Below the pieces are notes generated by a model. The model ran no database searches. It saw only the letters and a program-made list of their open reading frames with translations, and was not told where the DNA came from. The translations under genes and the position numbers were made by a program. A stretch of DNA of 64,000 nt, taken from the NCBI GenBank assembly GCA_001816585.1, contig MHCJ01000003.1:11013-75012 (forward strand), in the 5' to 3' direction. Positions within the stretch are counted from its first letter, which is position 1. The number at the start of each line of letters is the position of its first letter. Shown in pieces: positions 1 to 64,000 of the stretch. The stretch is from Candidatus Chisholmbacteria bacterium RIFCSPHIGHO2_01_FULL_52_32. GTDB taxonomy: Bacteria > Patescibacteriota > Microgenomatia > UBA1400 > Chisholmbacteraceae.

Positions 1-2
1 AC

Positions 3-332
3 AAGGTACTTGACCCCACGTCGGCGTTCGCTTCGCAGTCCTTTTTCTCGCTTGATCTGGGTATTTATCGAGAGGTCCTGCGTTGGATTCAGGGTGCTTT
101 GGGGTTTGGCGATGAAGTCCTGCAGAGCATCTTGATGAAGTTGACCCGGAATACCCTCGCGGATGTTTTTATCCTCTCAAACGCCAAGATTACGGAGGCG
201 GTCTACATCGAACGGGGGGATGATGCCGATAGTTTCTTTGCGGGCGTTCTCCATGAGGCTTTGGCGGAACTTAAGGAACGAGAGGGACCGGTCCTTAGGA
301 TGATGGAAGAGCGGGCAGGGATGGGAGTGTAG
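3..332 (+). CDS. Hypothetical protein, 5'-truncated by window edge
   Basis: The frame of ORF 99..332 is open back to position 3 and ends 9 nt before radA. Confidence 0.6.
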   Translation, partial: KVLDPTSAFASQSFFSLDLGIYREVLRWIQGALGFGDEVLQSILMKLTRNTLADVFILSNAKITEAVYIERGDDADSFFAGVLHEALAELKEREGPVLRMMEERAGMGV

Positions 333-341
333 GAAGCGCAA

Positions 342-1757
342 ATGGCACGGAACGCTTCTTTTTTTGTCTGTCAACAGTGTGGAACCACTTTTCCAAAATG
401 GTCGGGAAGGTGTAGTCAGTGTGGGGCGTGGAACAGTCTCGTCGAAACGATGGTTTCGACGAGAACGCAAAACGCAAAACGCCACGCCAACGGGCGGGCA
501 GGCAAAACGCAAAACTTGGCAGTCAAACCAATAAGGCTTTCGGAGGTCACAGGGGTTGCCGAAAAAAGGATTCCGACCGGCATTGGGGAACTGGATCGAG
601 TCTTGGGCGGAGGGATTGTTCCCGGGAGTGTGGTCTTGGTTGCGGGGGAACCGGGGATCGGGAAAAGCACACTCTTAACGCAGCTAGCGTTAAGAGTAGC
701 AAATAGCATATGGCATATGGCAAATAGCAAAAGGGGAGAAACGAAACCATCTGCTATACGCCATACGCCATCTGCCGTACTGTATGTCTGTGGGGAGGAG
801 AATCCGGGGCAGATAAAGCTTCGAGTCGGTAGACTCGAGGCAAGTTTAAAATTCAAAGTGCAAAGTGCAAAGTTGTTTTTACTGCCCGAGGTGGATGTGG
901 ATGCGGTGGTTTCTACCATTGAAAAAGAGAAGCCCGGATTGGTGATTGTTGACAGTATCCAGACGATGATGACTGGTGATTTAACATCTTCGGCAGGAAG
1001 CGTGGGGCAAGTGAGCGAATCCACCCGTCGGTTGATTTCGGTTGCCAAGGCCCTTGAGGTTCCGGTGTTCCTCGTTGGCCACGTGACCAAAGAGGGGGCG
1101 ATTGCCGGACCAAAGATTTTGGAACATATGGTTGATGTGGTTTTGGAGCTTTCTGGGGATATGCAGCATGAATTTCGCCTGCTTCGGACGACCAAGAACC
1201 GGTTTGGGACGACGGATGAAGTTGGGGTGTTCGTCATGGAGGAGGTGGGCCTTGAGGAAGTATTGAATCCGTCTGACCGTTTCCTTGAGGATCGACAGGA
1301 CAAAGTCTCGGGGAGCGCGGTGGTTTGCGTCCTTGAAGGGACACGCCCGATGCTGGTTGAGATCCAAGCCCTTGTGGTGCCCAGCCAACTCGCAATCCCG
1401 CGGCGCGTGGCAAGCGGGGTAGATTTACGGCGGGTCCAAATCCTGGTCGCGGTATTGACCAAGCGTTGCGGGCTTCGCTTGGGCGATGCTGACGTTTATG
1501 TGAATGTTGCAGGAGGTCTTACGATCCGGGAACCGGCTTCGGATTTTGGCATCGCCATGGCAATTGCCTCAAGTAATCGGAATCGGGCTCTTCCAACAAA
1601 GACCGCATTTATCGGAGAAGTCGGACTTTTAGGGGAGGTTCGGAAGGTTGGGCGACTGAACCAACGCCTCGCCGAAGCAAAGGCGCAGGGATTTTCTCGG
1701 GTAGTTTCAGCCTCCGAGTACCGTTCTTTAGCTGCGGCGGTTCGCGCACTTCTATAA
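342..1757 (+). CDS. radA: DNA repair protein RadA/Sms
   Basis: C4 zinc finger CQQCG..KWSGRCSQCGAWNS, Walker A GEPGIGKST, KNRFG motif, Lon-like C-terminus; carries three repeat-derived in-frame inserts. Confidence 0.97.
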   Translation: MARNASFFVCQQCGTTFPKWSGRCSQCGAWNSLVETMVSTRTQNAKRHANGRAGKTQNLAVKPIRLSEVTGVAEKRIPTGIGELDRVLGGGIVPGSVVLVAGEPGIGKSTLLTQLALRVANSIWHMANSKRGETKPSAIRHTPSAVLYVCGEENPGQIKLRVGRLEASLKFKVQSAKLFLLPEVDVDAVVSTIEKEKPGLVIVDSIQTMMTGDLTSSAGSVGQVSESTRRLISVAKALEVPVFLVGHVTKEGAIAGPKILEHMVDVVLELSGDMQHEFRLLRTTKNRFGTTDEVGVFVMEEVGLEEVLNPSDRFLEDRQDKVSGSAVVCVLEGTRPMLVEIQALVVPSQLAIPRRVASGVDLRRVQILVAVLTKRCGLRLGDADVYVNVAGGLTIREPASDFGIAMAIASSNRNRALPTKTAFIGEVGLLGEVRKVGRLNQRLAEAKAQGFSRVVSASEYRSLAAAVRALL

Positions 1758-1909
1758 CTGATTCCTCATTTCCCCCAGGTTTTCCACACCTCCATTTGAG
1801 TTTTCCACACTTACCTTTCTTGTTCTTTTTTCCGCGAGTGTGATCAGGTTTTGGTTTGTAATTATTGTTACAGGCCTTTTTGTTTTATCCAAGTTTATTC
1901 CTATAGGAT

Positions 1910-1938
1910 TTGACAGCTGTTGACAAATGTGTTAAGTT
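1910..1938 (+). promoter_or_regulatory. Sigma70-type promoter for small ORF
   Basis: TTGACA-N17-TAAGTT with TG extension; ATG 8 nt downstream. Confidence 0.55.
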
Positions 1939-1946
1939 TGGAATTG

Positions 1947-2105
1947 ATGCGGAAAGTCCAAAGACAGATACGAACATTTTTCCGTGGCTTAAGAAGCAGA
2001 AAAGCCCGAAGAATCAACCGCGAGAAGGGAGCGGTTGCATTTGTGACGCATCAGTTGAAAGACCTTGTCCGTTTGGATCAAAAGCTGATCCTCATGGGGA
2101 AGTGA
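1947..2105 (+). CDS. Small basic hypothetical protein (52 aa, MRKVQRQIRTFF...)
   Basis: ATG directly after a promoter; Arg/Lys-rich ORF. Confidence 0.55.
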   Translation: MRKVQRQIRTFFRGLRSRKARRINREKGAVAFVTHQLKDLVRLDQKLILMGK

Positions 2106-2154
2106 AGCAAGTTGAAAATTTAACGTTAAAAGTTTGAAGTTTTGCGAGATAAAT

Positions 2155-2271
2155 AAGGCTCACTACCGCTTGTCTGATGGAAAAGAGCATTACTACCGCA
2201 GCACGGTGGGCTCGAATAGCAATGCTCTTTCTTAAGAGTCGGCTCGCGTTCGGACAGGTGACGCGAAACCT
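2155..2271 (-). ncRNA. Candidate structured ncRNA (rod-like, about 117 nt)
   Basis: Minus-strand TTGACA-N17-TATGGT promoter (2307-2279) predicts a start near 2271, the first base of a closing stem; apical stem aaagagcattgcta/tagtaatgctcttt. Confidence 0.45.
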
Positions 2272-2278
2272 AAAAGAC

Positions 2279-2307
2279 ACCATAACACGGGCTTGGCACC
2301 TTGTCAA
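2279..2307 (-). promoter_or_regulatory. Sigma70-type promoter with no downstream CDS
   Basis: TTGACA-N17-TATGGT with TG extension. Confidence 0.55.
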
Positions 2308-2339
2308 TCTTTCGCATTTTGTTTGAGTACTATTAGTGG

Positions 2340-2590
2340 ACAACATGGATATTTCAGGTTCGACTACTTGAGTGGTGGGTGATGATCGGGCCCAGCCTAC
2401 GCAACACTGCTTTTCGCAGTCCACCAGCTGGCGGACTCGTGGGCCGGTTGCTTCGGCGGGCAGGCATGCTTGGCACGTTGGCTTATTCGACCAAGTCAGA
2501 CTGGGTTCGATAGGGATTGAATTCGACTGCTTTAGTGGTGGGTGATGTGTAGGGCAGGCGCATCACCCGCCTCTTGAGTAGTTGAGTTCA
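2340..2590 (+). ncRNA. Candidate multibranch structured ncRNA (about 250 nt)
   Basis: Several G-U-containing stems on the + strand (2385-2395/2501-2511; 2519-2550/2558-2589), a UUCG loop and an internal direct repeat; lies upstream of the rho promoter. Confidence 0.45.
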
Positions 2591-2783
2591 AGCTGGCAGA
2601 GGCTCGCTCTTCTTTCGCTTATCGTTTCGTTCTTGACAGATCGCTGGGAACTTGAAACAATGGGGGTTGTCTTAGACCTCTAGGGTTTTTCCTCAATGTG
2701 CATGCGAAAAACGTCTTTACGATTTGATTGAACATTCCGTTTCATGGCTATTTGCTTTTTCCATTGACCTTTCTTGTTTGTCT

Positions 2784-4229
2784 ATGGCAGTTCGCTCAAC
2801 AGCCTCCCGTTCCAAAACTTATTCCAAAATTCAGAAGGTTCCGGAGCTTGCTCCTGAGGATTTCGTCGGTCGAGTAGAGGAGCCTCAGACGGAGGTACCC
2901 GCACCCGCTGAACAAGAGGTGAACAATGTTGTTCCTCCTGAAGATACACCTCCACCCGTTCAACCACCGATTCAGACCCCGGTTGGGCCCCCACAGTTTC
3001 CGGCTTCGCCCCCTCCCCAACCCCAAGCGGGCTTATCCTTTAGCGGAATGGTCGATGATCGAGTTATACCCGATGCCGGTCTTCCGACGGAAAATGTCTC
3101 CGGGATACTAGATAAGAAACAGGAAGGTCATGGGTTACTCCGCCCTCATTTTTCTCCGAGCAACATGGATGTCTATATCTCTTCTTCCCAGATACGTCGG
3201 TTTGCGCTCCGCCCGGGAGACTTGGTGGAAGGCCCGGCGCGACGGCCAAAGGAGAACGAGCGCTATTGGGGACTCCTGAAAGTGGAGATTGTGAACGGTC
3301 ATCCGATCGGAGAGTTGGGGAGGCGACCGCACTTCGACGAACTCACACCCATTTTTCCTGAGGAGCGGTTGGCACTTGAGACCGGGAAAGATCCGCTCTC
3401 GGCCCGTCTGATTGATTTGGTGGCTCCGATAGGAAAAGGTCAGCGGGGCATGATTGTGTCTCCGCCCAAGGCGGGGAAGACAACGATTCTCAAGGATATA
3501 GCCTTGGGGGTAGCGGTCAATTACCCCAAAGTCCACTTAATGGCTGTTTTGATCGGTGAGCGGCCGGAGGAAGTGACGGATATTCGTCGCCACATCGAAA
3601 AGGTAACCAAAGGAACCGGGGAAGTGGCCTCTTCCAATTTCGATGAGCCAGCCGACCAGCAGACGGAGATAGCGGAGATGGCTTTAGAGCGGGCAAAACG
3701 GCTGGTGGAGATGGGAATGGATGTGGTCATCTTGCTCGACTCCATCACCCGTTTGGCACGTGCCTACAACTTAGCCATACCCACATCCGGACGGACTCTT
3801 TCCGGAGGATTCGATCCCGCGGCGTTGTATCCACCTAAGCGATTTTTCGGCGCAGCCAGGAACTTTGAACCTTTCGAGACGTTCGAGGGTAAGGCGTCGG
3901 GGTCCTTGACGATACTGGGGACCGCCCTCATCGATACGGGGAGCCGGATGGACGATTTGATCTATGAAGAGTTTAAAGGAACGGGGAATATGGAACTTCA
4001 CTTGGACCGGCATTTGGCAGAACGGCGGATCTATCCTTCCATTGATGTCCAGCGCTCCGGAACCAGAAAAGAAGAACTGCTGTTTGACTCGACGTCTTAC
4101 CAGAGTGTGGTTGTCATGCGGCGGATGATCGATGTCCTCGGCAAGGATGAGCGGACCGAGCTTCTCTTGGATCGGTTACGGAAGACAAAAAACAACAAGG
4201 AGTTCCTCGCTTCTCTGAAAGAAGGATAA
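2784..4229 (+). CDS. rho: Transcription termination factor Rho with Pro-rich N-terminal extension
   Basis: DVYISSSQIRRFALRPGD, PIGKGQRGMIVSPPKAGKT, IYEEFKGTGNMELHL; ATG 2784 preferred; promoter TTGACA-N17-AACAAT at 2633-2661. Confidence 0.96.
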   Translation: MAVRSTASRSKTYSKIQKVPELAPEDFVGRVEEPQTEVPAPAEQEVNNVVPPEDTPPPVQPPIQTPVGPPQFPASPPPQPQAGLSFSGMVDDRVIPDAGLPTENVSGILDKKQEGHGLLRPHFSPSNMDVYISSSQIRRFALRPGDLVEGPARRPKENERYWGLLKVEIVNGHPIGELGRRPHFDELTPIFPEERLALETGKDPLSARLIDLVAPIGKGQRGMIVSPPKAGKTTILKDIALGVAVNYPKVHLMAVLIGERPEEVTDIRRHIEKVTKGTGEVASSNFDEPADQQTEIAEMALERAKRLVEMGMDVVILLDSITRLARAYNLAIPTSGRTLSGGFDPAALYPPKRFFGAARNFEPFETFEGKASGSLTILGTALIDTGSRMDDLIYEEFKGTGNMELHLDRHLAERRIYPSIDVQRSGTRKEELLFDSTSYQSVVVMRRMIDVLGKDERTELLLDRLRKTKNNKEFLASLKEG

Positions 4230-4352
<123 letters not shown>

Positions 4353-4356
<4 letters not shown>

Positions 4357-5690
4357 GCCTTCTGTGTTTTATACTTGTGTGCGTTTGATTGGAGAGTATT
4401 CGTTATCCAGGTTGTCGCCTGCTTCAGTCCTACGGAAGTTACCAGAATAAGGATGAGCAGGGTTGGAATGAGGTACCGTTCAAAACCTGGGAGCTTCACG
4501 CGGGCGTAGGCGATGTTGACGACAATCCAGAAGATGGAGAGGGAGAGCAGAGAATGGCTCTGTGGATCGTTTTTTGCTCTCCTTAAGAGGCTATACCATC
4601 CGAACAGGAGCAACAGTGTGAGGAGGCTTTGAACGATGCGATATTTTGAGATCGAGATAAATACTGTCAGGATGTAGAGCGGCATCTCGAGAAAGCTAAA
4701 CTGTCCGAACGCCCGATAGAAAAGTTCCTGCTGGAGGATTCGAGAGCCAAAGAGGGCTCCCGTGCCTCGGATGGGATCCGCCCAGATCTCCGGTTCCAAA
4801 AAGAAGAACGTGGCAAGGAAAGAAAGGGTATACCCCGCGCAGAAGAATAGGAATCTTTTCCATTGTTGTTTGGAAATTGTGCTTGGGTGGGTGAGACAAA
4901 GCAGGGAAAAGTATAACCAGGGGAAGAAGAGGAGGAAGACTCCGGGGAGTTTGATGCTCGTAGTACACGCAATGAGCATTCCCAGGACGAATGAGGAGAG
5001 AAAAATACGGCTGTTTGAAAGTCGGGGAAGCTGATGAAGTGTTGCGACAAGTGCAGTTCCACTGATGAGGAGGAAGAGGACAAAAAAGGCGTCGGCTGTG
5101 GCAATCCCAAAAGTATTCCTTATGAGCGGATGCCATGCGCTAAAGACAGCGATAGAAAAGCCGATTTTCCAGTCTCGGGTTATATTGGTAGCGATCCATG
5201 CGAGAAACAGGATGGCCAGCAAACCCGCCGCTACGGAGGCGTATCGGATGAGAAGGATCGCATCGGTCACCTCAGAACCGAGTATGATTGCGGCCTCCTC
5301 CAGCGTTTTCCCTGTCGGGAGTACGTCAGTGTGAACGATGGCGTAGAGCCGGGTGCTTGTTTCCTCATCGACCATTTTTCTCCCGGTGCTTTGCAAAAGG
5401 AAACCGATGAGGTATTTCCCGAATTGCGGCTGGTCGAGGAGGCGGCGCTTCTGTGTTTCCCACCGAAGATATTTGAAGTCTTTTGGCAGCGAAAACCGTT
5501 CCCAATTGTTGTTTCGGCGATGCGTATAGAATTGGGCATCCAAGATCCAGGGAACCTCGTCAATGGAGAGGGTTATTTTCGGGACTAGGGAAATCCACAA
5601 GCCGTAGATCCAATAAACCCCAAGCATAACCAAGGGAATTTGCCACAGAAGAGAGCGCCAATACCTCCTTTTTCGCATCGGCTTAATCAT
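4353..5690 (-). CDS. Polytopic membrane glycosyltransferase-like protein (ArnT/PMT-like, GT-C fold)
   Basis: DE motif after first TM, DQPQFGKYLIG, IKL and ERY motifs, many TM segments. Confidence 0.7.
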
Positions 5691-5748
5691 TGCACATGTA
5701 TATCTGCTGTGCTAGGATGCTTGCTTGTCCCTCAATTATGGGGGAAGT

Positions 5749-6852
5749 ATGCAGAGATTGGTCCGTTTCTTCCTTGAACTCCGGGAGTTTTCCCTAGCTT
5801 TATTTTCCTTTGCCTCACACCGGCTGGGAGGCGCGTTTTGGCGGTTTGAGCGCGGGAAGGGATTTTTTGTTTCCGCGCTTTACCGAAGACGGGGGCGATA
5901 CGCTCAGCCGTTTATCCATTCGGCAATGGCTGGTTTGGTGTTTGTTGCGGTCACGTTCGGGCCGCTTTTTATTGCCCAAACCTTTCCCGGCCAGGCCTCG
6001 TCGTTTGAGGAAGCATTACCCTCCGCGATCATCTTGGGGACTACTGCTGATTATGACCCTCCGGTTACCACCCTCATTTCCGAAAAGCCAAGATCAGAAG
6101 TGATTGAATACCAGGTTCAGACAGGGGATACGGTCAGTTCGATTGCCACAAAGTTCGGGGTTTCCATTGATACGGTGCTTTGGGCGAACGGAATGACGGA
6201 AACGCAACGGATACAACCGGGACAGACTCTCAAGATCCCTCCGGTTACCGGTGTTGTTCATTCGGTGCGGAAAGGCGATACGATTTATTCGATTGCCAAG
6301 AAGTATGAGGCGGAGGCACAGGCCCTGGTTGACTTTCCTTTTAATACATTTACGAATGATGAGACGTTTGCTTTGGCTGTGGGACAGATTGTCATTGTTC
6401 CAGACGGCGTGTTACCGGAGGTGAAGCCGGTGTCACCGGAGTCGATGATTGCGAAGGTGTTGACGCCGAGCGCGGGTGCGGTTTCGGCAACCGGGAATTT
6501 CGTTTGGCCGGCGGCGGGGCGGATTACGCAGCGATACGTGTGGTACCACCGCGGCATCGACATCGCAAACAAGGATGGGGGGCCGATTTTGGCGGCTGAC
6601 AGCGGAACGGTGGTCGTTGCCGGATGGCCGGACGGTCAAGGGTATGCAAACCGGGTGATCATCGATCACGGAAACGGACTCACGACGCTGTATGCGCATA
6701 TGTCGCGGGTACGCGTGGTTGCGGGACAGACGGTCAGTCGCGGAGATGTGATCGGAGATATGGGATGTACCGGCCGCTGTACCGGGACTCACCTTCACTT
6801 TGAGATCCGGGGCGGGGGCGGTTTTATGAACCCATCGGAGTATTTGAAGTGA
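5749..6852 (+). CDS. LysM-domain M23 peptidase
   Basis: Two LysM repeats (YQVQTGDTVSSIA, HSVRKGDTIYSIA); HRGID, YAH and HLHFE motifs. Confidence 0.93.
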   Translation: MQRLVRFFLELREFSLALFSFASHRLGGAFWRFERGKGFFVSALYRRRGRYAQPFIHSAMAGLVFVAVTFGPLFIAQTFPGQASSFEEALPSAIILGTTADYDPPVTTLISEKPRSEVIEYQVQTGDTVSSIATKFGVSIDTVLWANGMTETQRIQPGQTLKIPPVTGVVHSVRKGDTIYSIAKKYEAEAQALVDFPFNTFTNDETFALAVGQIVIVPDGVLPEVKPVSPESMIAKVLTPSAGAVSATGNFVWPAAGRITQRYVWYHRGIDIANKDGGPILAADSGTVVVAGWPDGQGYANRVIIDHGNGLTTLYAHMSRVRVVAGQTVSRGDVIGDMGCTGRCTGTHLHFEIRGGGGFMNPSEYLK

Positions 6853-6920
6853 GAAATTAGCTTCTTCGCTTCTTGGCTGCGAAAATCTTGAGGGTTTAAC
6901 GAGAGAGTGCTGTCGGGGTT

Positions 6921-7157
6921 TTAGTTTCTGCAGGTAAAGATGCGGCAGCCATTTTCATCGCGGTCGATGGTCCACTCTGTCGAGCAAATTTTTCCGCGCG
7001 GGATGATTGGGGCTTCACAGTTCTTCGGGAAGTAGGCGCGCCCAAGGATGTTGGTTTGTTGGGTTAGTGCCCAGATGAGGAGAGGAATGGTTGCCAGCAT
7101 GAGAATGATGAGGAGGATGGCGAGTTTATGGTGGGAGAGAAGAATGGTTTTTGCCAC
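6921..7157 (-). CDS. Small membrane-anchored protein with 4 Cys
   Basis: N-terminal TM helix; GTG start just after TTGACT-N17-TACCCT. Confidence 0.6.
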   Translation of the reverse strand: MAKTILLSHHKLAILLIILMLATIPLLIWALTQQTNILGRAYFPKNCEAPIIPRGKICSTEWTIDRDENGCRIFTCRN

Positions 7158-7197
7158 TGAACTCAAGGGTAGGGAATTAGGGAAGGGAAGTCAAGAG

Positions 7198-7279
7198 AAA
7201 TAGCGTTTAGCGATAAGCGTCTAGCGTCTAGTTCCTCAACCCTCAACCCCCAACCCTCAACCCTCGACCCTCGACCCTA
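7198..7279. repeat. Heptamer repeats (TAGCGTY, CCCTCRA)
   Basis: Directly visible tandem units. Confidence 0.85.
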
Positions 7280-7453
7280 TTCCTTGTCTTTTCTGTACTT
7301 TGCAAACTGGCGCTCACGAGCCTGAAACTTGGCGCGGCAGATGAGGCAGAAACTCGGGGGTTTAAGACCCTTTTGGCGGTAAAAGTCCTGTTCGCCATCG
7401 GTCCAGATGAATTCGTTACCGCAGTTTTGGCAGATAAGGGTGAGGTCGGACAT
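7277..7453 (-). CDS. Zinc-ribbon protein (58 aa, not in ORF track)
   Basis: MSDLTLICQNCGNEFIWTDGEQDFYRQKGLKPPSFCLICRAK...; CxxC-x-EQxFY-x-CxxCR pattern of the probable zinc-ribbon family. Confidence 0.9.
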   Translation of the reverse strand: MSDLTLICQNCGNEFIWTDGEQDFYRQKGLKPPSFCLICRAKFQARERQFAKYRKDKE

Positions 7454-7533
7454 GGGTTAGGCAATAGGCACTAGGGTATAGGGTTTAGGGAAAAAGCAGT
7501 AATGGCTGATAGCGAATAGCCAGTAGCCAATTG

Positions 7534-7606
7534 TGGACCGTAGCGGGATCGAACCGCTGACCTTTTGCATGCCATGCAAACGCTCTACCAGCTGAGCTAA
7601 CGGCCC
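7534..7606 (-). tRNA. tRNA-Ala(GGC)
   Basis: Cloverleaf, anticodon GGC, G3-U70, TTCGATCC; CCA not encoded. Confidence 0.96.
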
Positions 7607-7682
7607 TGGTGGACCTAGCCGGACTCGAACCGGCCACCTCACCCATGCGAAGGGTGCGCTCTACCAGATGAGCTATAGGCCC
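7607..7682 (-). tRNA. tRNA-Ala(CGC)
   Basis: Cloverleaf, anticodon CGC, G3-U70, encoded CCA. Confidence 0.96.
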
Positions 7683-7765
7683 TCAGGCAGATATTTTAAC
7701 ATAGTAACTCTGTCTCTGTCCTTATTCATCTCGTAAAGGAGGAGATGGTTGGGGGAAAGAAGGTA

Positions 7766-8770
7766 TTAACGAAAATCTCTGAGTGCTGCCTCGACCTGGG
7801 GACTTCTATGGAAACTGACAAGCTCGATCGACGAGGATTGGGTTGGAATTTTTAGGATATCAAATAGGCTGATTTGATTGAGGATAGCGTTGCGTGTCTG
7901 TTCTTGAAGATCGAGCGGAGCTTGTACCTCTGCAAGTACGGAATCTGCGGTTTCCAGTGTGTATTTAGCAAAGTCGCGGATCTTTTGTTGTCTTTCACTC
8001 CGGTCTCGTAAGAGCGTTTCTGCCATGAACATATGGGCGTTTCCCATGACAATCGCTCCACTTGTTTGCCTGGGTTTTTGCAGGAGGTCGATTGCGTCCT
8101 GGGTTTTGGCGATTAACAGGGCGGTGCGGCCATCCACCCACCACAATGTTTTGGTCAAGATCGGTTTGGTGAGACGGGCAACACGCAGAAGAACGTCCCG
8201 TTGAGTTTCGCTTGGGGTAAAGGGAGCTGCGATCATTGAGGCTACCTGGCCAGCTCGACTGCCAAAGATAGCAAACGCAGCCGAGTATGCTAATGTCTTC
8301 TTGAGGAAGTCTCTGCGCGTGATTACAGGACGATTGGAGACCCCTAGTATTACACTTGAGAGTACAGATGCAGCGAATATTTCTGTTACTACACCTCCCC
8401 TCGCTTCCTTATCCAGTTGATTTGTGTCGGATAAGGCCTGTGCAACCTGTTCTTCGAGTGACCAGTTACTTTGCGTATAATCGAAGACGTCTCCCCTGAC
8501 AAGATAGATATACTCACTTTTTGTATTAATCTCATCAGGCCTGCCTGGAAAGCCTTCCGAGAGAGAAAGGGAGAATTGAAGATCGGAACCACCTTGCATG
8601 CCATCGATCGAGAGGAATTCTGGATTGTACTGCGAAAGTCTCCTGGCCATTTGTCTGTTCCAATCCGGACGGGGCGTATCCACCCTTTCATGCAATCCGG
8701 GTTCAAAGCGGAGATTGGGGTACTCTGAATTTTCCCTTTCATTCGCATGGTTCGGGCTTGATTCGATCAT
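7766..8770 (-). CDS. Hypothetical protein with internal TM and twin-arginine-like motif
   Basis: 334-aa ORF with its own promoter-like sequence; ITRRDFLKK. Confidence 0.75.
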   Translation of the reverse strand: MIESSPNHANERENSEYPNLRFEPGLHERVDTPRPDWNRQMARRLSQYNPEFLSIDGMQGGSDLQFSLSLSEGFPGRPDEINTKSEYIYLVRGDVFDYTQSNWSLEEQVAQALSDTNQLDKEARGGVVTEIFAASVLSSVILGVSNRPVITRRDFLKKTLAYSAAFAIFGSRAGQVASMIAAPFTPSETQRDVLLRVARLTKPILTKTLWWVDGRTALLIAKTQDAIDLLQKPRQTSGAIVMGNAHMFMAETLLRDRSERQQKIRDFAKYTLETADSVLAEVQAPLDLQEQTRNAILNQISLFDILKIPTQSSSIELVSFHRSPQVEAALRDFR

Positions 8771-8845
8771 GGGGCGGTATGGTACCAGTTTTGCGACCTT
8801 GCTGCAAGGCGTGTAGAATATTTAGGAGTAAGGAGTCATTCGGAT

Positions 8846-8884
8846 CCTTCGACTACGCTCAGACAAGTTCGCTCAGAATAAATA
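8846..8884. repeat. Small CTTCGACTACGCTCAG-type interspersed repeat in leuS leader
   Basis: ccttcgactacgctcagacaagttcgctcagaataa, flanked by AAGGAGT heptamers; family assignment is from recollection. Confidence 0.5.
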
Positions 8885-8897
8885 AGGAGTAGGGAGA

Positions 8898-11513
8898 ATG
8901 GAGATATACGATCATCGAAAGATAGAACGTCGCTGGCAGAAGATGTGGAAAGAAGCGAGGATCTATCAGCCTGATCTTCGCAAGGCAAAGAAACCGTTCT
9001 ACAACCTGATGATGTTTCCGTATCTCTCGGCAGAAGGACTGCATGTCGGGAATATGTATGCCTTTACGGGGGCGGATATCTATGGGCGATTTAAGCGGAT
9101 GCAAGGCTATGATGTGTTCGAACCCATCGGGTTGGACGGGTTTGGGATCCACTCGGAAAATTATGCAATGAAGATCGGGAAGCATCCGGCGGAGCAGGCG
9201 AAGCTGTCTCAGAAGCGGTTCTACGCGCAACTCCATGACATCGGTAACAGTTTTTCTTGGGAGAATACCCTTGAGACTTTTGATCCTGTCTATTATCGGT
9301 GGACACAGTGGCTGTTTGTGCAGATGTTTAAACACGGACTCGCGGTGCGTAAAAAGGCGATGGTGAATTGGTGCCCTTCATGCAAGACCGTTTTGGCGGA
9401 TGAGCAGGTGGAGGGAGGGGTGTGTGAGCGGTGCGGGACACCCGTTGAGCGCCGAGAGATGGCGCAGTGGTTTTTCCGGATTACCGACTTTGCAGAGCGG
9501 TTACTTGGGAACCTTGAAACGCTCAATTGGCCGGAGAAGATCAAAATCGCACAGAGGAACTGGATTGGCAGGAGGGATGGCGCAGAGGTTGGATGGGTGG
9601 TCGATGGCACCAGAGAGGTTCTTTGGACCTTCACAACGCGTCTGGACACGATTTTTGGGGCGACGTTCCTTGTTATAGCTCCTGAGCATCCCACAGTAGC
9701 GGATCTGATGAGTTCAAAGTTTAAAGTGAAAAGTGAAAAGTTAGAAAATGTAAGAGTCTACGTCGAGGCGGCGCTCAAGAAAACGGAGCAGAAGCGGAAG
9801 ACGACAGAAAAAGAGAAGACGGGCGTTGATACCGGTTTGAGGGTGATCCATCCTCTGACCGGCGGGAAAATTCCAGTCTGGATTGCCGATTTTGTGTTGA
9901 TGGATGTGGGAACCGGTGTCGTCATGGGTGTGCCTGGACACGATCAGCGCGACGGGGACTTTGCCCGGAAGCACAATCTCCCGATTATCAAGGTCATCGA
10001 TGTTGGTGGGCGGGAGGTGCAGCAGGCAGCGGTTACGGAATTTGGCAGTTTGGTGACTTCCGGGGAATTTGACGGGCTTTCTTCTTTGGAGGCGATGGAG
10101 AGGATTCTTGAGCGTTTAGCGTCGCAAGGAACGGGAAAAAAGAAAGTTGCGTACCACCTCCGTGACTGGCTGATCTCAAGGCAGCGCTATTGGGGCCCGC
10201 CGATCCCGATGATTTTTTGTGAGCAATGTGCCAAGGAGGGAAGGGCCTTTAAAGGAGACTCCCTGAAAGGTACCCTGAAAGGTATGGCGGGGTGGTGGCC
10301 GGTTCCTGAAGGGGATTTACCGGTTGAACTTCCTTTTGTTTCAGACTACAAGCCGATTGGGGACGGAAGATCTCCTCTTGAGAGGGCGTCGGAATCCTGG
10401 CTCTACACCAAGTGCCCCAGGTGCGGGGGAAGGGCCAAAAGAGAGACGGATGTGTCGGATACCTTCCTGGACAGCTCGTGGTATTTTCTTGCCTACCCAA
10501 ATCTTGGAACGGAGGAGTGGACCCGAAAAAAAATTGCTAAATTGATCAATGGTCAAATTGCTCGTAACAATACAACAATGCAACCATTTAACAATACGGT
10601 AACCCGCCGGTGGTTGCCTGTCGATGCGTATATCGGTGGCGCGGAGCATGCGGTGTTACACCTTTTGTACAGCAGGTTCGTGACGATGGCGCTTCATGAC
10701 TGGGGTTACCTTTCCTTTGAAGAGCCTTTCCCGTTTTTGTTCAGCCACGGTTTGATCATCAAGGAAGGGGCGAAGATGAGCAAGAGCCGGGGGAATATCG
10801 TCACGCCCGATGATTATATTCGAAAGTTCGGTTCTGATACATTAAGATCTTATTTGATGTTTATAGGACCATATGATCAAGGAGGAGATTTTCGCGATAC
10901 GGGGACTCTAGGGATGTACCGCTTCCTGATGCGAGTCTGGCGACTCTATCAGGAAAGTTCGAAGTTGGGGGAGAAGACGGATCCGAACCTGGTCGGGCCG
11001 CTGCACCGTATGACCAAGCAGGTGACAGAGGATCTTGAAAAGTTCCGCTTCAATACGGCTCTGGCAAAATTGATGGAGTTTATCAATGCATGGGAGGACG
11101 GGAAAATGCTTTCTTGGGATGACGCAGGGATTTTCTTGAGACTATTGGCTCCGTTTGCGCCGCATATGAGCGAGGAATTGTGGCACAATTTGCCGAAAAA
11201 ACATACCTGCCTCGATTTGAATTGTATTCTTAAAGGGTTGCGGGGAAAGCCATTTTCTCTCTCGAGCATCCATGTGGCTCCTTGGCCGGCGTATGATGTA
11301 ACGCTGGCGGCATTTGGCGATCTCGAAATCGTGGTTGAGGTCAACGGAAGGGTGCGGGGGAAGATTTTGGTTGCGGCCGAGAAGGCGAACGATCGTTCGG
11401 AGACTATTCGTCTGGCTCAAAAGATACCAGGAGTGGCAGCTCATCTCTCGGGAAAACAGATAACAAAGACGATTTGGGTGGAGGGAAAACTGGTGAATTT
11501 CGTTGTCTCGTAG
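8898..11513 (+). CDS. leuS: Leucine--tRNA ligase
   Basis: MFPYLSAEGLHVGN (HIGH-like), DWLISRQRYWG, YIGGAEHAVLHLLYSRF, KMSKS. Confidence 0.97.
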   Translation: MEIYDHRKIERRWQKMWKEARIYQPDLRKAKKPFYNLMMFPYLSAEGLHVGNMYAFTGADIYGRFKRMQGYDVFEPIGLDGFGIHSENYAMKIGKHPAEQAKLSQKRFYAQLHDIGNSFSWENTLETFDPVYYRWTQWLFVQMFKHGLAVRKKAMVNWCPSCKTVLADEQVEGGVCERCGTPVERREMAQWFFRITDFAERLLGNLETLNWPEKIKIAQRNWIGRRDGAEVGWVVDGTREVLWTFTTRLDTIFGATFLVIAPEHPTVADLMSSKFKVKSEKLENVRVYVEAALKKTEQKRKTTEKEKTGVDTGLRVIHPLTGGKIPVWIADFVLMDVGTGVVMGVPGHDQRDGDFARKHNLPIIKVIDVGGREVQQAAVTEFGSLVTSGEFDGLSSLEAMERILERLASQGTGKKKVAYHLRDWLISRQRYWGPPIPMIFCEQCAKEGRAFKGDSLKGTLKGMAGWWPVPEGDLPVELPFVSDYKPIGDGRSPLERASESWLYTKCPRCGGRAKRETDVSDTFLDSSWYFLAYPNLGTEEWTRKKIAKLINGQIARNNTTMQPFNNTVTRRWLPVDAYIGGAEHAVLHLLYSRFVTMALHDWGYLSFEEPFPFLFSHGLIIKEGAKMSKSRGNIVTPDDYIRKFGSDTLRSYLMFIGPYDQGGDFRDTGTLGMYRFLMRVWRLYQESSKLGEKTDPNLVGPLHRMTKQVTEDLEKFRFNTALAKLMEFINAWEDGKMLSWDDAGIFLRLLAPFAPHMSEELWHNLPKKHTCLDLNCILKGLRGKPFSLSSIHVAPWPAYDVTLAAFGDLEIVVEVNGRVRGKILVAAEKANDRSETIRLAQKIPGVAAHLSGKQITKTIWVEGKLVNFVVS

Positions 11514-11551
11514 GCGACCTTATCCGATTTGTTTGATCTTTGCTTGCCTCT

Positions 11552-12181
11552 ATGGACGCAACGTTTGACTTCCGACAGGCTTTCGAGGAGCATAAGGCGC
11601 GGTTTCTGCTGGTTTTCCTTGGCTTGTTCCTCATTGGTGTGGGAGCCCTCTCGCTGGTTGTTTTAACTTTTCAACGATCAGAACCTCAGATTGAGGTGAT
11701 TTCTTCTTCCCGGCCTTCGCCTGCGGAAGGAGGAGAAATTGTTGTCGATGTGGCTGGTGCGGTTGAGAAACCGGGGGTTTACCGGCTGGCTTCCGGGGCT
11801 CGTGTGAACGATGCGTTGCTGGTTGCCGGGGGTATATCCGCCGAGGCAGATCGGGAGTGGTTGACTAAATATATCAATCTTGCTCAAATACTTTCAGACG
11901 GTATTAAAGTGTATATTCCAAGGGTCGGAGAAATTTCCGAGGGAACGGCGCCTGTTTTGGGTAAAACCGATAGTGAAGTCATTGGACTTACGCAGGAGCA
12001 TAAAATCAATCTCAACACGGCTTCGGTTTCAGAACTCGATTCTCTTTGGGGGATCGGAGAGACGCGGGCTCAGACAATTATTGGCAATCGACCGTATTCC
12101 TCCGTTGAGGAGTTGTTGGAGAAACGGATTGTTCCCAGCAATGTCTTTGAGCGGATTAAAGATGAGGTCAGCGTTCAGTAG
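11552..12181 (+). CDS. comEA: Competence DNA-binding protein ComEA
   Basis: TM anchor, SLBB domain (VDVAGAVEKPGVY), helix-hairpin-helix (INLNTAS..LWGIG). Confidence 0.92.
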   Translation: MDATFDFRQAFEEHKARFLLVFLGLFLIGVGALSLVVLTFQRSEPQIEVISSSRPSPAEGGEIVVDVAGAVEKPGVYRLASGARVNDALLVAGGISAEADREWLTKYINLAQILSDGIKVYIPRVGEISEGTAPVLGKTDSEVIGLTQEHKINLNTASVSELDSLWGIGETRAQTIIGNRPYSSVEELLEKRIVPSNVFERIKDEVSVQ

Positions 12182-12287
12182 GAGTTTTTGGGAAGTTTGT
12201 CGAATATTACATAGCATTTCATACAAAAGCCCAAGAATTTTATTGTTTGCACGGTAAAGCTTTTTCTGTTCTTGTTGCATTATTTTG

Positions 12288-13571
12288 ATGTACTTTAATC
12301 GTTTATTATTGCTATTGATACCTCTTGTACTGGTTTGGGTTTTCCGCGTGTTTTTGATGACTCGGAACGCAGAGCGCTATCCCGATCGATCACCGGTCCG
12401 CGTTCGCGGGAGGGTGTCTTCCCAACCATATCAATATAAATCAAAGCAGATCATGGAGGTGGGGATGATTTTGGTCTATACTACGCCTTTTCCCCAGTAC
12501 TCCTATGGTGATTTCGTGGACTTGTCTGGCAGCCTCAGAAGGGAAGTGACAGGCTTCGGTAAACCAAAAATGAGTCTGATGTATCCAACAATTCGCGTTG
12601 TTGATAAAGAAGAGTTCGGGGGTGGTTTTGGTCTTATCTCCCTGCAGGCTTGGCTGAGCCGCTTGCGGAGTCGGATCCACCAGAATTTCTCAAGTTTTTT
12701 ACCGGAGCCCCAAGCCTCGCTCCTATCCGGAGTCGTGTTGGGCGCTAAAGGACGGATTCCGGATGATTTTCTGACTGCCCTTCGACGGACAGGGACGATC
12801 CATGTGGTGGTGGCCTCGGGGTATAACGTAACCATGGTTGCCGGACTTCTGTCTGCTCTTTTTTTACGGTTTCTTTCGCGTCGTTTGGCGATTCCCTGCG
12901 TGATTGTGGGGATCGCCCTCTACGCGATGCTGGCAGGCGCTGATTCACCCATTATCCGGGCCTCCATCATGGGAAGCTTGGCTTTTATCGCCCAGTATTT
13001 CGGGCGACAGTACTTGGCGGTCTGGGGGCTTGTTGCCGCATCCCTGTTGATGCTTGTGGTTTCCCCTTTCGCGTTGTTTGACGTCGGATTTGAACTTTCG
13101 GTTGCGGCGACGGCCGGAATTTTATTGGTTTCTCCGGCGATCTTGGGTTTACTAGGACGGGTCCGGTGGTTCGGTTATATTGCCGAGGAATTAGCGGTTA
13201 CCCTCGGAGCGCAACTGGCTGTTTTACCGATTCTCCTTATCTACTTCCGTCAAGCGAGTTGGCTTTCGTGGTTGGTCAACCTTTTGACGGTTCCGCTTAT
13301 CCCATTTCTCATGGTTCTTGGAGGTGTGGTGGCTGTCACAAGCTTGGTATGGCAGGAACTTGCCTTTGTGGGCGCTCTTTTATCCTGGGTGCCGTTGACC
13401 GTTTTTGTCAGTGTGGTTTCTTGGTTTGACCGGCTGCCTTTCGGGGTGTTTCAGATTTCTGCCCTCTCGTGGTGGTGGGCCATAGGTTACTATTTGGTGC
13501 TTGGCTATTTGGTTTGGCGTCAGTCTCAAAAAGGGAGGTTGACACGGGAAGACAGGCGTTTCGTCTCTTGA
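12288..13571 (+). CDS. comEC: ComEC/Rec2 competence membrane domain
   Basis: GTIHVVVASGYN, IIRASIMG, DVGFELSVAATAG. Confidence 0.92.
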   Translation: MYFNRLLLLLIPLVLVWVFRVFLMTRNAERYPDRSPVRVRGRVSSQPYQYKSKQIMEVGMILVYTTPFPQYSYGDFVDLSGSLRREVTGFGKPKMSLMYPTIRVVDKEEFGGGFGLISLQAWLSRLRSRIHQNFSSFLPEPQASLLSGVVLGAKGRIPDDFLTALRRTGTIHVVVASGYNVTMVAGLLSALFLRFLSRRLAIPCVIVGIALYAMLAGADSPIIRASIMGSLAFIAQYFGRQYLAVWGLVAASLLMLVVSPFALFDVGFELSVAATAGILLVSPAILGLLGRVRWFGYIAEELAVTLGAQLAVLPILLIYFRQASWLSWLVNLLTVPLIPFLMVLGGVVAVTSLVWQELAFVGALLSWVPLTVFVSVVSWFDRLPFGVFQISALSWWWAIGYYLVLGYLVWRQSQKGRLTREDRRFVS

Positions 13572-14440
13572 GTTTGGGGTTTCTGATCGGTGTCGGACTC
13601 GTCCTTGGCGTTGGCGCTTCTCTTCCTGACGGGCGGCTGCATATGGTGGTTTGCGATGTCGGTCAGGGCGACGCTATTCTTCTGACTTTCCGATCGAGAC
13701 AGATTCTCGTGGATGGGGGGCCGGATGACCGGGTGGTTGATTGTCTGTCACGGCATATGCCGTTTTGGGACCGGGCGCTTGAAGTAATCGTCCTGACGCA
13801 CCCCCAGGCGGATCATATGAATGGCCTGGTGGATGTGTTGAGGCGATACGATGTTTCGGAAGTGTTCTTGACCGGTGCAACCAATACAACGGATGGTTTT
13901 ATGGCTTTCAAAGCGGCAGTTTTGCAGGAGGGGGCAAGCTTGCACTTTGCCCGAAGGGGAGATGAAATCCGGCTTGAACCCCTGGCCCTGACAGTGGTAT
14001 GGCCGAAAGCGGCGATCGGAACTCTTGCTTCTTTTAGGAAGGAAGCAATTGACGCAGCGGTCCTCGGTGAAACAACCGCAACGGACGTGAATGAGACATC
14101 GGTCGTTCTTCTGGCACAGTTTGGGACGTTTCGGGCTCTGATGACTGGTGATATCGGGATTGATACCGAGCAAGCACTACTCCGTTCGGGAGCGCTAAAT
14201 CGCGTGGACGTCCTAAAAGTTGCGCACCACGGGTCTAAATACGCTACTTCTTCGGATTTTCTTAGTGTCATTCGACCTCAATTGGCTTTGATTTCGGCCG
14301 GAAAGAAGAACCGTTACGGACATCCGACTAGTGATACTTTGATGCGGTTAGATAGTGTTGGGGCAGAAATTCTACGGACCGATGAGCGAGGAGATATTGA
14401 AATCATGTCGAATGGAGAGGATTATTGGGTTTTGGAGTGA
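13544..14440 (+). CDS. ComEC-type metallo-beta-lactamase domain protein (separate gene)
   Basis: DVGQGDA, THPQADH, LKVAHHGS, NRYGHP; start uncertain (ACG 13544 after GGAGG, or TTG 13568). Confidence 0.9.
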   Translation, partial: TGRQAFRLLSLGFLIGVGLVLGVGASLPDGRLHMVVCDVGQGDAILLTFRSRQILVDGGPDDRVVDCLSRHMPFWDRALEVIVLTHPQADHMNGLVDVLRRYDVSEVFLTGATNTTDGFMAFKAAVLQEGASLHFARRGDEIRLEPLALTVVWPKAAIGTLASFRKEAIDAAVLGETTATDVNETSVVLLAQFGTFRALMTGDIGIDTEQALLRSGALNRVDVLKVAHHGSKYATSSDFLSVIRPQLALISAGKKNRYGHPTSDTLMRLDSVGAEILRTDERGDIEIMSNGEDYWVLE

Positions 14441-14507
14441 CCCGCCTATGTTCCAGATATTTCGTCTTGATCATTAGTCAAGACTCCATTCTGGGCACGA
14501 TTGCGGG
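14441..14507. repeat. CCCGC...GCGGG three-stem hairpin
   Basis: Stems cccgc/gcggg, ccaga/tctgg, gtcttga/tcaagac. Confidence 0.6.
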
Positions 14508-14509
14508 CT

Positions 14510-14539
14510 AGTGGTGAGCGATACTGGGTAGTAAAGTAG
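14510..14539 (+). pseudogene. Displaced duplicate 3' end of the MBL gene (SGERYWVVK*)
   Basis: Resembles the current C-terminus NGEDYWVLE*. Confidence 0.55.
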
Positions 14540-14610
14540 CGTAAATATTTGCGACTGTATTTGAAGATTCATAGGCGGTTCCCGTTCTCTTAACCTGATA
14601 TACTGGGCAT

Positions 14611-16524
14611 ATGCTTGCAGAGGAGATCAAGGTTCAGGTTCAAAAGGCGCTCAAAGAGTTGGATTTTCCGGAGGTGCCGATTGTTATTGAGCATCCTAGT
14701 TCGGCAGAGCATGGGGACTATAGCTCGAATGTTGCGTTGCAACTTTTCGCTAAATCCGAAGCACGAAGCACGAAGCACGAAAAAACATCACAGCTCGCTA
14801 AGTATAAAACTCCTAGGGAAATCGCAAAGGCGATTGCTGACTATTTCGGATTTCGGATTTCGGATTTCGGATTTCTTCATAAAGTGGAGTTAGCGGGGCC
14901 GGGGTTTATCAATTTTTGGCTTTCCGAGCAGTTTTTGTCAGACACGCTTAAGCAGGCAATACATCTGGGAGACAGGTATGGGCAGAACGAAGCACTCAAA
15001 GGGAAAAAGATCATGGTGGAGTTTACCGATCCCAACCCGTTTAAAGAGTTTCACATTGGGCACCTGTACAGCAATGCGGTGGGGGAATCTTTGTCGCGAC
15101 TCTTGGATGCAAGTGGCGCCCAAGTAAAACGTGCGAACTACCAAGGAGATGTGGGGTTGCATGTCGCCAAGGCCCTTTATGGGCTCTTGGCGAAGTTAAA
15201 AGTTAAAAGTGAAAAGTTAAAAGTTAATGAGGAGAAGCTTAAGGAGCTTGAGAAGAAACAACTCGCAGAGCGGATCCGAATATTGGGTGAGGCGTATGCG
15301 GTGGGAGCTAAAGCCTATGAAGCGGATGAGAAAGCAAAAGCCCAGATCGAGGAGCTCAACCGAAAGATTTACGCACAGGAGCCGGATGTGATGGAGATAT
15401 ATGGGAAGGGCCGGGCCTGGAGTTTGGAGTACTTTGAGACGATTTACCGGCGGCTCGGAACCAAGTTTGATTTCTACTACTTCGAGTCGGAGGCGGGAAA
15501 AATCGGGCTTGAAGTGGTGAAGGGGGGCTTACGGAAAGGTGTTTTCGAAGAAAGCCAAGGGGCAATCGTTTTCTCCGGAGAAAAACACGGATTACATACG
15601 CGGGTCTTTGTCAACTCACAGGGTTTGCCAACCTATGAGGCAAAAGACTTGGGATTGGCGCCGACGAAATACAAGGATTTTCCCTATGACAAGTCCATCA
15701 TCATTACGGGTAATGAAGTTGATGCGTATTTCAGGGTGGTTTTGAAAGCACTGGCGCTTCTTTCCCCCGAGCTTGGGGAAAAGACGCAACATCTTTCCCA
15801 TGGGATGGTGCGGTTGCCAACAGGAAAGATGTCGAGCCGGACAGGTGAAGTGCTCACCGGCGAATGGCTCATCGATGAGGCGAAAAAGAGGATCTTGAGG
15901 ATAATGGAGCAGGGACCCTCCTTCGCAACTGCGACTTCGCGCAGACTGCCTGTTCGGCCGTTTCGCGAATCGGTTGCTTTGGAGGGTGATAAGCGCGATG
16001 GGGAAATTGTATCGCGCTTGTCAAAAGATGAGGTGGCGGAGATGGTTGGCATCGGGGCGGTCAAATATGCATTGCTTCGAGGGAGTATCGGACGGGATAT
16101 CATTTTTGACATTGATGAATCGGTGAACTTGGAAGGGAACAGCGGGCCGTACCTCCAATACACTTTTGCAAGATGCAAAAGTGTATTGGCAAAATCCGAA
16201 GCACGAAGCACGAAGCACGAAGCAGTTTCGAATTTCGATATTCGAGCTTCGAATTTGAATGCTGAGGATCTCAGCATTCTGCGTTGGTTGTATCGGTATC
16301 CGGAGGTGGTGGAGCAGGCAGTGAAGGGGTATGCACCATACTTGGTGTGTGCTTACCTCTATGGATTGGCGCAGCGATACAATGCCTTTTACAACAAACA
16401 CAGGATTGTTCAGACTAAGAAGGAAGAGGAGAGAAGGTTTCGTCTGATGATGACCAGTGCAATCGCCCAAATTCTTGAGAACGGACTTAAGCTCCTTGGT
16501 ATTGCAGCTCCGGAAACCATGTGA
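14611..16524 (+). CDS. argS: Arginine--tRNA ligase
   Basis: HGDYSSNVA, AGPGFINF, PNPFKEFHIGH, KMSSRTG, GNSGPYLQY; several repeat-derived in-frame inserts. Confidence 0.97.
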   Translation: MLAEEIKVQVQKALKELDFPEVPIVIEHPSSAEHGDYSSNVALQLFAKSEARSTKHEKTSQLAKYKTPREIAKAIADYFGFRISDFGFLHKVELAGPGFINFWLSEQFLSDTLKQAIHLGDRYGQNEALKGKKIMVEFTDPNPFKEFHIGHLYSNAVGESLSRLLDASGAQVKRANYQGDVGLHVAKALYGLLAKLKVKSEKLKVNEEKLKELEKKQLAERIRILGEAYAVGAKAYEADEKAKAQIEELNRKIYAQEPDVMEIYGKGRAWSLEYFETIYRRLGTKFDFYYFESEAGKIGLEVVKGGLRKGVFEESQGAIVFSGEKHGLHTRVFVNSQGLPTYEAKDLGLAPTKYKDFPYDKSIIITGNEVDAYFRVVLKALALLSPELGEKTQHLSHGMVRLPTGKMSSRTGEVLTGEWLIDEAKKRILRIMEQGPSFATATSRRLPVRPFRESVALEGDKRDGEIVSRLSKDEVAEMVGIGAVKYALLRGSIGRDIIFDIDESVNLEGNSGPYLQYTFARCKSVLAKSEARSTKHEAVSNFDIRASNLNAEDLSILRWLYRYPEVVEQAVKGYAPYLVCAYLYGLAQRYNAFYNKHRIVQTKKEEERRFRLMMTSAIAQILENGLKLLGIAAPETM

Positions 16525-16695
16525 GGTTCTTTCTCTCTTTCCAGAATGCCCGTTGTCGGTATAATACGAATCATTCTATGCCAGAGTATCTTCGTGCTGG
16601 ATATGATCTGCAGAGGGGACTGACTCAAGAGCAGGTTGACTAACGGTCTCATTTCCCCTATAATAATTGGTTATAATACTTGATAGTCAGATACT

Positions 16696-17376
16696 ATGAC
16701 TGGTGAACGGCTGATTCCTGGGCTTAACGGCCAAGCGCAACTTTTACCGCAAGAAAGCGATACTTTCCTGGTGCCTGAGTTCAATACGATTGCTGAACGG
16801 TTATTGCCTTCGGAGAGTTCTGTTTTTACCTACCTTGCCCAGCGTTTTGAAGAGACCGTTGCATCAGCAGAGCTCTATCAATCGGGAATGGGATACTTTC
16901 TGATAGGAGACTGGCAGAATCATCTTCAGCAGAGTATCTTTCGGATTCGTCGTGTCCTTCCTGAAAAATTTTCCGTCTATGGACTTCATGGATTTGCTCG
17001 TTATTCCCTTGACTGGCGACGGGCGGATGGGAGCCGGTTTGTCCCAAAGGATTGGTCTCTCAGGGCGGAGGAGTTTCCGGAACCGGTACAACCGCTGATG
17101 CGTTTTTGTTACGAGGCTCGAGTCGATGATGATCGGCGACTGGCTCCGCGCTTAACGGGAATTCAACTCGGGATTATGGAAACGCTGGGAAGAGCTTATC
17201 CTAATGCCGTTGGCAACAGTGAACTTTTCCATATGGCATGGAATCATGACCCCGTTATCGTTGAATCTGAGAACGCATTACGAACACAGATTCACTACGT
17301 TCGAGGGAAAATTGGAGACTTTGACCAGGGAAGATTTGAAATCGTTTCAAGGCCAGGACAATATGCACTTGTCTGA
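16696..17376 (+). CDS. Protein with two OmpR-type winged-helix-like domains, no receiver domain
   Basis: Two repeats of a L-T/P..L..V...EL...L...I..[IV]R pattern; promoter TTGACT-N17-TATAAT at 16636-16664. Confidence 0.65.
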   Translation: MTGERLIPGLNGQAQLLPQESDTFLVPEFNTIAERLLPSESSVFTYLAQRFEETVASAELYQSGMGYFLIGDWQNHLQQSIFRIRRVLPEKFSVYGLHGFARYSLDWRRADGSRFVPKDWSLRAEEFPEPVQPLMRFCYEARVDDDRRLAPRLTGIQLGIMETLGRAYPNAVGNSELFHMAWNHDPVIVESENALRTQIHYVRGKIGDFDQGRFEIVSRPGQYALV

Positions 17377-17525
17377 GAGGAATGACCGCTACCTCTGTGG
17401 GGGTGTGTTACCGTCATAGCATGGATGAGCAGGATGGTTTTGTCTTTCTCTATGCAATGGGCCTTTGTTTTTAATACCTTGTTTGACACGGGTGGAAGGT
17501 TCGTTTATTATAAAAATTGAGTCGT

Positions 17526-18395
17526 ATGGGTACTTTATCTTCAAAGGCCGCTGTTTTTCTGTTTTCCCTTTTCGTGATTTTGACCGTTACAATCGCCATG
17601 CGGCGAAGTCAAACAACGGGAGCGAAGGCAGACGGCGTCCAGTACGAGGCGATCGTTGAACCAGACATTGCCTACGGTTCGCAAACAAAACAGCGTCTTG
17701 ATCTGTGTCGGCCCAAGAATGCGATCGGAAAGCATGGGGGTGTGATGATCATTCACGGCGGCGGCGGGGATAAATCACAGCACCGTGACCAGTGTAAGTC
17801 GTTTGCCGAGCGGGGGTTGGTGGCGATTGCCGTGAATTACCGCGAAGACCCTCCACCGACATGGAAGGTGATTTTAGGTGATAATGCCATGGCTATGGAT
17901 TGGTTATTGGCGCGGCCTGATGTCGATACCAATCGGATCGGCGCAATGGGTGCCAGCCTGGGAGGGTATGTGGCATCGTATTTTGGAACCTATGATGATC
18001 CGCGGAAGGTCGATTGTACGGAAAACAACTTCGGGCCGATGGACTTTACCGATACCAACTTTGAGGGCAGTCCGCTCTACGATGAGGCGGTTTCCAAGTT
18101 CTTCGGCGGGGTGACCTATGATGAGAATCCGCAGCTTTATGTCCGCTTATCTCCTATTTCCCATGTCACAGCGGATGATGCTCCCAAGTGGTTGTTCACC
18201 CGCAGCACGAATGATCATTTGGTGCCGCGGAGTCAATTTGAACGGATGATCGCAGCACTGAATGGTGTGGGTATTCAGACAGAATTATATGAGTACAACG
18301 GGAGCGGTGGTGGACATGCCAACAAGCTGCCGCCGCTTGAGGCTCTCAAGCTCTATCGAAAACGTATTAACTTCATGGAAACCTGTCTTCGGTAG
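17526..18395 (+). CDS. Secreted alpha/beta hydrolase (esterase/lipase)
   Basis: Signal anchor, HGGG, GASLG nucleophile, D-x-x-VP and GH catalytic motifs. Confidence 0.88.
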   Translation: MGTLSSKAAVFLFSLFVILTVTIAMRRSQTTGAKADGVQYEAIVEPDIAYGSQTKQRLDLCRPKNAIGKHGGVMIIHGGGGDKSQHRDQCKSFAERGLVAIAVNYREDPPPTWKVILGDNAMAMDWLLARPDVDTNRIGAMGASLGGYVASYFGTYDDPRKVDCTENNFGPMDFTDTNFEGSPLYDEAVSKFFGGVTYDENPQLYVRLSPISHVTADDAPKWLFTRSTNDHLVPRSQFERMIAALNGVGIQTELYEYNGSGGGHANKLPPLEALKLYRKRINFMETCLR

Positions 18396-18451
18396 CGCAA
18401 ACCCCGCGCCTTTCAAGTATCACGGTTTTGCGGCCGTGTTACAATTGCGGC

Positions 18452-19777
18452 ATGGATGAACGGTACCGGAAATTCATTTTTCCTTCCGGTTTAACACTTC
18501 TGACGGTGCCGATGCCGGGGGTCGAGAGCGTGACCATTCTTGTGATGGTGCGGACCGGGAGCCGCGACGAACCTTCTGAGCTTTCGGGGATTTCCCATTT
18601 TCTCGAGCACATGGTCTTTAAGGGAACGGCGAAGTATCCTTCGGCCTTGGCGTTGACCTCGGCGATTGATTCAGTGGGAGGGGAATTCAATGCCTTTACA
18701 AGCAAGGAGTTCACCGGTTTTTACGTCAAGGTGGCAAGCGCCCATCTTGACAAAGGGATTGATGTTTTGTCTCAGATGCTCACAGCGCCGAAGCTTTTGG
18801 CGAGCGATATCGAGCGGGAGAAGGGGGTTGTGGTTGAGGAAATTAACCTTTATGAGGATTTACCAACGCACAAAGTTTCCGATGTGTTTGACCGGCTGAT
18901 GTACGGAGCCAATGGCTTGGGAAGAGAGACAGCGGGGAGCAAAGAAACAGTGAAGTCATTGTCGAGGGAAGACCTGCTCCGTTACCTTCGCGGGCGCTAC
19001 ACGGCGACGCGGACGGTGGTTGGTGTAGTCGGGGGGGTTGGTGGGATCGATGGAGAAAAGGAGATGCGAAGGATTCGGGAATCGGTCGGAAGAGCCTTTG
19101 CACCACTGGGCAAAGATCGTATATCTCGTTGGGGAAGTCCGGTTGAGCTGCCTCGTCGGTCTTCCGTTGCCCTCCATCCCAAGAAGACCAACCAGGCGCA
19201 TTTTATCTTGGGTGTTCCGGCGTTCCGGCGAGGGCATCGGGATCGGTTTGCCTTGGCGGTTTTGGCAACAATCCTTGGGGGAAACATGAGCTCGAGGCTG
19301 TTTTCGGAAGTCCGCGAGAAGCGAGGCCTGGCCTACTACGTCAAGTCCGATGTCGATATTTTCTTTGATACGGGAAGCATTTCGGTCCATACCGGGGTAG
19401 AGGTGGGTAAAATCGACGAGGCGATTCGGGTTACGCTTTTGCAACTTCGGCTTGCGGCAAACGGGAGCCGGGGACAAGGGATTTCTGCAACGGAAGTGGT
19501 TGCGGCAAAAGATTATCTCAAGGGCCAGTTTATTCTTGATCTTGAAGACAGCCATGAGGTGGCGGATCACTTTGTCCGTCGCTACCTTTTGGAGCAACGG
19601 ATTCTTACCCCAGGTGAGTTTTTGGCAATGATTGACCGGGTGCGACCCACGGATGTGGTACGGGTAGCTAAAACGCTTTTTAATGGGGATGGGCTGCGGT
19701 TGGCGGTGGTGGGACCGTACTCGGAAAAGGATAGACAGCGATGGGAGAGGATGATACAGTTAAAAGTGAAAAGTTAA
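18452..19777 (+). CDS. M16 family zinc peptidase
   Basis: HFLEHMVFKGT, NAFT, SSRLFSEVREKRGLAYY. Confidence 0.93.
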   Translation: MDERYRKFIFPSGLTLLTVPMPGVESVTILVMVRTGSRDEPSELSGISHFLEHMVFKGTAKYPSALALTSAIDSVGGEFNAFTSKEFTGFYVKVASAHLDKGIDVLSQMLTAPKLLASDIEREKGVVVEEINLYEDLPTHKVSDVFDRLMYGANGLGRETAGSKETVKSLSREDLLRYLRGRYTATRTVVGVVGGVGGIDGEKEMRRIRESVGRAFAPLGKDRISRWGSPVELPRRSSVALHPKKTNQAHFILGVPAFRRGHRDRFALAVLATILGGNMSSRLFSEVREKRGLAYYVKSDVDIFFDTGSISVHTGVEVGKIDEAIRVTLLQLRLAANGSRGQGISATEVVAAKDYLKGQFILDLEDSHEVADHFVRRYLLEQRILTPGEFLAMIDRVRPTDVVRVAKTLFNGDGLRLAVVGPYSEKDRQRWERMIQLKVKS

Positions 19778-19799
19778 AAGTGAAAAGTTGGGAGAAGGG

Positions 19800-20264
19800 A
19801 TGGAGCAAACGGTGGTACTCGTCAAGCCGGATGCGATGCAGCGAGGGCTTGTCGGGCAGATTATCAGTCGGTTTGAGCAAAAAGGATTGAAGCTGGTCGC
19901 CATCAAAATGATGGAGCTTTCCGATGAGGTTTTGGACGAGTGGTATGCACACCACAAGGGGAAGCCGTTTTTTGAGAATCTGAAGATCTTCATGAGGAGT
20001 GCTCCGATTATTGCCATGCTCTGGGAGGGATTGGAGGCAGTTGAGGCGGTGCGAAAGCTTTGTGGCGTTACCAAAGCCAGGGCGGCCGAGGCGGGGAGCA
20101 TCCGTGGGGACTTCGGGATGAGCCAGCAGCTTAATTTAGTCCATGCGTCTGATTCACTTGAGATGGCCAAGAAGGAGAAGGATCTCATTTTCTCCCCTGG
20201 GGAGATTTTCAGTTATGAACACGGTGCGCACCCGTTGATTTACTCCGAAGAGGAGAGGGAGTAG
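19800..20264 (+). CDS. ndk: Nucleoside diphosphate kinase
   Basis: VKPDAMQRGLVGQII, GSIRGDF, NLVHASDS. Confidence 0.96.
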   Translation: MEQTVVLVKPDAMQRGLVGQIISRFEQKGLKLVAIKMMELSDEVLDEWYAHHKGKPFFENLKIFMRSAPIIAMLWEGLEAVEAVRKLCGVTKARAAEAGSIRGDFGMSQQLNLVHASDSLEMAKKEKDLIFSPGEIFSYEHGAHPLIYSEEERE

Positions 20265-20356
20265 AGATAGGCATTAGGCACTAGGCAATAGGGTAGAGGG
20301 TAAAGGGAGAAGTCTTCGGTTTTCAGTCTTCAGTTTTTTAAGCCGAGTGAGACAGA

Positions 20357-20381
20357 CCTTTAAAGGAGGCTCCCTGCAAGG
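20357..20381. repeat. REP-like palindrome (CCTTTAAAGG subtype)
   Basis: cctttaaagg-aggct-ccctgcaagg. Confidence 0.75.
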
Positions 20382-20431
20382 TAAGGCCTATACTTGAGTT
20401 TCCAAGAGGAAGTAGTATACTTCCTGGAATT

Positions 20432-20926
20432 ATGAGTAGAAGTGGGCCTGAAGCGCCAGGAAAAGAAGAGAAGCTAAGCTCCGCTGAGGTGTTTGTTGAG
20501 GCGAAGCGATTACTCGGGGCATTTAAAGAAAACCTGAGAACGACACCCGAGTTCTCGAACGCTGTTGTGGATGGTTATTTCAGCGAGGAGCCCTACGACA
20601 GGAGTAACTTTGGTCACGTACCGGTTGAGATCACAAGGGGTGGTTTTCGTTATTCCATTAGCTACGTCGCAGTCAAGAACATTATCGGCCGTACGGAACA
20701 TGAATTACAGATTATCCGGGAACGATCGGGAGAGAAACAGCCAGGAGATTTGACAGAGGAAATGGATTTGTTAGTGGAACCTAATTCAGCCCGTATCCGA
20801 TTTATGAGGGGAACACGAGATAGCGATGAAATTTGGAATGAAGAAGGTTTGGAGCTCCATATTTCGACGCCGACTGCGGTTGAGAATGCTGAGGCATTTC
20901 TTCGAGATCTTCAGGGAACCACTTAA
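20432..20926 (+). CDS. Hypothetical protein between REP-like palindromes
   Basis: 164-aa ORF after TTGAGT-N17-TATACT. Confidence 0.75.
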   Translation: MSRSGPEAPGKEEKLSSAEVFVEAKRLLGAFKENLRTTPEFSNAVVDGYFSEEPYDRSNFGHVPVEITRGGFRYSISYVAVKNIIGRTEHELQIIRERSGEKQPGDLTEEMDLLVEPNSARIRFMRGTRDSDEIWNEEGLELHISTPTAVENAEAFLRDLQGTT

Positions 20927-20939
20927 GGAGATTTAAAGA

Positions 20940-21689
20940 CCTTGAAAGGTCTGACCTTTCAAGGTCGGTCGATGGTGAGACCTGGAAGGAATGGGTCCGG
21001 CGTTTCATCCTTGGTTTCCACGAACGATTCGTAGGAGGTAAAGTCGATACTCCCGATTCTTCTTCTCGATTTGAAAAAGGCGAGGATTTCTTTCGGCTGA
21101 ATCCATGCGGTCGTTCGCAGCCCAAGATACTCCGCGTAACTTGAGTAGGGATAGTCTTTGAGCGGTTTTTCCCAAAATTTCATTGGATTTTTGTGGATGT
21201 AGCGACTGAGGTGGAGGAACTGCTCGTTGGTTTCCACAAGTACGGCTTTATACACACTCTCAAATAATGATCCTAATCTTCCGTGTGTCTTGTTGAAGTG
21301 AACAGCATACCGAGTTGCTAGGGACTGCATGAATTGTTTCATCATATTTTTTGTCTGTTGCATTACCAGGAGATGGAAGTGATTTGGCATCAGGCAGTAC
21401 GCGAGCAGCTTGAGTTTCCCGGAACAATTCTTGGGTTGATGCGGTATACCTTGAAAGGTCGAACCTTTCAAGGTGAAGGATTGGACGAGGGCTTGTGGGT
21501 TTGGCGGGGGTGAGAGCGCTGTTTTTAGGATATTTAGGAAGACCTGATAATCTTTTTTGCCGACAAAAATAGATCGTTTCTCAACACCCCGATTGTAAAT
21601 ATGGTAGTACCCACCTTCGACATTGATCTTGCGGGTGTGCTTTCGAGGCATAATATTTATCCTACCTTGAAAGGTCTGACCTTTCAAGG
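20940..21689 (-). mobile_element. RAYT-type unit: Y1 transposase flanked by identical 25-nt palindromes, third copy inside the CDS
   Basis: ccttgaaaggtctgacctttcaagg at 20940-20964 and 21665-21689; variant at 21449-21473. Confidence 0.8.
20959..21651 (-). CDS. REP-associated tyrosine transposase (IS200-like HUH/Y1)
   Basis: YYHIYNRG, YCLMPNHFHLL (HUH), YIHKNP, YPYSSY. Confidence 0.92.
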   Translation of the reverse strand: MPRKHTRKINVEGGYYHIYNRGVEKRSIFVGKKDYQVFLNILKTALSPPPNPQALVQSFTLKGSTFQGIPHQPKNCSGKLKLLAYCLMPNHFHLLVMQQTKNMMKQFMQSLATRYAVHFNKTHGRLGSLFESVYKAVLVETNEQFLHLSRYIHKNPMKFWEKPLKDYPYSSYAEYLGLRTTAWIQPKEILAFFKSRRRIGSIDFTSYESFVETKDETPDPFLPGLTIDRP

Positions 21690-21699
21690 TTGGTGTTTG

Positions 21700-23874
21700 T
21701 TACGCTTCTTTTATTGTTCTTGAGTATCTTTCGCGGGAGACGCGCAGGACTTTTTCCCGGTTTTGGTTCTTGGAGCGGGGTAAAGGCAGGGTAATGGCAG
21801 GGAAGGGAGCGGAGGTGGCGTTATCGATCGAGAGTTTGATGACGATTTGGTACTTACCGAGGCTCACCAGCTCTTCCTGGGTGTAAACCCCGCCAAATTC
21901 CTTCATCAGGTGCTCGGCGTCTTCGGCACCGACGAGGAAGCCTACCAAGGTTCCTGCATTGCCGAAGATTGCCTTTTCGAGCTCCTCGTTAAGCTGGGCG
22001 ATGTATTGGTTGGCAAGGATGAGGTCCAGGCGGTATTTGCGTGCTTCGGAGAGGATTTTAATGAAGCTCGTTGTCGCAAAGTTCTGGAACTCGTCCACGT
22101 AGAGGTAGAAGTCGCGGCGCTGTGCCTCCGGGATGTTTATCCGGTTCATCGCGGCAAGCTGCATCTTGGTGATGAACATGGCGCCAAGTAGGGCGGCATT
22201 GTCTTCGCCGAGTTTCCCTTGGGCGAGGTTGACGATCAAGATCTTTCCGCTGTTCATGAGTTCCTCTAGGTTCAACGAAGAATGCGGATGGCTGATGATT
22301 TCTCTGATGGTCGGGCTGGTGACGAATTGGCCGACTTTGTTGAGGATGGGCGAGATGGCTTCCGAGCGAAGCTTGGGGTTCATCTGCGCGTACTCCTTGG
22401 TCCAGAACGTTTTGAGGGCATCTTCAGGGAGCCGGTCCACGATTGACTGGCGGAAGCTGTCATCGGTGAGGATCCGTGGCACGTCGACTAGGGTTGAACC
22501 GGGCCGCTGGACTAAGGTGAGGATCGAGTTTCGCAGGATATACTCAAGGCGCGGCCCCCAGGAGTAGTAGTAGAGCTTATAGAAGATGGCAACGATCCCG
22601 GAGGCGACCAGCTCGGCGTGGGCGGGATCGTCGACCTCCAAGGGATTCATCCGGATGACGTGCTTTGTGTCTGAGGGATCAAAGTAGACGACGTCGTTTA
22701 ACCGTTTTGCGGGAATATAGTCAAGCAGTATGTCACAGAGGTCGCCGTGGGGGTCGATGATGGCCAGGCCCTCGTCGTTTCGCATGTCGGCGATTGCGAG
22801 GTTTGCAATCAGGGTTGATTTTCCGGTACCGGTTTTTCCGATGATGTAAATGTGCTTTCTTCGGTCAAGCCGCTTGATGCCGAAGATTTGCATGCGGTTT
22901 TTAAACTCGGTGCGGGCGATGAAGTTGATCTCCCGCTTTTCCTCGTCGGTAAGGTCAATGGCAATCGGTAAGTTCTCCGGCGGTTCGCCGAGGAGGTTTG
23001 AGCCCCAAGCGATGTTGCGGATTTTGGCGAGGGTTAGGTTGGGAAGGTGATATAGTGTGGCTAGTTCTGATATATTCAGATAGTGTTTTGCCGGTGTATT
23101 TGCAAATGTACGGGTGGTGATTGACCTTAGAAATTCCCGTCTGAAAAGGGTGGGGGTTTTGAGCCGGAGGCTGTTTCCCTCGCCGATGGTGAAACTGCCA
23201 TACGAGCCGGCGATGTGCTTCAGGAGCTCTTGGGAGCGGGTTTTGCTGTCGGAATCAGTTACGAGCTTGATGCCTACCCGGAAACCAACCTCCGAGATTT
23301 TTCTTTCAATCAGCTCTTTTTGGGGATGGGCCTTGGTTTCTCCGGGTTGGCCGCCGACGGCTGGCACTCCTTTTTCAACGGCGCTTGCTCCTTTTGATTG
23401 CCAATTTCCAGAGGCAGGAGCCACCAAATACTGGACAAGCATCAGGTCATCGGGCTGGGCTTTTGCCATGGTTCCGAGGATGGCTGCCAACGGATCCACG
23501 TCCGTGAATTCTTTATAGGTTTTGAGGGGAAAATACGATGCTTGCGAGAGTGTGAGCAGGCCGACTGAGGGATTTTTCCACTCGTTCGGAGGCGGTAGGT
23601 ATTCTTTTACGGGGGTGATGATGATTTTCGGAAAGGAAGCGGAGAGTTGGGATTCGAGGTAACCTTGGACGTCCTTCGGGGCAACGACATAAAAGTGGGT
23701 GACTTGATTGATGGTGGCGATTTCGAGTGAGATGGGCTCCGGAATACCGAGGAGCTGTTTTAGAAAGGGCGTACGAAGGTGGGGAAGGGCGGCGAGGAAT
23801 TGGGCGGCGGCTTCGGGGGTTTCTTCGCTGTCGCGGGGAGTACGCAGTTCAAGGATGACGCGATCGGCAGTCAT
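21700..23874 (-). CDS. VirB4/TraG/TrwB-like ATPase (CPR type IV secretion-like DNA-binding protein)
   Basis: HIYIIGKTGTGKST, IIDPHGDL, LYVDEFQNF, LSEARKYRL, ANQY. Confidence 0.88.
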   Translation of the reverse strand: MTADRVILELRTPRDSEETPEAAAQFLAALPHLRTPFLKQLLGIPEPISLEIATINQVTHFYVVAPKDVQGYLESQLSASFPKIIITPVKEYLPPPNEWKNPSVGLLTLSQASYFPLKTYKEFTDVDPLAAILGTMAKAQPDDLMLVQYLVAPASGNWQSKGASAVEKGVPAVGGQPGETKAHPQKELIERKISEVGFRVGIKLVTDSDSKTRSQELLKHIAGSYGSFTIGEGNSLRLKTPTLFRREFLRSITTRTFANTPAKHYLNISELATLYHLPNLTLAKIRNIAWGSNLLGEPPENLPIAIDLTDEEKREINFIARTEFKNRMQIFGIKRLDRRKHIYIIGKTGTGKSTLIANLAIADMRNDEGLAIIDPHGDLCDILLDYIPAKRLNDVVYFDPSDTKHVIRMNPLEVDDPAHAELVASGIVAIFYKLYYYSWGPRLEYILRNSILTLVQRPGSTLVDVPRILTDDSFRQSIVDRLPEDALKTFWTKEYAQMNPKLRSEAISPILNKVGQFVTSPTIREIISHPHSSLNLEELMNSGKILIVNLAQGKLGEDNAALLGAMFITKMQLAAMNRINIPEAQRRDFYLYVDEFQNFATTSFIKILSEARKYRLDLILANQYIAQLNEELEKAIFGNAGTLVGFLVGAEDAEHLMKEFGGVYTQEELVSLGKYQIVIKLSIDNATSAPFPAITLPLPRSKNQNREKVLRVSRERYSRTIKEA

Positions 23875-23891
23875 GAGGAAATCATAGCATA

Positions 23892-24080
23892 TTCGCCCCT
23901 TTCTTTGCTTGTCCAAAGAAAGGGGCGAAAGAAAGGACACCCCAGTGAACGATCTCTCGGGAACTCGTTCGCTCATCCTTCGTCATCAAACTCCTCGGGA
24001 TAAACCCTTCGTCGAACAGTCGATGACATTTCAGCGGTATTCGCTCACTTCGTTCTCGAGTAGCTCCGTTCAAAGGGGGG
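23892..24080 (+). repeat. Structured interspersed repeat, copy 1
   Basis: Similar to 60941-61127 with compensatory stem changes. Confidence 0.75.
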
Positions 24081-24127
24081 GAGCATTTTATGCTTGAAGA
24101 TACGGGTATGGTACAATTTTGGCAACA

Positions 24128-24199
24128 CGGAGCGTAGTTCACCGGTAGAACGCTCGGTTCGGGACCGAGAGGTACTGGGTTCAATTCCCAGCGCTCCGA
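24128..24199 (+). tRNA. tRNA-Pro(CGG)
   Basis: Cloverleaf, ctcgg-tt-CGG-ga-ccgag, TTCAATTCC. Confidence 0.95.
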
Positions 24200-24209
24200 C
24201 TCTTTCCAT

Positions 24210-24281
24210 GTCCCTGTAGCTCAACGGATAGAGCAGAGGTTTCCTAAACCTCCGATAGAGGTTCAATTCCTCTCAGGGACA
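24210..24281 (+). tRNA. tRNA-Arg(CCT)
   Basis: Cloverleaf, gaggt-tt-CCT-aa-acctc. Confidence 0.95.
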
Positions 24282-24720
24282 CTGCTTGGATAGGGAAAAT
24301 ATCTCCTCGTGAACCTTCGGAATAGGGTTTGTGTTCATCGGCACGCTTCTCCTCTTTCGCTTTTTCGGTCTGGGCATGATGATAGACGTTCCAATCCTGC
24401 TCGCTCATATCTGCGTATCCCGGAGCCGAGGCGATGTTGGCCATGGTTCCCAGGGTCCTATCGCCGATCGGGCGGTAGAAGGCGCCGACAACGATCTCCA
24501 CTTCGCGCTCGAAAACGACGATTGTGGCGTTTAACTCATCGAACGTTTGCTCAATGCCTGGCACAATGAGGAGACCGAAGACGCCATATCCTTCGGTGTC
24601 TTCCCGAGCGTGGTCGCCTTCATGGCTCACCGGTTCGTCAATAACGTGGGAAGGAGTGTCCCTTTCTGCCGCAGCTCTGGCGAGGTCGCCTAAGTTTGAA
24701 CCGACAACTTCCGTGTGCAT
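24244..24720 (-). CDS. Hypothetical acidic protein; 3' end runs antisense into tRNA-Arg (possibly truncated)
   Basis: 158-aa ORF overlapping the tRNA by 38 nt. Confidence 0.45.
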   Translation of the reverse strand: MHTEVVGSNLGDLARAAAERDTPSHVIDEPVSHEGDHAREDTEGYGVFGLLIVPGIEQTFDELNATIVVFEREVEIVVGAFYRPIGDRTLGTMANIASAPGYADMSEQDWNVYHHAQTEKAKEEKRADEHKPYSEGSRGDIFPIQAVSLRGIEPLSEV

Positions 24721-24853
24721 TTGGTCTCTTTTCTCACACCGTGTAAAGTCGGCAGGCAGCGTTGAAAATATAAATTGAGGTTCCTGCTGGGATTACGAAT
24801 CTAAAGATTGAGGATAGTCAGGAGCCAATCCGATAGATCACCTACAATTTAGG

Positions 24854-25288
24854 TTACGGTTGTGACAATGTTTCATCTTCAGCTGCGTTCGGCTTGAGCC
24901 TCTTGTCAATCTCGGAAATCAATTCATGAATTGCTGCAGTTTCGAGTTGACGTGTCTCTAGCAATTGTTGCAAGGTGAGTCCTTGGCTCTCTAGATTAGC
25001 TAGAGTCATCTTTAAGCGTTCTCCGTACTCCGAAGTTCTGTTTGATATCTTATCTGCAACAAGCGTTACCGCGAGTAACCTGATAACTGTACGTCTGTGT
25101 TCATCAGGGACACTTTCATTGAGCCACTCAAGCCTCTTGTCTTGGTCGATACGATCAAAAGCCATTTGTGCATAGGTTGTTACGAGACCCATGTCAGCCT
25201 CGTCCAGGCTGATATCTCCGACGACGCCAAGTATATCTTGAGCTATCTGAGAGAATTTGTCTTTCCTCAACGTTTCTTTATCTGGCAT
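24854..25288 (-). CDS. Hypothetical helical protein
   Basis: 144-aa ORF, AT-richer than core genes. Confidence 0.7.
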   Translation of the reverse strand: MPDKETLRKDKFSQIAQDILGVVGDISLDEADMGLVTTYAQMAFDRIDQDKRLEWLNESVPDEHRRTVIRLLAVTLVADKISNRTSEYGERLKMTLANLESQGLTLQQLLETRQLETAAIHELISEIDKRLKPNAAEDETLSQP

Positions 25289-25407
25289 ATCGTTACATTT
25301 TCAATCTTTCTCAGCGATGGACATATTGTACCGCAAGAGTCAATGTTTTGTTCGGGATTGAGAGTTGGGGCTTACTGCACGTTGAGCTTTTATGTGGACT
25401 TTGCTTA

Positions 25408-25716
25408 TTATGGGCGTGCGTTTAAGTCTTTCGATCTCTGTTTTCGTTCCTCAAGCTCACTTTGCATTCCGTTCATCGCGGTGTCGAACTCTTGCATAAA
25501 CTGATCGAATTCATCTTGGGTTGCATACTCCGCAAGGAGGTGGATAACTGGGGGAAGTATAGATTGTAGTTTCGTGAGTAATTTGTCTGCTGCCGCAGTG
25601 TCAGAAGAAATGCCGAGTATCTCTCGTAATGTTTCATCTGGTTCAGCGCTGAGCGCGCGTTGCCGCTCGTGCCAGATCGAAGCTATTGGAACCGACTTCA
25701 ACTGCCCGCATGCCAC
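25408..25716 (-). CDS. Hypothetical protein
   Basis: 102-aa ORF, start uncertain. Confidence 0.55.
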   Translation of the reverse strand: MACGQLKSVPIASIWHERQRALSAEPDETLREILGISSDTAAADKLLTKLQSILPPVIHLLAEYATQDEFDQFMQEFDTAMNGMQSELEERKQRSKDLNARP

Positions 25717-25817
25717 TATTCTCTCACATCGTGTAAAGTGAGAAACTGCGTATCGTAGTCAGACTCAATGAAGCTTTGTACGGGTGGAGAGTTTCACGAA
25801 TGGGCAGAATGTAGCGC

Positions 25818-26135
25818 TTAGTGTTCTTGACCAAGATATGCATTGATTTCATCTAATCGTTGTCGTGCTTCTGCCTGCCATTTTTCAATCAAATCAAGAT
25901 CCTCAGTTTCCAGTTTACCCGCAGCATCCATTTGGGGAAGTATATTGTTTAATGCCGTCGTTATTGCGTTTATTGTGATCAAATACCGTTGGATCTCGTC
26001 CGGTATGTTGATTTGTAACCACCGCTCGACTTCGGCCTCATCTCTACCTTCCGCAAACATCTGGAGCAGTGTTGAGGCGAGCCTGTCTAATTCCTGAGGA
26101 TCGGAGATGATTCTTCCTGATTCCACGGTTGGCAT
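25818..26135 (-). CDS. Hypothetical helical protein
   Basis: 105-aa ORF. Confidence 0.65.
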   Translation of the reverse strand: MPTVESGRIISDPQELDRLASTLLQMFAEGRDEAEVERWLQINIPDEIQRYLITINAITTALNNILPQMDAAGKLETEDLDLIEKWQAEARQRLDEINAYLGQEH

Positions 26136-26168
26136 AAATGGTTAGCGCTAATACGTTCAAACAAACGC

Positions 26169-26411
26169 TCAGCTTAGTGGAATATTTTGTGGGGGAGGGG
26201 GTTCTAGGGACTGAGGGGACTCTTCTGATTGGTGTTGTCTCGTATCTGGAACATGTCCGGGGGCAGTGAGCATCCAAAGTAAGGTATGACCGAAGCCGCG
26301 CAAGGTTCTTCCGAGCTCCTGGTGGAAGTACATCCCGAGCGGTTCTTGTTTCTGATTCGAGCTTATATCCGACTGCGGTACTTCCTGGTGGTAATTAGGT
26401 TTCGGTTCCAT
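26169..26411 (-). CDS. Hypothetical protein
   Basis: 80-aa ORF in the same-strand run. Confidence 0.5.
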   Translation of the reverse strand: MEPKPNYHQEVPQSDISSNQKQEPLGMYFHQELGRTLRGFGHTLLWMLTAPGHVPDTRQHQSEESPQSLEPPPPQNIPLS

Positions 26412-26531
26412 GATCTGATCACTCGAGCGGAAAGCCCTTGAGGGGATTCCTCTGAGTATGAGATATACAGGGGAAGTATACCAGAGCGGTCAATTTAATT
26501 ATCTTGGAAGGAGGGGCCTTGGACGGGGGGG

Positions 26532-27503
26532 CTAATTCTTCCTTCCCTTCGGAGTGAGGGAGAAGTCGAGATCGACGGTGATATTCGAATCAATAGTCGT
26601 GGTTTTGCGAATTTTCGTGAATCCTTGCGCATCAGCCTCCACATCATAACTTCCCGGATCGAGGCTGAATGTATAGTTTCCTGAAGCGTCGGTAGATGTC
26701 GTCGCAATGACTCTGGGTTTCCCTTTTGCGCCCGGAAGCATGACGGACATATTCGTTCCCGGGAGAGGATTGCCGGTTGTGGCATGGATGACGGTGCCTG
26801 TCAGCGTCCCTTTGGCTGTTGGGGGGACAGTAGGTGTTGGAGAGACAGTGGGCGTCGGGGTTGGTGGAACAGGATTGACGACTATCGTCGCAGTTTCTCC
26901 GGTAAAGCTTAAGTTTGCAGAGGTCATGTCAACCAGCTGGGTACCGACGGTGTCGAGATTAACTGTGGTTGTCTGGTTTTGCTCTTGGGTTTTCGGTCCG
27001 AATGCAACTTCGGCAAACTCAAATATGCCTGTCGGCGGGGTGGCTCTGTTTGCCGGGGAAAGACCGAGAACGATGAGAATTCTTCCGGTTGTGTTTGCAT
27101 CCGTCAGGGAGGTTTTAGTAACGACGGTACTCATAAGGTTCGTGGGGGCGATTTCTTGGGTGAGTGCAATTTTTGTTTGATCAAAGGCCAGCTCAACACG
27201 GGCAAACCCTAGTTGATTCGATTGCGCATCGAACATGAGTTTCAACGCGGTGTTCGGGGGGATGGTAGCTTGCGATGGGGTGAAATACATTTTTACCACT
27301 TGCTCCTGCGCCTTCGAGCGAAGCTCAGTTTTTCTCTGGACGAGGGAAATACTCAGCGGCATTGCCAATAACACGATTGCCAACAGTATCAATTTTTGGA
27401 AAGTCGAAGGCGGTAATTTGTACCTAAACGGCATTGACTGCGTTCCTTTGTCTGCGAAACCGCTTCCAAGTTGATTCATCCATTCGGGCATAGACTTTAC
27501 CAC
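26532..27503 (-). CDS. Membrane-anchored cohesin-like domain, PT linker and carboxypeptidase-regulatory-like domain
   Basis: TM then RSKA, beta-rich domain (FARVELAFDQTKI), PTPT linker, TDASGNYTFSLDPGSYDV; start uncertain. Confidence 0.7.
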   Translation of the reverse strand: MVKSMPEWMNQLGSGFADKGTQSMPFRYKLPPSTFQKLILLAIVLLAMPLSISLVQRKTELRSKAQEQVVKMYFTPSQATIPPNTALKLMFDAQSNQLGFARVELAFDQTKIALTQEIAPTNLMSTVVTKTSLTDANTTGRILIVLGLSPANRATPPTGIFEFAEVAFGPKTQEQNQTTTVNLDTVGTQLVDMTSANLSFTGETATIVVNPVPPTPTPTVSPTPTVPPTAKGTLTGTVIHATTGNPLPGTNMSVMLPGAKGKPRVIATTSTDASGNYTFSLDPGSYDVEADAQGFTKIRKTTTIDSNITVDLDFSLTPKGRKN

Positions 27504-27506
27504 TTT

Positions 27507-29186
27507 TTAGGTTCCGTAATGGGTTAACCAAATAACGTAGTCCATACCGTCCACCATACTGTCTCTATTGAAGTCGCCGTCTGCGGGGCCGTTTGCGGTC
27601 GTGAGGTTATAATGGGCAAACCAGATGGTATAGTCGCTCGTATCCACTTTTCCGTCACCATTGGCATCTCCCGGGATAGGCGCTGGAGTCGGAACAGCGG
27701 TAGGGGTTGGGGTTGGAGTCGGCGTTGTTCCCGTGTTGTTCGTCACAGTCACCGTATATCCGGAAGGGGTCTGGGTATTAACGGTTACTGAGATGCCGAT
27801 CGGGTCGGAGAAGGTTTCTCCAACGGTCCACATCGCACCGGCGTCTCCGGTATTTCCGTTTCCATCCGGATCCACGACATGCGCTGGGTTCATTCTGGTG
27901 GTATCCACCTTGTGAATAATAACCGCCTCTCCGGGAAGTTTGATATCGTAGCCGGCCCAACGTCTCACCTCGACTGTAAAGAAGACGGTGGAAGATCCGG
28001 CGACCGGCAGGATAATCATCTTTACGTTCGTGGTTTGCGGAAGTGTAAGTTGCTCAAGGGTTGCAGTTTGCGTGCCGGAAGAAACCGTTAGCTTTTGGGC
28101 AGCGGGAATCCACTGCAACCTGTCTTTATGGAAGGAAATCGTATGCTGACCCAAACAGCCGTAGGTAGGATCCGTGGAGCGGGAACAGTTTGACCAGGTG
28201 TCACTCATGACGTCCCATCTATTGTCGTAGGTATAACCGTAATCACCGGACGAGTGCGGCAAGCCGAAGCCATGGCCCATCTCGTGAGCCAAGACGGTTT
28301 GGTTTCCATACCCCCAAGGCGGTTCCCAGGTTGAATACCAGAATCGGCTGGCTCCATCAAGCGTTGTCCAGCGGCTTCCACCCCATGCAGAACCATCCAA
28401 CTCGCCATTCAACATGATGTTGACCCCAAGATAATTTGGAAAGAAGACGTCGGGATCGGCAGCTGCCACACAGTCATTGAATATTGTGGTTAACATCTGT
28501 GAAGTGCCCAGGGAAGTATAGTAGGCTCTGGTATTTGGGAGGATATACCAGCCGACGGCTGTGGTTCCGTCGATATTGACTAAATCGTATGAGGATTCTT
28601 TCCAATAATGATTCAGGCCAGGTTTAGTTGATGAGAACAACCCCTGGAAATACGAAGGGCTTTTCGGTTCGGTGGCAATGTCCTGATATTTACAAAGGAT
28701 ATTGATCCACGGCTGAGATCCGGTGATGGCCGCCGCTACTTCTCCTAAGACCGGAGAGCCACCAGGGTTATTGACAGGCTGAATTTGGCTGGCTTCCAGG
28801 ACCTCAGTTATTTTTCCCTGTAAGGAGAGCCGTTTCAGCTGTCCCTTGACTGAGAGGCGGCGTCTATCCAGTGCCAGAATGCCACCGCTTTGCTGCTGCA
28901 GTGCATCGTTGATCACTATTTGTGTCGGTTTTCCTGCCTCATCAGACAACGAAAATATCAGTGCCGAGCGGCCTGTTCCCGGCGGTCCGTCGCCCCAAAG
29001 CAGTGACATTTGTCCAGACTGGGATACTTCCACGCTGGCTGGTTCACCGGGAAATTGCGAGAAGACCGGATCGACGCGGGACATCAAGAAGATACCGATA
29101 ATGGGGAGCAACAAGAGGGCCGTACTTTTCCACAGCCTTTGGGCAAATAGCAGGTAGGCAGCTTTGCTTAGATTTGGCAGGTTCAC
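27507..29186 (-). CDS. Secreted M6/M11-like metalloprotease with C-terminal dockerin-like domain
   Basis: HEMGHGFGLPH, WDVMS Met-turn, GDANGDGKVDTSD and GDFNRDSMVDGMD repeats. Confidence 0.85.
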   Translation of the reverse strand: MNLPNLSKAAYLLFAQRLWKSTALLLLPIIGIFLMSRVDPVFSQFPGEPASVEVSQSGQMSLLWGDGPPGTGRSALIFSLSDEAGKPTQIVINDALQQQSGGILALDRRRLSVKGQLKRLSLQGKITEVLEASQIQPVNNPGGSPVLGEVAAAITGSQPWINILCKYQDIATEPKSPSYFQGLFSSTKPGLNHYWKESSYDLVNIDGTTAVGWYILPNTRAYYTSLGTSQMLTTIFNDCVAAADPDVFFPNYLGVNIMLNGELDGSAWGGSRWTTLDGASRFWYSTWEPPWGYGNQTVLAHEMGHGFGLPHSSGDYGYTYDNRWDVMSDTWSNCSRSTDPTYGCLGQHTISFHKDRLQWIPAAQKLTVSSGTQTATLEQLTLPQTTNVKMIILPVAGSSTVFFTVEVRRWAGYDIKLPGEAVIIHKVDTTRMNPAHVVDPDGNGNTGDAGAMWTVGETFSDPIGISVTVNTQTPSGYTVTVTNNTGTTPTPTPTPTAVPTPAPIPGDANGDGKVDTSDYTIWFAHYNLTTANGPADGDFNRDSMVDGMDYVIWLTHYGT

Positions 29187-29187
29187 G

Positions 29188-29580
29188 TTACTCTTCCATT
29201 AAGTCATCTGCCAACTTCAATGTCAAGACGATGATTTTATCCTGGTTTGCGGAGAGCGACGTTCCAACCACGGTGACTCTGGTGCGGTCGAGGGAAAGAG
29301 GACCACCCAGCTTTTTTATCAATATGTCATTGATGAGGAGTTCGGTTGTTCGTCCTTCGTCATCCGTAAGCAAGTATTGTGGTTCTCCGTTCCAGATTAT
29401 GGTTAACCAACCCGTCAGGGAAATTCTATCTAGATCCATGAGTAATGACGGTTCTGGCTTTGTTGGCGGAGGAACACTAGCCGTTCTATTTTGTCTCACT
29501 AATGCGATTGCTACGGTCAGAGTCAGAAAGACCAAACCGAGCAGCCATGCTTTTTTGTTTTGGTTTGCCCTTGAACTCAT
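29188..29580 (-). CDS. Membrane-anchored protein similar to the protease N-terminal domain
   Basis: ATG after TTGACA-N17-CAGAAT; aligns by eye with the protease N-terminal region. Confidence 0.75.
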   Translation of the reverse strand: MSSRANQNKKAWLLGLVFLTLTVAIALVRQNRTASVPPPTKPEPSLLMDLDRISLTGWLTIIWNGEPQYLLTDDEGRTTELLINDILIKKLGGPLSLDRTRVTVVGTSLSANQDKIIVLTLKLADDLMEE

Positions 29581-29669
29581 CGTTTTGATTCTGGCAAGAA
29601 GTGTTGTGGCTGTCAAGCATATCCGGATGAATCTTCGAGCGGAATCCTGAAAAGAAGCAGGATTACCAA

Positions 29670-29694
29670 CCTTGAAAGGTCAAACCTTGCAAGG
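29670..29694. repeat. REP-like palindrome
   Basis: ccttgaaagg-tcaaa-ccttgcaagg. Confidence 0.8.
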
Positions 29695-29735
29695 TTGGGT
29701 GGACAGAGGGTTTGGATGGTCTGTACAATGAAGCT

Positions 29736-30392
29736 ATGGAATCTGCCCGAGGCTGGCGGCTGGCGGCTGTTTTTATCGCTCTTCTTGTCCTTATTGTCGG
29801 TGTTTGGATGGCGACCCGTTCTCGACAGCAAAAACCCCAGACGAAGGTGAATGAGGTGACCCTGACCCGTGGAGATGTGTCCATTACCGTGACTCGGGAA
29901 GGGGCGATGACGGTACGGACCCCTGAAGGGTTGTTTGAGCAGCAGTGGGATGAACAGCGCGTGCGGGCGTTTTTTGCCCAGTTTGAAAGCGAGGATTTTT
30001 CCCGTTTCCGCCGATTCGATGAAACAACAGAAGGGTATATGTTAACCCTTGTTTCTGATGGTGGGCAACGGACTACTTTTGTCGTGCCTTTTTTGGATAT
30101 ACCAATCCCTCCATCTGTTGAGGAATTGATCAAGGTTCTTGAAGAAGTGACGAGCGGGGGAGGTTTGCCGTCCCCGACGCCATTTCCTACGGTTGGCTTC
30201 TGGCCGACCCAGCCGCCTTTTCCGACCCCAACCCAAATGCCGTTTTATCAGCCCTTACCGACTCCGACCCCAACCCCGACGCAGGGCGGAAGTAGTGGAG
30301 GTACAGATCCCCGGCAACCCTTTACGTGCTCCTTTTCCGATCCGACGATTCGCCCCGACGTGCTCTCTGAGACGGTGTGCACGCCGGAGTAA
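29736..30392 (+). CDS. Hypothetical membrane-anchored protein with PT-rich linker
   Basis: N-terminal TM, PTP repeats, C-terminal Cys pair. Confidence 0.78.
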   Translation: MESARGWRLAAVFIALLVLIVGVWMATRSRQQKPQTKVNEVTLTRGDVSITVTREGAMTVRTPEGLFEQQWDEQRVRAFFAQFESEDFSRFRRFDETTEGYMLTLVSDGGQRTTFVVPFLDIPIPPSVEELIKVLEEVTSGGGLPSPTPFPTVGFWPTQPPFPTPTQMPFYQPLPTPTPTPTQGGSSGGTDPRQPFTCSFSDPTIRPDVLSETVCTPE

Positions 30393-30395
30393 CCC

Positions 30396-30478
30396 AGGGT
30401 ATAGGTTTTAGGGTATAGGGTCTAGGGTTTAGGATAGGGACCTCAGTTTTCAGCCTTCAGTCTTCAGTTTTCAGTTTG
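30396..30478. repeat. Heptamer repeats (TAGGGTW; TTTTCAG)
   Basis: Visible tandem units between convergent stops. Confidence 0.85.
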
Positions 30479-30503
30479 TAGCCTGGGTATGGAAGTTCGC
30501 TTC

Positions 30504-31916
30504 CTAGAGTTCGGTCCAGGAGATGAGGTCGTAGGTCCCGAAAGAGGGGTAATAGGGCGGGGGGTTGATGGCAATGTTGGGATCGAAGGTGATGGTTCGG
30601 GTTCGGAAGCCTGAAATCGGCTCGGTGCCGAAATTCCAGTAGGATTTTTCGTATGAGATGAGGGAGCCGTAGATAGAGAGGCTGTTTCTCACGGCGCTGG
30701 GGTGGTCGCCGCAATACGAAAGATACCCGTGCCGGATGACGGCGCCTTGCTGGGCCAGGAGGGCAGCGTCGACCTCAAAATCGTCGGGAACATCACGGAC
30801 AAAGTAGATGTCATTGTTGGCGATCAGTCCCAACGCGTGGTTCCCATCTTTGGCGAGGTACTTGAGATTGTCAGTAATCCAGACGTCGGTCTTTGCGGTT
30901 TGGATGGGGAATTTGGCAGCGACGACCGTAGTTCTGCCGTTGACTGTCCCGCTTATCCAGGTGAAATCTTCGAGGAAGATGACCGGGGCATCCGAGAGGC
31001 TGTAGGTGGCAAGTAAGGTTTGGTTCTGGATGGTCTGGCGGCGGTTGGCGCAACCGTCGTTCACGGCCCAGCCGTGCTCGCGTTTGGCCGAGATCACCTG
31101 GTAGATGTCCACGGTTCCGTTGTCCTTAAAGATCAAATTATATCCGTAGTAGCCAGACGGACCATAGTAGACCCCATTGGCTTGGGCTTCACTTTTGAGT
31201 TTTCCAAAATCGTAAGAAATTGCATTAAAGTCAATGAGCGTGACAGGAAATTTCCACAGACTCTGGTCCACTCCCGTTCCCCACACTCCCGGTTTATCTT
31301 CCGGAGGGCTACAGCCCGTTTCCTTGCCGCAGACGTAGGTTTCCTGGGCGCTGGTGATGAGGGAGGTGTTGACCCCATCCTGGCGAATGCCGGTGTTCGT
31401 ATGGGCTCTGCCGTTGACCGTCATACCTGAACCTAACCAGAGGCTGGCGTTCGAGAGGAAGGCGAAACTCGCGTAGGAGGTTTGTCCGAGGCGCACGGTT
31501 ATCGACCGCTGAATGGTCGGATAGCGGAGGGTCCGGCCTGTGGATTTGATGGTGACGATGGTCGAACCCTCTCCCGGAGGTGTGATTTCCAGGCTGAAGT
31601 TTCCTATCGGAGCACCTTGGGGGTCACGGTACTCATGTTCATACGGCCCCGGACCTCCGGTGCCGTCGGAAAAGTCGGTCGGAGCTTGGAAGAGGTGCCA
31701 GCGGTAGTAGTTGATGCCTGCCTCCGCGATATGGTATGCCTGATCGCCGGCGACTTGGCGGAAGGTGAAGTCAAATTGAGTGGCGATAACCGCCAAAAGC
31801 GAGTAAATGACGATGGAGAAGATCGCCGCGGTGATGAGAAGGGAGATGAGAATAGAACCGTTCTGGGCGTAGAGCGTAGAGCGTAGAGCGTAGAGTTTAG
31901 AGCTGTGTAGTTTCAT
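30504..31916 (-). CDS. PilX-like type IV minor pilin/assembly protein
   Basis: G-SILISLL prepilin-like N-terminus, AYHIAEAGINY, terminal LISWTEL. Confidence 0.8.
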   Translation of the reverse strand: MKLHSSKLYALRSTLYAQNGSILISLLITAAIFSIVIYSLLAVIATQFDFTFRQVAGDQAYHIAEAGINYYRWHLFQAPTDFSDGTGGPGPYEHEYRDPQGAPIGNFSLEITPPGEGSTIVTIKSTGRTLRYPTIQRSITVRLGQTSYASFAFLSNASLWLGSGMTVNGRAHTNTGIRQDGVNTSLITSAQETYVCGKETGCSPPEDKPGVWGTGVDQSLWKFPVTLIDFNAISYDFGKLKSEAQANGVYYGPSGYYGYNLIFKDNGTVDIYQVISAKREHGWAVNDGCANRRQTIQNQTLLATYSLSDAPVIFLEDFTWISGTVNGRTTVVAAKFPIQTAKTDVWITDNLKYLAKDGNHALGLIANNDIYFVRDVPDDFEVDAALLAQQGAVIRHGYLSYCGDHPSAVRNSLSIYGSLISYEKSYWNFGTEPISGFRTRTITFDPNIAINPPPYYPSFGTYDLISWTEL

Positions 31917-32608
31917 AGATTGGTTTTAAGCGATCGGATTTGGACGAAGGGTTCCAGGCTAAACTCCGACTCCGGATGGGTAGGGTCGGCATTGACGCGA
32001 ACGGAAACTTTCACGAGCGTTACCGCATTGAGGGGGGCCGGTGTAGACAGCGGATTGGTGGTGGTTTCCACCGGCCAATCTTGGTTGTAGTAGGAGAAGA
32101 CGGGCGATGCTCCGTTTCTGATGTCCTCGGCAACGGTTTTTACCTGTTCGTTCTCCGAGGGATAGGAGACGGGAAAGCCGGTCGGTTGGACCGTTCCCTT
32201 CTTTAGCTCCGTTCCGTCAAGGTAATAGCGGACGTGCTCGATTTGCGGATCCGAGTCGACGTTGGCATAAAAAATAATTTCCTGCGCATCGGCCTTTTCA
32301 AGCGGAAAGGAGCCTGCCTCGGATGGGCGACTGCTTCGAAGCTCGTCGGTGAGCGTTCGCAGGGAAGCATTGGCGTTCTCAATCGTAAAGATCGTCCGGA
32401 GGGAAAAATTCTCGCTCGTTCCTAAGGATGACTGGAGGGCAACCACCGTGCCAAGGAGAGCGACGAAAATCGACATACCGATAAGAATTTCGATCATGGT
32501 AAACCCGGCTCGCCCTTGGCGAGAGTTAAAAGTTAAAAGTGCAAAGTTAAAAGTTGAAGATCGGGTTATACTGTCTTGGAGTTTTGTACTCAATTTTGAA
32601 TTTTTCAT
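31913..32608 (-). CDS. Prepilin-type (PilW/GspJ-like) protein
   Basis: GFTMIEILIGM cleavage/methylation motif. Confidence 0.85.
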   Translation of the reverse strand: MKNSKLSTKLQDSITRSSTFNFALLTFNSRQGRAGFTMIEILIGMSIFVALLGTVVALQSSLGTSENFSLRTIFTIENANASLRTLTDELRSSRPSEAGSFPLEKADAQEIIFYANVDSDPQIEHVRYYLDGTELKKGTVQPTGFPVSYPSENEQVKTVAEDIRNGASPVFSYYNQDWPVETTTNPLSTPAPLNAVTLVKVSVRVNADPTHPESEFSLEPFVQIRSLKTNL

Positions 32609-32627
32609 TTTGACTTTTGTACTTAAT

Positions 32628-33965
32628 TTACAGCGAATCGAGTTGGATGGTGCTTTCGGTTTGGCCGGAGACTTCGATCGTATCGGATTTCGGCATGAAG
32701 CCTTCCTTAGTGATCTGGGCGGTGAAGTTTCCGGAGGAGAGGGGGCTGAAAAAGGCCTGGCCGAAATCCGGAACATTCGCTTCGCCGGTGAATATGGTTT
32801 CATCGAAGTTTCCCGGACCCGTGAGATGGGCGCTGGCGCTGGCGATGGCCGATCCCGAGGCATCGGTCACGGCCAGGAGCAGGGAATCGGGGCTATGGAC
32901 TGCGGAGGCAAATGCCAAATCCAGAGAAGTATTCGGATAGAGGACGACGGGTCGGAGCGGGTTGGTTCCTGCAAGGTCCCAGGCACCGGGAGGGATAGTC
33001 AGTTGGTAGCTATCCCACTCCATGCCGGAAAGGCTGAGCGTGCCAGTCGGAGCAGTCTGGAGCTGTTTGTTGTACTTCGGAACGGGATCACCCAGACTGT
33101 CGAAACCTATGGTTTTTCCGCCCCTGAGGGTGAAGATTTGGTTCGGGAGGGTTCCGTAGCTGAAGTCCCGATCCCTCTTTGAGAAAATTATGAGGGTCGA
33201 GGTGTGATCGATTGCAAAGCTTACTTCCGTTACCTGGCCTTCGATCAGGGTGGCATGGGGCTTTGCCGGATTTGTCACTTCGAGGCTTGAGTACGTGCGG
33301 TCGGTCGAAAAGTCGGTTTTGGTTGCGGTAATCTGGTAACAATTGGTACATGTTGGGGCTCCGGGGAGGATGATGCGGCCATCATCGGCGGTCTGAAGGG
33401 TGAGGTTTACTGGCGGGGAAACCTCGTTATTGACGATTGTTACATCGGCTTGTGAAACAGGCTGGGCGCTTGAGTCGAACACGAGGATTGCGAGCGTGCC
33501 CCCTCCTGCCGCGGCATTCGAGGCAATGTCGGTCACGAGGGTGACCGACTCTCCGGCAACAAATCTCCCTGTCCAGGAAACATCTACCCGGATGCGTTTG
33601 TAGTCGGCAGGACTAAGGTCGGACGGAGCTACCTGATCAAAGGGGTCATCGATGTAGATCACTGCGGTTCGCACTGTGTACGTCAGCCCGTTTCTGTCGA
33701 CACTTTCTTGTTGGGGAATTACTCCTTGGGGGATTCCGCCGACCACACCGAGTGAAGCATAGGGAAGGTTGTGCAGTTGTTCAATTTTTTCATTTCCCAA
33801 CTGCCTTGCGGTGATGCGGGTTCGAGAATTTCCGAGAAGATCGTAGGCGGCGATAATGAGGCTTCCGAACGCATGAAAGAGGATGATGAGGATCCCAAGA
33901 CCAACGAGGGCTTCGATGAGGCTTTGACCATGCTCTGAATATCGGTGGGGCAGAGCGGACTTCAT
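32628..33965 (-). CDS. Prepilin-type (PilV-like) protein with carboxypeptidase-regulatory-like domains
   Basis: GQSLIEALVGL, DYKRIRVDVSW, beta-sandwich repeats. Confidence 0.82.
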   Translation of the reverse strand: MKSALPHRYSEHGQSLIEALVGLGILIILFHAFGSLIIAAYDLLGNSRTRITARQLGNEKIEQLHNLPYASLGVVGGIPQGVIPQQESVDRNGLTYTVRTAVIYIDDPFDQVAPSDLSPADYKRIRVDVSWTGRFVAGESVTLVTDIASNAAAGGGTLAILVFDSSAQPVSQADVTIVNNEVSPPVNLTLQTADDGRIILPGAPTCTNCYQITATKTDFSTDRTYSSLEVTNPAKPHATLIEGQVTEVSFAIDHTSTLIIFSKRDRDFSYGTLPNQIFTLRGGKTIGFDSLGDPVPKYNKQLQTAPTGTLSLSGMEWDSYQLTIPPGAWDLAGTNPLRPVVLYPNTSLDLAFASAVHSPDSLLLAVTDASGSAIASASAHLTGPGNFDETIFTGEANVPDFGQAFFSPLSSGNFTAQITKEGFMPKSDTIEVSGQTESTIQLDSL

Positions 33966-33978
33966 TGCTGTTTTCAGT

Positions 33979-34073
33979 ATAGCAAATGGCCGATGGCTGA
34001 TGGCAAATGGCTGATGGCTAATGGCAGATAGCAGAGACCTAAACCCTAACCCTAAACCCTAGACCCTAGACCC
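33979..34073. repeat. Heptamer repeats (TGGCTGA-type; CCCTARA-type)
   Basis: Visible tandem units. Confidence 0.85.
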
Positions 34074-34078
34074 TTCTT

Positions 34079-35164
34079 TCACCTTGGGAGGTCGACCTTG
34101 CTCATGTCGGAGACGGTGAGGCGATATGCGGGATTCACCGAGCGTGTTCCCTGGATCGTGGCATCTTTCCCGATCATTGAGGCCTCGATTCTTACCGGGA
34201 CATCGGCAATATCTGCGTCTTCCATTACGATTGAGTACTCAATGGCGGTGTTGGTCACCTCGCACCCTGAGCCAATTGAGGTGTAGGGACCGATGTGGCT
34301 GTCTTTGATGCGGACATGATCGCCGATTGAAATGGGGCCGACCAGACGGCTGTTTTGGATGGTTGAATGGAGGCCGACTGTGACGTTGCCGCTTAATTTT
34401 GATTGCTTGTCAACTTTTCCTTTGACGTCGAGCTTGCAGTTGAGTTCCAGAAGGAGGCGATTTGCCTCGAGTGAGTCGTCAAACTTTCCCGGGTCGAGCC
34501 ACTTCCCTTCAATTTTCTTGAATTCAACCTTATATCCGTTTTTAAGCATGTAGTTGTAGATCTCGGTTATTTCATATTCGCCGCGGGCGGATGGCTTGAT
34601 TGCCCCTTTCCCGCTGAAGGCTTTATGGACTTCGCGGGTGAAGAAGTACAGACCCGGCATACCGAGTTTATTGGGAGGATTTTTCGGTTTTTCTACCACC
34701 TTCACCAGCTTACCGTCCTTGAAGAAGGGTACGCCAAGACGGAAATTCTCTTCGTGTTCGACCATCGTCAGGAGGGCGTTGGCTTTGGTTTTGAGAAAGT
34801 GCTCGAACGGGCCCTTAATTCCTCTGGTGAAGATGTTGTCTCCCAGGATGTAGACAAACGGCTCGTTTCCGAGGAATTGGCGGGCTACTCTGATGACATG
34901 GCCGACGCCCAGGGGCTCAGCTTGGTTTATGTAGGTGAATTTTACTCCCCACTTCGAACCATCCCCGAGGACGCTTTCGACGGCAGATCGACTTTCGTTG
35001 ACCACAACCCCAATGTCTTTGATGCCGAGTGAAATCAATGACCCGAGGGGATACAGAAGGAGGGGTTTGTTCGCAATCGGGATGAGATGTTTGTTTGAGG
35101 TAAAGGTGAGCGGCCGGAGCCTGGTCCCTTTTCCCCCTGCAGCGATGAGGCCTTTGATTTGCAT
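34079..35164 (-). CDS. rmlA: Glucose-1-phosphate thymidylyltransferase, long form
   Basis: GGKGTRLRPLT, LGDNIF, VEKP, PSARGEYEITE, C-terminal left-handed beta-helix. Confidence 0.9.
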   Translation of the reverse strand: MQIKGLIAAGGKGTRLRPLTFTSNKHLIPIANKPLLLYPLGSLISLGIKDIGVVVNESRSAVESVLGDGSKWGVKFTYINQAEPLGVGHVIRVARQFLGNEPFVYILGDNIFTRGIKGPFEHFLKTKANALLTMVEHEENFRLGVPFFKDGKLVKVVEKPKNPPNKLGMPGLYFFTREVHKAFSGKGAIKPSARGEYEITEIYNYMLKNGYKVEFKKIEGKWLDPGKFDDSLEANRLLLELNCKLDVKGKVDKQSKLSGNVTVGLHSTIQNSRLVGPISIGDHVRIKDSHIGPYTSIGSGCEVTNTAIEYSIVMEDADIADVPVRIEASMIGKDATIQGTRSVNPAYRLTVSDMSKVDLPR

Positions 35165-35195
35165 AGGACGTTGTCGCAGATTTCTATTGTAACAC

Positions 35196-35372
35196 ACACG
35201 AGTTTCGCGTTCTTTTTGAGATCGCGGAACAGAAATTTACTTGATCGCAAAAGGTTTGAAACGAGAATGAGAAATAGATTGCTTATCTAGCCAGACGAAT
35301 AGTCTGGCCTAGCGACCAGCGTAAATTTGTTCCGCGCTCTCATCGGGAAATGCTTGAGTGCGAAACTCGTGT
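35196..35372. repeat. Long imperfect inverted repeat (MITE-like)
   Basis: acacgagtttcgc/gcgaaactcgtgt, cgcggaac..aaatttac/gtaaattt.gttccgcg, inner ccagac/gtctgg. Confidence 0.75.
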
Positions 35373-35384
35373 TAGACTAAAGAT

Positions 35385-36695
35385 ATGGAGACACTTTTGA
35401 CCGAGAGTTTGTGGGGGGATGAGAGCTTTTCTGCGATGGCGGTGAAGCTGCCGTTTGGGGAAACGATGGGGGTGGTGATGCGGGACACCGCGCCGCCTTT
35501 ATTCTATTTTGTCGGTTGGATCTGGGGAAGGGTGTTTGGTTTTTCTGAAGTGGCGCTGAGGAGCTCGTCTCTGCTTCTCATGATAGGAGCTGCCGTCTTT
35601 GCCTACGCAATCGTCAAACGGATTGGGAAGGACAGGTTTGCGGCAATCGGAGCGGGTTTCCTCTCACTGTTGAGTCCATTTCTCGTTCCGTTTGCTTTTG
35701 AGTTTCGAATGTACGCGCTGTTTGCCTTTCTGGTCGTCGGATCGGTGTACTTTTTTATCGCGAGGAAATGGCGAAGCTATGTCGTGTTTACGGTGGCTGC
35801 GCTTTACAGCCACCATTACGCATTGTTTACCGTTTTCGGGCAGTTTGTCTGGTTTTTGGTGACGGAGTTTCATTGGAAAAGTTGGCGGACCTTCCCTCGA
35901 CAGCTCTGGCCGTTCGTTTTGATCGGCGCGCTTTACATCCCTTGGCTTTATCCGTTTTACCTGCAGATTGCCCGGGTGAAGGGAGCGGGTTTTTGGCTTC
36001 AGGCGCCCGGAGTGTGGGAAATCTTAGGGACCTTGGGTCGTTTTGCAACGGGGGGGGTTCCCGCCGGCTTTGTGTTGCCGACGGCTTTTTTGGTGGGAGG
36101 GCTTCTTCTTGGTAAAGATTGGAAGCGGATCGGCAAACGGTGGCTCGAGCTGTTTGTGATTTTCCTGATGCCGGTTGCGGTAGCGGTTGGGATTTCCCAT
36201 GTTCTGACGCCAATTTTCTACGACCGTTACCTGTTGTCGGTGGCGATCGGGACGGTTATCTTAACCACTCTGGGTATCCGGGGACGGTTTCGGGCGGGTC
36301 TCTTTATGCTTCTGGTTCTGTATGGCTATGTCAGTTTTACGCTCTTTACGCATCCGACGAAGCGACCGTTCCGGGAATTGGCGGCGTACGTTCATTCGGA
36401 ACAACTCGAGGGTGATTTCTTCATTAATTACAACGGGCGGGCCCATCATTTATGGGAATCGAAGTATTACGGGATTTCCGCACCGATCTACACTCCTGCC
36501 GGACCGCTGCCTTTATATGTCGGCACCGCCCAAATGACAGCGGAGGATACCGTGGCGAAATTGCCGGAACAGGCTTTGCGACTTGGGGTCATCACCAGCG
36601 ACCCGGCAGAGACAATTGTTTTGCCCGGAGGCTTCAGGCGCGCCGGTATAAAGGAGTTTGGGGAGTTGAAGGTAGTGTGGTTCTCACACCTTTAA
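35385..36695 (+). CDS. GT-C fold membrane glycosyltransferase (PMT/GT39-like)
   Basis: SLWGDE, DTAPPLFY, EVALR, EFRMY, DRY. Confidence 0.85.
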   Translation: METLLTESLWGDESFSAMAVKLPFGETMGVVMRDTAPPLFYFVGWIWGRVFGFSEVALRSSSLLLMIGAAVFAYAIVKRIGKDRFAAIGAGFLSLLSPFLVPFAFEFRMYALFAFLVVGSVYFFIARKWRSYVVFTVAALYSHHYALFTVFGQFVWFLVTEFHWKSWRTFPRQLWPFVLIGALYIPWLYPFYLQIARVKGAGFWLQAPGVWEILGTLGRFATGGVPAGFVLPTAFLVGGLLLGKDWKRIGKRWLELFVIFLMPVAVAVGISHVLTPIFYDRYLLSVAIGTVILTTLGIRGRFRAGLFMLLVLYGYVSFTLFTHPTKRPFRELAAYVHSEQLEGDFFINYNGRAHHLWESKYYGISAPIYTPAGPLPLYVGTAQMTAEDTVAKLPEQALRLGVITSDPAETIVLPGGFRRAGIKEFGELKVVWFSHL

Positions 36696-36713
36696 AGGAG
36701 ACTCCCTGCAAGG
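36689..36713. repeat. REP-like palindrome supplying the upstream gene's stop codon
   Basis: cctttaaagg-agact-ccctgcaagg. Confidence 0.75.
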
Positions 36714-36719
36714 TTGGTG

Positions 36720-38093
36720 TTACTTCAGGTTGATGGCGTAGAGGTTGGCGGGAAGCTCTGACTGGGGGTTGAGGTTTGTAAGAATCAATAGCTTTGACCC
36801 ATCCGGCCAGGAGTAGGCGAATCGGTCCAAGAGGGAGCCGGCATAGACCGCCGCCCGATTGGTGCCATCGTATTCAAGAATGGTGATTTTGTCTTCTTCG
36901 GTTTGGATGAGGTGGTTTGAATCGGGGAACCACTGGAGTTGTCCCGCAGAGATCGGTGCGTACTGGGCAGCGAATTCGCTTATGGTGCTTTGGGTTGTTT
37001 CTTTCTGAAGTTTTGTGTAGGCACTCGGCGATGCTTCCTCAATAAACGGAAGGTTTTGCGTGATTCGATCGACGAGAAGGATTTTCTGACGGAGCGTCCC
37101 CAGTTCAGCGGGCGGTTCTTGTCTTTGGGCAATCAGGAAGTTCCTATCTTCCTTGAGGTCATAGACGTAAACGTTTCCGGGCTCGAGAAGACGCTGTTCC
37201 TGTTGTGTGCTTGAGGCAGGGAGAGGAGGGATGAGTTTTTCGGGAATCTCCGCTTCATTGGTGGCTGTTAAGAGAAGCTTCTCTTCGTCCGGAGAAAAGT
37301 AGAGATTTGTCGCGGAGCCGGTCGCGATGTTTTGCATTTCACTTGGCAAGGTGAGCAGCTGATCGTTTAACTTATGCGCAAGTTGCTCTTCCCATTGGGA
37401 GAAGATTACCGGGAGTCTTGCCGTTGCATCACGAAGTGCCTCCTCCCGGTTTAAGCCGCCGGCATCAAGGAGGATGTTGGTTTCGGATACCACGGTTTTC
37501 TCTCCTTCCGGAAAGTGGGCAAGGAGTTGGGCGGAGTCCGGCGACCACAAGAGTGTTGCGTTGCCGAAATCGAGATTTTCCGTGTTACGGACAATCTGGA
37601 TGGGGTCTTTGGAGAGCGAGAACGGCCTGGTAACCATGTCGAGGACCCAAACGCCTTTTTTTACGTCTTCACTTGAGGCGGTTACCACATAGGCGATTTT
37701 TTGGCCATCGGGACTCGGGGTAAGATTCTCGGCTCCGGTGAAGGTAAGCGGGCGAAGATCCGTGACGGATGGAAAGAGGCGGGCAATGGCTTGGGTGACG
37801 AGTTCCTCTTCAATTTTCAGGGTCTTTTTCCAGGAAATGTAGCCATCTTTCTTGATCTCTACCTCGTACTCTCCCGGAGGAAGGTTGGTCGTGTCGTTGG
37901 TGGCTGTCGTGAGTTTTCCATTGAGAAAGACTTGGGCACCGATAGGGACGGAGTTTGTCACCAAGAGGCCGGTGCCGCGGATTTCTCGTTTCCGAAGATC
38001 CGGGCGGTAACCTTTCGCGAACTGGATGGCGATGTAGGTACCCGCAACCAGAATAACCGCGGTGGCGATGGCGACGATGAGTTTACGATTCAT
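36720..38093 (-). CDS. PEGA-domain protein with TolB-like repeats
   Basis: SVPIGAQVFLNG..LPPGEYEVEIKKDGY; SPDG/WSPD/WPDG repeats. Confidence 0.88.
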   Translation of the reverse strand: MNRKLIVAIATAVILVAGTYIAIQFAKGYRPDLRKREIRGTGLLVTNSVPIGAQVFLNGKLTTATNDTTNLPPGEYEVEIKKDGYISWKKTLKIEEELVTQAIARLFPSVTDLRPLTFTGAENLTPSPDGQKIAYVVTASSEDVKKGVWVLDMVTRPFSLSKDPIQIVRNTENLDFGNATLLWSPDSAQLLAHFPEGEKTVVSETNILLDAGGLNREEALRDATARLPVIFSQWEEQLAHKLNDQLLTLPSEMQNIATGSATNLYFSPDEEKLLLTATNEAEIPEKLIPPLPASSTQQEQRLLEPGNVYVYDLKEDRNFLIAQRQEPPAELGTLRQKILLVDRITQNLPFIEEASPSAYTKLQKETTQSTISEFAAQYAPISAGQLQWFPDSNHLIQTEEDKITILEYDGTNRAAVYAGSLLDRFAYSWPDGSKLLILTNLNPQSELPANLYAINLK

Positions 38094-38183
38094 TCGGAAG
38101 TGAAGTCATTATAGCAGAAGGCAGAGAGCGGAGGGCGGAGAGGGTGTGATATACTTTTGCCGCCTCAAAGGAGAATCTTTACA

Positions 38184-39188
38184 ATGTTTGCGAAAAGACT
38201 TGGCATAGACTTAGGGACGGCCAATTCCGTTGTCTGGCTTGCAGGAAAGGGTATCGTTCTTAACGAGCCGACGGTGGTCGCGGTATCGATTGAAGATAAC
38301 CGGGTGGTAGCAGTTGGGAACGAGGCGCGCGAGATGCTGGGACGGACTCCCGGCAACATCGTTGCCAGCCGGCCGCTTCGGGATGGGGTGATTGCAGACT
38401 ATGCGGTCACCGAGGCGATGCTTCGGTTTTTCATCCAGCGCGTGGTGGGGAGGGCTTTCCTGTTTAAACCCGAGGTAATGATCTGTGTTCCCGCAGGATG
38501 CACCCAGGTTGAACGGCGGGCGGTTTTGGATGCGACCCTTTCCGCGGGAGCGCGGCATGCGTATCTCATCGATGAGCCGCTGGTCGCCGCAATCGGAGCC
38601 CAAGTCCCGATTGCACAAGCTTCGGGAAACATGATTGTGGATATCGGGGGAGGAGCGGCTGAAGCTGCGGTCATCTCACTTGGAGGTGTCGTGGTCCACA
38701 AGAGTGTTCGGATCGCGGGGAACAAAATTGATGAGGCGATTGCTTCGTTTATCCGTCGCAGCCACAACCTTATCGTCGGTGATCAGACCGCGGAGATGAT
38801 AAAGATTAAGATCGGATCTGCGACCCGGCTTGCGGAGGAAGAGAAGCTTGCGGTGAAGGGGAGGGATTCCATTGCCGGGCTTCCGAGAACCGTCACTATC
38901 ACGAGTACTGAGGTAACCGAGGCAATCCACCGGCCGCTTATGGCGATCATCGGAGCGGTGAAGGGCGTTTTGGAGCAGGTGCCGCCGGAATTGGCCTCGG
39001 ATATTATTGATAAGGGGATTGTGATGGCCGGTGGAACCAGTTTGCTCCGGAATTTGGATCTCCTGATGACCGAGGAAACGGGCGTGCCTTGCCATGTGTG
39101 TGAAGAACCCATGCTTGCGGTGGCGAAAGGGACGGGGATTGCCTTGGAGAATTTGGATTTGTACAAACGAAGCATTACGAGGAGATAA
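38184..39188 (+). CDS. mreB: Rod shape-determining protein MreB
   Basis: GIDLGTAN, PLRDGVIAD, DIGGG, PPELASDI. Confidence 0.95.
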   Translation: MFAKRLGIDLGTANSVVWLAGKGIVLNEPTVVAVSIEDNRVVAVGNEAREMLGRTPGNIVASRPLRDGVIADYAVTEAMLRFFIQRVVGRAFLFKPEVMICVPAGCTQVERRAVLDATLSAGARHAYLIDEPLVAAIGAQVPIAQASGNMIVDIGGGAAEAAVISLGGVVVHKSVRIAGNKIDEAIASFIRRSHNLIVGDQTAEMIKIKIGSATRLAEEEKLAVKGRDSIAGLPRTVTITSTEVTEAIHRPLMAIIGAVKGVLEQVPPELASDIIDKGIVMAGGTSLLRNLDLLMTEETGVPCHVCEEPMLAVAKGTGIALENLDLYKRSITRR

Positions 39189-39328
39189 GAGTAGGGTATA
39201 GGGCTTAGGATTTAGCTTATTGGCTTGTAGCTTCTTAGTTTAATTAGCCTCTAAGCACCTCGTTTTTCCTGACTACTGAATACTGAATACCCTGCCTGCA
39301 ATTTGCAGACTCCTGCTATCATAGCCTC

Positions 39329-40477
39329 ATGAATGTTGGCATTGACGCCTCAAGGGCATTTGTTTCAGAGCGAACCGGGACGGAGAAATACTCCTTAAAG
39401 CTTCTTGAGGCGTTGGGGAAGGTAGACGATAGGAATCGGTATATCATGTATACTCGTACCTTGAAAGGTCTGACCTTGCAAGGTGGGTCTGGTGGGCGGT
39501 TTGCTGTGCGGGAGATCGGGTGGCCGAGGCTGTGGACCCAAGGAGGCCTGGCCGCCCGCACGTGGGTTGACCGCTTAGATGTTCTTTTTATTCCGGCGCA
39601 CACCCTGCCGGTTCTGCGGCGGCCACGGCTTAAGACGGTCGTCACTATTCATGGGCTCGAGTATGAATATCTGCCGCAGTATTACCAGTTTCCCCAAAAA
39701 GTGTACCTCACGTGGTCCACACGCTATGCCGTGCGGTCTGCTACGCGACTGATTGCGGTTTCCCGCTTCACCGCTTCGGAGCTGGTTTCTCGGATGGGAG
39801 CTGATTCTTCAAAAATCCGTGTGATTCATGAAGGTGTTGATGCACTAGGTTATAGTAAATCATATAGCGATAATGTAAAGCATAGTGTTTTGGAGGGCTT
39901 TGGCGTTCGGAAACCCTACGTTCTGTTTGTCGGAGTGGTTCAGCCGAGGAAGAACCTTGTGCGGCTGGTTGAGGCGTTTTCGCTTACTGTGAACAGACTT
40001 TTGGGAGAAAGAAAGGGGTTTCCGGATCTTACCTTGGTCATTGCCGGAAAGCTTGGGTGGATGGTTGAGGAGACACTAAAGGCCCCGCAAAAGTTCGGGG
40101 TGGCGGATCGGGTGAAGTTTTTGGGCTTTGTGGAGGATAAGCATTTACCTTTTCTTATGCAGGAAGCGGAGCTTTTAGTGCAACCAAGCCTCACCGAGGG
40201 CTTTGGGTTACCGGTTTTAGAGGCAATGGCCGCCGGCACGCCGGTTGTGGCTGCTCGGGCGGGGGCATTGCCTGAGGTCTGCGGGGATGCAGCAATTCTC
40301 GTCGATCCTGTTGACGTTGTTAATATTGCAGATGGTCTGTTTCAAGGGCTGACTCACAAGGAGATGAGAAGAAGGCTGACGAAACTGGGTCTCGAGAGGG
40401 TGAAACAGTTTACTTGGGAAAAGGCGGCACAAAAGACACTTGAAGTGTTGGAAGAAGCGGTGGGGGAATCGAGGTAA
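39329..40477 (+). CDS. GT4 family glycosyltransferase
   Basis: QPRKNL, EGFGLPVLEAMAAG; in-frame REP at 39459-39483. Confidence 0.92.
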   Translation: MNVGIDASRAFVSERTGTEKYSLKLLEALGKVDDRNRYIMYTRTLKGLTLQGGSGGRFAVREIGWPRLWTQGGLAARTWVDRLDVLFIPAHTLPVLRRPRLKTVVTIHGLEYEYLPQYYQFPQKVYLTWSTRYAVRSATRLIAVSRFTASELVSRMGADSSKIRVIHEGVDALGYSKSYSDNVKHSVLEGFGVRKPYVLFVGVVQPRKNLVRLVEAFSLTVNRLLGERKGFPDLTLVIAGKLGWMVEETLKAPQKFGVADRVKFLGFVEDKHLPFLMQEAELLVQPSLTEGFGLPVLEAMAAGTPVVAARAGALPEVCGDAAILVDPVDVVNIADGLFQGLTHKEMRRRLTKLGLERVKQFTWEKAAQKTLEVLEEAVGESR

Positions 40478-40797
40478 TAGGCATTAGGGTATAGGGTTTA
40501 GGCTAAGGCAGAAAGATTCATGATTTACGATTGATGAATCATGAACTGCTGAAAACTGAATACTGAATACTGAATTCTGAATTCATAATACTGTCCTGAA
40601 GAACAATGCTATATTTTCAACGATTTACGAGTGTTTTTCCAGATGTTCAATGGGGAAAGTTACCAGAGTAATACTGAGTATAGAAGCTGTGCAATGTGGG
40701 CGATTATTGCTATGATTTTGGAAATGAATAGTCTTATAGTATCATCCTCTTTGTCTTATTGAGGCGGACGATAGAGCAGCAACGACACAAAACTTAG

Positions 40798-41009
40798 ATA
40801 CCCTCAACCACTATTCTTGGCGTTCGTGTTTCGCGGGTGTCCAAGCGGGAGACTCTGACCTGGATCACGGGGGAATCACGAAAGGGGAGAGAAAACTGGT
40901 GCTAACACCTAACCCGGAGCAGGTAATGATGGCTCAAAAGGATTGGTCCTTCCGACAAATCCTGAGTAAGGCCGACTTAGCACTCTCCGACGGGGTTGGC
41001 TCGCTGTAG
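40798..41009 (+). pseudogene. Frameshifted, truncated WecB/TagA/CpsF (WecG-like) glycosyltransferase 5' fragment
   Basis: ILGVRVSRVSKRETLTWI, then a shifted frame giving KLVLTPNPEQVMMAQKDWSFRQILSKADLALSDGVG*. Confidence 0.8.
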
Positions 41010-41103
41010 TAGGAGTACTGTTTTCACGATTGACTGTTACGGTACAATGAGGGTTGTATTTAGATTGGTGAATCGATTACTTTCTCAACGCTGAAAGGGT
41101 GGG

Positions 41104-42759
41104 ATGAGTCCAAGATACGGCGGCAGGGAATTGTCTCCGGAATACCGGGCGGCAGGTGGTTTGGTGGTGTTGGGGTTGGCTTTGTCAGCCTGTACCACTG
41201 AGGCGCAAGCGACCATCACACCAGAACAATTCCCCACGCAGCCAAGATCGACCGAGGTATTACCGAGCCCGACACCTGAATTCAGTGTGGGGCGGACGCA
41301 GAGTCAAGAGGATATTCGGGTTGGTTTGGGGCGGGCAGTGGGAGCAGGTGGACCGGAGAGTTTTCAACGATTCGAGCAGATACACAACAACTCCTTACTT
41401 CAAGATGCGCTAAACCGTGTGGGGTTAAACCCTTGGATTGGCGAACTATTGAATGGGCGGAGCATTTTGACCCAAGTCGGGACTCACTCCGATGGGAGAC
41501 GGACCTGTTTCCCAACGATGCCTGAGCTCATCTATAATCCCGATGTTCCTGCGCGCCCCGGGCAGGAGTCCGGCCAAGATGATTGGCTATCCACAAACAA
41601 CTTTGTGGTTTCTTACGGGGATGGGGTGACTCGGTCAGAGAGACTTAAGGCAATTTCAGCTGTGACGCTGCGGAATACAACGGAAGATGTTATTTGTGTG
41701 AATACTTATGTCAGCAGGGATAGACCGAACCCATATGGGAAAAAACCCGGGACGCTCCTCAATGTCCTTATCAACCGGCAAACGGGGAGGATCTACGGGA
41801 CACTCCGAGCGGCATATGCCCAAACTGATCAAGTCGAGTTTGATGCGCGGACTGGTTCCGTCTTTGTCAACGGGGTAGAGACTTGGTATGAGGGGGAGGG
41901 GATGGCGGATCTGGTTATTCCCCCTGATCCCATGGAGCTCGGCAGACAGCTTCCCGGGGTTACCGAAGTCCTCAAACTTGGGGATGAGACGTTGGCCTAT
42001 GGGCGCCCCGGCCAGATGCCTTTGTTTAAGTTCAATACCGACACCGGAGAATGGGCGACGTTTGTGAGGGACACGGGATTTGCGCTAGTAAAGGAGTGGA
42101 TGAATATTCCGGAGAGCATGCTCAAGCCGCTGTCCGTGGAACGCACCCAGTCCATGCGGTTTGTGGACGGACAGGGAGATCCGCTGCCCTACGGCTATAT
42201 TGGGTACATGAGGCAGGGTATGTTGGCTTTGGATGGGATCCATAAAACGTGGTACCTCAGTGATCCGGTTGTTTCGGGCGATGAGGGTGTTAATGTTCTG
42301 CTCCATGGTAGATTACGTGGTGTTCTTGCTGATCTTCATCAGCTACCTCCGGGATTTAACCCCGACTATACAACTCGATGGGCTATCCTTGAGTTTCCCA
42401 TCGAGCGGGTTGACCCGGCTACCGGGGATTTGCGCTGGACCGGTGATTCGCAGTTTGCAGCCGTCGGGCTCCAGTACGGTCCAGGAAATGATATTATCCG
42501 CATTCCCGTCCGTTTCCTTGAGGGGAGAAACATCGAAAACCAGAAGGTTCTTGGGAGAACGCCCACTACCATTACGGACATCATTCAACAGATGCCCGAG
42601 GGTGCATCGGTCATCCTTGGGGTTCCGACTAGTTTCCGTAGTCGGGGGAGCGATCATGCCGCAAGTGTGTTTGATGCCTTCAGGAGAGGCGAGCTTATCA
42701 CCGATTCAATCCCATTTGATACTCTTGTTCAGATAATAGATTCTTCGTTTTCTGACTAG
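41104..42759 (+). CDS. Hypothetical lipoprotein
   Basis: Lipobox LALSAC; 551-aa ORF. Confidence 0.78.
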   Translation: MSPRYGGRELSPEYRAAGGLVVLGLALSACTTEAQATITPEQFPTQPRSTEVLPSPTPEFSVGRTQSQEDIRVGLGRAVGAGGPESFQRFEQIHNNSLLQDALNRVGLNPWIGELLNGRSILTQVGTHSDGRRTCFPTMPELIYNPDVPARPGQESGQDDWLSTNNFVVSYGDGVTRSERLKAISAVTLRNTTEDVICVNTYVSRDRPNPYGKKPGTLLNVLINRQTGRIYGTLRAAYAQTDQVEFDARTGSVFVNGVETWYEGEGMADLVIPPDPMELGRQLPGVTEVLKLGDETLAYGRPGQMPLFKFNTDTGEWATFVRDTGFALVKEWMNIPESMLKPLSVERTQSMRFVDGQGDPLPYGYIGYMRQGMLALDGIHKTWYLSDPVVSGDEGVNVLLHGRLRGVLADLHQLPPGFNPDYTTRWAILEFPIERVDPATGDLRWTGDSQFAAVGLQYGPGNDIIRIPVRFLEGRNIENQKVLGRTPTTITDIIQQMPEGASVILGVPTSFRSRGSDHAASVFDAFRRGELITDSIPFDTLVQIIDSSFSD

Positions 42760-42852
42760 CCTTGGAATTTCTCAACCCCCCCCGTTTAGGGTATTGTTCG
42801 TCTTGCATCCATTGCATCTTTTCGGTAGTCTGGTTCTTAGGATGTTTTTGGT

Positions 42853-43491
42853 ATGAATAGAATGCTGTCCTTCTTGAGAGAGCGATCTTCGGCAATCGCC
42901 GGTGTTTTGTTGCTGGTTCTGCTGGTGGGGCTTGCAGTTTTTTTGTACTTTCGCACCCGCGTACTTGAGGTTCCGCCTCCGGAACCGTCAGCTGAACCGG
43001 CAGTCACGAGTATCCTAAACCAGCCAAATAATCCAATTCAGAAGTATCCCGGTGCAGATAAGCGGAGCTTTCTCTATAAGCTCGAGGGGAGCTTCGTCGG
43101 AACAATTGCGCAGGATCAGTTCCGTGAGGATAAAGCATGGGTTGGGAAATTCGTCCTGCGTGGTGACTCCTTGAAACGAGAAATTCCCCTTCTTATTGGA
43201 ATACCGGAAGACACCGTGTTATTCGGTATTTTTGAGGGCACATTATCCGGCGACTCAACCTGGAAGATTCGGGGGATGGCTGATGTAGCAATCGAGCTCA
43301 AGCCCGGAGAACTGGTATTGATCCAATCCGAGCAGAAGCTCCCGCCTGACCTTGCCGTTGTTCCTGACTATTTCAGGTCAAATCAGCAAGTGTTAGATAC
43401 ACTGGCCGGAGAGTTTAATACCAAGGAATTTGGGTACACTATTCCGTCTGATTATACATTGATTGTTACCGGCATTGGTGTCGCGCGATGA
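42853..43491 (+). CDS. Hypothetical membrane-anchored protein
   Basis: N-terminal TM; ATGA overlap with next gene. Confidence 0.8.
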   Translation: MNRMLSFLRERSSAIAGVLLLVLLVGLAVFLYFRTRVLEVPPPEPSAEPAVTSILNQPNNPIQKYPGADKRSFLYKLEGSFVGTIAQDQFREDKAWVGKFVLRGDSLKREIPLLIGIPEDTVLFGIFEGTLSGDSTWKIRGMADVAIELKPGELVLIQSEQKLPPDLAVVPDYFRSNQQVLDTLAGEFNTKEFGYTIPSDYTLIVTGIGVAR

Positions 43492-45908
43492 GACAGAAAT
43501 TCTTACTGCTCTCAATATCTATTTTGATCCTGGTTGGCGGAATGTTCTTTCTACTTCGAGAACAGAAAGCCTACGGTCAAATCATTGACGGCCATCCGGC
43601 GTGTGGAGGTTCGAAGCCCGCTTGTTGGTCGACAAGAACAGCTGAACGATGGGCCTGTTCCGCTTGTCCTTCCACTGCATTACGTTGTCAGGGCCATATT
43701 TCCTGGGGATGTGCGAGATGCTCAAACTTCCCTGATGCTGCTTGTAGCTCTGACGCTGACTGTGACTTCGGACCCTATTATCCAGCTGGGACATGTGGGG
43801 CATCAAATGCCGCTTGTGCTGGACAAGGTCCGTGTATCTACGTGTGTGTGAATTCACCCTACCCAACGTCCCAGTGTGAAAACTTTTCCGATAATCTGGC
43901 ATGTAATAACGTTTCTGGGTCATCTTGTAATTGGCAGGGATATCTTGAGAATTGTACTTCTTCAGTTGATTCGTGCGATCTTGACCTGACTTGGACTACA
44001 TTGAGCTGTTGTGGTCCGGGTTCGAGCTCGCCGACTCCGACACCGGTTCCACCCACCCCTGCTCCAACTCCCATACCGACTCCGACACCGATTCCCGGGT
44101 GTACAGCAACTGCACCAACCAATTTGACCACCCCTGGGATAACAGGCAGCGGGGCTACCCTACAGTGGACACCCGGAACAGGAGGGACCAAGCAGCAGGT
44201 GATGCTCGGAACCGTACTCTCTGAAGTGTCCGCGGGGTGTCCTTCCGGGTTCGGAGGTACTTGTCTTATAATTGCCGACAATCTGTCTACCACGAAGAAC
44301 TTCTTTAGCACTGACCTTGATGACCGAGGGGATGGCAGCGGTCCTGCGGTGCTTTCACCCAATACCCTTTACTATTGGAGAGTGGTGAACTACCTGGATG
44401 CAGCTTGTTCCGCCTCGGCCGTCTCTTCCTTTACGACGGCGATTCCGGTTTGTTCCGCACCCTTGAATCTCACGGGAACCACCGCTTGCGATGCCAGCGA
44501 CAGCCTTTTAGATATCACCTGGAGGTGGAATGTGGTAACTGGGGCGACGCAATACCTTTTCCAGGCAGATAACACCTCAAATCTCTTCCCGAGCCCTGAA
44601 GTGAGTAATGGTCTTGATGCCAGCGCTGTCTGCAGCGGGGCAACCTGTACCTATATCACTAATAACATCACGCCGGGTACCTGGTACGGCCGCGTCAAGG
44701 TGTTGGTATCGGATGGGAGCTGTGACTATTCTAATCCGCCTTGGAGCTTGGTAACTTCCGTCACGAATACGTGTACGGCGGCGTTCACGGGAACGGTGTA
44801 TAACGATCTTGCGCTTGATGCCTATCTGTCGGGAGGCGTCTGCGTCAATCCTACCCCAGACAGCGGAACACAGCCAGGGGCGAGTTCGCGGGTTCGGGTG
44901 AATGACAGCCTGGGTGGGCTGGAGACCGGGCCTGTCGGAGGCGGCGGTGCGTATACGGTTTCCGGGGTTCCGATCAGCCTGACGGGGAACCAACCTCTGC
45001 TTGAGAATATGGATGCGGGGTGGGTCTGCAAGTGTCCGGCCGGCTGTGCCTATGGGGCAAACTTTGCCTCGCCTGCTTCCGGGGTCAATTTCTTTGTGAC
45101 GCAGCGCCAAGGCGGGTGGGCCCAGACCGTAGGCGGAGATGTCATGGTAGGGGCGGATCCTTTAGCCTCTGGCGATATCAGCATTCCGATTCCCGGAACA
45201 TGTTCTTCTTTCCCGACCTGTACACCGCAATTCTCGCTTGCCGGTACGGATTCCGTGGGTGTTGTCCAAGCCACAGGGACGGTCAGCTTTGACCCGAGTG
45301 GTGCGGTTTCTTCAACGGGCTGGCAGGCAGCTAGCGGGTACTCCGGCCCCCAGTTCCGCCATGCCTTTTGGCGGAAGGAAGCCAGAACCGTGGTTCCGAT
45401 TGCGAATCTGACCACTCGTCCTGCTGCCGGTGGCCCCACCTTTGAAGTCCAAAGCGCAACAGACATCACCCTGACAGGGGCGAATTGGCAAAATATTCCA
45501 CAGCCTTTAACCATCTTTGTCACCTTCACGGACCCGAATCCCTTGAACCGAACCCTGACGATCAACCCCGATCAGCACGAAATCACCATGAATCCTCTTG
45601 GGATGCTGACCATCATCACCAACGGGAATATCCAGGCGGCTGATACACTCACCCGGCTTGAAGGTGTCTATCTTACCGATGGTCAGTTTCGCACCTGCGC
45701 TTCGGCGACCTGCGGAACTACCCTTGCGGATCAATTCAGGTTCCGCGGATCGGTTATTGCCTGGGGTGGAGTTGAGCTCGCCCGTGATTTGGATCTGGAC
45801 AATCGAATGGCCCCGGCGGAGCTGTTTACCTACGAACCGGAGTTTTTATCACGGCTTCCCGATTTCATCCAACGTTCCATCTTCTCCTGGCATGAAGTAG
45901 CTCCGTAG
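43488..45908 (+). CDS. Large secreted Cys-rich protein with FN3-like domains and a PilX-like C-terminal region
   Basis: Signal peptide, Cys-rich N-terminus, PT linker, LSPNTLYYWRV, terminal WHEVAP. Confidence 0.8.
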   Translation: MRQKFLLLSISILILVGGMFFLLREQKAYGQIIDGHPACGGSKPACWSTRTAERWACSACPSTALRCQGHISWGCARCSNFPDAACSSDADCDFGPYYPAGTCGASNAACAGQGPCIYVCVNSPYPTSQCENFSDNLACNNVSGSSCNWQGYLENCTSSVDSCDLDLTWTTLSCCGPGSSSPTPTPVPPTPAPTPIPTPTPIPGCTATAPTNLTTPGITGSGATLQWTPGTGGTKQQVMLGTVLSEVSAGCPSGFGGTCLIIADNLSTTKNFFSTDLDDRGDGSGPAVLSPNTLYYWRVVNYLDAACSASAVSSFTTAIPVCSAPLNLTGTTACDASDSLLDITWRWNVVTGATQYLFQADNTSNLFPSPEVSNGLDASAVCSGATCTYITNNITPGTWYGRVKVLVSDGSCDYSNPPWSLVTSVTNTCTAAFTGTVYNDLALDAYLSGGVCVNPTPDSGTQPGASSRVRVNDSLGGLETGPVGGGGAYTVSGVPISLTGNQPLLENMDAGWVCKCPAGCAYGANFASPASGVNFFVTQRQGGWAQTVGGDVMVGADPLASGDISIPIPGTCSSFPTCTPQFSLAGTDSVGVVQATGTVSFDPSGAVSSTGWQAASGYSGPQFRHAFWRKEARTVVPIANLTTRPAAGGPTFEVQSATDITLTGANWQNIPQPLTIFVTFTDPNPLNRTLTINPDQHEITMNPLGMLTIITNGNIQAADTLTRLEGVYLTDGQFRTCASATCGTTLADQFRFRGSVIAWGGVELARDLDLDNRMAPAELFTYEPEFLSRLPDFIQRSIFSWHEVAP

Positions 45909-45909
45909 A

Positions 45910-46027
45910 GATAGGGGATAGGGTTTAGGGTTTAGGGTTTAGCATTCATTTTCAATCATCAGTCTTCAGTTCTCAGTCATCAGCCATTAGCTATTGGCCA
46001 TCTACTATCTGCCATACGCCATTTGCA
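45910..46027. repeat. Heptamer repeats (TTTAGGG; TCTTCAG; GCCATYW)
   Basis: Three unit types in series. Confidence 0.85.
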
Positions 46028-46091
46028 CTCATAACCCCTTACAGCATACTTCTTACTCCATACTTCTCCCTGTGTTATACTCGACCGTAGC

Positions 46092-47615
46092 ATGCCGAAA
46101 CGGAGACTTAGGATTTTTATTGTTGCGGCGGAGGTGGCGCCGTTTTCTTCGGTCGGAGGACTTTCGCAGGTCATGTACTTTCTCCCGAAAGCCTTGGCAA
46201 ACTTAGGCCATGAGGTACGCGTCCTGACTCCGAAATACGGAACCTTGGACGAGAAACGTTATCCGCTCTCCGTGGTGTATAAAGGCCTGCGCGTCCCGAC
46301 CGGGGAACGGGAGGGAACCACGGAGCTGGTGTGCAACATCAAAGCTTCCCGAAAAGGGGCCCGGGATCCTCAAGTGCTTTTTCTTGAGAACATGGAGTAT
46401 TACGAACAGCGGAGTAACGTCTACGGCTACAACGATGACCACATTCGCTTTGCCCTCCTTTCCAGGGGGGCAGTTGCGTTTTTACTGAAGGACAAGTGGA
46501 TCCCCGATATCATCCATACGAACGACTGGCATACCGCTTATCTTGTCAACGATCTCCGAACACGTTATGCAGGAGACCCTAAGCTTTCGAAGGTGGCAAC
46601 GCTTCTCTCCATGCACAACCTCCACCAAGGCTGGTTTGATTTTTCCAATGCCTCCGATCTGGATTTTGACGACGGCAAGGGGCCGCTGGCTAGTTTTTTT
46701 TCCGATCGCCTGTTTAAGCAAAATTCCCTCAAAAGAGGGATCATCTACTCCGATGCAGTCAATACGGTTTCGGAGACCTATGCCCGCGAAATCATGACGG
46801 AGGAGTTCGGAGCCGGCCTTGAGAACCTCATTAAAGAGGTGAGAACCAAGGTTTTCGGGATCCTCAACGGGATTGATTACACGGATTTCAATCCCTCAAC
46901 CGATCCGCTCATCAAGAAGAACTTTTCTTTGTCAACCCTTGCGGATCGGGTGGAGAACAAGGTTGACCTCCAGAAAGAGTTTGATTTGACCGTTGATCCT
47001 TCGATTCCGATCCTTTCCATTATGGGGAGGCTTGATACCCAGAAGGGATTGAACTTGGTCATGGATGTGCTTCCGTTTGTCCTTGATGAATACAATGTGC
47101 AGTTCATCGCCATGGGGGGTGGAGACCCCCAGTATCGGGATTTTTTCCTTGACCTTGAGAAGCGGTACCCGAAGCGCGTCGGAACTCACCTGATGCCGAA
47201 TTTCACGCTTCCGAGAAAGATTTTTGCCGGGACCGACTTACTCCTCCTGCCAAGCCGGTGGGAGCCGGGCGGAATCGTGGCGATTGAGGGTATGCGGTAT
47301 GGGGCGGTTCCGCTCGTTAGGACAACCGGGGGCTTGGCGGATTCCGTTTCGGAGTTCGATCTTGTCAGCGGGAAGGGGACCGGGTTTACCTTCGAGCATT
47401 TCCATTCGTTGGCGTTCATGGGGGCGTTGACGCGAGCCCTGGTGCTTTTTTCGCAAGCGAAGCTTTGGAAGAAGCTGGTCCGAAACTGCATGCTGGCGGA
47501 TTTCTCCTGGAAGAAGGCGGCAAAGCGGTACGAGGAGATGTATTTTCGGGCGATTGATTTTCGATCAAAGCAGCTGAAGAAAAACCCGGGCGAAGCGTAT
47601 CAGGTGGAATATTAA
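46092..47615 (+). CDS. glgA: Glycogen/starch synthase (GT5), paralog 1
   Basis: AAEVAPFSSVGGL, HTNDWHTA, GILNGID, PSRWEPGG, TGGLADSV. Confidence 0.9.
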   Translation: MPKRRLRIFIVAAEVAPFSSVGGLSQVMYFLPKALANLGHEVRVLTPKYGTLDEKRYPLSVVYKGLRVPTGEREGTTELVCNIKASRKGARDPQVLFLENMEYYEQRSNVYGYNDDHIRFALLSRGAVAFLLKDKWIPDIIHTNDWHTAYLVNDLRTRYAGDPKLSKVATLLSMHNLHQGWFDFSNASDLDFDDGKGPLASFFSDRLFKQNSLKRGIIYSDAVNTVSETYAREIMTEEFGAGLENLIKEVRTKVFGILNGIDYTDFNPSTDPLIKKNFSLSTLADRVENKVDLQKEFDLTVDPSIPILSIMGRLDTQKGLNLVMDVLPFVLDEYNVQFIAMGGGDPQYRDFFLDLEKRYPKRVGTHLMPNFTLPRKIFAGTDLLLLPSRWEPGGIVAIEGMRYGAVPLVRTTGGLADSVSEFDLVSGKGTGFTFEHFHSLAFMGALTRALVLFSQAKLWKKLVRNCMLADFSWKKAAKRYEEMYFRAIDFRSKQLKKNPGEAYQVEY

Positions 47616-47714
47616 AACATAGGGTATAGGGTTTAGGGTATAGGGTTTAAGTGGCATGTGACGTTTTCGTTTTCACTTTTGACTTTTGAGATTTGACTTT
47701 TGCGTATATTACCC

Positions 47715-48863
47715 ATGTATCTAGCTTTGGTTCTTCACATCTATCAGCCGCCGACGCAGTACCCGGAGATGGTGCGGCGGATTACCGAGCAGTCGTATAC
47801 GAAGATTGTTGATTTGCTGGAACGGTTTCCAAAGGCTAAGATTACCCTGAATATTCCCGGTTCGCTGTCAGGACAGTTACTTGAAATGGATTATGAGGCG
47901 CTTTTGGGACGGATCCGGCGTCTTAGTGAGCGTGGGCAAGTGGAGCTGACCGGGACTGCGGCCTATCATCCCATTCTTCCTCATCTTCCCAAGACGGAGA
48001 TCGTCCGCCAAATCAAGATCAACACGAGCATCAATACCTCTTTCTTTGGCAGTTCGTATCAGCCGAGGGGATTCTTTCCTCCTGAGCTTGGGTATAGCAA
48101 GGGTGTTGGGGAGGTGTTGGAAGAGCTTGGTTTTCAGTGGGTTTTGGTTGACGGGACGGCTCTGGCGGACTGGCAGAAGTTTTTAGCGTTTGTTTACGTG
48201 CGGAAGGGGGGAAGGCTTTTTGCATTTCCCCGTGAAGATACCTTGAGTTGGCGGATCGCCTTCGGCAGGCTGAGAACTTTGGTTGGTCTGCGGCGGGCGA
48301 TTGGGAGAGGGGAACTTGCCAAACAACAATACGCGGTAGTGGCAATGGACGGAGAGACGTTCGGACATCATCAGCCTCGGCAGCTTGAATTACTCGAACA
48401 ACTGTTTTCCCGATCGGATACTGACGGCGGAGTTCCGCTGGTTTCCGTTTCGGAGCTGGTTACGCTTTTCTCAAGAAGGAAGGAGGTCGATGTGGCTCTG
48501 TCCACTTGGGGGTACACGGAGTGGGTTGACGGAGAACGGGTGTGGGTTCGTTGGCGGAATCCCCAAAATCCCCTTCACACGCTTCTTAAGAAGTTTCAGG
48601 AGCTTTCCTTTCGGTCCGTCACCGAGAATGATGCCAAATCCAGGCAGATTCTTGACCGGGCGCTGTGTTCGGATACCTTCTGGTGGGCTTCCGGCCGTCC
48701 GTATAAGCATCCCGGGATGGTAGAGCGCGGATCACGCCTTTTTCTGGATGCCATTCTTTCGAGCGAGAGCGCGACCACCTTTCAGAAGCAGGAGGCGAGG
48801 GAGCTTCACCATACAATTTCGCGGATGGGGTATCGGGTACCCGGGAAACGCAAGAGAGGATGA
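47715..48863 (+). CDS. Glycoside hydrolase family 57
   Basis: HIYQP, YHPILP, FFPPELGY, DGETFGHH, SDTFWWAS. Confidence 0.9.
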   Translation: MYLALVLHIYQPPTQYPEMVRRITEQSYTKIVDLLERFPKAKITLNIPGSLSGQLLEMDYEALLGRIRRLSERGQVELTGTAAYHPILPHLPKTEIVRQIKINTSINTSFFGSSYQPRGFFPPELGYSKGVGEVLEELGFQWVLVDGTALADWQKFLAFVYVRKGGRLFAFPREDTLSWRIAFGRLRTLVGLRRAIGRGELAKQQYAVVAMDGETFGHHQPRQLELLEQLFSRSDTDGGVPLVSVSELVTLFSRRKEVDVALSTWGYTEWVDGERVWVRWRNPQNPLHTLLKKFQELSFRSVTENDAKSRQILDRALCSDTFWWASGRPYKHPGMVERGSRLFLDAILSSESATTFQKQEARELHHTISRMGYRVPGKRKRG

Positions 48864-48872
48864 GGGAGGAAA

Positions 48873-49040
48873 ATATGAATTACGAATTATGAGTTATGAA
48901 TTATGAATTATGAATAAAGCACTAAAGGAATAGAGAGAGGGAAGAGGGCGATTTGGAATTTACGATTCAACATTGATAATTGATGAATTTTTGGCTAACG
49001 GATGCTATATGCTTAATTCTTGATTCATTATTCTTGATTC
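48873..49040. repeat. Inverted pair of heptamer tracts (TTATGAA ... TTCWTRA)
   Basis: Purine-rich arm after stop, complementary arm before next start. Confidence 0.8.
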
Positions 49041-49046
49041 TCTCCT

Positions 49047-50384
49047 ATGCTTTGGGCAAACTTCATGCACATCTACCAGCCTCCGGATCAAAAGCGGTTC
49101 ATCATAGATGCAGTGGTGCGCGAAGCCTATCGGCCGATTATCTCCATTTTGATGGATAATCCTCAGGCGCGGATAACGATGTCGATCGTCGGTTTATTGC
49201 TTAAGAAGCTTGATACCGAGGGGTATCGGGATGTGATTGATGGATTGAAAACTCTGGTTTCGCGTGGGCAGATCGAACTTACCGCAGGAACGATGTACCA
49301 TCCCTTTCTGCCGAAACTACCTGATAGTGAAATAGTCCGTCAAATCAATCTGAATAACGAGAGTCAGCACTTTTACTTCGGGAGTGCTTATCAGCCGCAG
49401 GGATTCTATAGCCCAGAGGCGGGGTACAGTTACCGGGTGATGGAGATTGCGCATTCGTTCGGATACCGATGGACGATTGTCGATGAGATTGCGTACTCCG
49501 GATTCTTAAGCCGGAGAGGGTATGATTTCCAGCACACTCCGGGGTTTTACAGCGGCGGATTGGACCTCGAGCGGATCGTCGGAACAGTCAGCGGAGCGGG
49601 GAAGGGGAAAACGGAGAAGCGGCGGTTTGTCGATTACAGCAAGCTCTATAGCATTCGGGGACTTCATGGCTTTTTGGTCAATTTCCGGGAACGGGTGATC
49701 TCCGATGCTTTAGCTTCAGGGCAAATCACGACTCCGGAACAATTTCTTGAGGTGCTTAAACCCGAAATGACAAAAAAGCGGTATCTTTTAACCGGCACGG
49801 ATGGGGAAGCGTACGGGCATCACCAGAAGGGATTGGATCATGTTTTAGGACAGCTCTACTGGCGGAAAGCTTTGGAGACGGTCACGATTTCCGAGCTTCC
49901 GCAGCATTTCCCGGTTGCTGAGGAGGTGGAGCCGATACCCTCGACTTGGGGGACGAGTGAGGAGGAGGTTGCGGCTCGCAACTACTATGCCCGATGGCAC
50001 CACATTGACAACGAACTTCACGATAAGCAGTGGGCGCTCACCGATTTGGCGATCCATGCAGTCACTTCTGGTACGGCGAAGCGGAAGACGGTTTCAGCCG
50101 AGGCACGGAAGATGCTTGATGAGGCGCTGTACTCATGTCACTACTGGTGGGCGTCGGCGCGGCCTTGGTGGTCGATAGAGCTTATCGAGCGGGGGGCACG
50201 AAGCCTAGCGGACGTCGTTGCGGTCGCAGAGGGGTACACGGGAGGGATTCGGGAGGTGGAAAAAAAGAAGGAAGACAAAGGGCGAGCGGGAAAGGCCCTA
50301 CGGCTGTATCAGGACATCGTCTTCACCGCGTTTGATTGGCTGAGGACGGAGAAGGTGTGGGACCTCTCCCATCTCCACAAGTGA
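49047..50384 (+). CDS. Glycoside hydrolase family 57, paralog 2
   Basis: HIYQP, YHPFLP, YSPEAGY, DGEAYGHH, SCHYWWAS. Confidence 0.9.
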   Translation: MLWANFMHIYQPPDQKRFIIDAVVREAYRPIISILMDNPQARITMSIVGLLLKKLDTEGYRDVIDGLKTLVSRGQIELTAGTMYHPFLPKLPDSEIVRQINLNNESQHFYFGSAYQPQGFYSPEAGYSYRVMEIAHSFGYRWTIVDEIAYSGFLSRRGYDFQHTPGFYSGGLDLERIVGTVSGAGKGKTEKRRFVDYSKLYSIRGLHGFLVNFRERVISDALASGQITTPEQFLEVLKPEMTKKRYLLTGTDGEAYGHHQKGLDHVLGQLYWRKALETVTISELPQHFPVAEEVEPIPSTWGTSEEEVAARNYYARWHHIDNELHDKQWALTDLAIHAVTSGTAKRKTVSAEARKMLDEALYSCHYWWASARPWWSIELIERGARSLADVVAVAEGYTGGIREVEKKKEDKGRAGKALRLYQDIVFTAFDWLRTEKVWDLSHLHK

Positions 50385-50404
50385 GCTTGAGGTTCTTTTT
50401 CCTA

Positions 50405-51145
50405 TCAGTCAACCGAGATTAATCCACGTGCTTGTGAGATCAAACGGGCGACGCTCGCATATTGAGACAGCTTATCATCGGGAATCAACTGACGAAGAGT
50501 CACGGCTTCTTGGGCTAACTGTTGGAGAGGGGGGTCTTCTCTTTTCTGCTTTGATCCTTGATTAAAGTATGTGTTGAGAAGATTCAGCGGAACGATACGA
50601 AGGAGACGTGGGACGTGTTGTATTCCGGTTTGGAAGCTATGTTCAAGTTCATCGATGAGTGTGACGCTCATTCCCTGAGTGATTTCTTTTTTTATGGTCG
50701 ACAATTGGGGGTTTTCGGCGGAAGTTTGTGTCGTTGAGAATTCGTTGGCCGTGCCTCTAGACGGAAAGAGCAAGCTGAAAACAGCTACAGTGTCTGGATG
50801 AATTACGATATGGTTGTTGATCGTGTCGTAGTGACCGCTCTGGAAGCCAAATTTTCTGAGTATCGAATTGTCGGAAACAGCCACTATATCTTCGAGTACT
50901 CCCTCATCGCTATCGAGATTGTAGGCCAGGGGAAGAAAACGGCGAGATACATATTCCCTTTCGCCAAGAACCAAGCCACCACGAATGATAATCCGATCGA
51001 GTCTCGACTGTCGACCCTGACCTAGCTCTGACATGAGCTGCGCCATAGCCTGGGGCTGAAATTCAAGGTCGAACCACTGGGGCGGATATTTCTCGTCGTG
51101 AAGCACTTCCGGAATCGTGAATGGAGTTGGGGCTTCAGGAGTCAT
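50405..51145 (-). CDS. Hypothetical protein (degenerate zincin-like DELEH)
   Basis: 246-aa ORF; GHYD...TLIDELEH. Confidence 0.7.
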   Translation of the reverse strand: MTPEAPTPFTIPEVLHDEKYPPQWFDLEFQPQAMAQLMSELGQGRQSRLDRIIIRGGLVLGEREYVSRRFLPLAYNLDSDEGVLEDIVAVSDNSILRKFGFQSGHYDTINNHIVIHPDTVAVFSLLFPSRGTANEFSTTQTSAENPQLSTIKKEITQGMSVTLIDELEHSFQTGIQHVPRLLRIVPLNLLNTYFNQGSKQKREDPPLQQLAQEAVTLRQLIPDDKLSQYASVARLISQARGLISVD

Positions 51146-51151
51146 AGATTA

Positions 51152-51176
51152 CCTTTAAGGGAGTCTCCTTTAAAGG
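51152..51176. repeat. REP-like palindrome
   Basis: cctttaaggg-agtct-cctttaaagg. Confidence 0.75.
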
Positions 51177-51180
51177 TGGG

Positions 51181-51810
51181 TTAGCCGCTGATGTAGCGGG
51201 CGTGGTTTCTGACATTGGGTTCCAGAAGCGCATTGGCCTTTCGAATCTCTTGGCAGACGGTCTCTACAGGTTTATTCTCTGCGTCGATGAGGATTTGTGT
51301 ACGGAAGCGGTTCCATCCGCCATCGCCAACATAAACAAAGAAACGAGGGAGAGTAAGCGACTCAAGTTTGAACTGTGGCTCTCCCCAGGCTTGAATGTAG
51401 ATGTCTGGCCGGAGTGACCCGGTGAATCGTTGGACAGTTTGGTCGTATCTCTTGACGAGGTAGACCGCAAATTGAAGGGCGACATTTGGTGTCCAGTCGC
51501 GGCGGGTAATTTTCCCAGGTCTGGCAAAAGACATGTCATAATCATAAGATCTACTGACCGGGTAAACTGATTCTTCTGAATGAAGTACGTTGAGAAGGTA
51601 GGCATATGCCATGTCGGGCGGTCCTGGGTTGGGACGCATATTCTCAGGATATTCGATTTTTTTGGAGACTAGAGCGAGTGGCTCGGATCCGAAACGGGCG
51701 TAGAAATCCTGGGCAAAGCAAGAGAACACACTTTTAAGGAATGGGTCGTATTCAGCCCGTGAGCGTTCAATGGTGTTGCGGAGTTGGTTTCGTTCGGCGG
51801 GAGTAGTCAT
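51181..51810 (-). CDS. Hypothetical protein bracketed by REP-like palindromes
   Basis: 209-aa ORF. Confidence 0.75.
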   Translation of the reverse strand: MTTPAERNQLRNTIERSRAEYDPFLKSVFSCFAQDFYARFGSEPLALVSKKIEYPENMRPNPGPPDMAYAYLLNVLHSEESVYPVSRSYDYDMSFARPGKITRRDWTPNVALQFAVYLVKRYDQTVQRFTGSLRPDIYIQAWGEPQFKLESLTLPRFFVYVGDGGWNRFRTQILIDAENKPVETVCQEIRKANALLEPNVRNHARYISG

Positions 51811-51824
51811 GTCAGAGTTATCGA

Positions 51825-51849
51825 CCTTGAAAGGTTCGACCTTACAAGG
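51825..51849. repeat. REP-like palindrome
   Basis: ccttgaaagg-ttcga-ccttacaagg. Confidence 0.78.
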
Positions 51850-51853
51850 TGGG

Positions 51854-51880
51854 TTAGCCGCGGGCGCGGGTGATGGCCGC
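51854..51880 (-). pseudogene. Displaced synonymous duplicate of the last 9 codons of gene 51999..52625 (AAITRARG*)
   Basis: gcg gcc atc acc cgc gcc cgc ggc taa versus gcg gca att aca aga gct cga gga taa. Confidence 0.85.
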
Positions 51881-51998
51881 CCCGCACAACTCCTGCCTGA
51901 TCTACGGCGTACCGCCTGTACTCTAAGGCACGTCGTATGCGGGGCAGGCTCGAGAATTTGTCAGATCTTGCCATCGCGAATCCTGCGCGGTAATCGGA

Positions 51999-52625
51999 TT
52001 ATCCTCGAGCTCTTGTAATTGCCGCGATGATGAGGATGATGACGAAGAGGACGACAGCCACAATGACGCCGGCTCGGCGTACTCCGGAGAAGAACCCGCC
52101 TGTTTGGGGAGCGATGGTTGGGCTGGCTTCCGGCTGTTCGACAATCTCTCCGAAGCTTTGGGCTGGGGTAGTTCTGGCTGTCGGCGCGGTCGGTTGGGGA
52201 GTTCCCTCGAGGAAACGGATGGATTGGACTGCCCCTTGCATGACGATATCAGCAGAAGGGGTCCTGGCCCGGTTGCCGCGTTCCCTGGTGACAAGGAGGC
52301 TTGAGAAAGCGGTCTTCGTCTTGAACTGCGCTTTTCCGACCCCAAGGTCACCGAGTTTGGCTGCATTTCCGCCGGTGGTCGGATTAGTCCAGAGCGTATA
52401 GGTGAATTCCTCTGGAGTCGCAGGGTAGATCAGGTCACGACAGCTGACGACGACCTGGTAGTTGTAGTCGGGCATGAGTACCGAGGCGGCAAAGCAGCGG
52501 GCGGCTTGGCCCGTGGTCGAACGAAGCTCGGCGGTACCTTCAGAGGCATGCACGGCACGCGCTCCAGAAAGGAACAGCGCTGCGGCTACAAAAAAAGCGG
52601 CGGACAGAAGCCGTAATGATTTCAT
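51999..52625 (-). CDS. Secreted protein with C-terminal membrane anchor
   Basis: Signal peptide ending VHA, PT-rich linker, C-terminal TM. Confidence 0.82.
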   Translation of the reverse strand: MKSLRLLSAAFFVAAALFLSGARAVHASEGTAELRSTTGQAARCFAASVLMPDYNYQVVVSCRDLIYPATPEEFTYTLWTNPTTGGNAAKLGDLGVGKAQFKTKTAFSSLLVTRERGNRARTPSADIVMQGAVQSIRFLEGTPQPTAPTARTTPAQSFGEIVEQPEASPTIAPQTGGFFSGVRRAGVIVAVVLFVIILIIAAITRARG

Positions 52626-52734
52626 ACAAGAGTATTATAGGGTATATTTTAAAAAATGCAAGTACCAGAGCGATGTCTGACTTCTAATGGTGAGTGGGAA
52701 TGGTTCTTATCGAAGGCAGTTTACGGTCGGACCA

Positions 52735-53208
52735 TCATTGGAGGATCCTTAGCCTGCCTTTTGCCCACTGCTGAACTTGGGCAAGTGAATCTTCTGGTCG
52801 GATACCGACGATTGAGAAGAGGATGACAACTTCCTTCCCTTCGCTTTCGGATTCGCCAAAGCCGAGGACAATCTTGGGTAAAGACTGTTTAACGACATGG
52901 GCTTCCATCATGGTTCGTAGCTCAAGATCTTTCTCTACCGGTAACAACTTTACCCTCTCGGGGACATCCAAACTGAGGATTTTTTCGTAGATCGTTCGGA
53001 TCTCTTGGGTTTTATGCAACTGTATCAAAGCATAGAATTCTCCCAGAGGACTCGTTGCGGGAAAGACGCCGACAAGTGTATTAATCTCTGAGGGAACATC
53101 GATCAGACCTCTGAGTACGAAGTTATTCACTCCCTGTTCGGGTGTAAGGCGGGAGAATCGATCGATACTTTCATAGAGAAGGTGGGGAAAGGGTACTTCG
53201 GCTGGCAT
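52735..53208 (-). CDS. Hypothetical protein
   Basis: 157-aa ORF after TTGACT-N16-TATAAT. Confidence 0.72.
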   Translation of the reverse strand: MPAEVPFPHLLYESIDRFSRLTPEQGVNNFVLRGLIDVPSEINTLVGVFPATSPLGEFYALIQLHKTQEIRTIYEKILSLDVPERVKLLPVEKDLELRTMMEAHVVKQSLPKIVLGFGESESEGKEVVILFSIVGIRPEDSLAQVQQWAKGRLRILQ

Positions 53209-53345
53209 ACGATCATATTATAGGCTTTCCTGCCGAGGAGTCAAATGCGGTTCTTGGGTAGTATAGGGAATATGATCTATCTTATCCTTGAGACCAAGAT
53301 TTTAGGGCGGCTCAGCGCGCAGGTCCTGAAGTATTGACGGAGGGA

Positions 53346-53768
53346 TTAGGTCGGCTGAACTTCGGTTGGTGCGCTTTCCCGGGAGGCGAAGTAGGCTTGG
53401 ATGCCAGACAGAATTTGGTCCCCGATAATTTCAAGTGGTTTAAGGCCCCTTTCGTGTTGGCCGATGAGGTTAATGGTTGTGTTCTGGAGTTCCTGTCCGC
53501 GCTTTCTTTTTTCCTGGGCTTTGCGGTGGGAAGAGGTGATGCCAAAGGGAACGATCCCCGCGGCGGTTTCCACCAGATAATGGATGCCTTTGCTACGTTC
53601 TTCGGGTGACGCGGTTTCCCACCAGAGGATTTGTCCAAAATCTTCAAGGAGTGCCAGGGCTGACTCGAATTGACGCTCGTATTGGGTCCTTTTTCTCCTA
53701 TCCTGAATTGCTTCTCGGTTTACTTGACTTAGCCTATCAGTCTGGTGGTTCGGCGCTTCTGCTGACAT
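53346..53768 (-). CDS. Hypothetical protein
   Basis: 140-aa ORF. Confidence 0.65.
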   Translation of the reverse strand: MSAEAPNHQTDRLSQVNREAIQDRRKRTQYERQFESALALLEDFGQILWWETASPEERSKGIHYLVETAAGIVPFGITSSHRKAQEKRKRGQELQNTTINLIGQHERGLKPLEIIGDQILSGIQAYFASRESAPTEVQPT

Positions 53769-53859
53769 CGATCAGCGTGATTGTATCATAGAGGATTTTT
53801 CGGAGTCCATGAGGAGGTTTCTTGATTTTGGTTGGGAAAATTGTAGAATTGCGGGCAAG

Positions 53860-54636
53860 ATGGGTGATCTTGAGGAGGCTAAACAAAGATATCTTGCAAG
53901 GAAGCAGGCCGAAGAAGCTGAGCAGCGAGCTGTGGAGACAGAGAGGAAAGCGGCTCTGGATTTGAAGTCCACGCAAGTGGCTGAGGAGTGGCGTCACCAT
54001 GAAGCAACATTCAAGGATCAGATTCTTCCAGCTCTTGTAGGTATTGAAGATGATTTCTGGAAGAATCATCTTTCTCCTCAAGTATTGGGTCTCTTTGATG
54101 ATGCGGCTAAAGAAATTGCAAGGAGAGAGCAAATAGCAATGAATAGGAGGATATATTTTGATCATGGAGTTGATCTCAGGGTGGAGCGAGCTCCTGATGT
54201 TACAACTGCTTACCAACGATATAAGCGTGACATGACATTGTTAGGACATTACTTGTACGGAAATTATGAGTTCAAAGAAAGACTTGATCTGAAGCATTTG
54301 ATCTCACTTTGGGAAAGTGGTGAGCTTATGCATCTCCCGGTTACCATGCTGGTTAGCTTTGGGAAAGTAGGGAGGCCGATACCCCCAACTATCGATATAG
54401 TCGGTGGGGGCTCAACATTTGAGGTAAGTTTTAGGGTTGAAAGGGATGGGGTTGTTCGTTGGGGTTGGGGAGATCTTTCTGATGAGTTAGGGGAGAGGAA
54501 GTTTCAGGAGTATAACGGAGATTTCCATACGCTCGCCGACCAATTGTGGGCTGGTATTGAAAAACGGATTTATATGAAAACATATAATATTCGAGGAGGA
54601 GTAGCACGTGATGGTGATGAGCAGGGATGGGCATGA
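53860..54636 (+). CDS. Hypothetical protein, paralog of 55953..56681; probable 3' frameshift
   Basis: ATG after repeated promoter; MGDLEEAKQR coiled coil; alternative frame continues to GDHGSGADKG* at 54689. Confidence 0.8.
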   Translation: MGDLEEAKQRYLARKQAEEAEQRAVETERKAALDLKSTQVAEEWRHHEATFKDQILPALVGIEDDFWKNHLSPQVLGLFDDAAKEIARREQIAMNRRIYFDHGVDLRVERAPDVTTAYQRYKRDMTLLGHYLYGNYEFKERLDLKHLISLWESGELMHLPVTMLVSFGKVGRPIPPTIDIVGGGSTFEVSFRVERDGVVRWGWGDLSDELGERKFQEYNGDFHTLADQLWAGIEKRIYMKTYNIRGGVARDGDEQGWA

Positions 54637-54754
54637 GTGCGGGTTATGGGTCCCAAGGTGACCACGGTTCAGGAGCGGATAAGGGATGATGAAGATTGTC
54701 TAAAGATAGAGGTTTGTTGATTTTAGTGCAGAAAATTGTAGAATTGCGGGCAAA

Positions 54755-55888
54755 ATGGCTTGGAATCAAGAATCAGAGAGAATGAGGGTCAGGGAGAGAG
54801 AGGTTGATGAGGTCTTAATTACTCACACCGTCGAGCACGTAGTCCGGCTGACTACAGGAGCTGAGTCTGTTGATCCAATATCACGATGGGATGTTCTTCA
54901 GGAACTTGTGATTCCTATCCTAGAGCTTGATTATTGGAGAAGAAACATCACTCCAGAGATTGAAGTCTTACTTCGAAATAATGCGCTTGATCTTCAGGCC
55001 AGAGAGCGCCGTAAGTATGGAGAGACGCTGGAACTCTTGCCTCGATATTTTTCAGCAACAGCGACGGTCCTAGATGAGAGAGACAAAGTAACACTTTTAT
55101 CACGGCTTCAAAATCCCTACCGAGATATGAACCCCTCACAAATAGTTGATTTGTTATCACGAAAGAGAGGATGGGTAATGGAACAATTGGATGAGATGTT
55201 TACTGTCGGGAGAGGGTTTGTTTTTTCTCATGAGAGGTTGCTGGAAGGATTACCGCCCGAAGAATTGCCAGGAACAAGGAGGGTTTGGTGTGTAGGAGTT
55301 CAAGCTGTTGGCGACAGGATGAAAGCCTTTATAGGAAGTGAGGAGACTGACTTTAACCGTCACGTTGCGGCAAATAAAAAATGGGATAGCGCTGGTCTTT
55401 CACGGTGGTTTTCGGAGCATATTCAATCTGGAAAAAAGGGGCATACTTTTTTCCCACTTCAGTGGGATGAAATATATCGAGGAGGCTGGTATTGGAATAT
55501 TGATCAGCCCTCTATTAATAAACCAGTCGAGTTCATAGCAGCGATCTCCCATATAGGATCGTTTTCAGAACTTCTTGTACTTCTTGCAGAGAAAGACAGG
55601 TTTATCACCAAGCCAAAGGTGGTTGTTGTCAAGCCTGAAGAGCAAGAAGCGAAGCAGACACTCACGCAAACTATCTATACCCCAGAATTTGGTCTATCGG
55701 AACCGCCACTCATTTCAGATCCAAGGTTGGCTTTAAATCCTCGAGCACAGATGTTGGCGGCACAAGGGTTTCCGGAATGGAAGATACGGGCAATGTTTGA
55801 TGAGGAGGAGATGGAAATGCGTAAGCGTTCTAGTGGAGATCGCTATCTCCGAGGAGGAGATCACGCGTCGGGAGCGGATAGGGGATGA
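54755..55888 (+). CDS. Hypothetical protein
   Basis: 377-aa ORF after repeated promoter; ends GDHASGADRG*. Confidence 0.82.
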   Translation: MAWNQESERMRVREREVDEVLITHTVEHVVRLTTGAESVDPISRWDVLQELVIPILELDYWRRNITPEIEVLLRNNALDLQARERRKYGETLELLPRYFSATATVLDERDKVTLLSRLQNPYRDMNPSQIVDLLSRKRGWVMEQLDEMFTVGRGFVFSHERLLEGLPPEELPGTRRVWCVGVQAVGDRMKAFIGSEETDFNRHVAANKKWDSAGLSRWFSEHIQSGKKGHTFFPLQWDEIYRGGWYWNIDQPSINKPVEFIAAISHIGSFSELLVLLAEKDRFITKPKVVVVKPEEQEAKQTLTQTIYTPEFGLSEPPLISDPRLALNPRAQMLAAQGFPEWKIRAMFDEEEMEMRKRSSGDRYLRGGDHASGADRG

Positions 55889-55952
55889 TGAAGATTCTTT
55901 AAGATAGGGATCTCTTGACTTTAAACAAAGGAAATGTAGAATTGCGGGCAAT

Positions 55953-56681
55953 ATGAGTAGACTTGAGGAAGCGAGAGCTAGAATTGCAGCTCAAGAACAT
56001 GCGGCACAGGAAGCCAGGGAGAAATGGGAGCAAGAGGAAGAGCTACGTAAAAGAGACTTTGAGTCTCTCAAGCCTGAGCTGGAAAGAATTGAGCTCGAAT
56101 TCTGGCGGGCACATGTCCCAGTCCAACTTACTGATCTCTATTCGGAAGTGCGAAGAACAATTGAAGAGAAAGAAGGATTTCAGATGGATGAAGTCATCAG
56201 ATTTTACTATGGGGAGTATTCACTGCATCATGAGGTTGTACGTTACTCTTCTGGTAAACAAGAGAATCGATGGGATAAAATGTATGGTCTCCGAGATGAT
56301 GCGGTTGGATTATGGAGGGAAGGGAAATTAGCCCAGATTCCTTTGCGGAGCGTGTCACTTGAATATATTCATAGCAAGAGAGCTGGCGACTCTGAAACTG
56401 TCAACAGAATACACTTTGAAGTTGGTCAGGATGATAAAGCCACTTGGACTGTGGGTGACGGAAAAAAATATTTCTTTGATCCAGAAAGGGGAATACATGG
56501 GAACTTTGACAGAGATGGACATGGTAAATGTGGAACTTCCAATTCTGATATAGATTTACTCGCGGAGCTTATGATCCCGTTTATTAATGGAAGACAATAC
56601 CATTACGGGATTGATCATTCTCCTGGTCCAAAAGACCGAGCTGGTGATGATGGGAGCTCTGGTGGTCCTGGCGGGCATTAG
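55953..56681 (+). CDS. Hypothetical protein, paralog of 53860..54636
   Basis: MSRLEEARAR; shared FW..H, LW..G.L..[LI]P and W..GD blocks. Confidence 0.82.
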   Translation: MSRLEEARARIAAQEHAAQEAREKWEQEEELRKRDFESLKPELERIELEFWRAHVPVQLTDLYSEVRRTIEEKEGFQMDEVIRFYYGEYSLHHEVVRYSSGKQENRWDKMYGLRDDAVGLWREGKLAQIPLRSVSLEYIHSKRAGDSETVNRIHFEVGQDDKATWTVGDGKKYFFDPERGIHGNFDRDGHGKCGTSNSDIDLLAELMIPFINGRQYHYGIDHSPGPKDRAGDDGSSGGPGGH

Positions 56682-56786
56682 GTAACTTGAGGATCAGCCA
56701 TAGGCTTGATCTGAGCAGAGGATGTCTTCCTTGTTAGATTCCCCTTATCGTTGTCTTCTTTCTCCATCTCGCATATAGTTAATTTT

Positions 56787-56855
56787 ATGCGTGTGCTTTT
56801 TGTTGCCGCGGAGGCGGCGCCTTTAGTCAAGGTCGGGGGTTTGTCGCAGTCTTAA
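56787..56855 (+). pseudogene. Displaced 5' fragment of glgA (MRVLFVAAEAAPLVKVGGLSQS*)
   Basis: 17 of the first 19 residues match GlgA at 57831; retains a TTGTCT-N17-TATAGT promoter. Confidence 0.88.
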
Positions 56856-56897
56856 GGAAATGATCAGGAGTTTATTCCAAGCGCTGGTTTACTATCG

Positions 56898-57539
56898 TTA
56901 AACAGCTCGTACTACTTCCGGATCTCCTTGACTAAACCGAGAAAGCTCTTGTTTTATGGCTTCGGGGTTGCTATTCGCCCTTATTAGAGGACCCATCGTT
57001 TCGGATAGCCATTTACCGTCGATTGTTTGCTGGGAATCACGCAAGATTCTCCTGCCGTCACTGGCCAGTAAAGACCAGGCTACCCCGCTTGATAATGCGT
57101 GCTGTCGTTCGTTGGGTCCTCTGGAGGTGTTGAGAAGCTCACGGATATAGGTTGCAAGCAGCCAGCGCTGGGCTCCTGCCGCTCTTTCGGATCCCAACTC
57201 CCTATAGTGTGAATAGTTGGGTAGATTTCTTATTCTTTCTACAAGAGCTTCTCTTGTCCGATCGAAGAAAGAATCCGCAACGCCGCTATTGCCGGAAAGA
57301 TACAGACGCATTGAAGATACTTCAAGTTTCACCTGTTGTCGTAATAAGCCTTTTATGATTTTGTCCGCAGCCTCCAGTCCACTTTTTGTTGAATCAAACT
57401 CGGCAAACCTTTCTAGTGCATCAAAGACGCTGCGTATTCCATCCTCAGTCTTCCTCTTTACTTCTGCGAGGAGGGTTTCTTTTTTCTCGGTTGGCGTTTG
57501 TTCTTGAGGGATTCCTTCTTCCTCGGGAGGTTGTTCCAT
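56898..57539 (-). CDS. Hypothetical protein between the two glgA 5' ends
   Basis: 213-aa ORF. Confidence 0.75.
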   Translation of the reverse strand: MEQPPEEEGIPQEQTPTEKKETLLAEVKRKTEDGIRSVFDALERFAEFDSTKSGLEAADKIIKGLLRQQVKLEVSSMRLYLSGNSGVADSFFDRTREALVERIRNLPNYSHYRELGSERAAGAQRWLLATYIRELLNTSRGPNERQHALSSGVAWSLLASDGRRILRDSQQTIDGKWLSETMGPLIRANSNPEAIKQELSRFSQGDPEVVRAV

Positions 57540-57737
57540 AGCCTTCTTGTTGTAGAGGACTGAAGATAGTGTACTACAAAAAGGACAGTATAAACATTCC
57601 TTGCGAGGTAGTCTTGAGAAGTCATTGGGGAACCAGAGCGGTTCCTTCGTGGACGCTCTTCTTGAAACGAAAGGCGTGCGAGGAGAATTATCTGAAGGTG
57701 GGACATAATTCCTAGGTTCTTTGACAACTTGTCACGT

Positions 57738-57771
57738 AGAGGTCGGACCTCTGCACAGAGGTCCGACCTCT
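57738..57771. repeat. Palindromic REP-like doublet
   Basis: agaggtcggacctct-gcac-agaggtccgacctct. Confidence 0.7.
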
Positions 57772-57830
57772 TAAGGCTCCTATTTTTCATGAGTCTTTGC
57801 CATAAGAAGAATTCATAGTACACTTAAGCA

Positions 57831-59159
57831 ATGCGCGTCTTATATGTTGCTGCGGAGGCGGCGCCGATTGTCAAGGTCGGGGGTCTTGGGGATGTAGCGG
57901 GAAGCCTTCCTTTGGCTTTGAAGCGGCTAGGGGTGGATGTGCGGGTGGCTATCCCCTGGTATCCGGAGATCGATGCTTTGCGATGGCAAGTTCAGGAGAA
58001 CGGTGGGGTGGGGGTGACGAGGCTTGGCGAGAGCGAGGTGCCAGTCTATCTTCTGGCTCGGGATGTGTTTGCCGATGCCGGGCCTCATAAGGCGATCGCG
58101 GGGACGAAGGCAGAGGAAACCTGGTTCTCCGGTTTCTGCGATGCGGTCGTAACGTTTCTGAAAGACTCCGAATGGAAGCCGGAAGTCTTGCACGGGAACG
58201 ATTGGCATGTGGCACGGGCCTTGTCCTTTGTTGAGAGAACCTCTCGTGAGACCTTCAGCCAGTGGGGATTTACCCATAAGAACCTGGCGACCATCCTCAC
58301 CATTCATAACCTCAGCTACCACCCAAAAATGATGAAAGAGGCTATTCTTGCTGCGGATGTGATCAACGCGGTTTCACCGACCTATGCGAAAGAAATTCTT
58401 ACTTCAGATTATTGCGAGGGACTCTGTGAAGAGCTCAATGCACGGAAAGCAGATCTTTACGGGATCTTAAACGGGATTGATTACGGAGTTTGGAGTCCGG
58501 AGACGGATGCGCGTGTCTCGACTAAGTACAGCACGGTAACTTGGAAGACGGGAAAAGCGGGAAACAAGATGGCTTTGCGGCAGAAGCTCGGTCTTGCAAA
58601 AGAGGGGGGAATGCTTCTCGGGTTTGTCGGCAGGATCGACGCCAACCAGAAGGGCATCGGGATTTTGGCTGAGGCCATGGACCGGTTGGTGGCGTTGGGT
58701 AGCCAGGTGGTCGTACTGGGGACCGGTGACCCGAAATATGAGAAACGACTGGCCTTGGTGGCTGCCCGTTATCCGAAGAACGTCGCATGTATTTTGCGCT
58801 ACGATGAAGATTTGGCGCACCTTATCTATGCGGGGGCGGATGCGCTGCTTATTCCGAGCAAATTTGAACCCTGCGGATTGATCCAATTGATCGGCATGCG
58901 GTATGGAACTCTCCCAATTGCGCGGGCAACCGGGGGACTTTCCGATACTATTCGGGACGGTGAAACCGGGTTTCTGTTTACCGCATATTCTTCTCAAGGG
59001 TTGGTCGGGGCCGTTGAGCGGGCCCGGGACATGTTCGCGGCCGAACCGGTTTCATGGGAAGTGTTGGTCGGAACCGGCATGCGCGAGGATTTTTCCTGGG
59101 ACCGTTCGGCTGAAGAATATCTTAGGCTGTATGAGCGCGCGCTTGCAAAAAGTGGGTAG
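57831..59159 (+). CDS. glgA: Glycogen synthase (GT5), paralog 2
   Basis: KVGGLGDV, HGNDWH, GILNGID, PSKFEPCGLIQL. Confidence 0.93.
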   Translation: MRVLYVAAEAAPIVKVGGLGDVAGSLPLALKRLGVDVRVAIPWYPEIDALRWQVQENGGVGVTRLGESEVPVYLLARDVFADAGPHKAIAGTKAEETWFSGFCDAVVTFLKDSEWKPEVLHGNDWHVARALSFVERTSRETFSQWGFTHKNLATILTIHNLSYHPKMMKEAILAADVINAVSPTYAKEILTSDYCEGLCEELNARKADLYGILNGIDYGVWSPETDARVSTKYSTVTWKTGKAGNKMALRQKLGLAKEGGMLLGFVGRIDANQKGIGILAEAMDRLVALGSQVVVLGTGDPKYEKRLALVAARYPKNVACILRYDEDLAHLIYAGADALLIPSKFEPCGLIQLIGMRYGTLPIARATGGLSDTIRDGETGFLFTAYSSQGLVGAVERARDMFAAEPVSWEVLVGTGMREDFSWDRSAEEYLRLYERALAKSG

Positions 59160-59292
59160 CTTTTCTCCTGTTTATCCTCCTTTCTTGTTCTTGATCAAGG
59201 TTATTCCTCTTGTGACTTGTGTGCCGCTATGTTTTTATTGAATCGATTCATTGAAATAACTGTGGAGGATCTGGGAAAGGAGGTGAGAGTTT

Positions 59293-59712
59293 CTGACCCA
59301 AGTTTCAAAGCGCATTCTTTCTGATGGAGAATGGAGAGTCCTCTGGGAGCGATTTTTGGACGTCATCGGAAAAACACAAGGTCGTTCAACGCTTTCGATG
59401 GTGTTCCGCGGCTTCCTAACGCCTACCGAGCAGGTAATGCTTTCAAAGCGTGTTATGGCGGGGTTTTTGATCCTGTCCGATTGGGACGCGTATGCGATAT
59501 CCAGTGTGCTTAAGCTTTCGGTTTCAACCGTCTATAAGTTGAAGCATTATCTTGAGTTGAGCAAAGACTACCGGAAGTTTTTGGAAAAACTTTTACCTAA
59601 GAAAATTCCCTTCCAACCGCAAAAAGGTCCGTCGGCCATACCGCCATTGGTCAAGTTACTTGAGAACATCTTTGAGGGCTACAGGCATCGGTCAAGACTG
59701 CTCTACAGCTAA
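59293..59712 (+). CDS. TrpR/YerC-YecD-like HTH protein, probable CTG start
   Basis: FLTPTEQVMLSKR and ISSVLKLSVSTV; frame open to CTG 59293 behind AAGGAGGTGA. Confidence 0.75.
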   Translation: MTQVSKRILSDGEWRVLWERFLDVIGKTQGRSTLSMVFRGFLTPTEQVMLSKRVMAGFLILSDWDAYAISSVLKLSVSTVYKLKHYLELSKDYRKFLEKLLPKKIPFQPQKGPSAIPPLVKLLENIFEGYRHRSRLLYS

Positions 59713-60000
59713 CATGAGTAGCATGGTAGTGAGGTAGTAAGGTAGTAAGAATCTCTTTTACCTGCCTTATCACAAATGAATGAATCGATTGATCGATTCA
59801 TTGTAATGAACAAGAGGGTTGCAATTGAAATATTGAAGGTCGAGTTAGGCAAGCGGGGTGAGATTAGATAAAGAGATGGGTGGCTTCTTTCAGGTATTAG
59901 GGTTGGTTGATTAAGGTGAGAGGCTAGTGAACTGGAGTGTAGATGGACTTCTGATTTCGCAATAGGTTATAGTAGAAATGAAAGATACGGAGGATTTTGC

Positions 60001-60912
60001 ATGGCAAAGTTTGTTCCTGATGTGAATACGAGACGGTGGGTGGTGATTGCCCCTTCCCGCAGCAGCAGGCCGAAGGATAAGGATCATGACATCAATCACG
60101 GAGCGACGCCCGCGCCTGAGCCTCAAGTGGAACTTCCCAAGCGGAACGGCTACAGCTTTAATGAAACCTGCCCGTTTTGCTATGGAAACGAGAAGAGCAC
60201 GCCCCCGGAAATATACCGATGGGGGAGGAAAGATCCCCACGACCCGGATTGGGTGGTTCGGGTGGTTCCCAACAAGTATCCGATTACCGATATCCACGAA
60301 GTGATCATCCATTCTCCGGATCATCTGACCGATATTGACGATTTCCCTCAGGAACATGTGGAAATTATCCTGCGCGTTTACCGCGAGCGGTACAATGCCC
60401 TGCGGAAAAGGGGCCAGGTCATTATTTTTGTAAATGTCGGACCGCAAAGCGGTGCCTCGCTGCAGCATCCACACTCCCAAGTTGTCGTGGTGCCGCATCA
60501 GATCAATTTGGATGTGCTCGCGATTGAGCCTGTCGGTAATGTCATTGAGGAAGGGGAACACTTCATCGCCTGGTCGCCCGATTTTTCCCAATGGCCGTGG
60601 GAGGTGTGGATCGCTCCAAAAATCTGTTGTCAGCGGGAGCACGAGAAGGGAGAGCAGTGCTTTTTTGGCGGTATCCGTGACGAGCAGATTCCGGAGCTTT
60701 CCAGGCTTCTTCAGGCTATGCTGCAACGGCTGCTCGTTCGTTTTCCTGAGATGAGCTACAATTTCTATATTTTTCCGGGAGAATGTTGGTATCTCCGCTT
60801 GATCCCCAGGCTCGTCCACCGTGCGGGTTTTGAGCTCGGAACCGGGCTTTCGGTGAACATCGCCGATCCGACGACGGTAGCAGGGGAGCTGAAGAAGAAC
60901 GGCTCGGCTTAG
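60001..60912 (+). CDS. galT: Galactose-1-phosphate uridylyltransferase-like (GalT/ADP-glucose phosphorylase family)
   Basis: WVVIAPSRSSRP, CPFCYGNE, VRVVPNKYP, GASLQHPHSQ, AGFELG. Confidence 0.88.
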   Translation: MAKFVPDVNTRRWVVIAPSRSSRPKDKDHDINHGATPAPEPQVELPKRNGYSFNETCPFCYGNEKSTPPEIYRWGRKDPHDPDWVVRVVPNKYPITDIHEVIIHSPDHLTDIDDFPQEHVEIILRVYRERYNALRKRGQVIIFVNVGPQSGASLQHPHSQVVVVPHQINLDVLAIEPVGNVIEEGEHFIAWSPDFSQWPWEVWIAPKICCQREHEKGEQCFFGGIRDEQIPELSRLLQAMLQRLLVRFPEMSYNFYIFPGECWYLRLIPRLVHRAGFELGTGLSVNIADPTTVAGELKKNGSA

Positions 60913-60918
60913 ATATTC

Positions 60919-61182
60919 TTCTTTACTTGTCCAAAGAGGGGGTTACTTTCTTACTCGTCTAAGAAAGTAACCAAAGAATGACGCCCCAGTGAGCGTTCTT
61001 TCGAGAGCTTGCTTGCTTATTTTATGCGACCAAAGGTCCGACGTTACGTCGGACCGCTGGAACGCGCTCTGGTCGCATCCTATAGGTATTCGCGCGCTAC
61101 GCTCTCGAATAGCTCCGCTCAAAGGGGATATTTAGGAGAGTGTCTTTTTTGGGCTATTCTTGAATTGTTGCGTTCAAAGGGG
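60919..61182 (+). repeat. Structured interspersed repeat, copy 2 (60941-61127), flanked by remnants of a possible third copy
   Basis: Similar to 23892-24080; partial ends at 60919-60937 and 61171-61182. Confidence 0.72.
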
Positions 61183-61223
61183 AACTAGAGAGTAAAGATG
61201 CTACAAGCTAGAAAGCTATGAAG

Positions 61224-61481
61224 CTATGTTGATGGGGATTCTTTCGGAGTCATACCGAGAACCCAGAGGACGGATTCTTTCCGGTAGCGGCGGTCGCCGC
61301 GGGAATTGATGCGGATTGCCGGAAGCTTGCCCCGTTTCCCCCAGCGCTTGATGGTGAGGGGGGAGACTCTCAAGAGTTCTGCAACTTCTCGTACCGTCAG
61401 AAGATCGGGAAGATTGTCCAACGAGAGGTATCGTTTTCCGCTCAGGCTCTTCGCCGCGCTTCCTACATCACTCAATTCCAT
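61224..61481 (-). CDS. BldC/excisionase-like MerR-type HTH DNA-binding protein
   Basis: LLTVREVAELLRVSPLTIKRWGKRGKL..RGDRRY. Confidence 0.88.
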   Translation of the reverse strand: MELSDVGSAAKSLSGKRYLSLDNLPDLLTVREVAELLRVSPLTIKRWGKRGKLPAIRINSRGDRRYRKESVLWVLGMTPKESPST

Positions 61482-61671
61482 ACCACTACGCACTATATCA
61501 GAGCGTTTCGCTTCGTGTCAACAGGAGATTTTCCGTATCAGTTTCCGACGGCTCAGGTTTCACTTCAGCTCAACTTGCGCTTCCCGAAAAAATTCCAGTT
61601 TGCTCGCTCGATCATACTGTCGTGCTTCGCATTCTGGAATTTAACGGGACGGCTCAGGTGGAGTTTCAGAG

Positions 61672-62100
61672 TTACTTCAACTCCACTTGAGCGCCTGCTT
61701 CTTCTAATTTTTTCTTAGCCTCTTGGGCCTCTTCCTTTTTGGCTCGCTCAAGGAGTTTTTGCGGAGTCTTTTCGACGAGTTCTTTGGCTTCCTTGAGACC
61801 CAGATCCTGTCTGATTTCGCGGACAGCCTTGATGACACCGATTTTGTTTGCACCCGAAGAGGCGAGGATGACATCGAACTCGCTTTGTTCCGGTACTGCT
61901 GGTTGGCCTGCAGCGGGAGCTCCGGGAGCTTGGGCCGCCGGCGCTTGAGCCATTGCCATCGGTTGAGCGGATACTCCGAACTTCTCTTCCAAAACCTTTA
62001 CCAGGTCTGAAAGATCGACGACGGTAAGCTTCTCAATTTCCTCGACGATCTTCTGAACGCTTCCGGCAAGTTTTTTCACTGCTTTTGGTTTGTCTGCCAT
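61672..62100 (-). CDS. rplL: 50S ribosomal protein L7/L12
   Basis: [38 protein letters not shown]. Confidence 0.97.
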
Positions 62101-62149
62101 AATTAACTCACCCCCTTTATGATTAGCGTCTAGCGTTTAGTGTCTCTGT

Positions 62150-62689
62150 TTAGTTTGCGGGTTTAGCTTCTTTTATTGCTTTAAGAACAAAGACGAGTTT
62201 TTTGTAGTTTCCCGAAAGGACATGGACAAGGCGTGATATCGGTGTGTTCAGCGAGCCGATGAGCTGGGATCGGAGTTGGTCTTTGGTCGGAAGCTCGGCG
62301 AGCTCGTTAATCTCTTCTTCGGACAGCAGTCTCTCCGACGGTTTTAGCCAGATACCAAGCTTGGATTTTGGCAACTCATGTTCCTTGGAAAATTCAATGA
62401 GTGCCTTGATCGGAGCGATCTCGTCCTCAAAGGCAAAAAGGAAGGCTGTTGGACCCCGCAAAACGTCTTCGACGTCGCGGGGCAAGCCCTTTCTCTTCTC
62501 TTGAAATGCGAGCTTAAAGAGCGTGTTCTTGGCAACGAGGAATTGGCCACCGGTTTGGGTTATTTTTTCCCTGAGATCCCGTTGGAGATTCACCGGAAGG
62601 CCCGAATAATCTGAAAGGATGACCAGCTTTGCACGGGAGAGCTTGTCTGAAAGGTCCCGGACGGCAGTGATGTTTTGTTGGGAAGGCAT
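62150..62689 (-). CDS. rplJ: 50S ribosomal protein L10
   Basis: DYSGL, VAKNTLF, GPTA, LAELPTK; adjacent to rplL. Confidence 0.95.
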   Translation of the reverse strand: MPSQQNITAVRDLSDKLSRAKLVILSDYSGLPVNLQRDLREKITQTGGQFLVAKNTLFKLAFQEKRKGLPRDVEDVLRGPTAFLFAFEDEIAPIKALIEFSKEHELPKSKLGIWLKPSERLLSEEEINELAELPTKDQLRSQLIGSLNTPISRLVHVLSGNYKKLVFVLKAIKEAKPAN

Positions 62690-62754
62690 ACAGATAGGGT
62701 TTAGGGTATAGGGTCTAGGGTTTAGTGTCTCGAATAAAAGAAAGCAGAAATAAA

Positions 62755-62838
62755 AAACTTCTCCGCGGGGAGAAGTCACAAAAAAAAGACTTTTTCTCCT
62801 CGGCAGGACTTACGTTATGCCTGCTGTCTTCGGACGAA
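62755..62838 (-). promoter_or_regulatory. Ribosomal protein L10 leader
   Basis: ccgaagacagcagg...cctgccgagg motif followed by hairpin cttctcc/ggagaag upstream of rplJ. Confidence 0.85.
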
Positions 62839-62916
62839 TCAGATTGTAGGGGTTTGGGGAAGGCTTGTCAAGCCTTGTCATTGTTTGTTCGTTTGGAAAA
62901 CCGCAAACTTGTAGGC

Positions 62917-63759
62917 TTAGGCGATCGGGAAGCGTTGCGGGCTTGAGTCTGGGCTGTCCGGAGGGAGGGGCAGAGTCTGCTCGAGCGGAACGGCGGAGAG
63001 AATCTCAACCCATTCCGGGATAAATACTGTACCGAGTTGCGTGGGGAAGGTAGCTCGAATTTCTCTTCCGTCTTGACCGCTTACTGTGTACGAGAGGGTG
63101 TCGGGTGCACCGTCGGCTTGGTCGGTCCATATTTTTGTCAGTCCGATCCAGTTGACCTTGCAGGAAGCGTTGACCTGGTCAAAAATTTGTTCCGTTGTAA
63201 CGAGACGAATGACTTCTTGTTTTCTGAACGATTGGTCAAGGATTATGGCGGAAGGGTCGTCCGGATACGGGCCAGTGGTTTCGCTGGGGAAAGGCGGGAG
63301 AACGACCGCGGCGGTCAGAATAGGCAGCTGTCTGGGTAGGCGGAGATCTTGCTTCCGGACAGCCTCGGCTGCTTCAGGGGAAAAGGAGGAACGCGCCTTT
63401 TTGGCATCGCTCGATGACCAAGGAAGCGCGATTGCGATCTTTCTATCCAAAGGGGAATCGAGTCGGGGGAGATAGGACACTTCTCTGGCAATCTCTGGGT
63501 TGCGATAAAGCTGAGCGAAGCGATAGTCTTTTTCGGGATTGAACATGTCGCGGTAGAGGTCAAGGAGTTCTGTTTCAGAAATGCTGACAGGAGCATTTGA
63601 TTCGGTTCCCATCCGCTCGCCTGCAATGTCGGAGAGTGCGATAACGGTTCCTCCCACGATTCCGAATCCTACGCCTGCACCCAGAAACTTTCCGGAAAGC
63701 TCAAGAAATTCGCGACGGGTCATTCCTTTGGGATGTCGGGCGGTTTCACTTACTGCCAT
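62917..63759 (-). CDS. Hypothetical protein with twin-arginine-like N-terminus
   Basis: MTRREFLELSG followed by a hydrophobic stretch. Confidence 0.75.
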   Translation of the reverse strand: MAVSETARHPKGMTRREFLELSGKFLGAGVGFGIVGGTVIALSDIAGERMGTESNAPVSISETELLDLYRDMFNPEKDYRFAQLYRNPEIAREVSYLPRLDSPLDRKIAIALPWSSSDAKKARSSFSPEAAEAVRKQDLRLPRQLPILTAAVVLPPFPSETTGPYPDDPSAIILDQSFRKQEVIRLVTTEQIFDQVNASCKVNWIGLTKIWTDQADGAPDTLSYTVSGQDGREIRATFPTQLGTVFIPEWVEILSAVPLEQTLPLPPDSPDSSPQRFPIA

Positions 63760-63880
63760 TGGCCCATATTACCCTATAGCGCATGGCCTGTCAATGGTAT
63801 ACAGGCTATGTTTTTTTACCACAACTGCCGCAGTAGGAATCTCCACTGAGATTTCTGTATACTGTTCATGAAAGGAGTAT

Positions 63881-64000
63881 ATGCCTGATACAAACACACA
63901 GGAAACCAAAGAGCAGGATCCGGTTGAAGGCATCCGTAGCGCCTTAAACCAGGCCATGGGATTCTTAAAGAGGCTATTGGGTCAAGAGGAGGGTGAACTT
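63881..64000 (+). CDS. Hypothetical protein, 3'-truncated by window edge
   Basis: AAGGAG then MPDTNTQETKEQDPVEGIRS..., open to the end. Confidence 0.6.
   Translation, partial: MPDTNTQETKEQDPVEGIRSALNQAMGFLKRLLGQEEGEL

Follow-up and report, generated by a model that had tools for sequence, protein, structure and literature searches.

We analysed a 64,000-nt window, positions 11013-75012 of contig C3 in the 1.25 Mb, eight-contig genome of Candidatus Chisholmbacteria bacterium RIFCSPHIGHO2_01_FULL_52_32 (genome label G000). The gene of interest lies within a run of unknown genes inside the glycogen cluster (Table 1), and its product has, as judged from sequence, a signal-peptide-like start and a C-terminal hydrophobic helix with a basic tail. 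The 208-residue protein matched no family in Pfam or NCBIfam, and a fold lead to RskA_C-like proteins was weak (TM < 0.5). Homologs of the gene were found in 17 of 61 genomes, its own included.

Table 1. Features discussed in the text, with window positions, strand and basis of assignment.
Feature	Position	Strand	Basis
Host gene, 208 aa	51999..52625	-	ORF and sequence features
Live gene end AAITRARG*, probably foreign in style	51999..52025	-	codon comparison
Spacer, 50 nt, unique in the genome and the fetched loci	51949..51998	-	sequence search, folding
Hairpin tag, unpaired 4 nt CCTG, at hairpin 5' foot	51945..51948	-	tag count, folding
Bulged hairpin, 65 nt	51880..51944	-	covariance searches, folding
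Displaced gene end, probably native in style, with its own stop; starts at hairpin 3' foot	51854..51880	-	codon comparison
Short palindrome of another repeat family; lies next to the insert but outside it	51824..51850	.	repeat comparison
RAYT-like Y1 (HUH) gene, candidate trans-acting enzyme	20959..21687	-	match below NCBIfam cut-off
comEC scar: end, hairpin of another family (antisense), displaced end	14402..14539	+	gene-end scan
glgA start scar (N-terminus): 19 displaced start codons, then a 987-nt stretch containing one unknown ORF, then the live start at 57831	56787..57887	+	

The duplicated gene end

The terminal peptide AAITRARG and its stop are encoded twice on the minus strand, at an offset of 145 nt. 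Only one of the eight sense codons is shared; the other seven are synonymous variants (8 of 27 nt changed, none non-silent). Seven codons of the live end terminate in A or T and seven of the displaced end in C, as do the ten that stand directly ahead of the junction. Under a codon model of the gene body the displaced copy scored as the native one with a margin of 9.9 bits, and under a genome model with 3.5 bits. These coordinates and codon comparisons bear out a preliminary description of the locus, which had reported two synonymous copies, the displaced one resembling the rest of the gene. Codon use marks the displaced copy as the probable native end and the live copy as putatively foreign. 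By chance, an exact match of eight residues plus stop, no more than 400 nt from one of the 1120 ORFs, would be expected about 8e-6 times in the genome. In a stop-anchored genome scan the focal duplicate was the top match, and 3 of 1119 ORFs scored at least 33, compared with 1, 1, 0 and 0 in controls.

Single contigs from three of four runs cover the scar with no mismatches and no gaps (X5, 51508-52453; X7, 51437-52272; X12, 51626-52065). Among the matches listed for run X6, no piece spans it. No empty-site joint was seen in the contigs of the four runs, contigs being prone to drop rare variants. An apparent 649-nt skip in three runs is not an excision; it derives from G000:C7:19938, which has the same short repeats. 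Collectively, the observation is real and not an artefact.

Duplication in place followed by drift was rejected because a dead copy would not differ at silent sites alone, and DGR-type mutagenesis because the differences are C versus A/T and not adenine-specific. The preliminary description had invoked an element that restores the gene with a recoded end. Instead, AAITRARG is the exact terminal peptide of 5 of 16 host-protein homologs (48-80% identical), and a sixth ends one residue away from it. The recoded look therefore needs no special process, and the live end would most simply be the gene end of a distant relative. All 16 relatives with the gene, from 60 genomes searched, show one C-terminus in the approximately 400 nt inspected downstream, which, as far as it reaches, speaks against the integrase island that the preliminary description had named as a possible source. 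Since the nearest host-gene relative among them is only 51% identical, none represents an empty allele. A metagenome search with the host gene yielded one match, a 99%-identical partial locus that ends before the gene end.

The 145-nt insert contains no ORF. The two junctions have a 5-nt identity in common (52021-52025 on the left), which confines the left crossover to these positions; the displaced end overlaps the hairpin foot by 1 nt. There is no clear stub of the old gene 5' of the tag. Live end and spacer together were no more structured than shuffles (z = +0.3), and a 10-bp inverted repeat between them was likewise not significant (z = +0.3). Beyond the displaced stop follows the copy of the short palindrome at 51824-51850, and the same palindrome flanks the RAYT-like gene at 20959-21687 and also lies inside it.

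The tagged hairpin, its family and its targets

The full focal element (51880-51948, minus strand) is 69 nt long and consists of the 4-nt tag and one long bulged hairpin of three stacked helices; folded as ssDNA, it reached z = -4.0 relative to shuffles. The preliminary description had placed a three-stem hairpin, CCCGC...GCGGG, at 51881-51943; the hairpin stands, but its helices are stacked and not branched. The family comprises 45 copies in 19 Patescibacteria genomes, with one to six per genome and six in G000. Covariance searches gave 27 copies in 9 of 149 genomes at order level and 10 in 6 of 149 at phylum level, and two family-level searches added 7 further copies. The distribution is patchy, since 149 class-level genomes gave a single weak copy outside G000, although strict filters may miss weak copies. 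In the hairpin alignment, 87.9% of cells were paired and two-sided changes occurred in 16 of 24 pairs (slid controls 32-43%), values that come from an alignment fitted to the structure and from related copies that are not independent.

Tags and flank repeats were counted in 43 copies, two truncated ones being excluded. The commonest tag was CCTG (14 copies), with CTTG and GCAG in 5 each and GTAG in 1, and flank repeats did not exceed 2 nt in 37 of the 43. The hairpin inserts without target duplication. A lone 69-nt copy lies in frame and antisense inside comEC of genome G332 (L188:1501-1569), where it adds 23 residues. The hairpin frequently sits within the displaced piece. Its solitary insertion in comEC, and the several scars in which the old gene flanks it, speak against the earlier picture of a roughly 140-nt insert that always moves as one unit.

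Database searches gave the hairpin no known identity. Rfam had no match over it at E <= 5 in 5 loci, nor at gathering score in 16 loci, so that its assignment as a structured RNA, ribozyme or SRP was dropped. Three tight hairpin patterns had no match in viral contigs; a loose pattern produced chance matches, the best with 22 bits under model R1. Blastn returned nothing from phage and three GC-rich fragments from plasmids (E = 0.5). A first sequence-pattern search of genomes found no match and a second found six, all of them, by place or sequence, copies already recovered with the covariance model. Our literature search, with thin coverage of subscription journals, returned no paper on the hairpin element or on hairpin-linked end swapping in Patescibacteria. 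The hairpin apparently belongs to a family not described before, whose link to gene-end exchange is polar.

In 16 of the 45 copies, the sequence 3' of the hairpin foot is repeated 25-83 nt upstream (score >= 9), compared with 1.7% of 1980 mismatched control pairs, whereas the reverse arrangement was found in 2 of 45 (control 1.8%). A further 6 copies score 7-8, and 29 of the 45 miss the duplicate threshold. The new piece lies 5' of the tag and the old piece follows the 3' foot; a reversed arrangement is seen at a copy on G000:C2, at a copy in G028 and in the comEC scar. The systematic search for duplicated termini and the covariance model that had been proposed as checks have thus revealed scars at many genes of this and other genomes, and a hairpin family of fixed polarity.

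Targets of the duplicates include tRNAs, radA, mreB, uvrB, galU, obgE and rpsI. Where the hairpin is sense to the target, the 3' end is swapped (the focal gene, S9, tRNA-Ile, tRNA-Pro, tRNA-Arg); where it is antisense, the start is swapped (radA, mreB, uvrB, obgE, a nucleotidyl transferase, a GT2). Six copies are directly followed by a tRNA T-loop, and near rRNA genes hairpin copies accompany doubled non-coding signals, presumably boxA. In the tRNA scars, the 5 nt before the tag pair at all five positions with the displaced T-arm in three of six cases, and do so better than the live arm in four of six; in some, live and displaced arms are unpaired with each other and whole tRNAs have been replaced. 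Among ten coding scars judged by eye, the reading frame runs on across the removed element in four, and the focal site and five others have no clear stub. In only three of nine coding scars is the hairpin in frame and stop-free in the old frame. Gene-body codon log ratios over 16 scars, positive where the displaced piece appears native, exceeded +2 bits in 8 and fell below -2 in 3.

Other scars and candidate enzymes

Other scars had been listed for the window at 14510, 17405 and 56787. The first (comEC C-terminus, 6/13 residues) and the last (glgA N-terminus, 17 of 19 residues alike) are present; at 17405, no match to the end of any neighbouring gene was recovered. The glgA scar has no copy of the focal hairpin family, and the hairpin at 14441, which had been likened to the focal one, belongs to another family of similar outline (twin at G000:C6:39803), model R1 finding the focal copy alone in the window at E <= 1. 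A genome scan gave eight short scars in G000. By eye, a long hairpin, mostly of other families, abuts the displaced piece in six of these; of the other two, one has a short repeat and one has none.

More short gene-end scars lie at G000:C3:118054, 753349, 456282, 72684 and 600202 and at C2:2221, most of them with tagged hairpins of other families; from their peptides, we take them to be mreB-like, miaB-like and epimerase-like starts and an L7/L12-like end. Two different tagged hairpins stand in tandem within a displaced C-terminus at G000:C2:2047-2186 (L025), and a third lies at C2:1880. A 34-nt palindrome (57738-57771) just before the live glgA start recurs across numerous unrelated contigs of the runs. 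At window positions 14750-14880, heptamers repeated in tandem form two inverted blocks, which lie in frame close to the beginning of the presumably argS-like long ORF 14612-16524. Long heptamer arrays, followed by a short ORF, are likewise found downstream of the host-gene homolog in L013 and L014; we assume that this ORF encodes a four-helix-bundle-like protein.

The preliminary description had noted that no integrase lies beside the scar, and our searches agree, both there and at the other hairpin loci. Of 138 ORFs near hairpins, 63 were scanned with Pfam and gave no integrase or transposase catalytic domain, one of the 63 having transposase-type HTH domains alone, and tblastn with the two tyrosine recombinases of G000 gave no match in the hairpin loci. 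No larger insert carrying a recombinase or HUH gene was found within 1.5 kb of hairpin copies (5 kb for four loci). Besides the tyrosine recombinases, G000 encodes three small GIY-YIG genes (C3:349439, C1:114 and C1:1419) and two Y1 genes of RAYT-like type (C3:31971-32699 and 561890-562672), each of the latter with short repeats of its own; that at window positions 20959-21687 is paired with such a repeat and not with the focal hairpin. When 76 loci surrounding genes for GIY-YIG proteins, Y1 proteins and tyrosine recombinases were searched, the hairpin model had no match: none in 32 Y1 loci, chosen mainly for high-scoring IS200-type genes and including the two of G000, and none in 42 GIY-YIG loci, taken irrespective of CDD subfamily. 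Of the 45 copies, 2 have a GIY-YIG gene within 1.5 kb. A Y1 gene is present in all nine hairpin-positive genomes of the order sample but also in 95 of its 149 genomes overall (64%), and GIY-YIG genes occur in 60 of 61 genomes; both are too common for presence/absence profiling to be informative. At G000:C3:349343-349730 (L228), a small GIY-YIG gene sits between the displaced 5' half of a tRNA-Val, broken at the T-loop, and a complete tRNA-Val(CAC). A tRNA gene lies within about 0.6 kb in 32 of the 42 loci around GIY-YIG matches (L240-L279, L228, L229).

Origin of the swapped ends

The preliminary proposal of a new route for gene-end swapping finds partial support in the recurrence of the scars and their tie to a hairpin, but its premise that hairpin and new end always form one 140-nt unit is not. 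Our preferred reading, to which we give slightly less than an even chance, is that a REP-like mobile tagged hairpin, folded in ssDNA, is cut by some enzyme and that the break is patched with a distant relative's gene end. The hairpin would insert close to where a gene, tRNA or other conserved signal ends, and a nuclease reading the tagged hairpin in ssDNA would cut 0-13 nt 5' of the tag. The freed upstream end could then pair in register with homologous DNA gained by natural competence; the relative's gene end and 0-60 nt of flank would be copied or received and rejoined at the cut, and the old gene end would be left behind the hairpin. At the focal site, the left crossover would lie in the 5-nt identity at the insertion register, with no old-gene stub remaining.

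In several scars, old-gene sequence extends to the 5' side of the tag, which suggests that the element inserted before the patch was made and that the second junction lies 0-13 nt 5' of the tag; lacking a clear stub, the focal site cannot itself separate this order from joint arrival. Patching is supported by a donor pool, with AAITRARG at the end of 5 of 16 homologs, and by a host that has a comEC-like gene and dprA and no MutS_V match in its genome. Competence is reported for Saccharibacteria in the cited part of PMC10633639, and Ssn offers, in the section of PMC11893778 used here, a precedent for a cut a few nucleotides 5' of an oriented ssDNA hairpin. Several points count against the two-step order. 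The element is in frame and stop-free in only three of nine coding scars, so that insertion would break some essential genes; the focal site and five other coding scars have no clear stub, which fits joint arrival of hairpin and new end; and there are the reversed copies, the mixed codon evidence elsewhere, the 29 copies below the duplicate threshold, the absence of an observed empty allele at the focal site and the lack of an enzyme beside the copies. A bolder proposal is a dedicated system of Patescibacteria, in which one small enzyme would recognise tagged ssDNA hairpins and, guided by an identity of no more than 65-75%, splice them with the attached gene end into the corresponding site of whichever gene, tRNA or promoter matches; we consider it possible but doubtful.

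A one-step route is unlikely, yet accounts for much of the focal site. A Y1/RAYT-type HUH enzyme would excise the hairpin and captured upstream DNA as ssDNA and join the 3' foot to the homologous position in a relative's gene, the carried end serving as guide. At the focal site a single 5-nt identity holds both junctions, as a clean insertion of 145 nt would give, the polarity of hairpin and swapped end is fixed, and all nine hairpin-positive genomes of the order sample have a Y1 gene. The 4-nt tag at the 5' foot and the lack of target duplication recall IS200/IS605 and REP sequences (PMC6006769, cited part). However, stubs of an old tRNA or frame 5' of the tag are not expected from such joining, whole tRNAs are replaced in some scars, the two Y1 genes of G000 have repeats of their own, and the base rate of Y1 genes is 64%.

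It is improbable that the scars arose first, by homology-facilitated illegitimate recombination (HFIR) or from old islands, and that the hairpin merely survives where it later landed in a dead copy. G000 does have scars without the focal hairpin (the GalE-like start and the glgA start), other hairpin families occupy other scars, and the stubs place the hairpin inside the dead piece. A late arrival, however, should not sit 0-13 nt from the junction in fixed orientation (16 versus 2 copies), nor should six of eight short scars hold a long hairpin against the displaced piece, as they do by eye.

Integrase elements that restore the end of the gene they enter include e14/phage 21 in icd. That the focal insert is the deletion remnant of a tyrosine-integrase island, with the hairpin as part of its attachment arm, is nevertheless a slim prospect. 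The restored target with a displaced fragment is the same signature (PMC4383910, cited part), six copies lie at tRNA T-loops, and the focal site is in the unknown-gene run of the glycogen cluster. Yet one hairpin family is found at more than ten different targets, with a repeat distance of 25-83 nt in 16 of 16 scored cases and no longer form in the flanks searched. The 63 scanned neighbour ORFs without an integrase domain, the negative tblastn search, the stand-alone insertion in comEC and the absence of exact patterns from viral contigs likewise weigh against it. An assembly chimera of two strains, which the preliminary description had raised for this metagenome-derived genome, can practically be dismissed, because contigs of X5, X7 and X12 cross the site unaltered (a check on contigs, not on raw or long reads, from runs that may be one field campaign) and the same architecture recurs in other genomes.

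The hairpin element fails a defining test of tyrosine-integrase islands, REP/REPIN-RAYT, Ssn/SRM and mobile endonuclease ORFs. A similar outcome is known from fungal mitochondria, in which mobile endonuclease ORFs carry a foreign C-terminus (Allomyces atp6; Glomus atp6, atp9, cox2 and nad3; PMC3630166). As in our scars, a synonymously diverged foreign end is in frame, the native end is displaced downstream and several genes per genome are targets, but the cited part describes LAGLIDADG or GIY-YIG ORFs of about 0.4-1 kb, whereas the insert here has no ORF but a conserved non-coding hairpin, N-termini and tRNAs are swapped too and the host is bacterial. With REP/REPIN-RAYT and IS200/IS605 ends the element shares an imperfect ssDNA hairpin with an unpaired 5' tetranucleotide, a size within 21-65 nt, the lack of target duplication and, with REPs, occasional in-frame insertion (PMC6006769, PMC3733652). 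In contrast to REPs, its tags are CCTG, CTTG or GCAG, not GTAG/GTGG or CGTC, there are one to six copies per genome, no copy flanks a RAYT gene in the loci sampled (0 of 32 Y1 loci), and the cited parts of both papers do not describe gene-end replacement.

Ssn nucleases with their NTS/SRM hairpins, which act during natural transformation, likewise offer an oriented hairpin whose stem is preceded by conserved bases, and a cut a few nt upstream would match our junction (PMC11893778). The hairpin here is longer (69 nt versus 20-50 nt) and has a different tag and stem and no SRM motif. Ssn-type copies would flank a small cd10448 GIY-YIG gene; the hairpin model had no match in the 42 GIY-YIG loci, taken irrespective of CDD subfamily. 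In the part of that study cited, Ssn restricts integration and displaced ends do not feature. HFIR and the orphan 3' modules of Rhs/T6SS loci combine one homologous with one illegitimate junction and leave the old module downstream, favoured without MutS (PMC5361080, PMC6382021), but the cited passages contain no hairpin, whereas here 13-60 nt pieces of housekeeping genes and tRNAs are exchanged at a junction fixed relative to an oriented element. HFIR would leave one RecA-anchored junction and one with 3-10 nt of microhomology; the focal site has a 5-nt identity on its left and a 1-nt overlap at the hairpin foot. From tyrosine-integrase islands as given in the cited part of PMC4383910, the scars are set apart by an insert below 150 nt with no integrase and no attP of about 250 bp, and by the lack of one cognate target (tRNA-Ile, -Pro and -Arg plus at least seven protein genes).

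In CPR annotations, these scars give rise to spurious starts, spurious short ORFs and termini of mosaic make-up. With a 69-nt substrate defined, a cut window predicted and few candidate enzymes to consider, the enzyme question can be tested directly. If one enzyme does perform the joining, it would represent a retargetable ssDNA integration chemistry and a natural route of gene-end exchange. Gene ends, tRNAs and signals appear to be swapped between distant lineages of ultra-small bacteria, in pieces of 20-60 bases, at an oriented non-coding element for which no known family fully accounts.
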